This document shows, in pieces, positions 1 to 64,000 of a stretch of DNA of 64,000 nt. Made by a program: the position numbers and the translations under genes. How positions within the stretch are numbered: position 1 is the stretch's first letter; every line of letters begins with the position of its first letter. The notes below the pieces were generated by a model. The model searched no databases, had not been told where the DNA came from, and worked only from the letters and a program-made list of their open reading frames with translations. The stretch comes from Scyliorhinus canicula (taxonomy: Eukaryota), in contig NC_052147.1 of assembly GCF_902713615.1 (NCBI RefSeq), positions 138,139,885 through 138,203,884 on the forward strand. The letters are read 5' to 3'.

Positions 1-2036
1 ACAGACGAGGCACTGGAACCACATTTTGAGGAGTCCGATGCACTTCTCAATGACAGCCCAGGTGGCCACATGGGCCTCCTTGTACCAGGTCTCCGTTTCG
101 GTCACCAGCCTCCGTACCTGCATCATTAGCTAAGCCCTCAGCAGGTATCCCTTATCCCCCAAGAGCCAGCTGCCCATCCTGAAGAAACGGGGGATGCCTA
201 CTGCCCAGGATGTAGCTGTCATGGATGTTTCCCGGGAAGTGTGCACACACGTGCATGATCTTCAAGTCGTGGTCGCACAAGAGCTGTTGATGGAATGGAA
301 CTGCTTTCTATTAATGTTGGGCACTCCCAGTTGGCCCGGTGAGCGCAGGGCAACATGCGTGACATCTATTACCCCCTGAACCTGGGTATCCCGGCAATGG
401 CGGAGAAACCTGCTGCCCAAGCGGGCGCCTTGCAGAGCTTGGTCAATGTCAAAGATGATGTAGCTTTCCACCTGGGCAAACAGGGCATCCGTGACCTATC
501 AAATATACCTGTGGGCTGTGGCCTGCAACTGCTCGATCCCCGCTCAAGCCCTGAAATAATTTGGAGGTGTAAATGTTCAAGGCTGCAATAACCTGGAAGG
601 CCACTGGGAGCAGGTGTCCTCCTCCTCCATGTGGTGTGGTGCCAAGTCCGCCAGGACATGGCTCACATGCCGCACTGTCTGCTTGTTGAGGCAGAGCCTC
701 ATGCGGGGCACGCCCTGTCCATCATCTGTTCAAATGACCAGCAACACCTGTAAACCCTGGGCTGTCGCGGGCCTCCCCCTCTGGGTTCCTCCCTAGCCTG
801 ATGAGCGGCCGGGTCCCCTGGGTGTGGGGCAGGGTCGGCACATGGGCCGCCGCCTCGAGCATCTGCAGACGCTGCTGCTGCTGCCATCTCCGGCGTCTGG
901 CCGCCCGGCCTATCAGCAGCATAGCTAGGGCTAGTTCTGCTGGGTCCAAAATCCCTGCCATAATGTTCAATATTTGTAAAGCACTGGAAGAGTGTTAGAC
1001 TCTCAAACAGCAGTGGCTCCCACCCCGGGACCTCCATTCCCCCATTGATCCCCTCCACCCAGAACGCCCTACCCACACAAACCAGGCCGCCGTGAGCTCC
1101 CCTCACCGGACCCCAAACCCTGTACCCTGGACACCTCAAAATATCACTTGACCAGGCGCTGGTCCCCTTTCCGGTGCACTCACTCACCCTCTAGCCATGT
1201 ACATGTCCCCAGAGCTGTGTTCCATCCCCTGGGTGTTCGGATGTTGGCTGCTGTGTCCGTGGTGTTCCCCCCTGCAGTATTCACGCACTGTAACCAGGCA
1301 TCAGGGTGTGATTGGGATGCTAGGCAATGACTCCCACATGCTACATGGCCCACCCACCCACCGAAATCCACTTGGCATGTGTGACGAGTTCACTTAACCA
1401 TGATTGCCAATTCCCGATTAGCAATAGCCTTCAGCTACATGGCCAGAGGCTTTAGCAGTCAGTTGAGGTTATGGGTGGTCATTGGGGCAGATGGGCCGAG
1501 ACAAGGGTTGCACCCGGAACGGGTTCACTCAATCCAGCGACTGACATGTTGGTGCCGCGAGCAGTTGCCCCCCCAGCGCCTCCCCCCCACACTCCCATGG
1601 CAGCCCACTCCAGCTGAGGGTCGCCCATTCCCTGCCAAGCACTGTAGTGGCAACCCCAACACCCCCGGGCTCTTTGTCTGTGACCCAAGACGGCTACTCA
1701 CCTCCTCAGCTCCCCACAGAAACCCTTCACCAGGTTCACATTTTTCAAAAAGAGTACTAATCGGCATCAGCGTGACCACTTGCTGGGGAGGCCACTGAAT
1801 AACAAGAGCTCGTTGGATATGGGGTGGCTCTCGTTAATTGTATGGAAGTGGGTTTCAGTGGTGATAATTGGTTTCTCGCCACATTACGGCGAGAACCCAA
1901 TTTCGCCGAGGGGAGCGGGCTGGTTGCATTGCAAACTGTTTGGCACCTGGCACGGTTCTCGTTTTTAGTTTCTCCCACCATTCAAAGGACTCGTTTCGCT
2001 TGAGCGAGAGCGTAACAAAGCCGGAAAATTGCGCCC
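1..2036 (-). mobile_element. PIF/Harbinger DNA transposon, degenerate; HARBI1-like DDE transposase remnant, truncated at window start
   Basis: Frameshifted minus-strand translation of ~1-970 shows Harbinger transposase motifs (GVIDVTHVALR, NRKQFHSIN, HFPG..HDS.IL, GDKGY, EAHVATWAVIEKCIGLLK). The terminus ...GAAAATTGCGCCC ends at 2036 and is followed by TTA, a Harbinger-type 3-bp target. Confidence 0.85.
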
Positions 2037-2051
2037 TTATTATCTATTATA

Positions 2052-2820
2052 TGGAGGAATTCTCCCAAGTCCCCACCGGCATGTTTGACAGTGGGCATTG
2101 GGGGAGAATATGGTGTGGGAGGGCCAGAAATCAGTTTTACTCTGGCATGAATTTATAATGGGATCTTCTGCTCATGCCCACCATGGCGGGTTGGAAAACC
2201 TGCCAGAGGACAGCGGGAACTTCCCGTTAGTGGGAAATAGACAAAGGTCCAACCCCCCCATGTCTTGTCAGCGATACCGGCGTGAAACACATTTGTACAA
2301 CGTGGCATGTAGTTGTCGGGATTTATCTGAACAATGCCTGGGGCTGCCTCCACAGTTCAGGGTGGAGGCTGCCCACACCCCTGGACCCTGGAACACCACT
2401 GCAATGAGTCGGGGTGCATATGCAGGTGGACCTTCCAGATTCGGTGTCCGGGAGGGTATTCATCTTCCAGCCAAAAAATGTTCTTGGAGATCCAACGTCA
2501 TTTGCACGAGGTCCACCTTCTTAGTGTGTCAGTGATGATGGGCATCTTTTCAACATGGCTCCTGGACTATGCACCATCCAGGCCAGTGAATATTAAATGA
2601 GAACCTGGCTGCATAATGAATGAAGTGGCTGCTGGAAAATTTAGCATGTTTTCCTGCTAAACACTCCACATTGCCGCCCCAACCATGGCACTTGGGGCTG
2701 GATTCTTCCACCCTGCCTGCCACAAGATCACCACGGGTGGGACATGGACCATGTAAATGTCCATTGACCTCAGGCGGGACTTCCGGGCACCGGGTGGGCT
2801 CGGCTGTAGAATCCCACCCC
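2052..2820. mobile_element. Old Harbinger-derived non-autonomous element
   Basis: Degenerate termini GGAGGAATTCTCCC ... AGAATCCCACCCC resemble the TIR family seen elsewhere in the window. Confidence 0.5.
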
Positions 2821-2968
2821 TACTCTCAAATTGGAAGAATTCCGCCCATACTCTTGCCTGCGTCCATCTTTAATTGCCCCACATTCCCCATTGTCACCTT
2901 CTTTCTCTCAGTATATTCATACATTCCTTTCCCATTGGATTTGATATACCTTTCAAGATTGTTATCTT

Positions 2969-3258
2969 GACCCGGCTGGGTCACTGTCTGTGTGGAGTCT
3001 GCACGTCCTCCCCGTGTGTGCGTGGGTTTCCTCCGGGTGCTCCGGTTTCCTCCCACAGTCCAAAGATGTGCAGGTTAGGTGGATTGGCCATGCTAAATTG
3101 CCCGTAGTGTCCTAATAAGTAAGGTTACGGGGGGGGTTGTTGGGTTACGGGTATAGGGTGATAGGGTGGATACGTGGTTTTGAGTAGGGTGATCATTGCT
3201 CAGCACAACATCGAGGGCCGAAGGGCCTGTTCTGTGCTGTACTGTTCTATGTTCTATA
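2969..3258 (+). mobile_element. HE1/V-domain-like tRNA SINE, 5'-truncated
   Basis: Core GTGGGTTTCCTCCGGGTGCTCCGGTTTCCTCCCACAGTCCAAAGA plus a CR1-like tail ending (GTTCTAT)n. Nearly identical to the copy at 53355-53688. Confidence 0.85.
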
Positions 3259-4884
3259 TTTAATATTTCTTTTTGCACCTCTGATTATTTTCCTTGCGTC
3301 CCTGTGTTGCTTTACATCACTCTTCCAGTCCACTAGATTTCCCCATTTATTTGCATATTTGTTTGTTTTTTCTTTTAGCTTTACACTATCTCTCACCTCA
3401 GTTAAGAGCTTGGATGCTAAAATGCATAAGTGAAACCTTTGCCTTTTAGGGTTGTTAATCTTTTTTAGACCCTAACCAAAATAAATATTCAAACAAGTTG
3501 AATTAAAATGAACATGTTACTTTAAAAATACTAACTAACTACCCTCATGTTTACATTTGCAGACTTTGTAAATTAACACCTTACCATGTTTGGACAGTTC
3601 TAAGAATTATTTGTGGGCAGGATGCCTGGGTTTGCTGGGTGACTTTGCTTTGGGTTAGATGAATGCCCTACATTTTAATTCAAGCACGGGATTTGATCAG
3701 TGAAACCACAGTCATTTTGACTTTTATGATTGATAGGAGCAAAATGGGATGTGATGTAATACCTGTTCTTGTTCCCTATTCAGTAGTTTATTGTGCTAAT
3801 CAATGTTTAGCAGGTAGGCAAGGAATTAAACATTACCAAGGGAGAGATTCCCGAGCAGTTATACAGATGGAAAGGTCTGCATTGTTTACCTTTTTGTAAC
3901 CTCACCACACATGTGGTTTTGTGGTATTTGACTTTGTACAATTGTGGTTTGTCTTCACATCAAAGTTACAGAAAGTAAATAGTTGAGGTACTAATAGCGA
4001 AAAGCCTTTCTTTCAAGAGGCACCAGATGCCATTCAAAATGTGCAGCACTCAACACAATGTGGCTGAATCAATATGGTCCTCAACACCCAGTAAATGCTG
4101 AGAAACATTTCTGCCCATCTATATTGATCCAAAGCTTTGTTCCAAATTGTTTTAGATCTGTATAAAATCATTTAATCAATGATTACATCTGCTCTCTCAG
4201 TTACTTCAGTGAAGGGAGCGATTGTATCCTGTCAAATCTTAAATGTGAAATGTATGAGGATGACTGCTACTGTCCATTTTTACTGGCAAATAAAGAACTT
4301 GTACCACAGAATCTGTCCTGGCTGAAAATACCTCCATACTAGCGTTTCATACAAAGAGCTCGCTATTTCACAAGAGCCGGAGCTCATGCATGCATTTTGT
4401 ACATTTTCTTTTATATAAGTAAATGTTAAATCTCTGTCAGTGAGCTTGCCCTGCACTCCAATCTTCACATCCACACTTCGAAGAAACACACCGAGCAATC
4501 TAATTTGTCAGTTTGCACTTTTTTCATTGAGCACTCCTGCCTCCTTGTTCACATTTACATTGCAAGTTAAATAATTGAATGCATCTATATTATTCATTCA
4601 CCTCAGCAGTTTAAAAATCTGAAGATTGTCTTCTCTTCATCTTTTCAGAAGAAGTGAGTTCAGTTTCACTGGTCTCACTCCGTAGCATCTCTCTTCTCCC
4701 AAAGGGGAGAAATTCTGCTTGTGTACTGACCAGTGATCTCTTCACTGGCTCCACTTTGAACCTTCTCCACTACTTTAATATTTGTTTGCAGAAAATATAT
4801 CCAGAATTGCACCAATCCTAATCTGGCACTACCAGTACTGTACTAAAAACAGAAAAGGCTGCTTCGGGTTAAATTAAATGGATG

Positions 4885-5970
4885 GGAAGATTGTTGATTC
4901 CAATCCTACTTTGGAGTCCTTGGGCGGGATTCTCCCGTACTCGGTGGGGCGGGGGGTCCCGGCGGTACGGACTGGTGTGAACCACTCCGGCGTCGGGCTG
5001 CCCCAAAGGTGTGGAAACCTCCGCACCTTCAGGGGCTAGGCCGCCGTCGGAGTGGTTGGCGCTTCGCCGGCCGTAGGGATAGGGGCTTGGTGCCACGCCA
5101 ACCGGCGCATGTGCGGGAGTGTCAGCGCGTGCTGGCATCATCCTCGCGCATGCGCAGAGGGAATCAATTCCTCACTGGGAACGATGCAGGACCACGGCCT
5201 CTGGTGCGGAACAATAGAGTCCCCCCACGGCACAGGCCCGCCTGCGGATCAGTGGGCCCTGACCGCGGGCCAGGCCACCGTGGAGGCACCTCCTGGGGCC
5301 AAATCCCCCTGCGACCCCCCCGGAGCCCGCCCACGCCGCCAGGTCCCGCCGGTAAGGGACCTATTCTGATTTACGCCGGCGAGACCGGCTACAGACGGGC
5401 AGGACTTCGGCCCATCGCGGGCCGGAGAATTCGGGTGGCCCCAGCGCCCATTGAGTCACGCTGGACCCCGCCATTCTCCGAGGTGGGCGGCGCAACTCAC
5501 ACTAGTCCAGTTTTTGGGGGGGCGGGAGAATTAGGAGGATGGCAGGGGCGAGATTCACACCGACCCCCCCCCCCCCCCGCGATTCTCCCACCCGGCGGGG
5601 GGGGGGGGGGGGGGGGGGGTCGGAGAATCCCGCCTTAGCTCAAATGTAGACTAACACTCCCCGAGGGGTACTGAGGGAGTGCTGTGCTGTCAGAGTGCTA
5701 TTTTAAATGAGGTGTTAAATTGTGGCCCTGTTTGCCCTCTCAGGTGAAAATAAAAGATCCTTCAGCACTGTTTTAGAAAAGAGTACAGGACCTTTCCCGT
5801 CATCTCGGCAATATTGATACCTTAACAGAAATCACTAAAAGATGATCTAGAAACTATCACATTGCTGTTTGCGAGCCAATTGGCTGCTGCTCTTCCTAAG
5901 TTACAATGTAAAGTACTTTGGAACAGCCTGCACTAGTAAAATGTGCTTTATAAATGCAAGTTCTTTCTTT
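4885..5970 (+). mobile_element. Deu-domain SINE (SacSINE1/AmnSINE1-like), interrupted by a MITE
   Basis: Deu-like blocks GTACTGAGGGAGTGCTG, CCCTCTCAGGTG..AAAAGATCC and TATCACATTGCTGTTTG, with tail ATAAATGCAAGTTCTTTC. Confidence 0.7.
4922..5634. mobile_element. GC-rich Harbinger-type MITE (~710 bp)
   Basis: TIRs GGGCGGGATTCTCC ... GGAGAATCCCGCC followed by TTA; CpG-rich; homologous to 20779-21662. Confidence 0.85.
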
Positions 5971-5999
5971 ATGTCTCATGAACTATGCTTCTTCTTCAT

Positions 6000-6880
6000 T
6001 AATGCCATATGCGTTATCCCCATCGCAAATCATTGGCTCGATCGAACGGCCTCTTTGCCCCCCGACTCGCAAGAGGCTTCTCGTGAGATTTGCACTGCTT
6101 GGAACGCCTCATGAGATCTTGCAAGTCTCACGTCCTGGATCTCGCCCAGTGAGGGTAAGGTCCAGATTTACATATTCAAGTAAGCCATTAGGCTCATTTG
6201 AATATGTCAGCACTGGATTCTCCGAGACTCGGGAACTAACATCCGATCCCGAAGACCTCGTCATGGTGCCATTTAGCATTAGTCTGCACAAAGGTGGAGA
6301 GGGATAATGGAATCTGGGTGGAGTCTCCCAAATCAGAGGAGGCCTCCAGGTGGTCAGGCTCTAAGCAGGCTGGCACTCCACTACCACCCAGGCACTTTGG
6401 CACTGAGTCTGGCACCTTGACAATACCATCCAGGAACCCTGGCAGGAATGCTGTCAGGAAGCCAGGCTGGCAGTGCCAAGGTTCCCAGGTGTCAAGTTTC
6501 TGATGTCAGGGATTGGGCCCATAGGTGCCCAGCCCTTCAGAGGTGGGGTGAGGGGGGTGCTTGAGGACCCCCTAAGAGGTACGGTATGGCATTGGAGGGG
6601 TCCAGAGGCACCGGTGAGGAGTTCCAGGGAGGGGTGGAATCAAGAGATTGGGTAGCATTGAAAAATAATGCCCCAATCTCTTCCTGCACTAATGATTTGA
6701 GCTCGTCCGTGCAAAAAGTGAGGCAAGTGCGGCCTTGGCAGGACTTTTCTGACCAAAACCCCCAAAAAATAGATTCCTGTTTGATAGCGGGGTCATTCTT
6801 GGCGCTACAGGTGCCGAGAAACACCCACTCTCAAATTGGACTCTGTTTTTTGGGTGTTAACCGCATCCCATATTTTCTTG
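6000..6880. mobile_element. Degenerate Harbinger-type non-autonomous element
   Basis: GC-rich block with TGGCACT/AGTGCCA internal repeats and CTCGTGAGAT-type subterminal motifs; ends not resolved. Confidence 0.4.
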
Positions 6881-7816
6881 AATCCTGTCACAGCACACCT
6901 TATAACATCACGTCATACCACATCGTGTCACGCAATACCATATCACACCATGCAATGTGCTAAGTAATATAGAACTAAAAAGTTGCCATATTGCACTTCA
7001 TAAAAGGTTCAAAGAAGTAATCACTGCTTTTTGTCAGCTCTTTGTTGTTCTTGCACTTTGCTTGCCATAATATTATCCATAAAGTCAATAAAAATTGTTG
7101 CTTTTGGGGAAATGAAATCTGTTGCTGGAGACTCAGCTAGATGTTAATAAAAAGGAAATGGGAATGTGGAAATGAATTATATTGCCCATATGCTGTTCAA
7201 ATCATAGAAAAGTACATTTTATTTCTAAGTGTTCTATGTGACTCATTCACAGTAGCATGACAAACAATGCTTACAGCGATTTTAATGCCAATTGTGCTAT
7301 GCTTCAATAAAAACAGAAAATGGGCAGAGAGGTAATTTCAGCAGCTAGATCTGCTTCTTCCACTTTGCAGACTTTTCCCAATTTTGATTTGTGTGCATTT
7401 TAAAAGGTTCTGACTAAATAAGTTGCTACAATTGAATTACTTTCAATTAACCTCCAATGTGCAGGAAGTATTTTTTTTGTGTGTAGAAGCAATCTTCTAA
7501 TAAATGTAAGAGGTCGGTAAACCATATACAACCTTGACATAGTTTCACTTTAGGCCAGTTTTGCACTTCTTGATCAACATCCTAGATGTCCTGTTGGAAA
7601 GCTTTCTCACAATGTTTGTAACAACCTCAGGTACCAGTCACTAAACAAGATTGTTATTCTAAGCATTTGGTGACATACAAGTGAAACAATTCATGTGTCC
7701 GTATTTGGAAAAACCACTTAAACTCTCCTTTCTGCATGTTGTGTCACAACAAGTGATTAAGACTTGTTGTTAGTGTCTTCAATGCTAACATTTCCTGGTT
7801 TAATTCATTATTAATT

Positions 7817-8133
7817 GGGCGGCATGGTAGCACAGTGGTTAGCACTGTTGCTTCACTACGCCAGGGTCCCAGGTTCGATTCCAGGCTTGGGTCAGTGTCA
7901 GGTGCGGAGTCTGCATGTTCTCCCCGTATCTGCGTGGGTTTCCTCCGGATGCTCCGGTTTCCTCTCACAAGTTCCAAAAGATGTGCTTGTTAGGTGAATT
8001 GTACATTCTGAATTCTCCCTCAGTGTACCCAAATGGGCGCCGGAATGTGGCAACTAAGGGATTTTCAGAGTAACTTCATTGCAGTGTAAATGTATGCCCA
8101 TTTGTGACAACAATAAAGATTATTATTATTATT
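7817..8133 (+). mobile_element. tRNA-derived V-type SINE with (ATT)n tail
   Basis: Pol III A box TAGCACAGTGG, B box GGTTCGATTCC, V-like core, tail AATAAAGATTATTATTATT. Confidence 0.85.
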
Positions 8134-8343
8134 GGATGCACGCTTCGTGAAGTATAGGGGGCAGACCATGATAGATGAATAAATGTGTACCTAAATGAAA
8201 TATAAAAAGTTAATTCGTCATTGGGAACAGACTAAAGGGGTAAGAATAGGTTCCACATTATGCAGCTGGTCCGATTTCCCTTTGACTGACTCTAATAGAG
8301 GTGTAAATCAGGCAGGGTATACGATCCTGTATCGGCAGAATTA

Positions 8344-8652
8344 TAATAAGAATAATCTTTATTTCTGTCAGAAGTAGGCTTACATTAACATGGCAATGAA
8401 GTTACTGTGAAAATCTCCTAGTCGCCACACTCCAATGCCTGTTCGGGTACACAGAGGGAGAATTCAGAATGTTCAAATTACCTAACAAGTGCGTTTTTCA
8501 GGATTTGTGGGAGGGAACCGGAGCACCCGGAGGAAACCCACGCAGACATGGGGAGAACGTGCAGACTCCACACAGACAGTGACCCGAGTCGGGAATTGAA
8601 CCCGGGACCCTGGTGCTGTGAGGCAACAGTGCTAACCACTGTGCTACCGTCC
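8344..8652 (-). mobile_element. tRNA-derived V-type SINE, same family as 7817-8133, inverted
   Basis: Reverse complement has the same head, core and tail. Confidence 0.85.
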
Positions 8653-8872
8653 AATACAACATCAATTAAGGTATTGTACTGGGTTAAGATGTCAAGGTGT
8701 TGTATTCAGATGATGTGGAATTTGAAGGGAAGGACAGAGAATAAATACACATGGACACAGAGACATAATTGTCTCTGTAATTTAAAGTCTTGCATCCTGT
8801 TACTAACTAGAAATCTGGTGGAAGAATTTAGTATGGGTTTCACACTTATTCTGGACTAAAACAAAAGGCATG

Positions 8873-9028
8873 AGGTGGGATTCTCCACCCCGATGCGCCA
8901 CCTTTCTGCCCGGGATTCTCCGTTCCGCCAGCAGATCAATGGGGTTTCTCATTGTGGGCAGCCCCATGCCGTCGGGAAACCCCCGGGCGCCAGCAAACGG
9001 AGAATCATGCCAGCGAAGAATCCTGCCC
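8873..9028. mobile_element. Short Harbinger-type MITE (~155 bp)
   Basis: GGTGGGATTCTCC ... AGAATCCTGCCC termini; related copies at 14303-14470, 39804-39959 and 55796-56027. Confidence 0.7.
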
Positions 9029-9538
9029 AAGAAATCGAATTTGCAGCACAAGTTTACATGTCAGGACGACACTGAAAATGTGTCTAATACCATACTGGCC
9101 ACAAATTAATGTTATTTAAATTTGTTAATAAGCATGAACAAGGACTTTTAAAATTCTTTCATGAGATGTGAACATCATGGCAAGGCCAGTATGTATTACG
9201 CATCCCTAATTGTCCTCAAGAAGGTGGTAGTGAACCACCTTCATTAACTGCTGCAGTCCATAAGGTGTAGGTATTTGACCCAGCAGCAGTGAAGGTACAG
9301 TGATATAATTCCAAGTCAAGATGCTGTGTGACTTGGGAGGAAACTTGCAGGTAACACAAGTTCCTGTGTGTCTGTTGCCCTTGTCCTTTATGTGGAAGGA
9401 GTCACAGGTTTGAAGATGCTGCCAAAGGAGACTTATTGAGTTTCTGTAGTGCACCCTATACCTCAGAAAGAATACATTGGACTTGCAGTGTAGATTCATC
9501 AGAACGTTACCAAGACCCAAAAATTAGATTACGTGGAG

Positions 9539-10176
9539 TGTCATGTGAGAGTACCTTTAGGAAATGGATGTTTAAGCAATGTACCTTTAAGAAATGCAGC
9601 AGCTCATATTACTGAAGTGATGTCAGAGTGTGGGTGGAGCTGGGTTTATAGCTCAGCCATTTTGCAGTGTTTTGGGTTTCAGTTTGAGAAAGCAGCTGAA
9701 AAGTGCCTGGCTGGTTTGCTGTGAGCTGTTTTGAAAGGAGAAAGCCAGTTTTGAGAAAAGAGCTTAGGTGTGTCTGTGTTTGCAGTAAGCTGGATCTACT
9801 GTGATCATTGCCAGGAAAGACTATCTCTGAATCATTTGGGTGATTTAAACTCATAATAGTAATATTTTTAACCTGATGTGTTTCTGTTTAAAGTCTTTTG
9901 GAGGTTTGAAGGAACATTTTGAGGGATTATTTAGTGTTGTATTATTTTCGGGGTTATCTTTGAAGGGGTGTTAAGATATCCAATGTTTATTTAAGAAGGT
10001 TAAGTTGAATTTGTGGAATAAACATTGTGCTGTGTTTAAAAACCCATGTGTCCATAATTGTAGTACCACACCTGGAGACCAAGCCGTGTGCTTCAAAAGC
10101 AACAATCCATTAAAGGGAGAGGTTGGTTGAACTCCATGATACATTTTGGGGTTCTGAAAACTCCGCTCCCATAACA
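9539..10176 (+). mobile_element. Solo LTR (Gypsy-like) with 4-bp TSD
   Basis: Starts TGTCAT, ends ATAACA, flanked by identical GGAG (9535-9538, 10177-10180). Internal AATAAA near 10017. Splits a CR1 remnant. Confidence 0.8.
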
Positions 10177-10180
10177 GGAG

Positions 10181-10585
10181 CAATTGTATAAACTAGACCT
10201 GGAATGTCAAAGGTTAAGAGGTGATTTATTTGAGGTTTTTAGGGTTTTGAAAGAAAGTAATAGGATAGAATAAGCAAAACTCATTCAACTGGTGAGAGAG
10301 TCAAGGAAGGGGACATAACCTTAAAATCAGAGCCAAACCATTCAGGGGAGAAGTTAGGAAACATTTTCTTAAGCAAAGGGTGGTAAAGGTGTGGAACTCT
10401 TCCCCCATGTAAAATTTTAATTTAATCATTCTAAATCTGAGATCAATAATTATTTGCTTGTTCAGGATATAGTGGGATTTGGAACCAAGACAAGTGGACG
10501 GAGTGAAGATATTGACCTGCCATAGTCTCTTTGAATAGCAGAATAAGCTCAAAGGTCTGCATGGCCAATGCCTATTCCAATGTCC
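10181..10585 (+). mobile_element. CR1 LINE 3' remnant
   Basis: AGGTTAAGAGGTGATT, TTCAGGGGAGAAGTTAGGAAACATTTT, TGGAACTCT and a CR1-type 3' UTR. Confidence 0.7.
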
Positions 10586-11559
10586 CTGTGCAATCAGGAC
10601 CCTTTTCTGAAATTGGCATCCTTCTGCACCTGAAATATAATTTCCTTCACAGCATAGCAAATCAGGGAGGGAGCAAGCATCTTTCATCAGCCATCTTTGA
10701 AACCTCCATTAAGTCTCTGATTAGTTGTTTCTAGGCTGCTTCTTGGTCAAGTTATCCATTGTTTTGGCAAGTGTTTTCCATCATATACGGTACATTTTCA
10801 GAGTCACTTTATGGATAACAAGAACTGGTTCACTGCATTTTCTGGTTCTCGATTGCTGCTCACCTTTGCAGGATTATCCTGAATTTCAAAATAACCCATT
10901 GTTTCTGTTGCCCACTACAAATTGTCTTCTTAAACCCTTCTTCTCTGCTTCCTCCATTCTCACCACCAACAATGTGAAAGGAGTTTATGGATTTCTTTGT
11001 CACAGATGTTGGAATGATCAGTTCAGCTGCCTTTACTACCTCCCTTCCTTCCCCTAGCACACCAGGCCAAAATTCCCATAAGCATCCCCTGTCCCAGGCC
11101 TGAGCTCACATCTTTTCCAAGCCTCCCCCTATCTCCTTTCATGCCCTCTCTGGGCTCACCTTGTCCATGAAACCACCTCCTGCTCCCTCAACCCTATTCC
11201 CATCAAACCACTGACCATCCAACTTCTCTTCCTGGCACCCATGTTGGGCGATATTGTTAATGCATCTCTCTGCTCCGGTACACCCCCCCCCCCCCCCCCA
11301 TCTTTCAAATCTGTCCTTTCCTTTCAAAAGACTATCCTAAATTTAAATTTCCCCCCCACTTTGCAAAGTCCTTGGATTTACTGTTTCCTTCTAAGTCTCT
11401 GTTCCTCTTTCCTGCATCTCCAGTTGGGTTTCTGACAATGCCAGAGTACCAAAACAGGCCCTTATCAAGTCACAAACAGAATTTCACTTAACTGTGACTG
11501 TGATAAACCATTCTTCCCCACCTCCACAACCTGTCTGCAAGTTTTGGCATGATTGAACT

Positions 11560-12060
11560 AATAACCTTCCTCAAACTTGTCCTCTATCATCCAGATGGGT
11601 CGAATCACCCTTGCTTTGATCTATACTTATTAATCCAGTTGTAGGCAAAGATTTACCTGCAGGGGCTTTTCTTCTAGTTCCAGAACCATTACCTCTGGAG
11701 CCATCCCCAACCCCCTCCTCATTCCCCATTTTGTTGCTGCCCCTCGGCAAAAACACATTAGGTTCCACATGTACACTAACGACACCCAGATCTAACTCTC
11801 TCGACTCCTCATCTATCTCTGAATTGGCATACTTTTTGCCCAACATCCAGTATTGGATGAGAAGAAATTTCCTCCACTGAAGTATTGAAAAGCCATTTTC
11901 CTAATTTCCCACCACAAACTCCATTCCTAGTAATTGTTTCAATCTTCTCTGCCAACCGTCTGAGGCTGAACTGCACGGTTTGCAATCTTCCTGTTGCAAT
12001 TGACAATGAGGTAAAGCTTCCAACCATATATCCGCTCCAACATCAAATTTGTCTGCCTCA
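11560..12060 (+). mobile_element. Ancient L2-like LINE RT remnant
   Basis: TTCCACATGTACACTAACGACACCCAGATC resembles the FHMYADDTQI catalytic motif, followed by a WMRRNFL-like segment. Confidence 0.55.
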
Positions 12061-12487
12061 AAACTACTTCTTTCATATAATGGGAAACACTTATCATGGG
12101 ATGTCTAGTTTGGCTATTGACCTGATGGCCTCCTGAGATGCCCAGTGGAGGAATTAAGGGGCTTCTCACAACACATTTCAGTGGACAGGTTGACGTGATG
12201 TGATCCATGATCTGATAATCATAGCCACAATAATTCTTTGGGCCATCTTTCACTTTCCACTTGAAGACCATGTGGTTGCATTGTCCATGCTCTCTGTGTA
12301 TTTGGTTGCATGCTGTGGACTTTGAGGAATGGCCATCCTGGTTTTAAATATTTTCTTCACGAGTTTTTTATGTCTTTCTGAACGGGACGATCGGTGATAC
12401 TCGTGACTTTTTTCCATTTCATTGAGCAGGGTAGTATCAAAGCAGAAGACGGATACCAGGAACCACCCAGTTCGAAGGGACACAAAT

Positions 12488-12810
12488 GTCATAGAATCAT
12501 AGAATTTACAGTGCAGAAGGAGGCCATTTGACCCATCATGTCTGCACCGGTCTGGAAAGAGCACCCCACTTAAGCCACACCTCCACCCTATCCCAGTAAC
12601 CCCAAGTAACCCCACCTAACCTTTTCTAGACACTAAAGGCAATTTAGCATGGCCAATCCACCAACCTGTACGTCTTTGGACTGCGGGAGGAAACTGGAGC
12701 ACCCGGAGGCAACCCATAGGGAGAACAGACAGTGACCCAAGCCAAGAATCAAACCTAAGAGCCTGGAGATGTGAAGCAACAGCGCTAACCACTGTGCTAC
12801 CACACAGCCC
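12488..12810 (-). mobile_element. HE1/V-like SINE
   Basis: Reverse-complement tRNA head, V core and (ATTCTATG) tail. Confidence 0.8.
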
Positions 12811-13939
12811 ACTGTGTCCCTGGGGTTTTAGGGGTGTGAGGGGAATCAGTGTGAATCAGTTGGGGGTGGGGGGGGGGGGGGGGTGTCAGTGGGGGTCTGT
12901 ACAATAGCTACCCAGAAGCTATTATTCTCGCTATTTCCGGGTAACTATCGATTTAAAAGTTTCTTTAATAACACACTTGTGAAGCGCTTTGGGATGGTTA
13001 ATTACATTAAAGGGCACCATAAAAATTCAAGTAGTTGCTGTTCTTTTCCAGAAACAGCTAAAAGAATATTTCTTTCGACCTCAGTTTTTTGCTTGTTGCT
13101 TGCATTGCTCGTTGCAGGCAATTCTGAATGCCCAGTGATATTGGATACTGATGTCACTCAGTGTTGAGACAGACTAAGATGGTGCAAGCCATTATAAAGA
13201 CTCCTGGGTCATTACCAGTGATCTGTATGTCTTTGCTGAGCCTGAATGCTCGGCTCCTGATCACACTTGTTTCATTGGTGGACACATGCATCAAGGATAA
13301 TTGAGATACTTGCAGGCTGAAGGATTCCTGTTCTTTTCCTTTTTCACTAAATTGTGGGATAGAGGAAACTTTTTCACATAAGATATTAAACCATTGAAAG
13401 ACTTACACAAGTAATGATCAATACTAAATTGATTGCGGTATTGGAAAGATTGCTGGATAATTGCTTAAAGGAGGATATCAAAACCATTCAGGAGAGAAAA
13501 GAAAAATTGAATTTTTGGATGAATACTGAAAAAAAAACGTGAAATAATCCTCCAAGAGTGACCTAGATTCATGCAACTAAGACTAAGTGGTCCACAATTG
13601 TATGCTATTAAGACTACTCTTTGGATGAACCATCTTGCCAGACTTCTGAGAGCCACTGGGATCTGCATGTTAATAATTAAAAAGTAGGTTAACACAAGAT
13701 GTAGTAATGATAGAATTAAGCGCCTTCATTCTCACTTAAAATTTTTCAGAATGAATCCCTGAAAATGAACCACCAGTTAATCACTGTCAAGAGATTTAGT
13801 CACATCAAAAGCAAATCAAAAATGTGAAAGCTGACAAAGAAATCACTTCTGCAACAGGAAAACAGTAGCAGCTTCAGTACTAAATTACAGCAAGCACAGG
13901 GATTAAAAATGTTGATGATGGCTCAATAATTTCAAAATC

Positions 13940-14110
13940 ATTTCAAGATAAAGATAGATAGTTTTTGAAGAATAAAGGAATAAAGGGTTATGATGGTCGA
14001 GCGGGAAAGTGGAGCTGAGTCCACAAAAGATCAGCCATGATCTCATTGAATGGCAGAGCAGGCTCGAAGGGCCAGATGGCCTACTCCTGCTTCTAGTTCT
14101 TATGTTATGT
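13940..14110 (+). mobile_element. CR1 3' end, same family as 35869-36870
   Basis: Near-identical to 36680-36850. Confidence 0.8.
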
Positions 14111-14119
14111 AAGTAGTAC

Positions 14120-14500
14120 TGTAAAAACTCAGCAGGCCTGGCAGCATCTGTGGAGAGAGAAACAGAGTTAACCTTTCAAATCAAGTGGAGCCCAAAGTTC
14201 CAAAGAAGTCATATGGGATTCAATGCGTTAATTCTATTTCTCTCTCCGTAGATGCTGCCAGACTTGCTGAGTTTTATCAGCACTTGCTGTTTATATACTT
14301 CAGGGGCTGGATTCTCTGCCAGCGGGTTGCTCCATTTTGCCGGCAGCCCGGGGGTTTCCCGACGGGGTGGGGCAGCCCCACAATGGGAAACCCCATTGAC
14401 CAGCCAGCGTAATGGAGCATTCCGCCGGAGGGATGGAAGAGAAATGTCGCGGGGCGGAGAATCCAGACCCATATCTCCAGCATCTGCAGTTTGTTGCTTT
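14120..14500. mobile_element. Palindromic Penelope-derived terminal repeat, interrupted by a short MITE (14303-14470)
   Basis: CTCAGCAGGCCTGGCAGCATCTGTGGAGAGAGAAA is mirrored by TTTCTCTCTCCGTAGATGCTGCCAGACTTGCTGAG. Family also at 16310-16420, 22598-22732, 48419-48550 and 59565-59700. Confidence 0.6.
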
Positions 14501-14534
14501 TAATTTCAAAATCATGTTTATCATAAGAATTTTT

Positions 14535-14757
14535 AAAAATATAAATTTAGAGTACCCAATTATTTTTTTTTCCAATTAAGGGACAATTTAGCATGGTCAA
14601 TCCACCTAACCTGCACATCTTTTGGTTGTGAGGGTGAAACCCACTCAACATGGGGGGAATGTGCAAACTCCACACGGACAGTGACCCAGAGCCCGGATTC
14701 GAACCCAGGTCCTCAGCGCCGCAGTTCCAGTGCTAACCACTGCGCCACATGCCGCCC
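14535..14757 (-). mobile_element. tRNA SINE, short V-type variant with A-rich tail
   Basis: Reverse complement begins GGGCGGCATGTGGCGCAGTGGTTAGCACT with B box GGTTCGAATCC. Related copies at 53765-53990 and 62910-63135. Confidence 0.8.
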
Positions 14758-15536
14758 TAATCATAAGAATTTTGATTAATTGTCTAGAGGGAAGGATTAT
14801 AACCATGCAAAGCTATATATCACACCAGCAAGATATTGGTCTAGAATTTTCTGGACCAGGGCTTTTTATTACATGCACCATGAGTTTGATTTTTTTTCAC
14901 ACCTATCAACTCCAATTATTTTTGGACTGCAAATTGCTGGAATTGCAAATTGTCCATGATCAAAATCTGGGACTCAGGGCAAACCACAGGACCAACTGAC
15001 CATCTCCCGAAACAATTAAATTGCAGATCAGAGAAACGGAGCCAGGGACTAAAAATAAGAAAAACGTTTTTTTTAAATTCCCTGTGAACAATTTACTACC
15101 TTCAGATTCGGGACTCCACAGTTTCATTTGAAAGATGGGTGCTACGTCTCAATATTGAGTGTTTTTGGAACCGCATTGGAGGCTGAGGCCAGAGTGGGAC
15201 TAGGATGGAGATTTAAAGTGACAAGCACCCCAGAAGCACTGGATCATGCTTGGAAACTGAACAGAGCAGTACAGCAAAACGATGACCCAGTCTTTGTTTG
15301 GTTGCCCTAGACCATCATCAGGTCATAACCATTCTCCCATTTTTTCAGACAGGAAGTGCTGGTAATGGCTTGTAATGCAGAACAAGACCAGCAGTGTGGG
15401 TTCAATTCCCGTACCAGCCTCCCTGAAAAGGCACGGGAATGTGGCAACTAGGGGCTTTTCACAGTAACTTAATTGAAGCCTACTTGTGGCAATAAGTTAT
15501 TATTATTATTAAAGGTTATTTACAGCTCCTCCAGTC

Positions 15537-16175
15537 CAGCGTTTTTCAAACTTTTTTCCCGGGACCCACCTTTACCAACCAGTCGGTCGACCTTCATGAC
15601 CCACACCGGCCGACCTTTGCAACCCATGCTGGCCAACATTCGCCATCCACCATTTTTGCTTACCTTTAATGTGAGAGGTGAGCCTGCTTGATCCTTATGA
15701 TCTCTCTTGCTTTCTCATTCAAAGTTACATTTCTGCTCAGGACTTCATCTGATGGTTTAAGTTCTCCCTGCATCCTTTGAAAAAAATCAAGAGATTTGTC
15801 CTCAAATTTGTCACGCTTAGTCTCCCTCTTCCTTAGAACAAAACAATCTCTCTTCAGTTCTTCACAGTTCCTTGTCTAGCTGGCTCGCAGCTCGAAAATG
15901 GAGAAATCTCTCCTCTGTGATTTTGCACCAAAAGCACAGGGCAAGTGACATTGCTGGACGTGTCGGGCATGTGACCTGCTTTCTGACGCTGCTTCCTGCC
16001 GGAAGACTACATCATTTCATTTAAAAGCCAGTTGCGGCCGACTTTCCAAATTTACTAGCTGATCGCTGCTGTTGGGCACTTCTCCCCCCGATCGGGAACG
16101 CCGCAACCGATCGCTCCGCGACCCTTCCGCCGTCCGCCTGTGACCCACCCGCAGGTTGCTACCTGAAAAACCCTG
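15537..16175. mobile_element. hAT (Charlie-like) non-autonomous element
   Basis: Termini CAGCGTTTTTCAAAC ... GAAAAACCCTG; 8-bp flanks CTCCAGTC / CTCTAGAC fit a decayed NTCTAGAN TSD. Confidence 0.75.
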
Positions 16176-18099
16176 CTCTAGACCTACCTTTCATTTCTTT
16201 ACTTGCTCCATTACCTACTTCCACCTTATCACAGAGCTTCCCATTTTATCTCTGTTCCTGCTTGCTGCTGTGCTCTCTTTAAAACGTGACATCCCTAACA
16301 CCTTTGTGTTCTGACAAAAGGTCATCAACGTTTTACTTTAACTGTTTCTCACTCGACTGAGGCTGCCCCACCTGCTGCAGACTTCCGTAAAGTTGTGTTT
16401 TTAATTTCAGATTTCCTGCTTTTGTTACAGCCTGAAGGGAATTGTTAACCTTCCCTTGCAGGCTTTCTGATGGATCATTCTGAGCATGACAGAATTTCAG
16501 CAGCACCAATTAAATGCTTCAAAAAATGGACCATCATCTCCCACATGAATATCTCCTCACTTGAAGGCATCCAGAAATGACCAGTTTACTATTTTCTTAA
16601 TGCAGCAAAGAAAAGATTGGATATTAAAGCAGCTCCCAAACCATGACTGTGGTAAATGACGCACCGAAGTACTGGAACATTTTGAATAGGTAGCCAAGTT
16701 AGCAGTCCAAAGCTATCAAGTGAATATAATTGGATTTTCAGAAGACTTTTTATAAAGCAGCATGCATGAGGCTTCTAAAGGTTAAAGCTTGCGGAATTAA
16801 TGTTGCATTATGAAACCAGACTGAAAACATATGTCAATCGGAAAGGAAGCAGCAGATGATAAATGGGAGAAACCTCTGGCATGTGCAGTGACAAGGTGAG
16901 TTTTTGTGGAGATCTGCTCTAAGTCCCCTGTTGTTCACATTTTTCATGGATGATGAGAATATCTCTGATACTATGGAGCCTGACGACATTAAACCAGTGG
17001 CCAGAAGACAAGTACAAAGAAGCGTTCAAAAAGATCGAGCAAACAGACCTGAGGAAGACAGATGGAGTTTAACGTGGATAAATGTAGTGCATTGTTGGAA
17101 CATAAAGTATGAGCATGTACATATGTAGAAGTGGTATTCATTCGGAAAGAATGGGTTATTTTTTCACCAATATTTTTAGTAAATTTGAACTTTTTGTCAA
17201 CAAAGCTACTCAAATTCCAGGATGCATAATAAAAACGTTTTTCATGCATGACATAGAATTGACAGCACTAAAACAGCCATTCAATCTAACTAGTCCATAC
17301 CAGTGTCTCCTGTCCATGAGCTTCTTCCTTTCCTACTTCATATAACCCGATCATTCCTTTCTCCATCATGCACTTATCTTGCTTTCTCTTAAGCCTCAAT
17401 CACACCACGTGATAGCATGTTCCACATTTGAACCACTTTGGATTCAGGAGGTCCGAGAAGGTTAAACAACAAAGGTTTATTTGGCAAACAAAAATAAAAG
17501 CTGCAACTTGACATAAAGCACATAAGTCCCAGTTGGGACTACCGATCATGCCGGTCCCATCAGTGCAGTTCGTATTCCACGAGCCCCATGGGGAGATAAA
17601 TTGGATCATCCTCGTGGGTCTTGTGAGCGTTATTACTGTTTATGACCCCAAGTGGAAGCATCTGTGAATCTATCCTATCAAATATATTCATAATTTTAAA
17701 GAACCTCTATGAGATGATCCCTCAGACGTTTAATTTCTAGAGAAAGAGTCAGCCTACTCACTTTCAGTTATTTTAGACATTTCATTCCAAGCTAACTAAT
17801 GTTATTCAAGTCTTGTTTACAATGTTAAGGATGACACAGTTGGAATACATACTATGCAGGTAACCATTAACTGATAAGGGTTGCAAAATGGTCTAGAATC
17901 ACATTCCACTTGCATTCCATTAATTTCCAAAACTGAGCCAGTTTCTAATAAGCGGGTAGTGAGAGGGCAAATTCTCCAGCCACCTTTCCCTGCATCTCAG
18001 GGCAGTGCTAGGTCTATTTCTGATGGACCTGTCCTGAATATGAAAATTATATACATTGATAATAGAACATTGGGTTCTTCCACCTGCAGAGCAACTCCA

Positions 18100-20700
18100 T
18101 TGGGGTTTATGGCCCTGATTTTAACCCAACCCACCCTGGGTGGCTGTTGGAGCAGTCAAAATAGTGAACATCGATGTGTTGGCCCATTCCTGCTGAAAAC
18201 CCACTGACCTCCATTTTATCTTGAGACCTGGCTCTTCCACCAAATGCATGGACCGAAAATAAGTGGATACCTCATTACAAAATGTAAATTGGGGCCTTCT
18301 AATGCAATTCAGACGAGTATGTAATTTAAGCTGGTCAGTTAAAAAGTTTGCCCAACAGCAAATCTGCTGAGTAAAACGTTATTGGATTATCTTGATATGC
18401 TGACAGACAAGTCTGGAAACTGGATTTAAAGGGTCAGCAAGCTGCAGGCCGTCTAATCACAGTACTCTGGTTGTACAGTGTACTGTCCAATGAAGAAATT
18501 GCGAGGAAGTTCTTTAAACAACTGAGTGCACTCTGAATTCTGTTCATTTGTTCAGTGCTTCCCGGTCACGAGCAGCGGATGTTCCTGTTTCCTGACAGAG
18601 TACATTTAGTCTAATGCTATAGAACTCTCTAAGCTCACACAGCTTGTGACAGGTGTATTTCTCTTTCAATACTGTGCAAATAGAGCAGCAACTGGACCTG
18701 CTTGAGTACATCCAGTGTGAGGTGCTGCTCGTAGGAGGCCTTTTACCAGCCCGTAGGCATGTTGGGTAAGAACACCACGTCGGGCCGCTATGCTTCCCCA
18801 GGCAGGTTGTCATTGATTTAAGCAGCCTCCCACATCAGGCATTGTTGCTTTCTAGACCAGATGATCAGTGGCTGTCACAATTGTTACTGTGCTGAACCTT
18901 TTTTGCCTCAGGCTCCTTCCAGGATGTTCTAGGGGACATTTCCGAGTCTGTGCAACTCATCAAGCGGATCAACAAAGCCCTTAATGTCAGGCTTGACAAC
19001 AAGGAAACGAAGATGGAGGAGAGTTTATGACAAAGTAGTTGAAGGTGGTTCCGAAAAGTTGAAACTGGCCCCCAAAATAGTGGTTTCATGTTCTCACAAA
19101 TAATACTGCAAATATGGGCATGGCAGCAGCTTATGCAGCAGTGCATTGACATGTGAATAGGAGCAGGAGCAACAGCCAGACCAGCAGCAACCCAGGAGAC
19201 ATTCCAACAGCAGCAGAAACAGCAACAGCACCAGGAACTGCCTTCTCCGAAACTACATGCCATTCTACAGGACAGAGAGGATAGAGTTGCGGCTTGTCGG
19301 AGGTGATACCCCAAGTTCAGGATATACAGGCAGACAGTGAACCTCCTGAACATGTTGGAGCAAAAGTGTCTCAGGGGGCTCAGACTTTCTTGGCAAAGTC
19401 ATTGCTGATATCTTCAGCCTCCTGGAACAAGACCTCCTTCCAAGAGGATCAGGTGGGCACACATTTCCATGGCCACCATGGTCATCACAGCTCTGAGTTT
19501 CTTCACCTCAAGCTACGTCCAGTGATCTGGTGTTGATATCTGCAGGGTTTCACAATCAGCTGCTCAAAACCCACCCATCTCCCAAGCCACCAATGCCTTG
19601 CTTTCCAAATCTGTGATCATGTGAACTTTGCTATTGGTGGGACCAATCAGACACAGAGGGCTGTTGGCTTCACTACAGTGGCTGGATTCGCACAGGTGCA
19701 GGAAATCATGCTTGTTTGTGATTGCCATCCAAGGAGCTGTGATGATTCATTTATTCTGCAGCAGGCACATCTCCATAGAATCCCTACAGTATAGAAGGAG
19801 GCCATTCAGCCCATTAAGTCTGTACCGACTCTCCAAAAGAGCATCCTACCTAGGCCGATTCCCCTGCCCTATCCCCATAACCCCACTTACCCTGCACATC
19901 TAATGGATGCTAAAGGGCAATTTAGCATGGCCAATCCACTTAACCTGTACATCTTTGGACTTTGGGAGGAAACCGGATCACCTGGCAAATTCCACACAGA
20001 TAGTCACGCAAGGCTGTAATTGAACATAGATCCATGGCACTGTGAGACAACAGTGCTAACTACTGTGCCACCGTGTTGCCCACAGGTTTCCGCTGCTCCA
20101 TACAGCCTCAGCAGCTGGCTCCTGGGAAACGAGGATTATACACTGAAGACCTGACTGCTGACTCCTGTAAAGAACTCTAGCAGTGACCCAGAGGAAAGAT
20201 ACAACAGAAGCCACAATATCAAAGGGCAATAATGAATCAACCAATGGGTTTCTCAAGATACAGTTGAGTTGCCTGGATGGATATGGTGGTGTGTACCCCA
20301 TTCAGGGAATCCATATTTTTTGTGACCCTCTATCCACAACATTGGGCAGCAGAGAGAAGTAGGAGGAAGGTGCAGAATGACTGACATCCAAGGAAGGAAA
20401 GGTCCAGATGTGGCATGGTATCTATAACTGCACACCTGGCTGCCACAACAGATTCATCCAAATACACTGCACTTACCACGTGTATGTGAAGCCATCTGAG
20501 AGTGCCAACAGAAACCCCGGGTCCCCCAACAAACCTCATTCCAATAGTCAGCAAACACATTCACACCCTTTCCACTCACCTAAAAGCTACTGTTCAGAAT
20601 GAAAGGGGGATGCAACAAAGGAAAGGCCATGAGACTGAGGAGCTCCAATACAGTCTTTCTTGCATTGAAATAAACATAATTCTGACTATGTTGACATCAG
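18100..20700 (+). mobile_element. Ancient Harbinger element with transposase remnant
   Basis: Frameshifted motifs RIYRQTVNLLNMLEQKCLR, DICRVSQSAA, ISQATNAL (~19300-19610) and GFLKIQLSCLD (~20250). Boundaries approximate. Confidence 0.5.
19773..20082 (-). mobile_element. HE1/V-like SINE
   Basis: Reverse-complement SINE head, core and tail, inserted in the Harbinger remnant. Confidence 0.75.
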
Positions 20701-20778
20701 TATAATCACCAAGCACAACTAAGATATGTTTCTCGTCCCTTTCCGCTTACCTCTACTTGCTGCAGCCCCTGTGACTCA

Positions 20779-21662
20779 GCCGAGTGGCCGCCCGTTTTTT
20801 GCCAGTCCCGCCGGTAAGGACCTACTCCAATTTACACCGGTGGGACTGGTAAAAAACAGGTGGCCACTCGGCCCGTCGGAGGCTGGAGAATCGCCGGGAG
20901 GGGGGCGCTGCCAATGGCCCCCGACCGGCGCGGCGTGATTCCCGCCCCCACCAAACCCCCGGAGCCAGAGAATTCGGCAGCCGGAGGGGGCAGGATTCAC
21001 GCCGCCTCCCCGGCGATTCTCCGACCCGGCGGGGGATCGGAGAATCCCGCCCCACATTAGTGGCAGGAAAATGGATTATGCTAAAGACTCAATTTGCATT
21101 TAGGTTCACAAGAGCATTCTATGAGCAAGAGCAGATGACAGACAGGGAAAGCAGCGGTTTGTCTCCATTGTAAATTGGAGTAGGTCCTTACCGGCGGGAC
21201 CTGGCGGCGCGGGCGGCCTCCGGGGTTCTTGGGGGGCGCAGGTGGATCTGGCCCCGAGAGGTGCCCCCACGGTGGTCTGGCCCGCGATCGGGGTCCACCG
21301 ATTCGCGGGCGGGCCTGTGCCGTGGGGGCATTCTATTCTTCCGCACCGACGGCTGTAGCGGTCCACCATTGCTGGTGCGGAAACAAAGCCCTCTGCGTAT
21401 GCGTGGGGATGACGCCAGTACATGCTGGTGCTCCCGCACATGCGCCAAGTCGCGCTGGCCAGCGGAGGCCCTTCGGCGCTGGTTGGCATGGCACCAAGCC
21501 CCTTCCTCGCCGGCCGGCGGGGCGCAAACCACTCCGGGGCGGGCCAAGCCCCTGAAGGTGCGGAGGATTCTGCACTTTTTGGGCGGCCCAACGCCGGAGT
21601 GGTTCAAGCCATTCCTTGCAGCCAGGACCCCCCGCCCTGCCGGGTAGGGGAGAATCCCGCCC
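20779..21662. mobile_element. GC-rich Harbinger MITE, rearranged (halves in opposite orientation)
   Basis: Homologous to 4922-5634; both TIR ends AGAATCCCGCCC (21041-21052, 21651-21662) are in direct orientation. Confidence 0.8.
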
Positions 21663-21719
21663 GTGACTTTTCCTGAAATGGTTAGCTGCAGCCCTGGAAG
21701 AGCTGCAGCCTCACCAGAC

Positions 21720-22282
21720 TTTTTTTTCTTTATTCTTTCATAGGATTTGGGAATCGCTGGCAATGCCAGCATTTGGTGCTCATCCCTAACTGCCCTTGAA
21801 CTGAATGGCTTCGCTTGGCCATTTCAGAGGGGTAGCGAAGAGTCAACCATATTGTTGTGGGTCTGGAGTCGCATGTGGGCCAGATGAGGTAAGGACAGCA
21901 GATTTCCTTCCCTAAAAGCCATTAGTAAACCAGATCAGTTTTTACAACGATCGGTTATATCTTCATGATCACCATTCCTGAAATTTGGGTTAAATATTAA
22001 GGCCACTGAATGCAAGCCTCGCCATGGGTTTCACAACAATAAGGGATGCATTCATTGGGAAACCCCATTGACAATGTCAGGATCAGAAGATCCTGCATCC
22101 GGCCAATGGTGGGCCACTCTGCCGTGAAACACATGACGGGCTGCACGCTAAATTCCACCCCAGATTTATTCAGAAAATTTAAGTTCCACCAGCTACCACG
22201 GTGGAATTTAAACCCATGTCCCCAAGACATTAACCTGGTCCTCCAGATGAGTAGTTCAGTTACATTGCCACTATACCACCAA
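21720..22282 (-). mobile_element. tRNA-headed SINE with LINE-derived tail, containing a MITE fragment
   Basis: Reverse complement has a GGTGGTATAGTGG head and a GGGCAGTTAGGGATG...AAATGCTGGC tail. Related copy at 63555-63862. Confidence 0.65.
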
Positions 22283-22597
22283 CCAAATATGCTGCAAAGG
22301 CAAGTTCACTGGACAACCTTTTCCTGTGCCATGAGCCAATAAAATTAGGGAAGGGAATAGTTTGGTTGCAAACCAGACATATTCTCATCAGTGGAAAAGA
22401 TGGGGTATCTGAAGCACTCTGGATATCAAAGGGAATGTTGGTTAAAATAAAATAGGATATGGAGGTTTATGATAAATATCAGGAGCAGAATAAAATTAAA
22501 ACTCTGGCAAAATGCCTGAGAGAGTGCAGGGGGAATTTGAAAAAATGTAATAAGAAGGGCAAAGATAGAGTATGAGAAACTATTAGATGATCCTTTT

Positions 22598-22732
22598 AGC
22601 TTCGACAAAGGGTCATCTGGACTCGAAACGTTAGCTCTTTTCTCTCCTTACAGATGCTGCCAGACCTGCTGAGATTTTCCAGCATTTTCTCTTTGGTTTC
22701 AGATTCCAGCATCTGCACTAATTTGCTTTTAT
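22598..22732 (+). mobile_element. Penelope-derived repeat with decayed hammerhead motif
   Basis: CGACAAAGGGTCATCTGGACTCGAAACGTT retains stem II, GAAA and the palindromic AACGTT, but the CUGANGA box is mutated. Confidence 0.55.
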
Positions 22733-23756
22733 GATAAATTATTATTCAATAACATAAAATGAAACCCAGAAATGTTCTAAAACCATTTAAAAAGGAAGAG
22801 GATAAATAAAGGAAAAGTGGGGAAGATTAGGGACAGCAACAAGAACATGTAATGTATTCGGAACCCGAGATTCAGCGAGCCACAACCCCGACATTTCCTT
22901 ATGCTGCCTCAGCATTGATCTATCCAAACTCTGTGGGATCAACTGGAGAATGACCCATTTCCTTCAGATCATCAGCTGGACTCATGCCTCTACAGCTACA
23001 TCACAGGCATCTGTCAGCACTAGTGGTCAGAAACCCCCAATGCTTCATTGCCTTTTAAGGGAGGTTGCAGGGGTGGTGCAGGACATACCCAGGCTCCACT
23101 ACCACCCTCCCCTCCAGGAATCTTGTGCATCACCACCCGCTCTCCATCCATTTGATATCCTGGGTTGATGTCTCCTCTTCCCCAGCCGTATCTTTCTCGG
23201 CGACACGCCATTCGTTGGTGGCGGGATTCTCTACTCCCACCACTTGGGCCTTGAAATTAAAACATGTATTTCTGCCTAATTTTGGAACAGGGACACTGGG
23301 CGATGAATTTTTGACCCTGTGTGATAGATTGAAACAGTTACAGCAAGTTGCCCATATAAATCTGTCCCTATCCTCAATAGTAAGAAGATAAAATCCCTTT
23401 TAAAACAGGCTGTTGATTTGCTGTCACCTGTTTTATGCTGAATCACCTGAATCTACTTCACTAAAACTGTCAGAATATTTTACTTCAAATCCTTTACAGC
23501 TAGCAGACAGACAAACACTTCTGTCCATTGACACAAAACGACCCCAGCTTCTCCATTCTTTACCATAATTGTAATCATTCACCTCTGGAACCATTCTAGT
23601 AAATCTCTTCTAAACCCTCTCCAAAACGTTCACATCCTTCTTGAGGTGTAGTGGTCAGAATTGGATGCATTACCTGAGCTGGGAGAAATCTACTGTATTA
23701 TATAGGTTTAACATAACTTCCTGGCTTTTATAAACAACACCACCATTTATAAGGCC

Positions 23757-24445
23757 CTGTCAGCATCAACGGGGCTGAGGTGAAGATGGTTGACAGCTTC
23801 AAATTCTGAGGTGTGCACATCACCAACAATCTGTCCTGGTCCACCTACGTCGCTGCTGCGACCAAGAACGCACAACAATGCCCATTCTCAGGAAATTCAG
23901 CATGTCCACATTGACTCTTACTAATTTTTACAGATGCGCCACAGAAAGCATCCTATCTGGCTGCATCACAGCCTGGTATGGCAGCTGCTCGACCCAAGAC
24001 CATAAGAAACTACAGAGTCGTGAACACAGTCCAGTCCATCGCACAAACCCGCCTCCCATTCATTGAGTCTGTGTAAACCTCCCGCTATCTTGGAAAAGCG
24101 GGCAGGGTAATCAAAGACCCCTCCCAGCCGGGTTATTCTCTCTTCTATCCTCTTCCATTGGGCAGCAGATAAAAAAGTCTGAGTGGACCCACTAACAGGT
24201 TCAAAAACAGCTTCTTCCCCACAGTTACCAGACACCTGAATGACCCTCTATTGGACTCAACTGGTTGCTTCACACACCTTCTCGACTGAGTAGTACTACA
24301 CTCCATATGCACATCCAATGCCTGTGCCTCTGTATTTACATTTTCATGGAAAGAACATTCTATCTGGATTGTACGCAGAACAGTACTTTTCACTGTACCT
24401 CGGTGCATGTGGCAATAAATCAAAACCATCCAATCCAAACAAATC
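23757..24445 (+). mobile_element. Rex/Babar-clade LINE 3' fragment
   Basis: Translation INGAEV..VDSFKF.GVHITNNLSW ... LTNFYRCATESILSGCITAWYG is typical of the Rex1/Babar ORF2 C-terminus; short-repeat tail. Confidence 0.75.
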
Positions 24446-26068
24446 CATTGTTTTATTAACTGCCTTATTAACTTGCCCTGCTACCCTCAAAGATGTGAAT
24501 GCAGCATCCCCAGGTCTCTCCCTTCTTGCATCCCAGTTTAAAATACCGATTGTATCATTTAACATGCATTTGGCCAGGTTTTGCAGTCAGCGGTGAAGCA
24601 AGGACATTTGCTTCTTTCTCACGAGTAAGTCACACTGACAGGTCGAATGATTCCTCTGGTGAGGATTTCAATTCTTGTGATAGGGCAGCTAATTGCAACA
24701 ATCTTGATTGGATATTCACAGTGTGGAACCCATCAGGCTATCCAAGTAGCCAATCGCATTAGGGGATTGACACAGCCCATCCCCGAAGCAGGAAACTAAA
24801 AGTATAAATATAAACCACTTTTTTAGAAAGTTTCCGCAGAGCAAATTAAAGATTGGTCATGCACATGAAGGTAAAAGCTAAAATGTAAGCAATTTCTTTA
24901 AGAAATTATTTTTTTCAAATTAGCTCAAAAACCTACTAGTTTATCATTTAACATCGCATCATAATTATAAAATTATTTTTTCATGGCCAGTTTTCTGTTG
25001 TTCATTAAATACTATTAATCACATCGCTATTGGAAACTGAAAACTGAGTTATACTTAATTGAGCAATGTGTAAGAGATCCTTATAGGTGATGAGTGGGTG
25101 GGAAAGTTGAAATTCTCACTGATTTCCTGTGCCAGCCCCTAAGTGACAGACTGCAACTTCAGGATTTCATATTAATCTCAACATACCTGACATCCTGAAG
25201 TTGCGGCCCATTTTAGAAGGGTAATAATGGCAAATACTGACAGTTCGCCATCAAACCTGCTTCGCCTCATCCCCACCTCCCACCCCCTCCACCCTCAATG
25301 TCTCCCCTCATTCTTCTTAGAAAAGTGAATCATCTCATATGTTCCTGCATTGAATTTCATCTGCCATGAATCTGACATCCCACACGGGACCTATGGAGTG
25401 GAAATGCTTGTCTTCCCTGTGCTCCTTACGGAATACGAGCTCCCCCGTTAGAGGGCGGGGTATCTCAATTAACCCAGTGTGTGTAAGGTCAGTCATTAAG
25501 GCATTGACCAAGGAAGAACCCAGTAGGGGGGTGTACCGGGTAATGTATGTATCATTTGTGCACATAAAACCTTGTTCTTTTTTTACTCAGTGTGGACACC
25601 CCGTGTCCTTATTAAAATATGTCTGCCCATTCCATTAGTCCATCTGCATCCTCATGAAGTCCTTTATTACTTTCCCCACTGCTTATCCCACTTTGAAGTT
25701 TCATGTCATCTGAAAATTTTGAATCTGTGCCCAGTGTCCCCAGGTCCAAGCCATTAATGTGTATCAAGTACATCAGTTGATCCAATACTGATACTACTGA
25801 ACATCTCTCCAGTCTGAAAAATAGCCATTCACCACAATTCTGTTTTCCAATGTTCAACCAATTTTGGAATGACACTGATATGCACCATCGGCTTCAACTT
25901 TGCTGGCAATCCTGATATGTGGCACCTTCTCAGATACCTTCTCAAAGCCCAAACACACAAAATCAGCTGCTCTGTCCTCATCCACCTCCTCAGCCACCTC
26001 GTCAGAAAGCTCAATCAAGTTAGTCAAACGTGATTTGCCCTTAATCCATGTTGGTTCTCCTTTATAAG

Positions 26069-26159
26069 ATTTACCTGAGGAAGGAGCAGTGCTCCGAAAG
26101 CTAGTATTTGAAACAAACATGTTGGACTTTAACCTGGTGCTGTAAGACTTCTTACTGTG
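26069..26159 (+). mobile_element. 91-bp Penelope-type repeat insertion with 12-bp TSD
   Basis: Flanked by CTCCTTTATAAG at 26057-26068 and 26160-26171; same family as 54178-54334. Confidence 0.75.
26072..26106 (+). ncRNA. Minimal (type I, PLE-associated) hammerhead ribozyme motif
   Basis: TAC-CTGAGGA-A-GGAGC-AGT-GCTCC-GAAA-GCTA-GTA gives the CUGANGA and GAAA boxes, a 5-bp stem II, palindromic AGCT stem III and a 3-bp stem I. Confidence 0.65.
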
Positions 26160-27142
26160 CTCCTTTATAAGCATATGCTATTAATTTTTCTGCTGGATTA
26201 TTGTTTTTCCTAACTTCCTTGCCGCTAGCGTTAATGTAGCTGGAGTGCAATTGTCAGGTGTATTATTTTCATCTTTTTGAAAAAGAATGTGAAGTATGCA
26301 ATCCTTGGCTCCTCTGGCACCATCCCTGCCGGTATCTGAGGACATTGGGACATTGTAACCAGCACCTGCAAAATTTCTACTTTTTTTTCTCAACAACCTG
26401 GGATGTAAACCCATCCAAACCAGGTGAAATAACCACTTCAGGTATTGCTAAGCTTTCTAGTACCTCCTTTTTAAAATTTATATCTCATCCAGCATCCCAA
26501 AAGCCTCCTCATTTTGCTACAGTTTCAACAAAGTCCTCTTTATTGATCAACACTGATGCGAAGCACTGATTTAGTGCCTCAACCTAGCCTGCTGACTCCA
26601 CCAATACATCTTAATTTTGGTCCCTAATCAGATCCATCACTTCTCTGACAACCATTTTACTGCTTATATGTGTAGAGAAGAACTTTAGATTCCCTTTTCA
26701 ATGAGCTGCCAATCTACTCTCATGCTGCCACCTTGCCCTTCTTATTTACTTTTTCACCTCTCCTCCACACCATTTATATTCAGCCTGATTCTCCCTGGCA
26801 TTATCAAGCTGGCATTTCTCATAGTTCCCCTGTTCCTGCTTCATCCAACTCTCTAACTCCTTCATCATGCAAGGAGCTCTGACTTTGGTTTCCCTCCCTT
26901 TCCTGGGATGTAGATCATACCCAAACCATTTCCTCGACAAAGACCACTCGTTTCACCATTGCATTTCTGTCTGACTGTCTTTTCACCTATTTACCTGTGC
27001 CAGAGACTTCTTTAATTGGTCAAACTAGCCTTCTGCCAGTTCAGTAATTTAATTCTAGATTTCTCCTTGTCCTTTTCCGTAATCAATTTAAGCCTTTTCA
27101 AAATAATTTCATGGGTTGTGGGTGTCGCTGGCTAGGCTAGCA

Positions 27143-29235
27143 CTTTTTAAAATAATATTTTATTCCTAACATATTAAAAAGTACAAAATCATAAATAAAT
27201 CAAAGTTTGTACAAGTTTTTCCCCCTTTTCACCTCTTCCCCCGTTCCCCTCTCTCCTTCCCCCTCCAGCCCCCCACAACAAACAACTCCTCAAACATGGT
27301 CAACCCGTGTCTCAAAGCCCTCCGTTTATCCCCTCAATTCAAATTTTCTAGTTTCCAGCCGGAGAAAGTTGCACAGGTGCCCCAGCCAGGTGGCGTTGTT
27401 GACCGTCATTCGAACAGAATCCTTCGCCAGGCAACAAGAGAGGCGAAGGCCACAACATCAGCCTTCCTCCCCTCCATCAGCTCCGCCATTTCTGATACCC
27501 CAGAAATCGCTACCATTGGGTCCGGCCCGGCCTCTACCCCACAATCTTTGATAACGTCCCAAACACATCCTCCCAATATCTCTCCACGTTCTCGCAGCCC
27601 CAGAACATATGTGCGTGATTTGCTAGTCCTCGACCACACTTCTCACACTTGTCTACCATCCCCTGCAAGAACCCACTCATCCTCGCACCACCACACTATG
27701 CACCACCTTAAACTGAATAAACCTTATCCTCACGCATGAGGAGGTTGAATTCACCCTATGCATCGCCTCACTCCATATTCCCCAACCAATCTCCCCCCCC
27801 CCCCCCCCCCCCCCCCCCCCAGCCCCTCCTCCCATTTCTCCTTAATTCTCCCCACCTGAGCTCCCTCCTGCTCCCCCAGCCACTTGTATATATGCCAAAT
27901 CCTACCCTCCCCATCCACATCCAGGAGCTGCAACCGCTCCAACAGGGTATACTCCGGCTGATTGGGAAATCCTCTCCATTCCTTCTGCGCAAAGTCCCTC
28001 ACTTGCTTATACTTGAGCAAGCTCAAACCTCTCCCGCAGCTCTTCCAGACTTGCAACCTCTCCTCCAGGTATAGATCCCTCACACCAGCCCCACTTCCTA
28101 TACATGCCATCCATCCCCCCAGGCTTAAACGCACGGTTCCTGTTGTGTTGAGTGGTGCCACCTATCATAAGAATACACACAAAGCATATATGTGTTCAAC
28201 TAGCACAATGATTTATTGTCAAACACGTGGAAGGATAGCAAACAGAAATATATATATATATATATATACAGACAAAGTTACTTGGTTGGGGGTCGCATTA
28301 CTAACTATGTACATTGTTCTTTGTTCTATATCATTCACCAACATATCACCACAGTCCCCACACAGTGGTGTTAGAACCGACATTCCTTCCATCCTAAAGT
28401 GTCTCCTCAACTGATTTCACACCGTAATCGTCAACTGTACCACTGGCCTTTCTGTGTACCTCCCTGGTGCAGCATAAGCACCACCGTCACTACGGCCCTC
28501 AGGCTGGACCCCCAACAGGTCCTCCTCCATCCTGAACCATTATAACTTCTCTCCTTTCCACCACCGCCTCACCTTCTCCGCATTCTCCGCCCAATAATAG
28601 TGCAGCAGATTTGGTAACACCAACCCCCTTTTTGCCACTGCCTCTGTAGCAGGGCCCTCTTCATCCTAGGCACCTTTCCTGCCCATATAAGCTCCGATAT
28701 CGCTGCATCCAGTTTCCGGAAAAGACCTAAAAATATCTAAACCTATCCCTGGCCACCCTAAATGTCAACACCTCCATTCCCCTCTACAGTCCGCCATCCT
28801 CCCCTACAGATTCTGTCCCCTTTAATTTCACCCTAAACTTCTTCTCCATCCATGACCTTGCTCCTACTCCAGCACTGCCAGTCGCATCCCCCTCCACCCC
28901 CTACCACTCCCTCCACCCCTCCCTCCTCCACACTTGGCCAATCCCCGTGGCCACCTTCCCCACCTCACTTCCATTTACTAGCATTACCTGCCAGCGTGGC
29001 AGCTCTTGCTCAAAGGCTCGTCCTATCCACCCCTCCCCCCACCATTTCCTCCTTGGTCTGTGCACACGGCTCCCTATGGACCCCACCCTCCCCCACACAA
29101 ACGAAGACACATCCAAAACCACAGGTTATCCCCCTCGAAAAAGTGGGGGAGGTAGTTGCCCCCTTACAAACCTATTGCCCCTGAGCAAATAATTACAACA
29201 ACAAAATAACCCCACCTGAGAAGAGATAACCCCCA

Positions 29236-29266
<31 letters not shown>

Positions 29267-30368
29267 ACCCTCCAGCCCCCACAACTCCAAACTCTGTTGT
29301 TCCAGCTCCTCCAGCTCCCATCAGCATTCAGTTCTCTCCCAGTTATGGTCTCTTATGAAGTCATTGGCCTCCTCTGCGGTTTCAAGATAGTATTCCCGGC
29401 CTTCAAAAGTCACCCACAGTTTCACCGGGTACAGTACCCCAAACCTGAGTTGCCTTTGGTGTAGAACCGCTTTGGCTTTGTTAAACCCGACGTGCCTCTT
29501 CATCAGCTCTGCTCCAATATCCTGATAGATTCAGACCTTGTTCTCACCCGTTCGCAGTTCCACTTCTCCCTGGCCCACCGCAGAATCGTCTCCTTTTCCA
29601 CAAACTTATGGAGCCTTACAATCACCACCCGCAGTGGCTCCCCGTACTCGGCTTCTGCCTTAGGGACCTGGGCGCTCTGTCCCTCTTTGGAGCCTTGTCC
29701 AGCACCCCCTCTGCTACCAGCCCTGCCAACTTCCTTGAGACGTATCTCATGGTAATGGCGCCTTCCACAACCTCAGGCAAGCCAGTAGGACATAGGTTCT
29801 GCCTTCTAGATCTGTAATCCTGCTCCTCTACCTTTGCCCTTAATGACTTGCAAAGGTCCCCCAGGAGCCCATCTCCTCCTCCAATGCCATCACTTGATCA
29901 CTCTAATCAGACATCACTGTCTCCATCTCCTGGATCTGCGAGCCCCTGTACCTCCAAGCACTTCTCAACTCTCTCCATCGAGCATTTCAGGGGTGCTACC
30001 GCTCCCTCGATGGCCTTCGATTGATCCTCATGCATCTCCTTTGTTTGTTGGCAGAACTCCTCTCTGATGAATGCCATCAGCTGCTCCTGGGGTTTTCCAA
30101 CTTGCGATGAACCTTCCCCCTCTGCCATCTTTCCAGTTGTTGCTGTGCCACAGGTCTCCTCCAATTACTTGGCCAGATCTTTAACCTTCTTCTGCCGGGT
30201 CTAGTAACCAGAAGACATGCTACACCCGGGGGAACCTCTTCTTAACACCTTTAGCTGCACTTTCCTGTCGAAGTTCCCCCGCTTTCAGGTAGAAAGAGCT
30301 CAAATCAAAGCCTTCGAGCCGAAGCTGCCTTGTGTGTGACCACTCACTCCATGACTGCTACCGGAAGT
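27143..30368 (-). mobile_element. L1-like LINE retaining 5' end, ORF1 and ORF2 C-terminus; EN and most of RT missing
   Basis: ORF1 remnant (FNKAKAVL..LYPVKLWVTFEGREYY) and ORF2 tail (FASLVAWRRIL). 15-bp TSD CTGGCTAGGC[T/C]AGCA at 27128-27142 and 30369-30383. Confidence 0.8.
28141..28353 (-). mobile_element. Short solo LTR nested in the L1
   Basis: TGTTGTG ... CACCACA termini, 4-bp flanks TTCC/GTCC, internal (TA)n; L1 sequence resumes after it. Confidence 0.55.
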
Positions 30369-31179
30369 CTGGCTAGGCCAGCATTTAATGTCCATTATTA
30401 ACTGCCCTTGAGAAGCTGATGGTAGTGAGCCACTTTCTTGAACTGCTTCAATCCATGTGGTATTGATACGCCCACAATGGTGTAAGGGAGGGAATTCCAG
30501 GATTGACCCAGTGACAGTGAAGGAACAGTAAGATAGTTCCAAATCAGGATGGTGTGTGTCTTGGAGGGAAACTTGCAAATGGTGGTGTTCCATTGTGTCT
30601 GCTGCCCTAGTCCTTCTAGGTGGAAGAGGTCACAGGTTTGGGAGCTGCTATGATTCTATGTTCACTATTTCCAAGATGGTTCCCCACTATGACATTCACC
30701 ACTAGGGTTAGAACCAGCAATATCTTTATTATACAGGAGACATAAAGTCCCCCTGAACATTCTTCATAAATTCCTCCCGTTTCTGCCATTAAGACAATCT
30801 CTGGGAGACAATAAGGTCTCCCATTATCATTACTTTATAGTTCATGCGCCTCTCAGTAATTTCCCCGCAAATTTGCTCCTCCATCTCCTTCCCATTATTT
30901 AGTGACTCATAAAATACACCAACAGCATAATAACCCTTGTACTTACCTAACTTCCCTTTAAATGCACCTTAATCAGTCCATATGGTGGCAACTTCTCCAT
31001 TCCTAGCCCTCTCTGGATAAAGAAGCTTCTTCTAAACTCCTTATTGAATTTGGTAGTGATTGTCTTATGTTCATGGGCCCTAGTTTTGGACTCTCTTAGA
31101 AGGGAATCAACTTTTCGATGTCAACCCTATTGAAACCTATCATGATGAAACCTTAAATAAAGACCTGTCCACATAGGTT

Positions 31180-31435
31180 AACCTAAAAGATCCCATTGCA
31201 TTATTTTGATGGTGACCAGGGGGTTCTCCCCAACATTTACTCCTCAATTAGCATCACTGAAAGCAGATTATCTGCTGTTATCAAATTAAGTGTTTTTGTG
31301 GGATCCTACTGTGCACTGTTGCCTTTGGCGTATCCTACATTTTCAATAGCAGGTATTTTCAAACAGTATTTCATTGACTGTAAGGCGCTTTGGATGTTGT
31401 GAGGAAGAGAAAGGCACTATATAAATGAAGGCCCT
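31180..31435 (+). mobile_element. Deu-domain SINE 3' half
   Basis: AAAAGATCCCATTGCA ... CAGATTATCTG ... TGTAAGGCGCTTTGG ... AAAGGCACTATATAAATG. Confidence 0.7.
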
Positions 31436-32324
31436 TTTTCTCTATCAGGTTGCCTCGCTCTCAGTCTTCCCTTTTCCAGAGAAAAGAGCTTCAGCCTATT
31501 CAGAGTTTGTCCAAATGGATTTGAAAAGGACTGTTTCAAAACCAAGATCAAAAATAATATGCTAATTTTGCAATAGTATTTACCCTGGGGTGATAAGAGG
31601 TGTGCTTGTACTGCATTACCCAACTATGAGGTGTAGTCACCCTGTGAAATAATAGATTGTTAGGGAACAATGTTCATGATTATACTGCATCTACAATTAA
31701 TTCAAATCTACTGCAATGGGGGAATCCTAATAATAAAATTAAATACAAGAAAAATTTTAAATTTAAACAGAGCATGCTGGAAATACATAGCACCTCCATT
31801 AGCGTGTGAAAAGAAAAGAACAGTTTAATGATTCTAATGCAGTTCCAATTCAGAACTGTTTTCACAATGTAATGTGTTATTTTATTTTCTATGTTTGTTT
31901 TGCCGAACAAACATTTATATGTTTTGCTTAATTTCTGGCTTTTAAGAGTGTCTTAGGTTCGCAATATTTGCAGTAAACAGTATAGCGACATGTATACAAA
32001 AATATAATTTGTTTAGGTAAAATTGTACTTCAACAAGCTTTTAGAAAGATATACACATTCAATCAATTCTAAATTGTGTATGCTTCAGTTTGTAGGACTT
32101 TGGTTATCTGTGTGGTTGCTTTATTCCTTATTTATAGACAGGAATTACATTATCGGTTTTCTCTATTATTGTCTTGTCTTTTGAGTTTTAAATGCCACTT
32201 AAGCTCTGGTATTGTGATAATTACTTTGAAGAAAATTTGCATTTGTCTCTTGATAATAGACCCGTAGGAAAACTGCTTATTGAAAAACTTTTCCTCATCT
32301 ACTGCACATGACAAATGGTTTCCA

Positions 32325-33422
32325 TGTGGAGACCCATCCTATTTCTCCGTGTAAGATTGGATTCCAGGGGTCACAGACGATTCATGAGTCGAGAAGATTT
32401 ACAAGCGATTTATTAAGAAATCATAATTGAAATTCAGAATAAGGACACAGAATATGACCTGTAACAGGTGAGGATGGTTTACAGGCATGGTGTTCCATGC
32501 TCGTCCACCCCGACCCCACGGCCCACTTCCTGGCCATCCCCCGCTATTCCCCCCTGGCCCTGGCAGAAGCCCTCGGCCAGCGGCACAACTGTCAGCAAAC
32601 TATGGTGACATTGGACACTTTCCGTAGCCCCCCCCCCCACTCCCTCAGCAGCCATGGCACCTGTTTTCCGATTTTTGAAACCACAAGTGAACCTCGTCAT
32701 AGGTAATTCCTCTTGGCGGAGCATTGCAGAAACCCCGGAGAATACCAGGTCACGCCAGCTAATGATATGCCAACTGTACGTGCGGAGTAGAAAGCATTGA
32801 CACTGCTGTCTAGGTACCGGAGCATGGCATTCTGGAGGGCACCCGACGACGACCACGATTTTGGCCTCACAACCGATTCTCCACCCAATCACCTTTCCCG
32901 ATTTCAGCGTTGGCTGATGGAGAATCCCACCCATTATCCTTTGGTCCTCTCTCCAACTGGCTGCAGTTGTTAAGCCAACGCTAGCATGGAGGCTTTTCCA
33001 CCTCCAACATGATCTTTCCCCCTGGGCTGCCTGTTTATATATGTTATCTTCACTCATTCAATCGCACCTTCTCATTCAATTGTCCAATACCAGGGGATGG
33101 GTACCCAAGTTGAACTCATGCTACTTTAACTCCTAGGCAATTAGATCACCCTTGGCCTATCTCTTATATGGTCATATTGCTATCTTCTTTCAGACAGCTT
33201 GTGTTAGATATTTGGATTTGAGATTAAATCTTATGAGGACCAGGAATGCCTACACAAAGGCCTGTGCTTAGAGTTATGCCCTTGGCAGAGATAGCAACCC
33301 TTGTGAAAAATCCTGACCATGCTGTTCTGTGTCTGCGTCAGCTCTGACAAGCTGCTGATTTAGAGAGAGCAGAGATTAATTTCTTAAGATTTAATAAGAC
33401 CATTATCCTATCATTTCTTACA
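32325..33422 (-). mobile_element. Probable solo LTR interrupted by a Harbinger MITE fragment (32478-32932)
   Basis: TG...CA termini (TGTGGAGA / TTTCTTACA), flanks TCCA/CCCA, minus-strand AATAAA near 32410. The MITE end GGAGAATCCCACCC is at 32932. Confidence 0.45.
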
Positions 33423-33596
33423 CCCATGCTTCATCAAGGATATTTGTCCCAAATATTCTGGGAATGAGTCTAAAACTCACAGGAGGCCAGTGGAACAGAT
33501 TAACAGAGTGCAATGGCAATTTTTCCAAGGACAATTCAATTTCTTCCATTTTCAGTTATAAAAAGGAAGGGCTAGCATTGATCCGGCTCCTTTCAT

Positions 33597-34408
33597 TTTT
33601 TTTTTTAAATACTTTTTATTGAAGAAATTTTTCAGAGTACAAACATTTTAACCCCCCCCACATGTGAGTTATATCAAAACAAAGTCAAACCCCCCTACTT
33701 AACAAGAATCCCCCCCACCCCCTACCCGCGCGCGCCCCCCGCCTCCCCCCCCCCCCGCCGACGAACCGGCCGCCAGACCATCTTGTCGTTTCTGGCAGTG
33801 TCCTCGGGCAGGCCTTGCCCGTGACACCACCGATACCGTGTTTCCTTCGTTTTTATCCCCCCTCCCCCCCCCCCCCTCCCCTCCCCCACACCCCCCCCCC
33901 CCCCTCCCTCCCGCCCTCCCCTCCCCTCCCGGGTTGCTGCTGTCACGACCTCGGTTTCTATCTCTGATCTAAGAGGTCCAGGAAGGGTTGCCATCGCCTG
34001 AAAAACCCCTGCACCAACCCTCTCAGGGCGAATTTGATTCTTTCCAATTGGATGAAGTTTGCCATGTCGTTTAACCAGGTGTTAACACTTGGAGGCCTTG
34101 CGTCCCTCCACTGAATCAAGATCCTCCTCCGAGCCACCAAGGACGCAAAGACTAATATTCCAGCCTCCCTCGCCTCCTGTACCCCCGGCTCCACCCCAAC
34201 CCCGAAGATCGCAAGTCCCCATCCTGGCTTGACCCTGGACCCCACCACTCTCGACACCGTCCCTGCCACCCCCTTCCAGAACTCCTCCAGTGCCGGACAT
34301 GCCCAAAACATGTGTGCATGATTCGCAGGGCTTCCCGAACATCTGACACACCTGTCTTCACCCCCGAAAAACCGACTCATCCTTGTCCCCGTCATGTGGG
34401 CTCTATGC
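33597..34408 (-). mobile_element. Young 5'-truncated L1-like insertion
   Basis: Perfect 17-bp TSD GATCCGGCTCCTTTCAT (33580-33596, 34409-34425); open ORF2 C-terminus with CCHC knuckle (CVRC..HMFWAC); G-rich 3' UTR, AATAAA and poly(A). Confidence 0.9.
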
Positions 34409-34639
34409 GATCCGGCTCCTTTCATAACCTCAGAATATCCCAACACACTTCATAGCCGATGAAATACTTTTGACATGGAGCCACTTTTGTAATGTAGGGA
34501 AGTGAATGAATGCCTTGGAAGAGTTGAAGAATTGAATTGCCGTCTGCAATTTTCAATGATTTCCACAGTGTAGAGGCTGAGCATGGTGTCAGGATGATGA
34601 ATCAAATACTCTTTCCAAACATCTTTGGCTCAGTATGTT

Positions 34640-35000
34640 ATAGATCATAGATCATTGAATTTACAGTGCAGAAGGAGGCCATTCGGCCCATCGAGTATGC
34701 ACTGGTCCTTGGAAAGAGCACCCTCCCCAAGCCCATACCAGCACCCTATCCCCACACCTCCACCCTATCCCTGTAACCCCACCTAACCTTTTTTGGACAC
34801 AAAGGGCAATTTAGCATAGCCAATGCACCTAACCTACACATCTTTGGACTGTGGGAGGAAACCGGAGCACCCAGAGGAAACCCACGCAGACACGGGGAGA
34901 ACGTGCAGACTCCAAACAGACAGTGACCCAAGCCAGGAATCGAACCTGGGACCCTAGAGCTGTGAAGAAACTGTGTTAACCACTATGCTACTGGGCTGTT
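34640..35000 (-). mobile_element. HE1/V-like SINE
   Basis: Full head, core and tail on the minus strand. Confidence 0.85.
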
Positions 35001-35868
35001 CTCAGGGGTCTGGAAGGAACATCGACTTTAAAAAATAAAAGGACAAGGGCATTCACCTGACACAAGGAATGCAGATGGTAGGTTCCAGACTGATCACTTT
35101 ATTATCTTTTTGGAACTAAACTGTCTGTAATTTATCCTTTGACAAGTGCAGGCCATGTTTGCCAATGCCCCATGTAATCTAGCATATCACTTTAGAAAAT
35201 CAATCATCTTTGAAGTTTGGGCTATAAAAGCCTGTCACACACTAATGAATTGAATTTAAGTACCCAGACCATAACAACTGGGAACATGTGGCTGCATCTA
35301 TAGTTACCGACTGACAGTGATAAGATTCTGAATCGGATACCTTAGTGAAGTAGCTCACCAAACGCAACATAATTTGAATATTGCTGTAAAAGCAATGTAC
35401 TGTTGAGGTTTCCCATCGTGTAGTCATCAAGACACACAAGAATGCCAAATTTCAAAGGAAGCAACAATTTGTAATGCATAAACAAAGACTGATGATTGGT
35501 TGACAAGTCGACTGATTAGTCAAAGTATTTCCATGGAGAATGCACCTGGGAGATATTGGCCCACACACTTCTATTTAATTCAAAAAGGCACAATCGCTGG
35601 ACATGTTCCTTTTGCTGACAGAGGATTGTCCCTGTGTATAAATATATACAACTTCTAGCAAGCAGAGGTGAGCCACATTGCATGCCGAACTGATAATCTT
35701 CAATTGGTTATTAGTGTAATTCCTAGCACATTCAGGATTGTTCAGCAGTGCTATCTAATTGCAGAATCCTATCTAATGTGAAAAATTATGGTCTTGGTTG
35801 AAGAGCATGGGTTGTTTAACTAAGGTCATTACTCTGCCTATTACAGACAGCCAAAGGGACATGCTGTT

Positions 35869-36870
35869 TGATACATTGATGATTTGGAGTTGGGGACCAA
35901 GGGCAATGTGTCCAAGTTTGCAGATGACACTAAGATGAGTGGTAAAGCGAAAAGTGCAGAGGATACTGGAAGTCTGCAGAGGGATTTGGATAGGTTAAGT
36001 GAATGGGCTCGGGTCTGGCAGATGGAATACAATGTTGACAAATGTGAGGTTATCCATTTTGGTAGGAATAACAGCAAACGGGATTATTATTTAAACGATA
36101 AAATATTAAAGCATGCCGCTGTTCAGAGAGACTTGGGTGTGCTAGTGCATGAGTCACAGAAGGTTGGTTTACAAGTGCAACAGGTGATTAAGAAGGCAAA
36201 TGGAATTTTGTCCTTCATTGCTAGAGGGATGGAGTTTAAGACTAGGGAGGTTATGTTGCAATTGTATAAGGTGTTAGTGCGGCCACACCTGGAGTATTGT
36301 GTTCAGTTTTGGTCTCCTTACTTGAGAAAGGACGTACTGGCGCTGGAGGGTGTGCAGAGGAGATTCACTAGGTTAATCCCAGAGCTGAAGGGGTTGGATT
36401 ATGAGGAGAGGTTGAGTAGACTGGGACTGTACTCGTTGGAATTTAGAAGGATGAGGGGGGATCTTATAGAAACATTTAAAATTATGAAGGGAATAGATAG
36501 GATAGATGCGGGCAGGTTGTTTCCACTGGCGGGTGACAGCAGAACTAGGGGGCATAGCCTCAAAATAAGGGGAAGTAGATGTAGGACTGAGTTTAGGAGG
36601 AACTTCTTCACCCAAAGGGTTGTGAATCTATGGAATTCCTTGCCCAGTGAAGCAGTTGAGGCTCCTTCATTACATGTTTTTAAGGTAAAGATAGATAGTT
36701 TTTTGAAGAATAAAGGGATTAAGGGTTATGGTGTTCGGGCCGGAAAGTGGAGCTGAGTCCACAAAAGATCAGCCATGATTTAATTGAATGGCGGAGCAGG
36801 CTCGAGGGGCCAGATGGCCTACTCCTGCTCCTAGTTCTTATGTTCTTATGTTCTTATTATGTTCTTATGT
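35869..36870 (+). mobile_element. Young 5'-truncated CR1 LINE with open 290-aa ORF2 C-terminus (35884-36756)
   Basis: SKFADDTK catalytic motif, LVRPHLEYCVQFWSP and RRNFFTQRVVNLWNSLP; (TTCTTATG)n tail. Confidence 0.92.
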
Positions 36871-37199
36871 ACCTGACATCATACCAGCACTGAAACTCAC
36901 ATACTGCATTACTCATTTGTATGGTCGGTAGATCATCTTTTGAGCTTGACAGCAGAATCATGTTAGTGGAAAATACCATCTGTGTTGCTACTGCATAGTA
37001 ACAATGCGAAACAGCTAACTTGTTCAAATTTTTGAAACAAGTTACTCTTCCGTGGTCATTTGAGGTAGACTGGGCACTTTTCAGGTCTGAAAGTGGTGGT
37101 TTTAGGCTCATTCATGAGTATGTATGATAGACATTGAATAATAATCTGATCTAAGTAGCCATTATACAGCAGGATCACATTGATGATCGCTGTTTCGGT

Positions 37200-38650
37200 G
37201 ACTTCCGGTGAAGGCCATGGAGTGTGTGGTCGCACACAGGGCATCTCCGGCTCGATGGCGTTCGTTTGTGCTCTTTTTACCCGAAAGTGGAGTACTTTCG
37301 ACAGAAAAGTGTAGTTGAAGGTGTGCACGAGAAGTTGCCCCCCTGTATGGCTTGCCTGCTGGTTACCAGTCCCAGCAGAAAAAGGTTAAGGACCTGGCCA
37401 AGGAATTGGAGGAGACCTGTGGAGCAAAGTAATTGGGAAGATGGTGGAGGAGGAAAGGTTGTCGCAAGTTAGAAATCTCCAGATGGAGCAGTTGGTGCCA
37501 TTTATTAAAGAAGGGCAGCATGGTAGCACAGTGGATAGCACTGTGGCTTCACAATGCCAAGGTCCCAGGTTTGATTCTTCGATTCCCTGCTGGGTCACTG
37601 TCAGTGCGGAGTCTGCACGTTCTCACCTTGTCAGCGTGGGTTTCCTCCGGGTGCTCCGCTTTCCTCCCACAGTCCAAAGACGTGCAGGTTAGGTGGATTG
37701 GCCATGATAAATTGCCCTTAGTGTCCAAAAAGGTTAGGATGGATAATTGGGTTATGGAGATAGGTTGGAAATGAGGGTTTAAGTGGGTCGGTGCAGACTT
37801 AATGGGCCGAATGGCCTCCTTCTGCACTGTATGCTCTATGACTATGACTAAGAGTTTTACCAGTGATGGAAGGAGGTGCATGAGGATCGGTCAAAGGCCA
37901 TTGAGGGAGCTGTAGCACCCCTGAAAGGATTGGTAGAGCGAGTTGAGAAATGTCTGGAGGTACAGGGGTCACAGTTCTGGGAGATGGGGAAGGTGATGTC
38001 CAATCACAGTAATCGGGTGTTGAAGGTGGTGGTGGGGCTCCAGGGGGACCTTTGCAAGTCACGAAGGGCAAAAGTAGAGGAGCAGAAGAACAGATCCAGA
38101 AGGCAGAATCTGCATATCGTTGGACTGCCAGAAGGTGTGGAAGTGCCATGAGATACGTTTCAAGGATGCTGGTGGGGCTGGTGGCAGAGGGGGTGCTGGA
38201 CAAGGCCCCAGAGAAGCATAGAGCGGACAGGACCCTAAGGCAAAAGCCGAGAGCGGTGGAGTCACCGTGGGCGATGATTGTGAGGCTCCACAAGTTTGTG
38301 GAGAAGGAAAAGATCTTGCAATGTGCCAGGGAGAAGCCGAACTGCAAATGGGAGGGTCCGGGTCCGAATTTACCAAGATTTTGGTGCAAAGCTGGTGAAG
38401 AGCCATGCCGGATTTAACAAGGCTAAAGCAGTGCTATATCGAAGGAAGATTCATTTTGGGGTACTGTACCCGCCGAAACTATGGGTAACTATTGATGGTC
38501 GGGAGTACTATTTTGAAACTCCAGATGAGGCCAATGACTTCATAAGAGACCATAAATTGGGAGATAACTGAATGTTGATGGGAGATGGAGGAGCTGGAAA
38601 AGCAGCAGTCAGAAGATGTGGGTATTGTGGGGGCCGGTGGTTGGGGGGCT
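37200..38650 (+). mobile_element. L1-like 5' UTR and ORF1 remnant, interrupted by an HE1 SINE (37513-37848)
   Basis: 5' motif GACTTCCGG; ORF1 motifs NRSRRQNLHIVGLPEG, RIYQDF and LYPPKLWVT; homologous to 29320-30368. Confidence 0.8.
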
Positions 38651-38659
38651 TTTGGGTTG

Positions 38660-39988
38660 GGTGATTTTGGCGTTGCCGATGGCCCCTGGGCTATTCCATG
38701 GGACGGGAGTGCGAGCGCCGCTATCTCCTGAGGCTCCCCGTCACCTGCCGCTACCAGTCCTGGAGGCCCACTCTGGGCTTGACCTGGTTTTGCATGCTCC
38801 CGGCCATGGAGCACAGGGAATGGACCATCTCCATCTGGAACTGCACCAGATCATGCTGCAACTGTGCCACCACCTTCTGGGTGTGTCACATCAGCCTGTG
38901 ACTGCGCCATCTATCTTTGGGACTGGGACACCTCCATCTGGAGCGACACTGCGATTTCTAGATGGCTCTGGGATATGGTCGCCTCTGAGGCAGCAACCCT
39001 ATCTTGGGCCTTGGCCAATGCCTGCACAGAATGCCCCAGGCCTTGGACATGCTGATCCATAGTCAAAATTGCCATCCCCAATACCTCCACAGCGGACGCC
39101 ACCACGTGGTGTTGGCCAAGGTGACATGCATTGTCGGCATCACCTCCTGGAGAACACATAAAATGACAGTGTGAGACAGTCTGACGTATGCAGCCCAGGG
39201 GTGGATGGGTGATGGCCTCAGTGGCCAGGCCACCTAACCATTGCAGCCGTTATGGCTTTCCGCATGTGGTGCAGGGTGGGGGTTCGGCCACCCCCTGCGG
39301 GGGCGGGGGGTAAGGTTATGGGTGTGTGGGTTAATGGCAGGGGCACAGTGCTGCCTACTCACCCTGGCCACCCTGAGGAGGTCATGCAGTTCTTTCCGGC
39401 ACTGCTGGCCCATCCGAACGGTGTTGCTGATGGCGCTCACGCCCTCTGCCACTTGCGCCCAGACACGACAAACGGTGGCAGCTGGCAGCCTCCTTTCCAG
39501 GCTGGGGTTCAGGGTCATCCACTGCTTGCGTCCAACAGGGTCTCCAGCTCAGTGTCTGTGAAATTTGGGGCTGCTCTCCTTGGTGCCATCTTGTTTGATG
39601 GGATGGTGTATTTGGGGAGAGAATTGTTTATTTGAAGCTGCAGCTTGTCAGCCTTTGCGTGTTAATTGCGAAACCGGCGAAGCCAGCACTGTTTTCCATT
39701 AGAATTGATTGTGTTCCACCTGGCGCCAGTGCTAGCCACTTAACAGTAGCAAAATCGGTCCGGTACCAGTTTTTCTGTTGTAAAAGTCCACAGATTCTAC
39801 ATTGGGTGGGATTCTCCATCCGCCGTGTGGCACACCATCGGGATTCTCTGTTTCGCCAGCTGGTTAATGGGGTTTCCCATTGTAGGACAGCCCCACGTCG
39901 TTGGGAAACCCCTGGGCTGCCGGAAGAGCAGAGAATCCCGACGGTGGAGAATTCAGCCCTTAGTCTCAGTAACGGAGAATCCCACCCC
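38660..39988 (-). mobile_element. Harbinger end carrying Myb/SANT-like DNA-binding gene remnant
   Basis: MAPRRAAPNFTDTELETLL ... WAQVAEGVSA..RMGQQCRKELHDL followed by a GTGAGT donor; TIR GGAGAATCCCACCCC ends near 39988. Confidence 0.75.
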
Positions 39989-39989
39989 A

Positions 39990-41533
39990 TGTCTCACAAA
40001 ATTGATTGAGTTTTTTGAAGGGGTAACCAAGAAGATAGATGAGGGCAGTGTAGTCAACATTGTCTGCATTGACTTTAACAAGGCCTTTGACAAGGTGCCG
40101 CCTGGTAGATTGTTGCATGAAAGGTTAAATCTCACGGTATCCAGGGTGAGGTAGCCAATTGGACACAAAATTGGCTTGAACACAAAAGGCAAAAGGTGGT
40201 TGTAGAGGGTTGTTTTTCAAACTGGAGGCCTGTGACCAGCGGTGTGCCTCAGGGATCAGTGTTCGGTCCACTGTTATTTGTTATTTATATTAATGACTTG
40301 GATGAGAATTTAGACGGCATGGTTAGTACGTTTGCAGATGAAACAAAAATTGGTGGAGTAATGGATAGTGAAGAAGGATGTATAAGATTGCAACGGGATC
40401 TTGAACAATTGGGCCAGTGGGTCGATGAATGGCAGATGGAGATTAATTTAGAAAAACGTGAGGTGATGCACTTTTGTAGATCGAATTGGTGCAGGAGCTA
40501 CTCAATTAATAGGAGGGAGTTGGAGAGAGTTATGGAACAAAGAGATCTTGGAGTACAGGTTCATAGCTCCTTGAATGTGGAGTCACAGTTGGACAGGATG
40601 GTGAAGAAGGCATTCGGCATGCTTGGTTTCATTGGTCAGAACATTGAATACAGGAGTTCGGACATCTTGTTGAAGTTGTTCAAGACATTAGTAAGACCAC
40701 ACATGGAATACTGTGTTCAGTTCTGGTCACCCTATTATAGAAAGGATATTATCTGGGCAGCACGGTAGGGCAGTGGTTAGCACTGTGGCTTCACAGCGCC
40801 AGAGTACCAGGTTCGATTCCCAACTGGGTCACTGTCTGTGCGGAATCTGCATGTTCTCCCTGTTTCTGTATGGGTTTCCTTGGGTGTTGGTCCGGTTTCC
40901 TCCCAAAATCCCGAAAGACATGCCGTTAGGTAATTTGGACATTCTGAATTATCCCTCTGTGTACCTGAACAGGCGCTGGAATGTGGCGACAAGGGGCTTT
41001 TCACAGTAATTACATTGCAACGGGAGCTGACTTGTGACAATAATTATTGAACAAGAAAAGGTGCAGAAAAGATTTACCAGGATTCTCCTGGGACTTGATG
41101 GTTTGAGTTACAAGGAGAGGCTGAATAGACTGGGGCTTTTTTCCCTGTAGCGTGGGAGGCTATAGAGGTCTATAAAATAATGAGGGGCATGGATAAGATA
41201 GATAGTAAACATCTTTTCCCAAAGGTAGGGGGTGTCTAAAAATAGAGGGCATAGGTTTAAGGTGAGAGGGGTAGATACAAAAGGGTCCTGGGGGCATTTT
41301 TTTCACACACAGGGCGGTGAATGTCTGGAACAAGCTGCCAGAGGCAGTAGAAGAGGCAAGTACAATTTTGTCTTTTAAAAAACATTCAGACAGTTATATG
41401 GGTAGAATGGATAAAGAGGGATATAAGCCAAAAGGGGGCAACTGGGACTGGCTTGCTGGTAAAAATTGGGTGGCATGGACAAGTTGAGCTGAAGAGTCTG
41501 TTTCCATGCTATAAACCTCTATGACTCTATGAC
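39990..41533 (+). mobile_element. CR1 LINE RT/3' fragment with nested SINE (40755-41048)
   Basis: DFNKAFDKVP and SGVPQGSVFGPLLFVIYINDLD..FADETK motifs; (TCTATGAC)n tail. Confidence 0.9.
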
Positions 41534-43905
41534 TTGTACCTGGAGAACCAGCCAAAGTCCTGCAAAATCGCCATAATACCCCAATGCCACCCAGTGGGTC
41601 CGAAATATATAACAGGTTGTCTGCGTACAACGAAACCCTGTGCTTGACGCTCCCCTCGCCACAAAATCTCTTTTGGTTCTATTTGGCTCAATGGTTCTAT
41701 AGCCACTCCTGCTTTATCCTGCATCATCCTTGCAGCCCGAAAAATGCTGAACTCACCTGGTTCGTCCGCACACTTGTGTACCCAGTCCCAACCGCCCAGC
41801 GCCTGCCAAAGATATTCCCACTCCACCCGGTCGAACGCCTTCTCCGTGTCAATCGCCACTGCCACCTCCCCTCTGGAAGCATCATAATCATATTAAGCAG
41901 CCTCCTCACATTTGCCGACAAGTGCCTACCTTTCACGAACCCCGTTTGGTCCTCGCCTATCACACCCGGGATGCAGCCCTCAATTCGCAAACACCTCCGC
42001 CAGCAACTTGGCTTCTACATTCAGTAGTGATATTGGACGTTAGGATCCACACTGCCCCAGATCCTTGTCTTTTTTCAGTATCAGGGAGATGGATGCCTGC
42101 GATAGTGTAAGGGGGAGTTCCCCCTCTCCCGATCCTGATTATATGCCCTCACCAGCAGTGGCCCCAGGTCCCCCCAAACCTTTTATAAAACTCCACCGGG
42201 TATCCATCTGGGCCAGGGCCTTTCCTGCCTGCATCGCCCCCATACTCTCCATCATCACCCTCAACACGATTGGGGCCCCGAACCCCTGCTCCAGCTCCTC
42301 GTTCACCCTGAGAATCTCCAAGCCATCCAGGAAGCACCACATTACCTCACCCCGGCCAGGGGCTCCAACTCATACAATCTCCTGTAAAAAGCCTCAAACA
42401 CCCCATTCACCCCTACCGGGTGCAGCACCAGCCTTCCTGTCCCATTCTTTACTCTACCAATCTCCCTCGCCACCGCCTGCTTCCTCAGCTGGTGGGCCAA
42501 CATCCTACTCTCCTTCTTCCATATTCATCTACTGCCCATCTGACTCTGTGCAACCTCCCCACCGGCTTCCCTGTGGACACTAATCCGAACTCCATCTGAT
42601 AACTGTGCCTCTCCTTCAACAAATCTACCTCCGGAGCCTCCGAACACCTCCTGTCCACCCTCAGAATCTCCTCTACCAGCCTTGCCATCTCTGCCCGTTC
42701 CACCTTCTCCCTATGCGGCCAAATTGAAATAAACTCGCCGTAACCACTGCCTTGAGTGCCTGCCACAGCGTAGCGGCCGTGACCTCCCCCATGTCAATGA
42801 GCTCCACATACCCCCAAATGGCAGCCAGCTCACGCACACCTCCTCATCTGCCAACAACCCCACATCCAGCCTCCACTGCGAGCGCTGCCCCCACGCTGGT
42901 CCACCCGCATATCCACCCTGTGTGGCGCATGGTCAGAGACACCCCCCTCCCATGATCAACCGGTGCGAGCCCAAGTCAGGAATCTTTCCCAGAACCCGCC
43001 TCATGAAGTCTACATCATCCCAATTTGAGGCAAAGAAGTTTACCAAGACCACCGGCATCCCCTCCAGCTTCCCACTTACCATCACAAACATCCCTCCCGA
43101 ATCTGCCACAAAGGTCTCCACCTCTAAAGTCACCAACATATTCAACAGCACCGCCACCCCCCTCGTCTTCATGTCCTGTCCCGAGTGGAACACCTGCCCC
43201 ACCCATCTCAACCTCACCTGATCCACCATCTTTAAGTGCATCTTTTGTAAAAAGGGCACGTCCACCTTCAGATTCCTCAGATGCGCGAACACATGTGACC
43301 GTTTACCAGCCCATTCAGCCCCCTCACATTCCATGTGCCCAGCCAGGTTGGGGGCTCCCTGCCCCTCCCCTGCCGATCAATCATATCCTTTTTGGGCCAG
43401 CCCCCGGCCCATGTCACACGACCCACCCTCGGATGTTCACCATCATCACTCCCGTTTCCAGCGGTGCCACAGCAGCCACACCCTTTCCAGCCACCCCCCC
43501 CTATCCCAAACAAAACAACAACCCCATTCCCCTTCCCAGCGCCTGCCTCCTGACAACCCCGTTAACTAGCCCGCCCAGCTACCATGATGGCTCCCGCCCA
43601 AGGCCTCCAAACCCTCTACCGACCCAATTCTCCTCTCCCCCCAATCCACACTCCCCCCCAAAAACAGAAAAGGTGCACTCACAGTTGATATGCACCCCTC
43701 CCCCTACCCCGGAGGAACCTGCCCTCCAAACACCCAGCCAACAAAACCAAAAGAACATTTCAAGGGGAAAAGTTCCCGAGAACAAAGCAAGCCCGTTTCC
43801 CTCCGCCATCTTATCATGTGGCGCACCACGAAGACTCTCCTGTTCCAACAGCTCCTTTATTCTCACCCCACACCTAGTGAATTGAGGAAGGATAATGTGG
43901 GGCAA
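41534..43905 (-). mobile_element. L1-like inter-ORF region plus ORF2 endonuclease/RT remnant
   Basis: WNVRGLNG, GKGPGPDGYPVEFYK, DQTGFVKGR, DTEKAFDRVEW and YADNLL motifs, with frameshifts. Confidence 0.85.
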
Positions 43906-43914
43906 TACACTGAG

Positions 43915-44042
43915 TGAACTTTTCTGCTCTTCTTCAAAACATGACGGGGGATCTTTTACATCAATTGAGAGGACAGATGGAACCTCAGATTAACGTCTTA
44001 TCCAAGGGACAGCACCTCCAACAGTGTAGTACTCCCTCAGTG
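43915..44042 (-). mobile_element. Deu-domain SINE fragment
   Basis: Reverse complement reads ACTGAGGGAGTACTACACTGTTGGAGGTGC...GATGTAAAAGATCCC. Confidence 0.65.
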
Positions 44043-46854
44043 GGGCGGGGGGAGTGAATTTTCAGTTGCTGTGCCAGCCACATCAGAAGATATTAATCTC
44101 TTGCTGTATTTTTTTAATGTTTTTACCATTTTCAAATTCTAGCCATTTGGTTGTGGAATGAGAAGCGAAAGTGCACTTTAACACTCTGACAAGAGAGGGG
44201 GAGAGGAGTAGTTTTTTACATCTTGTGGGTGCATTTAAGATAAAGTATAATGATTCAATCTATTATCTGAATGCAGTTTACAACTCTGGTAAGATCACGT
44301 TTCGATTAAGATCAATTCCTCTTCCACAGCATTAAATTGACCTTCTTGTGCTTTGCCTGCTTAAAATGAAACTATTTTATCGACCCACGCTGGGGAAGTA
44401 TGTGGGCAGATTCACTGCCTCGCATTAGAGCACAGTGGAGTGCAGTGATTCTTGTATCTATTTCTTCTCCCAAATGTTCTTAGTTGTCGCATATTCAATC
44501 CTTCTGTACAGATGTGAGCCCTATGTTTGCTTCTAGGGGACATCTGTTTGGTGCTGATGGTGTGTTTATATTCCTGAGGCAGTGGGGCAGTGTCCGTTCC
44601 TCAAACTGTTGGCATCAAGAACAAAAAAACACCTGGAAACTCGATGTGACGCCTTCACTGGGATCTGTAATAAATAATAGAACCTGCTGCATTGGACACC
44701 CCCATCTATCCAGTAGCTGGTGCTGCGTCAGGTTTTGTTCTGGCTGAAGAAGCTAGCTAGTTATTAAAGGCTGGTAAACAGTGCAAATTTATCACACTTA
44801 ACTGCAGACAACAAAATACACCTTTTGCAAAGGCACTGGAATATTCATGGCAATTACTGTAGAAATATTTTTCGATCTAAAGTATGTACATTCATGTATC
44901 TCTCTAAGCTGTCTCAATTGTGCTGTCTATTGATAAAAGGGAGGGGATTGATTAAAGTTTATGTGTTATGCCCCACCCCCTTCCATTATTTATGTTGTGT
45001 GCAGCCAAAGTCACAGTATTGAGAGCAATTTAATTTCAATTGAGCAGCAGGACAATTCTCTGGTCACATTTACATACAGAAGGTCAGTAAAGGCTCACAG
45101 TCTTTCTTGCTGTCTCAAGTGTCTTTGATATTTTAAATCTGCTTCCCAGATTATTATTTGTATTGATTCATTGGTGTCATCACAGCACACTTTAACATGA
45201 CCAAAAATATACCAGACATGATGCTGCTCGAAAGGGATTGCATTATGAGTTGTAATAAATGCCTGTCCACACCAACAACCTTATTTATACACATGGGCCC
45301 CCATATTGGGCCTTGAAAGAAATTCATTGATTTTTCACTGAGTGCAACACATCACTATAACATTTAGTTCATAAGCAGAAGGACATTAGCCTTCTGAATT
45401 CTGGTGAGATAGATTCATTCCTACTAAATGAAGCCAACACAATATTGAAAAGGGTTTCAACTATTAATGTCAAACACAATCATTTGGAGAACTGGTGTTA
45501 TGTGTGGGTTTGTTAAATGGTGTAAAGTTGGCTGATTTACAGACAGTGTACAATGTGTATCTTGTACAATAATGCTATTAAGTGACCTAACCATTTTGTA
45601 TGAGACTATTGATGCATTAGTTGGCCATGTTTCCTTCCACCTGGCTGCACCTGTGTAAGTAAAGGTCCATCCACTCTGGCCTACTTGATTGGTGCTGGTT
45701 CCATGTAAATGGACATTCTGTACCAAAGTGGTTTTCCAGACGCAATCTCTCCGGCCCAAATACGTAGCTTGCCTCTGTCAAAACAAACTCAGAGAAGGAT
45801 TTCCGCCTTGAAAAAAATCAGAACAACAATATGTAAATAACACTTGGTACCAAATAAGCCACATTAAACTCAGCTCCACAGGGAAAGTCTTCAGGTCTTC
45901 ATTCATTGGACTAGGCCATTCAAGCCCTCCAGCCTGTTCCATCAAACTGTTTGATTATGTCTTATCTGTATTTGAAACCTATTCATCTGTATGGTCCCAC
46001 ACGCCATTATATCCTTACCAACAAAAATCTATCAATCTCAGTTTGGAAATGTTCAATTGACCCCCAACCTCAATAGCTGTTTGGGGGAAGAATTCTAGAT
46101 TTCCACTATCTGGTAGTTTCATGGTCACTGTTCTGGAGATCTTGTGGCTTAGTATGTCATGCTCCTGCCTCTGAACCAGAAGCCCCAGGTCCGCATTACA
46201 TGAAAGGAGTGGTCATAATCAAAAGATTTGGGGGGAAGGTTGGGATCAGGCTATTGAGTTGAATGATCAGCGATGATCATAATGAATGATGGAGTAGGCT
46301 CAAAGGGTCGAATGGCCTCCTCCTCTTTTCTATGTTTCTATGATGTGGTTCAACAGCATGATAATAAGCCTGTTAATCGTTCAACGCTTCCCCACTAATC
46401 CCCAAAGGAAAGAATATGTGCGGAGATAGAAAACAAACATAGTCACAATTTACTGAGACGAGTTCCTTTAATTCCAGATTTATAAGTTAATTGAATTTAA
46501 ATTCCACTAGCTGTCATGTTGGGATTTCAACATATCCCAGAACATTAGTCAGGACTTCCAAATTGGGAGGCCAGTGACATTTTCACAGCCCCCTGCTTTG
46601 TCAAGTGGTGTTTCCTGACATCATTCCTAAATGGTCTACCTCTAATTTTAAGGTTACCGCTTTCTTCTGTGCTCCTCCATCAGTTTCTATCTCTCTACCC
46701 TAAAAAATCCTTTAATCATCTGAACCACTTCAATTGGATTACGCTACTAATCCTCTATACTCAAGGCAATACAGACTAGTTCTAAGCAACTCTCCTCATA
46801 ATAGAACCTTTTTAGGCTGACCTCAAATGCAAGGTCCAGTGGAACCGTGGAGTT

Positions 46855-47380
46855 ATAGAATCATAAAATGAGACAACAAGCCATTTATTCAATCCAATCT
46901 GTGCTAGCTCTTTGAAAGAACTATTGAATCAGTCCCTGCCCCCATGCTCTTCCCCTATAATCCTGAAATGTTTTTTGTTTTCCCCTGAAGATTTTATCAA
47001 ATTCCTTTTTGAAAGTTACTATTGACTCTGCTTCCATCAGCCTTTCTGGCAGTGCTTTACTGATCAAAACAATTCACTGCCTAAAACAACTACCCATCAT
47101 CTCTAACCTTTGGTTGTTGTACCATCCATGTTTAAATCTCTGACCTTTGGCTCCCAATCGTTCTGGCGGTGGATATAGTTTCTCCTTATTTATTCTACCA
47201 AATGTTTGATGGTTTTGGACACCTTTAGTAAAGCTCCCTGTGAGCCTTCCATGCTTTGAGGGGAACAATTCCAGTTTCTCTAGCCTCTCCATGGACCTTA
47301 AGACCCGCACCCCTGGTATATCATTCAAAAGATCTGTACCCTCTCTAAAGTATTGACTACCTTTTTCCAAAGGACAAACA
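46855..47380 (-). mobile_element. Degenerate CR1 3' remnant
   Basis: ERLEKLELF..HGRL motif and a CR1-like 3' end. Confidence 0.6.
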
Positions 47381-47889
47381 GACTTTACACACAGACACAT
47401 TGCAGAAAAGACTAGAATGTTTTGTGCTCCTTCTACACGTTGGTGCACTCGGCACCAAAGCCTAATGTCCACCTTATGAGAGTGTTTGCTGCCTAAACAT
47501 AGCAAGTTAATTCATTCAAATCTCCGTTGCTTTTGATCATATTGGCAACAAGAAATTAAAACAAGAACATCTGAGCTGCTGATGTGATTTCCACAGCAGG
47601 GCACTCTTGACACCATGTGACCTTTTAATGGGTACATATTATTACTAGTAATTTATGAACCATTTTGCGAGAAACTGTATGTATCTGAGGAGGGGGGGGG
47701 GGGATTAAGCAGGTATCAGCAGGTTTTTTTCAGATGGCACTGGTGTTAAACCGGTGGTCGTTGGGCAGAGATTGAGTCCATTTCAATAATAACACTGCCC
47801 TGTTGCCGTGAAGGCCACAGATAGTGATGCCACTTTCATTCAAGTTAATGGTTGTACATTTATCGTGTGCATTTTGTGTTCCTTCCCAG

Positions 47890-48065
47890 CTCACCTGGTG
47901 GTCATGGCCAGCAACGATGGAACTGTGAAGATTCTGGATCTGCCCTCGGGCCAGTTGCACAGTCTAGCGGGACATGAAGATGCCGTCCAATGTGTGCGGT
48001 TTGATCACAAGGGAGAGTATGTGGTGTCAGGCGGCTCTGATGGTACTGTCCGCCTCTGGACTTGA
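47890..48065 (+). CDS. SPAG16: Sperm-associated antigen 16 (axonemal central-pair WD40 protein), terminal coding exon
   Basis: Pyrimidine-rich acceptor TTCCTTCCCAG ends at 47889. The exon encodes the last WD40 repeats HLVVMASNDGTVKILDL..GHEDAVQCVRFDHKGEYVVSGGSDGTVRLWT-stop, resembling the SPAG16 C-terminus as I recall it. It sits directly upstream of VWC2L, the known vertebrate gene order. Confidence 0.88.
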
Positions 48066-48243
48066 AGCCGAAGAACCTAACACTGAGTTAACATTTCCTT
48101 CAGTTTAACACGTGCCTTTGACTCTTGCTGTAATGAATCGGATTTATTTCTGTAGAAAAAAATGGGTAATATAATGGGCCCCTTCGTCTAAACTCTTGCA
48201 TCTGCGGCGTGCAACTATCAACCTTGTTCAACTTCTGTCACTT

Positions 48244-48249
48244 AATAAA
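48244..48249 (+). terminator. SPAG16 polyadenylation signal
   Basis: AATAAA ~180 nt after the stop, followed by GT/T-rich downstream sequence (GGTTGTGTTT, GGTGTTTTTT). Confidence 0.7.
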
Positions 48250-48418
48250 CGGTTGTGTTTAAAATCGACTCGGTGTTTTTTCCAAGTAAACAATGTTGGT
48301 ATTTAATCGTGTCAGTGGTGTTCATTTAAATATCAAAGCTCCATAACTATGAATTGTTCGTGTCTGTGTTATTTGCAAGGAGCTGGATTAATTGCCGCAA
48401 AAACAGTTAACCCAGCGT

Positions 48419-48550
48419 TGATAGAGTCATCCAGACTGGAAACGTTAGCTCCCTTCTCCCCTCCACTGATGCTGTCAGACCTGCTGAGATTGCCCAGTAT
48501 TTTCTGTTTTCATTTCAGATTCCAGCATCCGCAGTAATTTGCTTTTATCT
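48419..48550 (+). mobile_element. Penelope-derived repeat remnant between SPAG16 and VWC2L
   Basis: Homologous to 22598-22732. Confidence 0.65.
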
Positions 48551-48679
48551 TTAACCTAGCCTTGTTGCTCTGCTAGCTGGTATTGGGATACTCCAAGTTA
48601 CCCTCCCTGAAAGGGGCCTGAGGCAGATTCAATATCAGCTTCCAGCAGATAGTTGGATAAAATAATTGGAGGAGAGGAA

Positions 48680-49279
48680 ATCGGGAAAGAACAGGGGCGT
48701 TGGACTAGCCCCGGCACGATGGGCCGAGTGGCGCTTGCAAGATCCAATAATAAATCCGCCCCATTGGAATTGTTTGGGGTCACTGCAGAAGCCGCAGTGT
48801 CCCAGTGTTTGGTATGTTCTGTGTGTTACAGCGCTGCATTTGCACTGACCCTGACCTGTGCGCTCTGTGTTGGGGGGGGGGGGGGGGGGGTAACTATCCC
48901 TCAGTCTCCCCCCCCCCACCCCGCCAGCCAGCCCCCACCCCCTTCCGACCGAGATATGCAGTTGCTTGCTTGACAATGACGCCTAATGACAAAGCCAACG
49001 TACTGCATGCCTGCAAACCTCGTGGCCGCTGTCCCTCTTCCAGGGAGTATCAGCCAAGCGAGCAACATGACCTGGAGTGGAGTGGATAACTGCGAGCTGC
49101 AGCCCAGTGAGAGCGGGGGAGCTGCAGGGAGGGGGTCACAGTTCCTCCCCGGGCCAGGACACTCACACCTCATGTAGACAGGCTGCAGTGCCGAAAGCAA
49201 AACATTTGAACCATTTTCCAGAGGCGAGGAGCAGCTTCAAATTGTGAACAGAAATAAGCAACGCCTCGCTCAGCAGCCA
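48680..49279 (+). promoter_or_regulatory. Candidate VWC2L promoter and non-coding first exon, at the start of a CpG-rich domain extending to ~52450
   Basis: GC/CpG enrichment, CCAAT and GC-box-like CCGCCC near 48744-48761, and a possible donor CCA|GTGAGG at 49280. The coding exon has an upstream acceptor, so a 5' exon is required. Exact position is inferred. Confidence 0.4.
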
Positions 49280-49700
49280 GTGAGGGGCTCCAGCCGGGGT
49301 AGTGAAGGGGCTCCAGCCGGGGTAGTGAGGGGGCTCCAGTCTGGGTAGTGAGGGGGCTCCAGCTAGGGTAGTGAGGGAGCTCCAGCCGGGGTAGTGAAGG
49401 GGCTCCAGCCGGGGTAGTGAAGGGGCTCCAGCCGAGGTAGTGAGGGGGCTCCAGCCGGGGTAGTGAAGGGCTCCAGCCGGAGTAGTGAAGGGGCTCCAGC
49501 CGGGGTAGTGAGGGGGCTCCAGCCGGGGTAGTGAGGAGCTCCAGTCGGGATAGTGAGAGAGCTCCAGCCGGGATAGTTAGGGAGCTCCAGCCGGGATAGT
49601 GAGGGAGCTCCAGCCGGGGTAGTGAGGAGCTCCAGCCGGGTTGGTGAGGGGCTCCAGCCGGGGTAGTAAGGGAGTTATTGAGGGGTTCCAGCCGGGTGTA
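49279..49700. repeat. G-rich minisatellite, 22-23-bp unit GCTCCAGCCGGGGTAGTGARGGG, 17 copies plus 1 degenerate
   Basis: CTCCAG recurs at 49288, 49311, 49334 ... 49652, with a degenerate copy at 49686. Confidence 0.95.
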
Positions 49701-49807
49701 GGATGGGGCTCTCTCCCTTGCCGCGGGGAGTCTGTTTGCAGTGAGACATTTGCGGGCGGTGCAGGCAGGGTCCCGGGTCTGGATCATCAACAACAGAGTG
49801 GGGAGAG

Positions 49808-49956
49808 CTGTCCGCGGTGCTGTCCAGGGTCCTGTCCGTGGTGCTGTCTACCGACCTGTCCGCGGTGCTGTCCACCGACCTGTCCGTGGTGCTGTCCAGG
49901 GTCCTGTCCGCGGTGCTGTCCACCGACCTGTCTGCGGTGCTGTCCGCGGTGCTGAA
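49808..49956. repeat. 12-bp minisatellite (12 units, 24-bp higher order) built from the RE1/NRSE motif
   Basis: CTGTCCGYGGTG alternates with CTGTCCAGGGTC or CTGTCYACCGAC, and the array ends in CTGAA. Confidence 0.95.
49936..49956 (-). promoter_or_regulatory. Canonical RE1/NRSE (REST/NRSF binding site)
   Basis: Minus strand TTCAGCACCGCGGACAGCACC matches consensus TTCAGCACCACGGACAGCGCC at 19/21, with both differences at tolerant positions. Located in the 5' region of a neural gene. Confidence 0.85.
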
Positions 49957-50920
49957 ACTGCATTCCAGGCTGCAGTCAGTGAAGGTGATGCTCAGTGAGT
50001 GTGGACACTTGGAGGGATTGCGAGCAGGAGGGATCGGGAGCTGCTGACATGCAGGATCTGCCAGACACCCAGGTGGGTTCCGCACCGCTTTCCCCACACT
50101 CTCGCCACAAGGCGGCTTCTCTCGGTTCTACCCTCACTTGCCACCGAGCCTTTGAGACGGGCAACTTTCTATTATTTTACCGGGCTGGCCATTCCCGCTG
50201 GGGTGAAGTGCGGGGGGGGGGGGGGGGATATGTACTTCCCGAGCTCCCGCTCCGCCACTCTCCTCCTGCCTTCATTGAAGATGCGCTTTGCGTAAACAAG
50301 TGTCAACTGAGCACAAATCATCTTGCGAGAGACCGTCGCGATCATAGTTTATTGGGACCAGGTACAGTCTCCCCCACACACCCACATTGTCACAGAATTG
50401 CACTGAGCTCTAACCCTCCTGTGGGCTGCATGCTCCCATTACCTGATCCAGGCCAATGCTATTCACCCGCACACAAGTTGCCAGACGAAAATGCGGCAAT
50501 GTGTGCAACTGGTGTCAATGTTGCTCCCATTCCCGGGCTTCCCGTTCTGTGGAGAGAGCTCATGTCCAGGAACTGATCCCAAACACCATCTACACCCATC
50601 TCCCAAGTCACCTTGTCCTTGCTTCCCTCGCCAGCCTGGCTTGTCGTGAATATTGCGGAGCTGGAAAGCAGCCTGCTCTCGGTGTAATTCTGAATCCCGG
50701 AAGACCGCAGGTCCTGCCACTTTCCAAGGAGAATGAGACTCCGCGCCAGAGCAGGAGGTCACTCTGTCTCGCTGCACCGCACGCCCGATTTCTTTTGTTT
50801 TAAATGTAAAGTTTGACCTGTTTGCCCTGCTGCATAATGCGCTAGTGTTCTCGGGTGAAAGTTTCCCTGTACTTCGCCTTTGATGTGTGTGTGTGTTCGA
50901 GATGCAGCTACTTTGGTGTC

Positions 50921-51236
50921 AGCCTGGGTTCAGGGGGCAGCACTGGGTGTCTGGGAGCTGCAAGGTTGTGGGTTCAAGACCCATTGCAGAGACTTAAACA
51001 CACAGCCCAGCACAGCGCTGAGGGGGTGCTGCACATTGGTCTTCTCGGGTGGATTTAAAAGATAGCATTATTCGGGAAAGAGCGCTTGTTTCTGCCGCCG
51101 ACACCGAAATCGGGTGCTTGACTGAGAGCTTGCTGAGGATTGGCAGGTCACCGCTGTCCCTGCAGCTTCACAAAGTACTTGAGGAAGGTGCGCTGGGTTA
51201 TGGCGAAAGGCGGTATTCAAAGACAAGTCTTTCTTT
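50921..51236 (+). mobile_element. Highly diverged Deu-domain SINE immediately upstream of the first VWC2L coding exon
   Basis: AAGGTTGTGGGTTCAAGACCC (B box), CTGAGGGGGTGCTGCAC and GGTGGATTTAAAAGAT blocks, with tail GAAAGGCGGTATTCAAAGACAAGTCTTTCTTT. Confidence 0.6.
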
Positions 51237-51276
51237 AAACTTGTTATTCTACCATGTGTTTTGCAGTGTGGAATCG

Positions 51277-51806
<530 letters not shown>

Positions 51807-52223
51807 TGATCCCAGTGTAGAGAGGGTGCATTATCTTCCCAAAGTGGCCCACTGCAACATGAAGGATTCTCTAGCTGTACTTAATCCCGAGAATGTAATA
51901 TCTCCGCGCCCTGGGCACCCAGAGGAAACGGTGGCAGATTGGTCGATTTTCTTAAATGGCATTACACAAATTAAACCGGCCATGAATCAGATTGAGTGGG
52001 CAGCAGAACAGTAAGGAAGCCAAATGACTTGGTGTTAGGAAGCGAGTCCCAACCGCTAAGTGATCCGGAGTTATTTTAAAGGAACACCGCCCGCCAGATA
52101 TTTATTTATTTCTCTGCTGATTTATTTTAATTTGGGGCGGCAAAGGTGGTGGGTGCTGTTAAGTGTGCTGTAATGTGAGTGTGTGTCTCCACTTGGGCGG
52201 CAGTGTGCAGTCTGAGGATCTGA

Positions 52224-52394
<171 letters not shown>

Positions 52395-53354
52395 TGAACC
52401 GAGACTAACTCTTCCTATCCCCCTCCTCGGGCCACTCACTCAGTCAGCAGCAGGGGCTTTTATTTCAGAAAATTAAATAATTCCACATTTCCATAAGATT
52501 CACATTGCAACACTTGTCAGGCGGTTTTTGTCACCTGTCCGGGAGGTGAGAGTCAGAACTAACCCCCATAGCCATTCTAATCCGCTTTCTTTCACCGCCC
52601 CGCTTCCCGCTTCGGGGGAATTATAATTGTGGCGTATTTCCAAAGCGGATGGTACAATTAGGAAGGAACTCAGGCACCAAGTAAATTGCAAGGAACACAT
52701 TAAAGTGCAGATGAAGGAGGAAACTGGAGACATCAGGAAGGACACACGAGCAGGAGGAGCCCCTTCAGCCGTTTGGGCCCAAACATTCTGAGGTGAGGAG
52801 TTCAGAGATGGCGAGATGCCCCCACCTCCTCAGTGGACACCGATGTGTGATTAGCCCAAGCCTGTCTGCTCATTATTCATTTCAACTTGCAGCCAGTGCT
52901 GAGAGAGCTGCTGGTTCACAGGGGGCCTGAGCAGAGAACCAATAATGTGGATGGTTCGGACCAGCTCAAGCCAGCCCACAACACCTTAAAGGAAAGGGAG
53001 GGTGTGGTGGGGTGGGTGGTGAGGTGCCTTGAGGCGGGAGCTTGTACTCAGAATCGTGCAGGAAGTGACTCCAACCCCAGCAACATTGAATAATGGCACA
53101 GCTGGGGAGAAATGAAAATGAAAATTAAATGAAAATTGCTTATTCTCACAAGTAGGCTTCAAATGAAGTTACTGTGAAAAGCCCCTAGTCGCCACATTCC
53201 AGCGCCTGTTTGGGTAGGCTGTTACAGCAGGCTCCAAGGTTTTTGGATGCTGTATTGGTTAACTTGATGGAGGAAGTGCAGAGGAGGAGAGCTGTTCTAT
53301 ATGTACAGGGAGAACAGGTGGTCATCCATCCTCAAGTCGGAGCAGATGTCTCCG

Positions 53355-53688
53355 GGGCCTCACGGTAGCATGGTGGTTAGCATCAATGCTTCACAGCTCC
53401 AGGGTCCCAGGTTCGATTCCCGGCTGGGTCACTGTCTGTGTGGAGTCTGCACGTCCTCCCCGTGTGTGCGTGGGTTTCCTCCGGGTGCTCCGGTTTCCTC
53501 CCACAGTCCAAAGATGTGCGGGTTAGGTGGATTGGCCATGCTAAATTGCCCGTAGTGTAAGGTTAATGGGGGGATTGTTGGGTTACGGGTATACGGGTTA
53601 CGTGGGTTTAAAGTAGGGTGATCATTGTTCGGCACAACATCGAGGGCCGAAGGGCCTGTTCTGTGCTGTACTGTTCTATGTTCTATGT
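53355..53688 (+). mobile_element. Full-length HE1/V-like SINE
   Basis: A/B boxes, V core and (GTTCTAT)n tail. Confidence 0.88.
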
Positions 53689-53689
53689 C

Positions 53690-56110
53690 AGTGAAGGTGA
53701 ATACCAGCGGTGAATGAAAGCGGACTGTAAAAGCTTTTGTAAATATATTAAAAGAAAAAGATGGGGCAGTACAGTGGCGCAGTGGTTAGCACTGCTGCCT
53801 CATAGCACCGAGGTCCCAGGTTCGATCCCGGCCCTGGGTCACTGCCCGTGTGGGGTTTGCACATTCTCCCAGTGTCTGTGTGGCTCTCACCTCTACAATT
53901 AAAGATGTGCAGGGTAGGTGAATTGGTCATGCTAAATTACCCCTTAATTGGGAAAAAAAAAGTGGATACTTAAAAAAAAAATTTAAGTGAAAAAAAAGGA
54001 AAAGGATGAGTGAAATAGGTAGATGACAGTCTGAAACGGGAGAATTTCTAATCGTAAATAAGGAAATGGCAGAGCAATTAAACAATGACTTTAGCCCTGT
54101 CTTCACAGAGGACGACATAAATAATTCCCCAGAAATGCTGAGGAAGTGAAGGAAATTCACATAACTAGAAAAATAGTAAGAAGTCTTACAACACCAGGTT
54201 AAAGTCCAACATGTTTGTTTCAAACACTAGCTTTCGGAGCACTGCTTCTTCCCCATTCACCTGAGGACTTTAACCTGGTGTTGTAAGACTTCTTACTGTG
54301 CTCACCCCAGTCCAACGCCGGTATCTCCACATCATAGAAAAATAGTGCTGCAGAAATTAGTGGAACAAAGCCGATACATCCCGAGGGTCTGATTCTCTCC
54401 ATCCCAGAGTACTAAAGTAGGTGGCCATGGAAATCTTGTCATCTTCCAAAATTCTGTAGACTGTTGACCAGCCAGACAAATTGGAGGGTGGCAAATGAAA
54501 CCCTGCTATTTAAAAAAAGAGAAAGGGATAAAACAGGGAAATACAGTTAACCCAACTTCAGTGGTAGGAAAAATATGCAATAACTGGACACATGGAAAAT
54601 ATCAACGGGATTATATAAAGTCAACATGGATTTATAAAGGGAAGTCACGTTTGACAAACCTACTGGAGTTTTTTAACAATGTAACTAGTAGAATAGATAT
54701 TGATGAACCAATGGGTGTGGTGTATTTGAATTTTCAGAAAGATTTTGAGAAAGTCCCACATAAGAAGCCAGTGGCAAAATTAAAGTGTTGGGGTTGGAGG
54801 TTCGATATTGGCATGGATTGAGAATTGGTTAGCAGGGAGGAAAGAATAGGAATGAATGGGCCTTTTTTGAAGTGGCAGGCGGTGACTAGTTGGGTCCCGC
54901 AGGGATCAGTGCTTGGGTCCCAGCTATTCACAACATACATCGATGACTTAGATGAGGGGACCAAATGTATATTTCCAAGTTTGCCGATGATACAAAACTG
55001 AGTGGGAATGTGAGTGTTGAGGAGGGCGTTTAGCGGCTTCAGGGTGATTTAGACGAGGTGAATGAGTGTACAAACACATGGCAGTTCAGTATATTGTGGA
55101 TAAATGTGATGTTTCCACTTCGGATGGAAAAACAGAATGGCACAGTATTATTTATATGGCGATAGATCAGAAAATGTTGACGTTCAAAGGGACCTGGGTG
55201 TCCTTTTACACCAGTCACTGAAAGGAAGAATGCAGGTGCAGTTAGGAAGGCAAATGGTATATTGGCTGTCATAGCACGAGGACTTGAGTACATGAACAAG
55301 GATGTCTTACTGCAGTTGTACAGGGCCTTGGTGAGACCACACTGGGAATATGTTGTGTACTTTTGGTCTCCTTAACTAAGAAAGGATATACTTGTCACAG
55401 AGGATGCACAGCGGAGGTTCACCAGACTGATCCTAGGATGATAGGATTATTTTACAAGGAGAGATTGAGTCAACTGGGCTTGTATTCACGGGAATTGATA
55501 AGAAAAGAGGGGATTTAATTGAAACGTATAAGTCCTGACAGAGCTGGACAGACTGCATACAGGGATGTTGTTTCCTCGCGCTGGGGGTCTGGCTCACAGA
55601 CTCAGGATACGGGGTCGGCCATTTAGGACTGAGATGAGGAGAAACATCTTCACTCAGATAGTGTTGAAGCTGTGGAATTCTCTACCACAGAAGGCTGTGG
55701 AGGCCAACTCATTTAATATATTTAAGAAGGAAATAGATTACACTCTCAAGGTATCATGGGGTATTGGGAGAGCGCGGGAGTGTGGTGGTGAGATAGAGGC
55801 TGAAATTCTCTGGCCATTCGTTGGTGGCAGGGTTCAATGATTCCGCCCCCCCCCCCCCCCCCCCCCAGCAGCACACCCCTCCCTGTGGGTTTCCCTGTGG
55901 TGTGGGAGTGGCTTCAATTGGAATTCCCATTGACAGTGGTGGGAGCAGAAAATCCCGCTGCCAGCAAACGGCGCACTGCCTCCCGCCACTGAGAAACACG
56001 CTGCTCGGGGGCCGGAGAATGCCACCCAGAGGATCAGAATTTATTTCTTGAATGGCGGAACAGGTTGAAAGGGCAGAATGGACTACTCCTACTATTTTCT
56101 ATGTTTCCGT
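53690..56110 (+). mobile_element. Degenerate CR1 LINE with nested SINE (53765-53990), PLE palindrome and MITE (55796-56027)
   Basis: [37 protein letters not shown] and RRNIFTQIVLKLWNSLPQ motifs. Confidence 0.85.
54178..54334. mobile_element. Palindromic Penelope-type repeat insertion with 12-bp TSD
   Basis: 33-bp perfect inverted arms (54175-54207 / 54265-54297); TSD TAGAAAAATAGT at 54166-54177 and 54335-54346. Confidence 0.8.
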
Positions 56111-56114
56111 GAGC

Positions 56115-58340
56115 CAAGTCCTAGATGCAGTGCCGTCAGAGGATCCATGACCTCACAAAATGGTCTGGTCAGCAAATACATCTTCAAATGCTGTATCCCA
56201 CCAATGGCACCTCAATGCACCACAATTCCATCACTCATCTGCCAACAATTTCAATCAATCACAGCTCATACAGGCCCTTCGAACCTGCTCTGCCATTCAA
56301 CACGATCTTGACTGATCTGTTATGGCCTCAGATACACTTTCTACCTCCATCCATAACCCTTGGCTCCCTTGCAGATTTAAACGCCGTCCAACTCAGTATT
56401 GAATACACTCAGTGGCCCAGCCTCCACTGCTGTTTGGGGTTGAGAATTCCATAGATTAGCAACCGCCTGAGGGAAGAAATTCCTCCTCATCTCTGATTTA
56501 AGCAGGAATTCCTTTTTCTGAAATTGTGCCCCAGAGTTCTTGATTTTCCTGCACATGAGGAAACTTCCTTTCGACATCTACACTGTCAAACGTCCTCAGA
56601 ATCCTATTTGTTTCAACAAGATCACCTCTCAGTCTGCTAAATTCCAATGGGAATATGCCCAGCCTGCTCAAATATTCCTGCTGAGACAATCCCATCATCC
56701 CACAGAGCAACTTAGTGAACTTTCTCTGAACTGTCTCTGATGCAAGTATATTGTGATGACGTCACACCCAGCTCTCACAGCTTGCACACACTGCCAGCTA
56801 TTCAACCTTGATAGCAACATCAGTCAAGCATATTGCACAAAATTTGCTGACACGCTTTCCGTTCTCTTGGAGGAAAAGGTGATACGCAATCAGGCAGCAG
56901 GAGCTAACCAGAGGGAGACAGGCATGCCTGAATGCAGAATCCCAATGGAGGAGATGATGCTGGCTATTATTGGGAAGCCCTTTACCGAGAGTGTGACCCG
57001 TGGCAGGGCTGAAACAATCAAAGATGCCAGTATCCTCACACCGAGTCCTCCTCCTCACATTTCACATCCGCCTCATCCCACAATCTCTTCTGATTCACAA
57101 ACTCGAGATGGTGTAAGCATGCACCTCTTACTTTTCCTTCCATTCCTGCACCCCAGCATTAACCTTGTGCCTTTCTGCTTTCAGACACTCAAGGTGTGCA
57201 ACCTAGTGGAGCAGCAGGAAGAGAGATATGATGATGGCACTCCATCGCTCAATTTCACAGCATAGCCACAGGCTCAGATACTGACACTAATTTGAAAGAT
57301 TGCACCAGGGTGAATCTTCACACAGTGAGAAACTGGGTAAGAGTGCACTGTAGCTAGAGCAGAGGGCAAAGGTAATGCAGGTGCCAACTCAACGGAGGAC
57401 AATGTCACACATGAGTTACATTTCAGAGAACTCAAATGAGGACTTCAGTGCGGCAGCATTACAGAAGAAGGTTAACAGGTATGCACCACAAAATGTATGG
57501 TGCATCAGAAAACCTGCCAGGAAGCTACGGTCATTGTCAAAGAACATGGAGAATTCTGCGGCCAACTTGGTGCAGGGCACAGCATTTGGAACCCATTTTT
57601 TCCACCACGGGTATAGTGGCCAACCCTGCGTGCACATTTTTGGACCCAATCATGATGCAGAGTCTAAGTGCTAATGTTGCAGCCTCTATTTTAGCACAAG
57701 CAGCATCTACTCAGTGTCCAAGTGTGGCAGTGGAAGCTCAGACAGCTGTCATGCAAGGTCACGCTGCTGCTGTTATTCCTGTGGATTACATTGTGCAAAG
57801 AGGATGTGTAATCTCTCACAGCAATCTGTGCTCCAGGAGGTTACTAGGATTACTGAGGCACCAAGGAGGTGGCAATGGCTCCATGAATCTGCGGTCCACT
57901 CTAAAGTTGACAGCATTTGACACCTCACCCCTGCCACTCCACCAGTGCCCTCATTAGCAGCCAACCCAGTCTGAGCCTACACTGAGATGGTGCTATGTGC
58001 AGCTGGGCCTTCTCAAGACAGAGCTGCTCGAGGTCATTCTCAAGACAGTCTGACAGTTCTTCCATTGAAAGACAGCATCCTTCCATGAGCCGTGTTCCAA
58101 AGATCCTCCTCCCCTCCATTCCCCGGTTCCTCGGCTGACCACTGTCTAGCCTCTACAAGGGCTATCCCCTCAGAACACCATGGATGTTGCACTCACTCTA
58201 CCAAGTACTGCAGGGCTCCTCGAGAGTGGTCTAGGCAACAGAAATGTTGTTTAAGCAAGACAATAGTCAACACAATCACATTCCTTGTAGTAGCATGGAT
58301 TTCATGTGGTCAGCAAATCATCCATGATGTGCGGCAGCCA
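56115..58340 (+). mobile_element. Ancient Harbinger Myb-like gene remnant, interrupted by a minus-strand CR1 3' end (56260-56750)
   Basis: QCRQRIHDL (end of the Myb exon), then an EEKVIRNQ..RETG..EEMMLAIIG-like second exon; decayed. Confidence 0.45.
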
Positions 58341-58359
58341 CACTTTAGTTTGGAACTGT

Positions 58360-59830
58360 AACATCACAGAATTGTTATGGCGCAGAAAGAGACCGTTTGG
58401 CTCATCGTGTCTGCACTGGCTATCCAGACGAGTATTTTGACTTAGTGCCATTCTCCTGCCTTTTTCCCGTACCCCTGCACATCGTTTCTATTCAAGTAAT
58501 CATCTAATGCCCTCTTGAATGCCTCCATTGAATCTACCTCCACCACACATCCAGGCAGTGCATTCCTGACCCCAACCACTCCACGTGTGAAAAAGTTTTT
58601 TCTCGCATCACAATTGCTTCTTTTGCAAATCACCTTACATCTGTGACCTCTCATTCTTGATCCTTTTACGAGCAGGAACTGTCTCTCCCATTCTACTCTC
58701 TCCAGCCCTCTCATGGTTTTGAACATTGCTACCAAATCTCCTCTCAACCTTCCTCTCTCCAAGGAGAACAGTCCCAACCTCTCCAATCTATCCTCATAAC
58801 TGAAGTTTCCATCCTAGGAAACATTGTTGTAAACCTCTTCTTCACTCTCTCCAATGCATTCACATCCTTCCTATAGTGTGATGCCAATATTCCAGCTGAG
58901 GTCAAACTAGTGTCTTGTATAAATTCAGCATAACCTCCTTGCTCTTGTACTCTATGCCGCTATTAATAAAACCCAGAATACTACATGCTTTATTGACTGC
59001 TCTGTATCTGTCTTGCCACCATCAATGATCTGTATACATATCTGTACCCCTTTTTTTATATTGTCCCTCTATGCTTTCCTACCAAAATGTATCACCTCAC
59101 CCTACTCTGTATTGAACTTCATCTGCCACCTATCTGCCCATTCCTTGTCTATGTCCATTTGAAGTTCTACGCTGTTCAGTTTGCAACACTTCCAAGTTTT
59201 GTGTCACCTGCAAACTTTGAAATTGTCTCCTGCACACCAAGGTCTAGATCATTAATATATATCAGGAAAAGCAAAGGTCCCAATACTGAATGCTGGGGAA
59301 CACCACTCTAAACTTATCTCCAGCCTGAACGATATCTGTTGACGATTCCAATCTGCTTCCCATTATTCAATTAATTTTGTATCCACATTTCTACTGCCCC
59401 TATTGTTCCATGAGCTGTAGCTTTTCTCACAAGTCTGTTGTGTGGCCCTGCATTGAATGCCTTCTGAAAGTCCATGTGCACTATATCAACAACATTATCA
59501 TCATCAACATTTGTTATTACCTCCTCAAAATACCTCAGCAAGTTAGTTAAATAAATTAGAGGGCACTGGGAAAACCCAGCAGGTCTGCCAGCATCTATTG
59601 GGAACATCTATTATCTCCTGATAGATGCTGGTGGACCTGCTGAGTTTTTCCATGTCCTCTGTTCTTGTTTCAGATTCCAGTATCTGTAGAATTGTGCTTA
59701 TTTTAGTTAAACATGATTTCCCCTTTAAAAATTGTCTGGCTCTTCCTAATCAACCCATATTTTTCCACGTGACTACTAATTCTATCCCAAATAATTATTT
59801 CTAGAAGCTTGCCCACCACTGATGTTAAAC
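58360..59830 (-). mobile_element. CR1 LINE RT/3' remnant
   Basis: ERLGLFSLERGRLRGDL, RKNFFTRGVV..NALP and DFQKAFNAGPH motifs. Confidence 0.85.
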
Positions 59831-59844
59831 TAATATAATTTGTC

Positions 59845-60240
59845 AGGGTCTATATTCCATAGAGCTTTGAAGAATGGAGGATGACCTCATTGAAATTGAC
59901 GAATTTCCTACCGAGTGTGACAGAGTAGATAAGATGTTTCCCCTGGCTAAAATCAGGGCACATAATCTAAGGACAAATGGCAGACCATTGAGATGAGGAG
60001 GAATTTCTTCATTCAGAGGGTGGTAAATCTTTGGAAATCTCTACCCCAGAGGATTGTGAAGCTCAGTTATGGAATATATTCAAGACTGAAATTGATACAT
60101 TTCTGGAGACCAATAATATCAAGAAATTTGGAAATTGTGTGGAAATGTGGTATTGAAGTAGATGATCAACCATGACCAAATTGAATGGCGGAACAGGTTT
60201 GATGGGTTAAATGGCCTATTCCTGTTCCTCTGTTCCTAGC
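59845..60240 (+). mobile_element. CR1 3' remnant
   Basis: MRRNFFIQRVVNLWKSLPQ and a CR1 3' UTR. Confidence 0.75.
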
Positions 60241-60339
60241 ATTGAGTAGAGAGCCTCAGTGACCTCCATTACACACAACAGTGGACAATGAACTGTACAA
60301 TGTTGTAAATGCTTGCAGTTCTAGCCTGAAAGACACCAT

Positions 60340-60610
60340 AAAAGTTCAGCTCCACAGTCACTTTTGCAGACAGTGGCGATGTGGTCCTTGACCTGCTGTG
60401 AGGTTGGAGTTGTGACTGCAGAAGGTGGATTCATCTATACTGAAACACAGATGTCTCAAGTATTGTTGCTCACTGAGCTTTAGGTAGAGAATCACTCCCT
60501 GAATATCCTGGGAGAATATGGCCCCCTGCTGAGAATCCTTCACCTCCGCCCTCTTCCAGCAACTTGGCCTGATCTGCTCATTCTTCAAGTCATGTTGTAT
60601 TCCAGGGCAG
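60340..60610 (-). mobile_element. Harbinger transposase N-terminal remnant
   Basis: LKLSEQQYLRHLCF resembles the LSEEQCLRRLRF-type motif. Confidence 0.4.
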
Positions 60611-62909
60611 TGCCTACTAATGTACCCAGGTCTAAGAGCAACTGCTTTGTGTAGGAGCCTTGGAGTCAGTAAAAGCTCATTCAATAGCTGCCACACCACT
60701 TTTGCAACTTTAAAAAACTATACAAATGCTTCTAGAGTTGAGGCAACAGCCAGAAGAAATCAACCTGTAAGTAGCTGATGATCCCTTTAAAGGAGTGCGG
60801 GTGGAGGATCCTTCTGTTTCTGGCCGTGCCTTCAGCTATGCAAGGCGAAGGAAAGACACTGAACTCTAATACGGCAATCCCAGCATGAAATTACACTGAC
60901 ATTGTACGCCCAGCATACTATCTCATTGCATATGTGGCAACACCTACAATAATATGGCATCGTCTGAGACTTAGCCCCAAAATTGAGCTGAGTGCTGTGC
61001 ATGCCTTTATTGAGATCTAAGGCCACTCACAGAGCATAAAAAACAGCCAAAATCAATCCTAATTTTTTTGGTTGCTTAAGAGGAACTCTATCAGGAACGG
61101 TATCCGTCCACAGGAACTGCTGTTTTAAACCATTGCAACACTGACGTAAACAAGCATAGAGTCAATCTACTTGAGTGTTTTGCACCGTCAATCATAGTTC
61201 GCCCACTGTTTACAATCCCAGCGTGGAAAAGAAAATCAACCAACCTCAAGGTTTCTGCCAGAATGTTCATAATCACATTTAACAATACAGAGCCTGCACC
61301 GGTGGGTACTGAATAAAACATGTATTGAAATTGACTAATGAGGCACAGTATGCATTTCTTTGACCCAATCATTGTTAAACAAGACCATTCAGGGGTGATG
61401 TTAGGCAGCACTCTTTCATACGGAGTAATGAAAATCTGGAACTCTCTTCCCTACAAAGCTGTCGAGCCTGGAAGTTAATTGAAAATTTTAAGACTGTGGC
61501 CGATAGATTCTTCTTAGGTAAGGGTAAGAGATGTGTAAGCAAGGCAGGCCGATTGTGTTTAAGTTATTAAGTTATTAATCAGCCATGTTCTAGTTGAATA
61601 GCAGAACCAGGGGCTGAATGGCCTATTATTGTTCCTAAGGTATGAATAACCTGGCCCATTAACCTATCCAGGACTTTTCAAATAAAATGCATTTCCCCTC
61701 CATACTACTTTTTAATTGCTTCAGCAGCTCAGGCCTGGTACTTTTGGGATAAAAATTGTGAGGTATTATGCAGACTGCTACAAGCAGTTTACTTACTTAC
61801 ACATATCCTACAATAAAACGAGTCGATATTTATAAATAATCCGCCTGATGCAATGTACTATTTATAGATTGCAGTTCTTTATCTGCAGTTAACATTTCAA
61901 GTTTGTTTATTTGTTTTATTTCACCATACTACATTTGTCACTACTTTGGCCTCAGTATCTTTTCCATATACAGTTTGTTGATTTGTGCCAAGTTACTTGT
62001 AAACTTTGGAAATTGTGACAACGTTGCTGCTGCATTACCCACCTTTCCATTTTGTCTGGGCTCTAAACCCATCTATTTCATCCCTGCACCTCCCTGCCTC
62101 TCCACCTTCCTCTCTTCCTTTATTATGCTCTTAAAAACCTACTGCTATAATACTTGGAGAGACCAATAACTTTTAAAGACAGACATAAATTTCTGCAAAG
62201 AAATGCATAATATTTCATATGTTAATACATTTACTGCAACAAACCAACTAAAATCAACACAACTAAACACTACTAGTAAGCAACCAATATGCTGAACTGT
62301 AGAAGAGGTACTCTCCAGTAACTTGTTAACATAACCAAAACCTCACGCCACATTTGCACATTAGGACTCTCAGTAGAGACGCAGGTTTGTATTTAAAATT
62401 TCAAACAAATGCCTCCCGGCAATTCAACCGGCTCTATTTCTGTGTCTCAGCTGGACAAATCTTCCAGTATCCTTTTAAACACAGTTCTGCTCACGCATTC
62501 CTTCTGAGCATACTTGAATGGATTTCCAGCAGCAAGGCACCCACTAGTGATTCTTTGGCCTTCAACTGTCCACAACAAACTTTGTTCCTTTGGACATGGC
62601 TTCCATCCTCAACGTGTCTTCGCTTGGTGATTGACACAGCAGCACCGGCTTTCAGTTGGTTCAGTGAGATTTTGAGTCTGCAAGCAGCAAGGCCAGCTGC
62701 TTCGCCCTTTGTATCCAGGTGTTAAAGTTAGCATCTGATTTTCAATTGGGCTTGACCTCCCGGCTCCCCCCCCCCAACCCATGGCATTCCCATTTGGGCC
62801 TTTCACCAAGCAGAGACCAGCAACATTTCACAACATCTCCCCTCCCATTCCGTTCCAGTGCAATCTGTTTGACCTTATATTAAAAGAGACAGTTTAAAAC
62901 ATAACTATC

Positions 62910-63135
62910 TGGTTAGTACTGCTGCCTCACAGCGCTGAGGACCCAGGTTCAATCCCGGCCTCAGGTCACTGTCCATGTGGAGTTTGCACATTCTCCCCTT
63001 GTTTGCATGGGTCTCAACCCAACAACCCAAAAGATTGTTCGCAGTCGGTGGATTGGACACACTAATTTGCTCCTTAATTGGGAAAAAAAGAGAATTGGAT
63101 ACTCTAAATTTATTTTAAAATTAAAAAAATAAATA
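62910..63135 (+). mobile_element. tRNA SINE, short V-type variant
   Basis: GGTTAGTACTGCTGCCTCACAG, B box GGTTCAATCCC and an A-rich tail. Confidence 0.8.
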
Positions 63136-63554
63136 AAACATAACATTTCACATGTTTGACACTACCTCTTTGACCAAGGCTTTGGTCACCTTTCCTGATA
63201 TCTCTGCTCCTGTAGTTTGGCACCAGATTTTGTCAGGTGGTAACCTGTGAAGCACCTTTTACTACATTAAAGGTGCTTTATAAATGCAAGTTGTTGTTGT
63301 TATGTGGTGACAATGAGTATAATTTTTCCAAGACAATATGACTACTAGATAAATGTTTGCATAGTTTTGCTGAATATTGGGAGATTCGGGTCCAAGATAG
63401 TCGAGGTACGTGCACAGTGATGGTGAACTCTGCATTAGCAAAAGGTACATATCAAGTATGGAAATCAGACCCGGTTTATTTCTCAACTTGTGTTAGATTT
63501 TTATTTCATGTGTTATTGAGAATTTGCTGTGTCATAAAACACCTTCCAAGTTTT

Positions 63555-63862
63555 TAATTCTTTCATGGAATGTCAGCATCACTGACAAGGCCAGCATTTT
63601 TTGCCCATCTCTAATTGCCGTTGAGCTCAGTTGCTTGTTTACAGTCACATATAGGCCAGACCAGGTTAGGGCAGCAGATTTCCTTCTCTAACGGATATTA
63701 GTTAACCAGATAGGTCAGTTTGGCAATCAAGGTCACCATTTGTTATTGCCTGAAATCAAATGCCACCAGCTGCCGTGGTGGGATTTGAACCCATGTCCCC
63801 AGAGCATTATCCTGAGTCTCTGGGTTACTAATTGAGTGATGTTCCCACTATGCCGCCATCTC
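63555..63862 (-). mobile_element. tRNA-headed SINE, family of 21720-22282
   Basis: Shares head and tail with the 21720-22282 copy. Confidence 0.65.
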
Positions 63863-64000
63863 CTCTGGTCTCCCATTGATTATTTCGCCCAGCAGCAGTC
63901 TGTGCTTTAGGCCTATCATTATGAACATTTTAATATAAGTCACAGGGCATGAATTGGGTGGATTGCTGCTTGTACACCACCAGCCACCCACCAGTTTGCA

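What the first reader, a model, noticed from the sequence alone, without database searches (positions are those of the whole stretch)
49804..49956. A REST/NRSF silencer (RE1) that has amplified itself into a minisatellite in the VWC2L 5' region
Seen: 12 tandem 12-mers. On the minus strand the array begins with a canonical RE1 (TTCAGCACCGCGGACAGCACC) and ends ...CAGCACCGCGGACAGCTCT. Collapsing the repeats gives one ancestral site, TTCAGCACCGCGGACAGCTCT. The core CAGCACCRCGGACAG occurs intact at 49808, 49832, 49856, 49880, 49904 and 49940, and with one mismatch at 49928, mostly at 24-bp spacing. Two spacer units give the variant CAGGACCCTGGACAG. Established: RE1 is bound by REST to repress neuronal genes in non-neural cells, and VWC2L is neural. 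Inference: the RE1 contains CAG twice, 12 bp apart, so 12-bp slippage regenerates the core each time. That would make a copy-number-tunable silencer VNTR, a possible dial for neural restriction of a BMP antagonist.
Basis: partly seen in the sequence, partly recalled or inferred. Interest (0 to 1): 0.82.

Follow-up and report, generated by a model that had tools for sequence, protein, structure and literature searches.

The report
Tandemly amplified REST silencer in catshark VWC2L
An ancient binding site for the neuronal-gene repressor REST in the first intron of the catshark VWC2L gene has been copied head-to-tail into a 153-bp repeat array; it is a clean, large example of a known phenomenon, and its functional effect is untested.

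Summary
Window 49804-49956 holds 12.3 tandem 12-mers, and the minus strand carries one canonical 21-bp RE1/NRSE, six more RE1 cores and two variant cores (9 hits vs 0.11 expected, all inside the array).

The true repeat period is 24 bp, one RE1-type unit alternating with a spacer unit, with a 72-bp higher order.

The window matches Scyliorhinus canicula. The array lies in VWC2L (Brorin-like) intron 1, 0.8 kb past the inferred exon-1 donor and 1.36 kb before the ATG.

The key new result is orthology. Bamboo shark has ONE RE1 at the syntenic spot on the same strand, differing from the catshark site only at consensus-free positions while the flanks are unalignable. Two teleosts and sturgeon also have a single RE1, same strand, 1.5-2.1 kb upstream of the coding exon, against zero hits in 223 kb of background.

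So the "amplified ancestral RE1" reading is supported. The "12-bp slippage each time" detail is only partly right.

The "copy-number-tunable dial" is untested. There is no polymorphism, binding or expression data, and the within-array substitutions are mostly CpG transitions, so they show no selection.

Head-to-tail tandem RE1 clusters of up to five motifs were already described in human in 2006. This is a new, large member of a known kind.

The parts
49936..49956 (-). Canonical 21-bp RE1/NRSE (TTCAGCACCGCGGACAGCACC), the ancestral site, orthologous to the single RE1 of bamboo shark, two teleosts and sturgeon
   Evidence: 0 mismatches to the 21-mer and the 17-mer consensus. Aligns base for base to L007 9886-9906, with differences only at positions 10, 11, 15 and 19.
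49804..49935 (-). Catshark-lineage expansion: eleven further 12-bp units arranged as 24-bp dimers (an RE1-type unit A plus spacer unit B or C) and two 72-bp copies. It carries six more RE1 cores at 24-bp spacing and two variant cores (CAGGACCCTGGACAG).
   Evidence: TRF periods 12/24/72, core hits, site table. Absent from bamboo shark and the batoid at the syntenic interval.
48976..48999 (+). End of inferred VWC2L exon 1 (ATG...MTPNDKAN, then donor GTACTG at 49000)
   Evidence: 8-aa match to the N-terminus of the Mustelus asterias gene model P0104, inside a block conserved with L007 and L002. Inferred from homology; no RNA evidence.
49000..51266 (+). Inferred VWC2L intron 1, which holds the RE1 array and a second minisatellite; GC 0.55-0.65, CpG o/e about 0.5-0.65
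   Evidence: Donor at 49000 and acceptor ttttgcag ending at 51266; composition.
51267..51716 (+). VWC2L first coding exon (ATG 51312; signal peptide plus VWC2L_1st domain), donor aag|gtagga
   Evidence: Pfam PF23333 E=5.7e-22; 103 VWC2L homologues; 100% identical to S. canicula VWC2L.
49279..49672 (.). Neighbouring 23-bp minisatellite (17.4 copies), not RE1-related; shows this intron stretch is repeat-prone
   Evidence: TRF; absent from L007 and L002.

Best explanation
The array is a lineage-specific tandem amplification of an ancient RE1/NRSE, the DNA site bound by the zinc-finger repressor REST/NRSF. It lies in intron 1 of the neural BMP-antagonist gene VWC2L (Brorin-like) of the small-spotted catshark.

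Shown: one RE1 existed at this position before catsharks and bamboo sharks split. A single RE1 also sits on the same strand 1.5-2.1 kb upstream of the first coding exon in ray-finned fishes. In the catshark lineage the site grew into 12 units: first 12-bp units that diverged into an RE1-type unit and two spacer types, then 24-bp dimers, and last a 72-bp duplication.

Inferred: growth was seeded by the RE1's own 12-bp quasi-repeat (CAGCACC...CAGCRCC) through replication slippage or unequal exchange, in a GC-rich, repeat-prone intron.

Inferred function: REST binds at least the canonical terminal site and represses VWC2L outside neurons. The six inner cores keep every base of the half-sites read by zinc fingers 4-8. 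Their 15-bp cores are spaced 9 bp apart, a gap at which two REST molecules bind tandem sites in vitro. So several REST-corepressor complexes could load at once, or REST could be captured at lower concentration.

Whether the extra copies add repression, or are a neutral by-product of minisatellite growth beside a constrained site, is open.
For: Array and core statistics.

Gene identity and species.

Synteny: window 48947-49089 = L007 9355-9490 and window 50234-50322 = L007 10217-10302. The single RE1 at L007 9886-9906 (minus) lies 311 bp from the downstream block, against 278 bp for the array. The base alignment puts it on units 1-2.

Purifying-selection signature: catshark and bamboo shark sites are 17/21 identical, with differences only at positions 10, 11, 15 and 19, which the consensus leaves free. 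The flanks are 43-47% identical.

Single RE1s on the same strand: teleost L001 7855-7875 (perfect 21-mer), sturgeon L004 8414-8434, teleost L006 8674-8694.

Background: 0 hits to the 21-mer at <=3 mismatches in 223 kb outside the -3 kb zones, against a hit in 5 of 5 loci that have a full 3 kb upstream.

Literature: vwc2l is among 57 genes with an NRSE in human, mouse and frog plus human REST ChIP-seq signal (PMC4430910). NRSEs occur in elephant shark, and selected non-canonical NRSEs from the surveyed vertebrates bind REST in EMSA (PMC2926608). Tandem RE1s are head-to-tail, come in groups of up to five, are attributed to tandem duplication, and at SNAP25 and L1CAM recruit REST better than single sites (PMC1557810). 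ZF3-8 read the motif, and tandem NRSEs 9 bp apart each bind one REST (10.1101/2021.03.06.434230). The spacer and 3' region are weakly constrained (PMC3320604).
Against: No binding, chromatin or expression data exist for this locus or species, and the presence of REST in catshark was not checked here.

The inner sites have A instead of T at position 2, a position the 17-bp consensus fixes. They also have G instead of C at position 18, so their affinity may be lower.

The batoid L002 covers the same interval and has no RE1. A bird has none within -2.5 kb to +59 kb. So the site is dispensable at this position in some lineages.

The four differences between the 72-bp copies are all G/A transitions, three of them at CpG. 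Their avoidance of core bases is explained by mutation bias, so it is not evidence of selection.

A second, unrelated minisatellite 130 bp away, and an (AC)n tract at the same spot in bamboo shark, show the region makes repeats regardless of function.
Confidence: 0.72

Rival explanations
1. Neutral minisatellite growth. Only the ancestral terminal RE1 (49936-49956) matters for REST. The other eleven units are a by-product of slippage or unequal exchange in a repeat-prone GC-rich intron, and they add little or no binding or repression.
For: An unrelated 23-bp minisatellite lies 130 bp away. Bamboo shark has an (AC)n tract at exactly this spot. The inner sites deviate from the 17-mer at position 2. 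Within-array substitutions are mostly CpG transitions with no demonstrable constraint. Array identity (85% at period 24) is similar to that of the neighbouring array (88%).
Against: All seven A-type units keep all 13 specified core bases. The conserved sturgeon orthologue also has A at position 2. Published tandem RE1s recruit REST better than single sites, and tandem NRSEs are co-occupied in vitro.
Confidence: 0.4
2. Adaptive, copy-number-variable silencer. Array length is polymorphic among catsharks and quantitatively sets how tightly VWC2L is restricted to neurons.
For: Minisatellites are often length-polymorphic (general knowledge). The human MIR137 internal promoter VNTR is REST-bound, and 4- and 12-copy alleles were compared in reporters (PMC4393679).
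Against: No second individual or species could be examined. DNA for S. torazame, Mustelus and Cetorhinus was not retrievable, and an ORF-based search for independent assemblies found nothing. The 72-bp copies are already about 7% diverged, so the array is old and not visibly dynamic.
Confidence: 0.1
3. The repeat is part of a transposable element or a genome-wide satellite that happens to contain an RE1-like word.
For: TE-borne RE1 families are common in mammals (PMC1557810), and the window is rich in SINE and LINE copies.
Against: No other copy of the unit or its flanks occurs in the window. The site lies in a single-copy syntenic interval bounded by blocks conserved with bamboo shark and a batoid, and the RE1 itself is orthologous. 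Only 64 kb of this genome could be searched, so a genome-wide absence was not tested.
Confidence: 0.03
4. The array is a coding repeat, for example the Cys-rich CPRCCPGSCPWCC... frame on the plus strand or the STADSTADRSVD... frame on the minus strand.
For: The period is a multiple of 3, and all frames are open across the array.
Against: No Pfam hit for any spanning ORF. No homologue of the minus-frame 140-aa ORF in 5.8 billion proteins. The plus-frame ORF has no ATG. The array is absent from the orthologous intervals of two other chondrichthyans, and it lies inside an intron of VWC2L.
Confidence: 0.02

Closest known systems
Human tandem RE1 clusters (Johnson et al. 2006, NAR, PMC1557810; SNAP25 and L1CAM pairs from Bruce et al. 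2004)
   Same: Several RE1s lie within 100 bp, all head-to-tail, beside neuronal genes, and are attributed to local tandem duplication. They are proposed to recruit REST at low concentration or to load several complexes.
   Different: The human groups have at most five motifs and variable spacing. Here there are seven cores (plus two variants) in a regular 24-bp/72-bp higher-order minisatellite, in a shark, and the single-copy ancestral state is directly visible in an outgroup.
Tandem NRSEs of CELSR3 exon 1 and PCDH-gamma-a exons (Tang et al. 2021, bioRxiv 10.1101/2021.03.06.434230)
   Same: Adjacent NRSEs are separated by about 9 bp, and each binds one REST molecule in one orientation in EMSA. 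The core-to-core gap in this array is also 9 bp.
   Different: Those are two sites, partly non-canonical (split half-sites), and they lie in exons. Binding was shown there and was not shown here.
REST-bound VNTR in the human MIR137 internal promoter (Warburton et al. 2014, PMC4393679)
   Same: A tandem repeat in the 5' region of a neural gene that overlaps REST occupancy, with alleles of different copy number.
   Different: In the passages read, the MIR137 15-bp unit is not described as an RE1; REST binding is reported over and adjacent to the VNTR. In the catshark array the RE1 itself is the amplified unit, and polymorphism is unknown.
TE-borne RE1 families (LINE2, ERV, Alu; PMC1557810)
   Same: RE1 copy number increases through DNA duplication.
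   Different: Those copies are dispersed by transposition to new target genes. Here the copies stay in place at one old target gene, and no TE is involved.

Membership tests
RE1/NRSE (REST-binding element) | Match to the 17-bp consensus NTYAGMRCCNNRGMSAG and to the canonical 21-mer | tested here: met
   Site 49936-49956 has 0 mismatches to both. The six inner A-type sites have 1 mismatch to the 17-mer (position 2, T to A) with all 13 core bases intact.
RE1/NRSE (REST-binding element) | Evolutionary conservation of the motif at the orthologous locus, with change confined to degenerate positions | tested here: met
   Bamboo shark syntenic site is 17/21 identical, with differences only at positions 10, 11, 15 and 19, and flanks 43-47% identical. 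Single same-strand sites occur in two teleosts and sturgeon, against 0 background hits in 223 kb.
RE1/NRSE (REST-binding element) | Association with a neuron-restricted target gene | tested here: met
   Gene identity tested. Neural specificity and REST-target status come from the literature (PMC5407822; PMC4430910) and were not measured in catshark.
RE1/NRSE (REST-binding element) | Physical binding by REST (EMSA or ChIP) and REST-dependent repression | not testable with these tools
   No binding or expression data are available. The presence of a REST orthologue in S. canicula was not checked.
Tandem RE1 cluster (Johnson 2006) | Two or more RE1s within 100 bp, head-to-tail | tested here: met
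   All nine core hits are on the minus strand within 147 bp, and seven have the CAGCACC left half.
Tandem RE1 cluster (Johnson 2006) | Origin by local tandem duplication and not by transposition | tested here: met
   The outgroup has a single copy at the syntenic site. TRF shows a higher-order structure. No dispersed copies occur in the window.
VNTR (variable-number tandem repeat) | Copy number differs among individuals | not testable with these tools
   Only one assembly is available. Congener and same-order genomes returned no DNA, and the ORF search for independent assemblies was empty.
TE-derived RE1 | The site is embedded in a repeated element with shared flanks | tested here: not met
   The flanks are single-copy in the window and syntenic with other chondrichthyans. 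This was not tested genome-wide.

The most novel reading that the evidence does not exclude
The array is a length-polymorphic, dosage-acting silencer. Each added 24-bp dimer adds one occupiable REST site, so alleles differ in how much REST they hold, and therefore in the REST concentration at which VWC2L (a BMP antagonist) is released during neurogenesis. That would be a heritable rheostat on a neural patterning gene, created by the RE1's own internal 12-bp periodicity.
Probability: 0.1. Interest if true: 0.65.

Novelty: new member of a known kind. Interest (0 to 1): 0.42.

Why it matters
This is an unusually clean natural example of how a transcription-factor site multiplies in place. The single-copy ancestor is visible in a sister shark order and in ray-finned fishes, and the stepwise 12, 24 and 72-bp growth is still legible. 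The canonical RE1 turns out to carry its own 12-bp quasi-repeat, which gives a mechanistic reason why head-to-tail RE1 clusters recur; a teleost orthologue also shows a pair.

It also supports the idea that REST control of VWC2L/Brorin-like is old, shared between cartilaginous and ray-finned fishes.

If the extra copies add REST loading, the locus would be a ready-made natural series (1 site in bamboo shark, 7 to 9 in catshark) for testing how site number translates into repression. None of this overturns current understanding.

Tried and rejected
1. Coding reading. Pfam was run on five ORFs around and over the array, and the 140-aa spanning ORF was searched against 5.8 billion proteins. Both gave nothing, so this reading was rejected.

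2. Hairpin-driven slippage. Unit A's CACCG is complementary to unit B's CGGTG, but the array strand folds no better than shuffles (z = 0.10). Rejected.

3. Selection inferred from within-array substitutions. The four differences between the 72-bp copies avoid the core bases, but three are CpG transitions. That is not usable as evidence.

4. Independent assemblies or polymorphism via called ORFs: empty.

5. Dating the expansion with S. torazame, Mustelus asterias, Cetorhinus maximus and Hemitrygon. DNA was not retrievable because the sample files were too large. Lamprey was not on record.

6. A proper position weight matrix. The supplements of PMC1557810 and PMC2926608 are not held. Site quality was therefore judged from the published consensus and the zinc-finger contact map, not from a JASPAR score.

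7. Earlier scan notes by place, words and sequence: blank.

8. A precursor of the neighbouring 23-bp minisatellite in the outgroups: none found.

9. A decayed RE1 in the batoid. The best candidate is L002 868-888, which is 14/21 identical to the bamboo shark site. Against the consensus it is no better than shuffles, so this stays unresolved.

Full report
**1. What is there**

TRF reports a tandem array at window 49807-49954. It scores period 12 (12.3 copies, 69% matches), period 24 (5.8 copies, 85%) and period 72 (1.9 copies, 93%). Read on the minus strand, the thirteen 12-mers are:
- u1 TTCAGCACCGCG
- u2 GACAGCACCGCA
- u3 GACAGGTCGGTG
- u4 GACAGCACCGCG
- u5 GACAGGACCCTG
- u6 GACAGCACCACG
- u7 GACAGGTCGGTG
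- u8 GACAGCACCGCG
- u9 GACAGGTCGGTA
- u10 GACAGCACCACG
- u11 GACAGGACCCTG
- u12 GACAGCACCGCG
- tail GACAGCTCTCCC

So an RE1-type unit A (seven copies) alternates with spacer units B (three copies) or C (two copies). The real repeating unit is a 24-bp dimer.

Because every unit starts with GACAG, each A unit together with the next five bases forms the RE1 core CAGCACCNNGGACAG. That pattern, with one mismatch allowed, occurs 9 times in the window, all inside the array and all on the minus strand. The expectation from shuffles is 0.11.

**2. Quality of the sites**

I used the published 17-bp consensus NTYAGMRCCNNRGMSAG (quoted in PMC4430910) and the canonical 21-mer.
- Site u1 (49936-49956, TTCAGCACCGCGGACAGCACC) is perfect against both.
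- The six inner A-type sites miss only position 2 of the 17-mer (A for T). In the 21-mer they also miss position 18 and sometimes 21.
- The two C-unit sites (CAGGACCCTGGACAGCACC) miss positions 2 and 6.

Published work describes two strongly constrained half-sites with a weakly constrained spacer and 3' region (PMC3320604). It also shows that ZF7-8 read six left-half bases, ZF6 reads the C at position 9 and ZF3-5 read the right half, with ZF1-2 contributing little (10.1101/2021.03.06.434230).

On that map the inner sites keep every base read by ZF4-8. This is my inference from the paper's description. No position weight matrix could be obtained.

**3. Gene context**

ORF 51312-51809 (+) hits Pfam VWC2L_1st at E = 5.7e-22. 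It has 103 VWC2L homologues. Its exon part is 134/134 identical to Scyliorhinus canicula VWC2L, so the window is catshark or a near twin. A protein tree puts it in a 99/99-supported chondrichthyan clade.

The coding exon is 51267-51716, with acceptor ttttgcag and donor aag|gtagga.

The Mustelus asterias gene model begins MTPNDKAD. This matches window 48976-48999 (MTPNDKAN) inside a block conserved with bamboo shark and a batoid, and a conserved GTACTG follows it directly.

That places the end of exon 1 at 48999 and intron 1 at 49000-51266. The array is then 805-957 bp into intron 1 and 1,356 bp upstream of the ATG. This structure is inferred from homology and has no RNA support.

The surrounding 48.6-51.6 kb has GC 0.53-0.65 and CpG o/e of about 0.4-0.7.

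**4. The decisive comparison**

I fetched orthologous VWC2L loci through exact-protein look-ups.

In Chiloscyllium punctatum (L007), two conserved non-coding blocks bracket the interval: window 48947-49089 = L007 9355-9490, and window 50234-50322 = L007 10217-10302. Between them lies one RE1, TTCAGCACCAAGGAGAGCGCC, on the minus strand at 9886-9906. It is 311 bp from the downstream block, against 278 bp for the catshark array.

The base alignment runs from the downstream block straight into u1-u2 of the array. The two sites are 17/21 identical and differ only at positions 10 and 11 (spacer), 15 (S in the consensus) and 19 (N). The 30-100 bp proximal flanks are 43-47% identical. That is the pattern expected of a site held by selection for a REST-like reader.

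Distal to its RE1, bamboo shark has an (AC)n microsatellite where catshark has the array.

Single RE1s on the same strand also occur in:
- a teleost (L001 7855-7875, a perfect 21-mer with the same GC spacer),
- sturgeon (L004 8414-8434, TACAGCACCATGGACAGCGTC, which has A at position 2 like the catshark inner units),
- a second teleost (L006 8674-8694, weaker, 3 mismatches).

All three lie 1.5-2.1 kb upstream of the coding exon.

Outside the -3 kb zones, 223 kb of fetched sequence holds no 21-mer hit at <=3 mismatches. All five loci with a full 3 kb upstream hold one.

Exceptions:
- A batoid contig (L002) spans the same interval, with both flanking blocks present. It has neither minisatellite nor an RE1. 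Its best candidate relic (868-888) is not better than chance.
- A bird has none from -2.5 to +59 kb.

**5. History of the array**

By alignment, u1-u2 correspond to the ancestral RE1 plus its 3' flank. The rest is expansion.

The canonical RE1 carries a 12-bp quasi-repeat: CAGCACC at positions 3-9 and CAGCRCC at positions 15-21. In the single-copy orthologues the two successive 12-mers are 4-7/12 identical, and in catshark they are 11/12.

However, the A, B and C units differ by 25-33%, while the two 72-bp copies differ at only 4 of 60 positions. So growth went from old 12-bp steps to 24-bp dimers and then to a late 72-bp duplication. It was not twelve equal 12-bp slips.

The four recent differences are all G/A transitions, three at CpG, so they say nothing about selection. 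Strand self-pairing is unremarkable (z = 0.10).

A teleost orthologue (L001) has a degenerate second RE1 head-to-tail, 31 bp from the first. This hints that the site has duplicated more than once.

**6. Function**

VWC2L/Brorin-like is described as a neural-specific BMP antagonist (Miwa 2009, cited in PMC5407822). It is listed among 57 genes that have an NRSE within 100 kb in human, mouse and frog and also have human REST ChIP-seq support (PMC4430910). NRSEs are reported in elephant shark (PMC2926608).

[quoted passage not shown] Tandem NRSEs 9 bp apart each bind one REST molecule in EMSA.

In this array the 15-bp cores start every 24 bp, leaving 9-bp gaps, so up to six or seven simultaneous occupants are sterically plausible. 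Sites offset by 12 bp (u1/u2, and the C-unit variants against their neighbours) overlap and must be mutually exclusive.

All of this is inference. Nothing here shows binding or repression in catshark.

**7. Rivals**

- Coding repeat: rejected.
- TE or satellite: unlikely given synteny and the single-copy flanks, but a genome-wide search was not possible.
- Neutral expansion beside one functional site: a serious rival. An unrelated 23-bp minisatellite lies 130 bp away, a microsatellite sits at the same spot in bamboo shark, and there is no detectable constraint on the extra copies.
- The 'tunable dial': no support yet.

**8. Novelty**

Head-to-tail tandem RE1 clusters, in groups of up to five and attributed to tandem duplication, were reported for human in 2006. 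A REST-bound promoter VNTR is known at MIR137.

This locus is a larger and more regular example, in a cartilaginous fish, with its single-copy ancestor documented. I rate it a new member of a known kind, with moderate interest.

Noticed in passing
window 49279-49672: A second minisatellite in the same intron: 23-bp unit AGTGAAGGGGCTCCAGCCGGGGT x17.4, with a 91-bp higher order. It is unrelated to RE1, absent from bamboo shark and the batoid, and no single-copy precursor was found.
   Followed up: partly
window 52234-52399: A conserved non-coding element in VWC2L intron 2. It is 88% identical to bamboo shark (L007 12498-12656), 81% to a batoid (L002 3316-3481) and 79% over 135 bp to a bird (L005 21271-21405). 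It is a candidate deep-vertebrate enhancer.
   Followed up: no
window 48976-48999 spliced to 51267-51287: The exon-1 ATG reads MTPNDKAN then CGIDGQL-stop in catshark, a 15-codon upstream ORF before the main ATG at 51312. In the Mustelus model the same ATG is in frame (CAG instead of TAG) and gives an N-terminal extension.
   Followed up: partly
L001 7825-7875 (teleost, minus strand): A head-to-tail RE1 pair: a perfect 21-mer, a 10-bp gap, then CTCGGCACCACGGCCAGAGC (11/13 identical over GCACCNNGGNCAG). This suggests an independent local duplication of the same orthologous site.
   Followed up: partly
L007 9775-9853 (bamboo shark): An (AC)n / 14-bp compound microsatellite lies immediately distal to the single RE1, at the position where catshark has the RE1 array. 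The spot is repeat-prone in both lineages.
   Followed up: no
L002 868-888 (batoid, minus strand): TTCAACACGAAGCCCCGCGCG at the syntenic place is 14/21 identical to the bamboo shark RE1, including the AA spacer, but its right half is destroyed. It may be a decayed relic, though against the consensus it is no better than shuffled sequence.
   Followed up: partly
window 29338-30237 and 37333-38560: A series of inverted-repeat arms (77-200 nt, 80-88% complementary) enclose about 7-9 kb that contains a reverse-transcriptase-like ORF (35884-36756). This may be a large inverted duplication or a TE with long inverted ends.
   Followed up: no
window 7814, 37510, 40752, 53352, 53761, 62888 and others: Many copies of a tRNA-derived SINE family with a conserved ...GGTTTCCTCCCACA core, plus LINE RT fragments (35884-36756, 40196-40768). 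The same SINE occurs repeatedly in bamboo shark L007.
   Followed up: no
gene tables (Hemitrygon, Mustelus, Cetorhinus): A large WD40-repeat gene ends 0.8-2.8 kb upstream of VWC2L on the same strand in three chondrichthyans. Window blocks 44288-45542 and 47481-48338, conserved with L007, may be its 3' end. My guess from mammalian synteny is that it is SPAG16-like; this was not tested.
   Followed up: no
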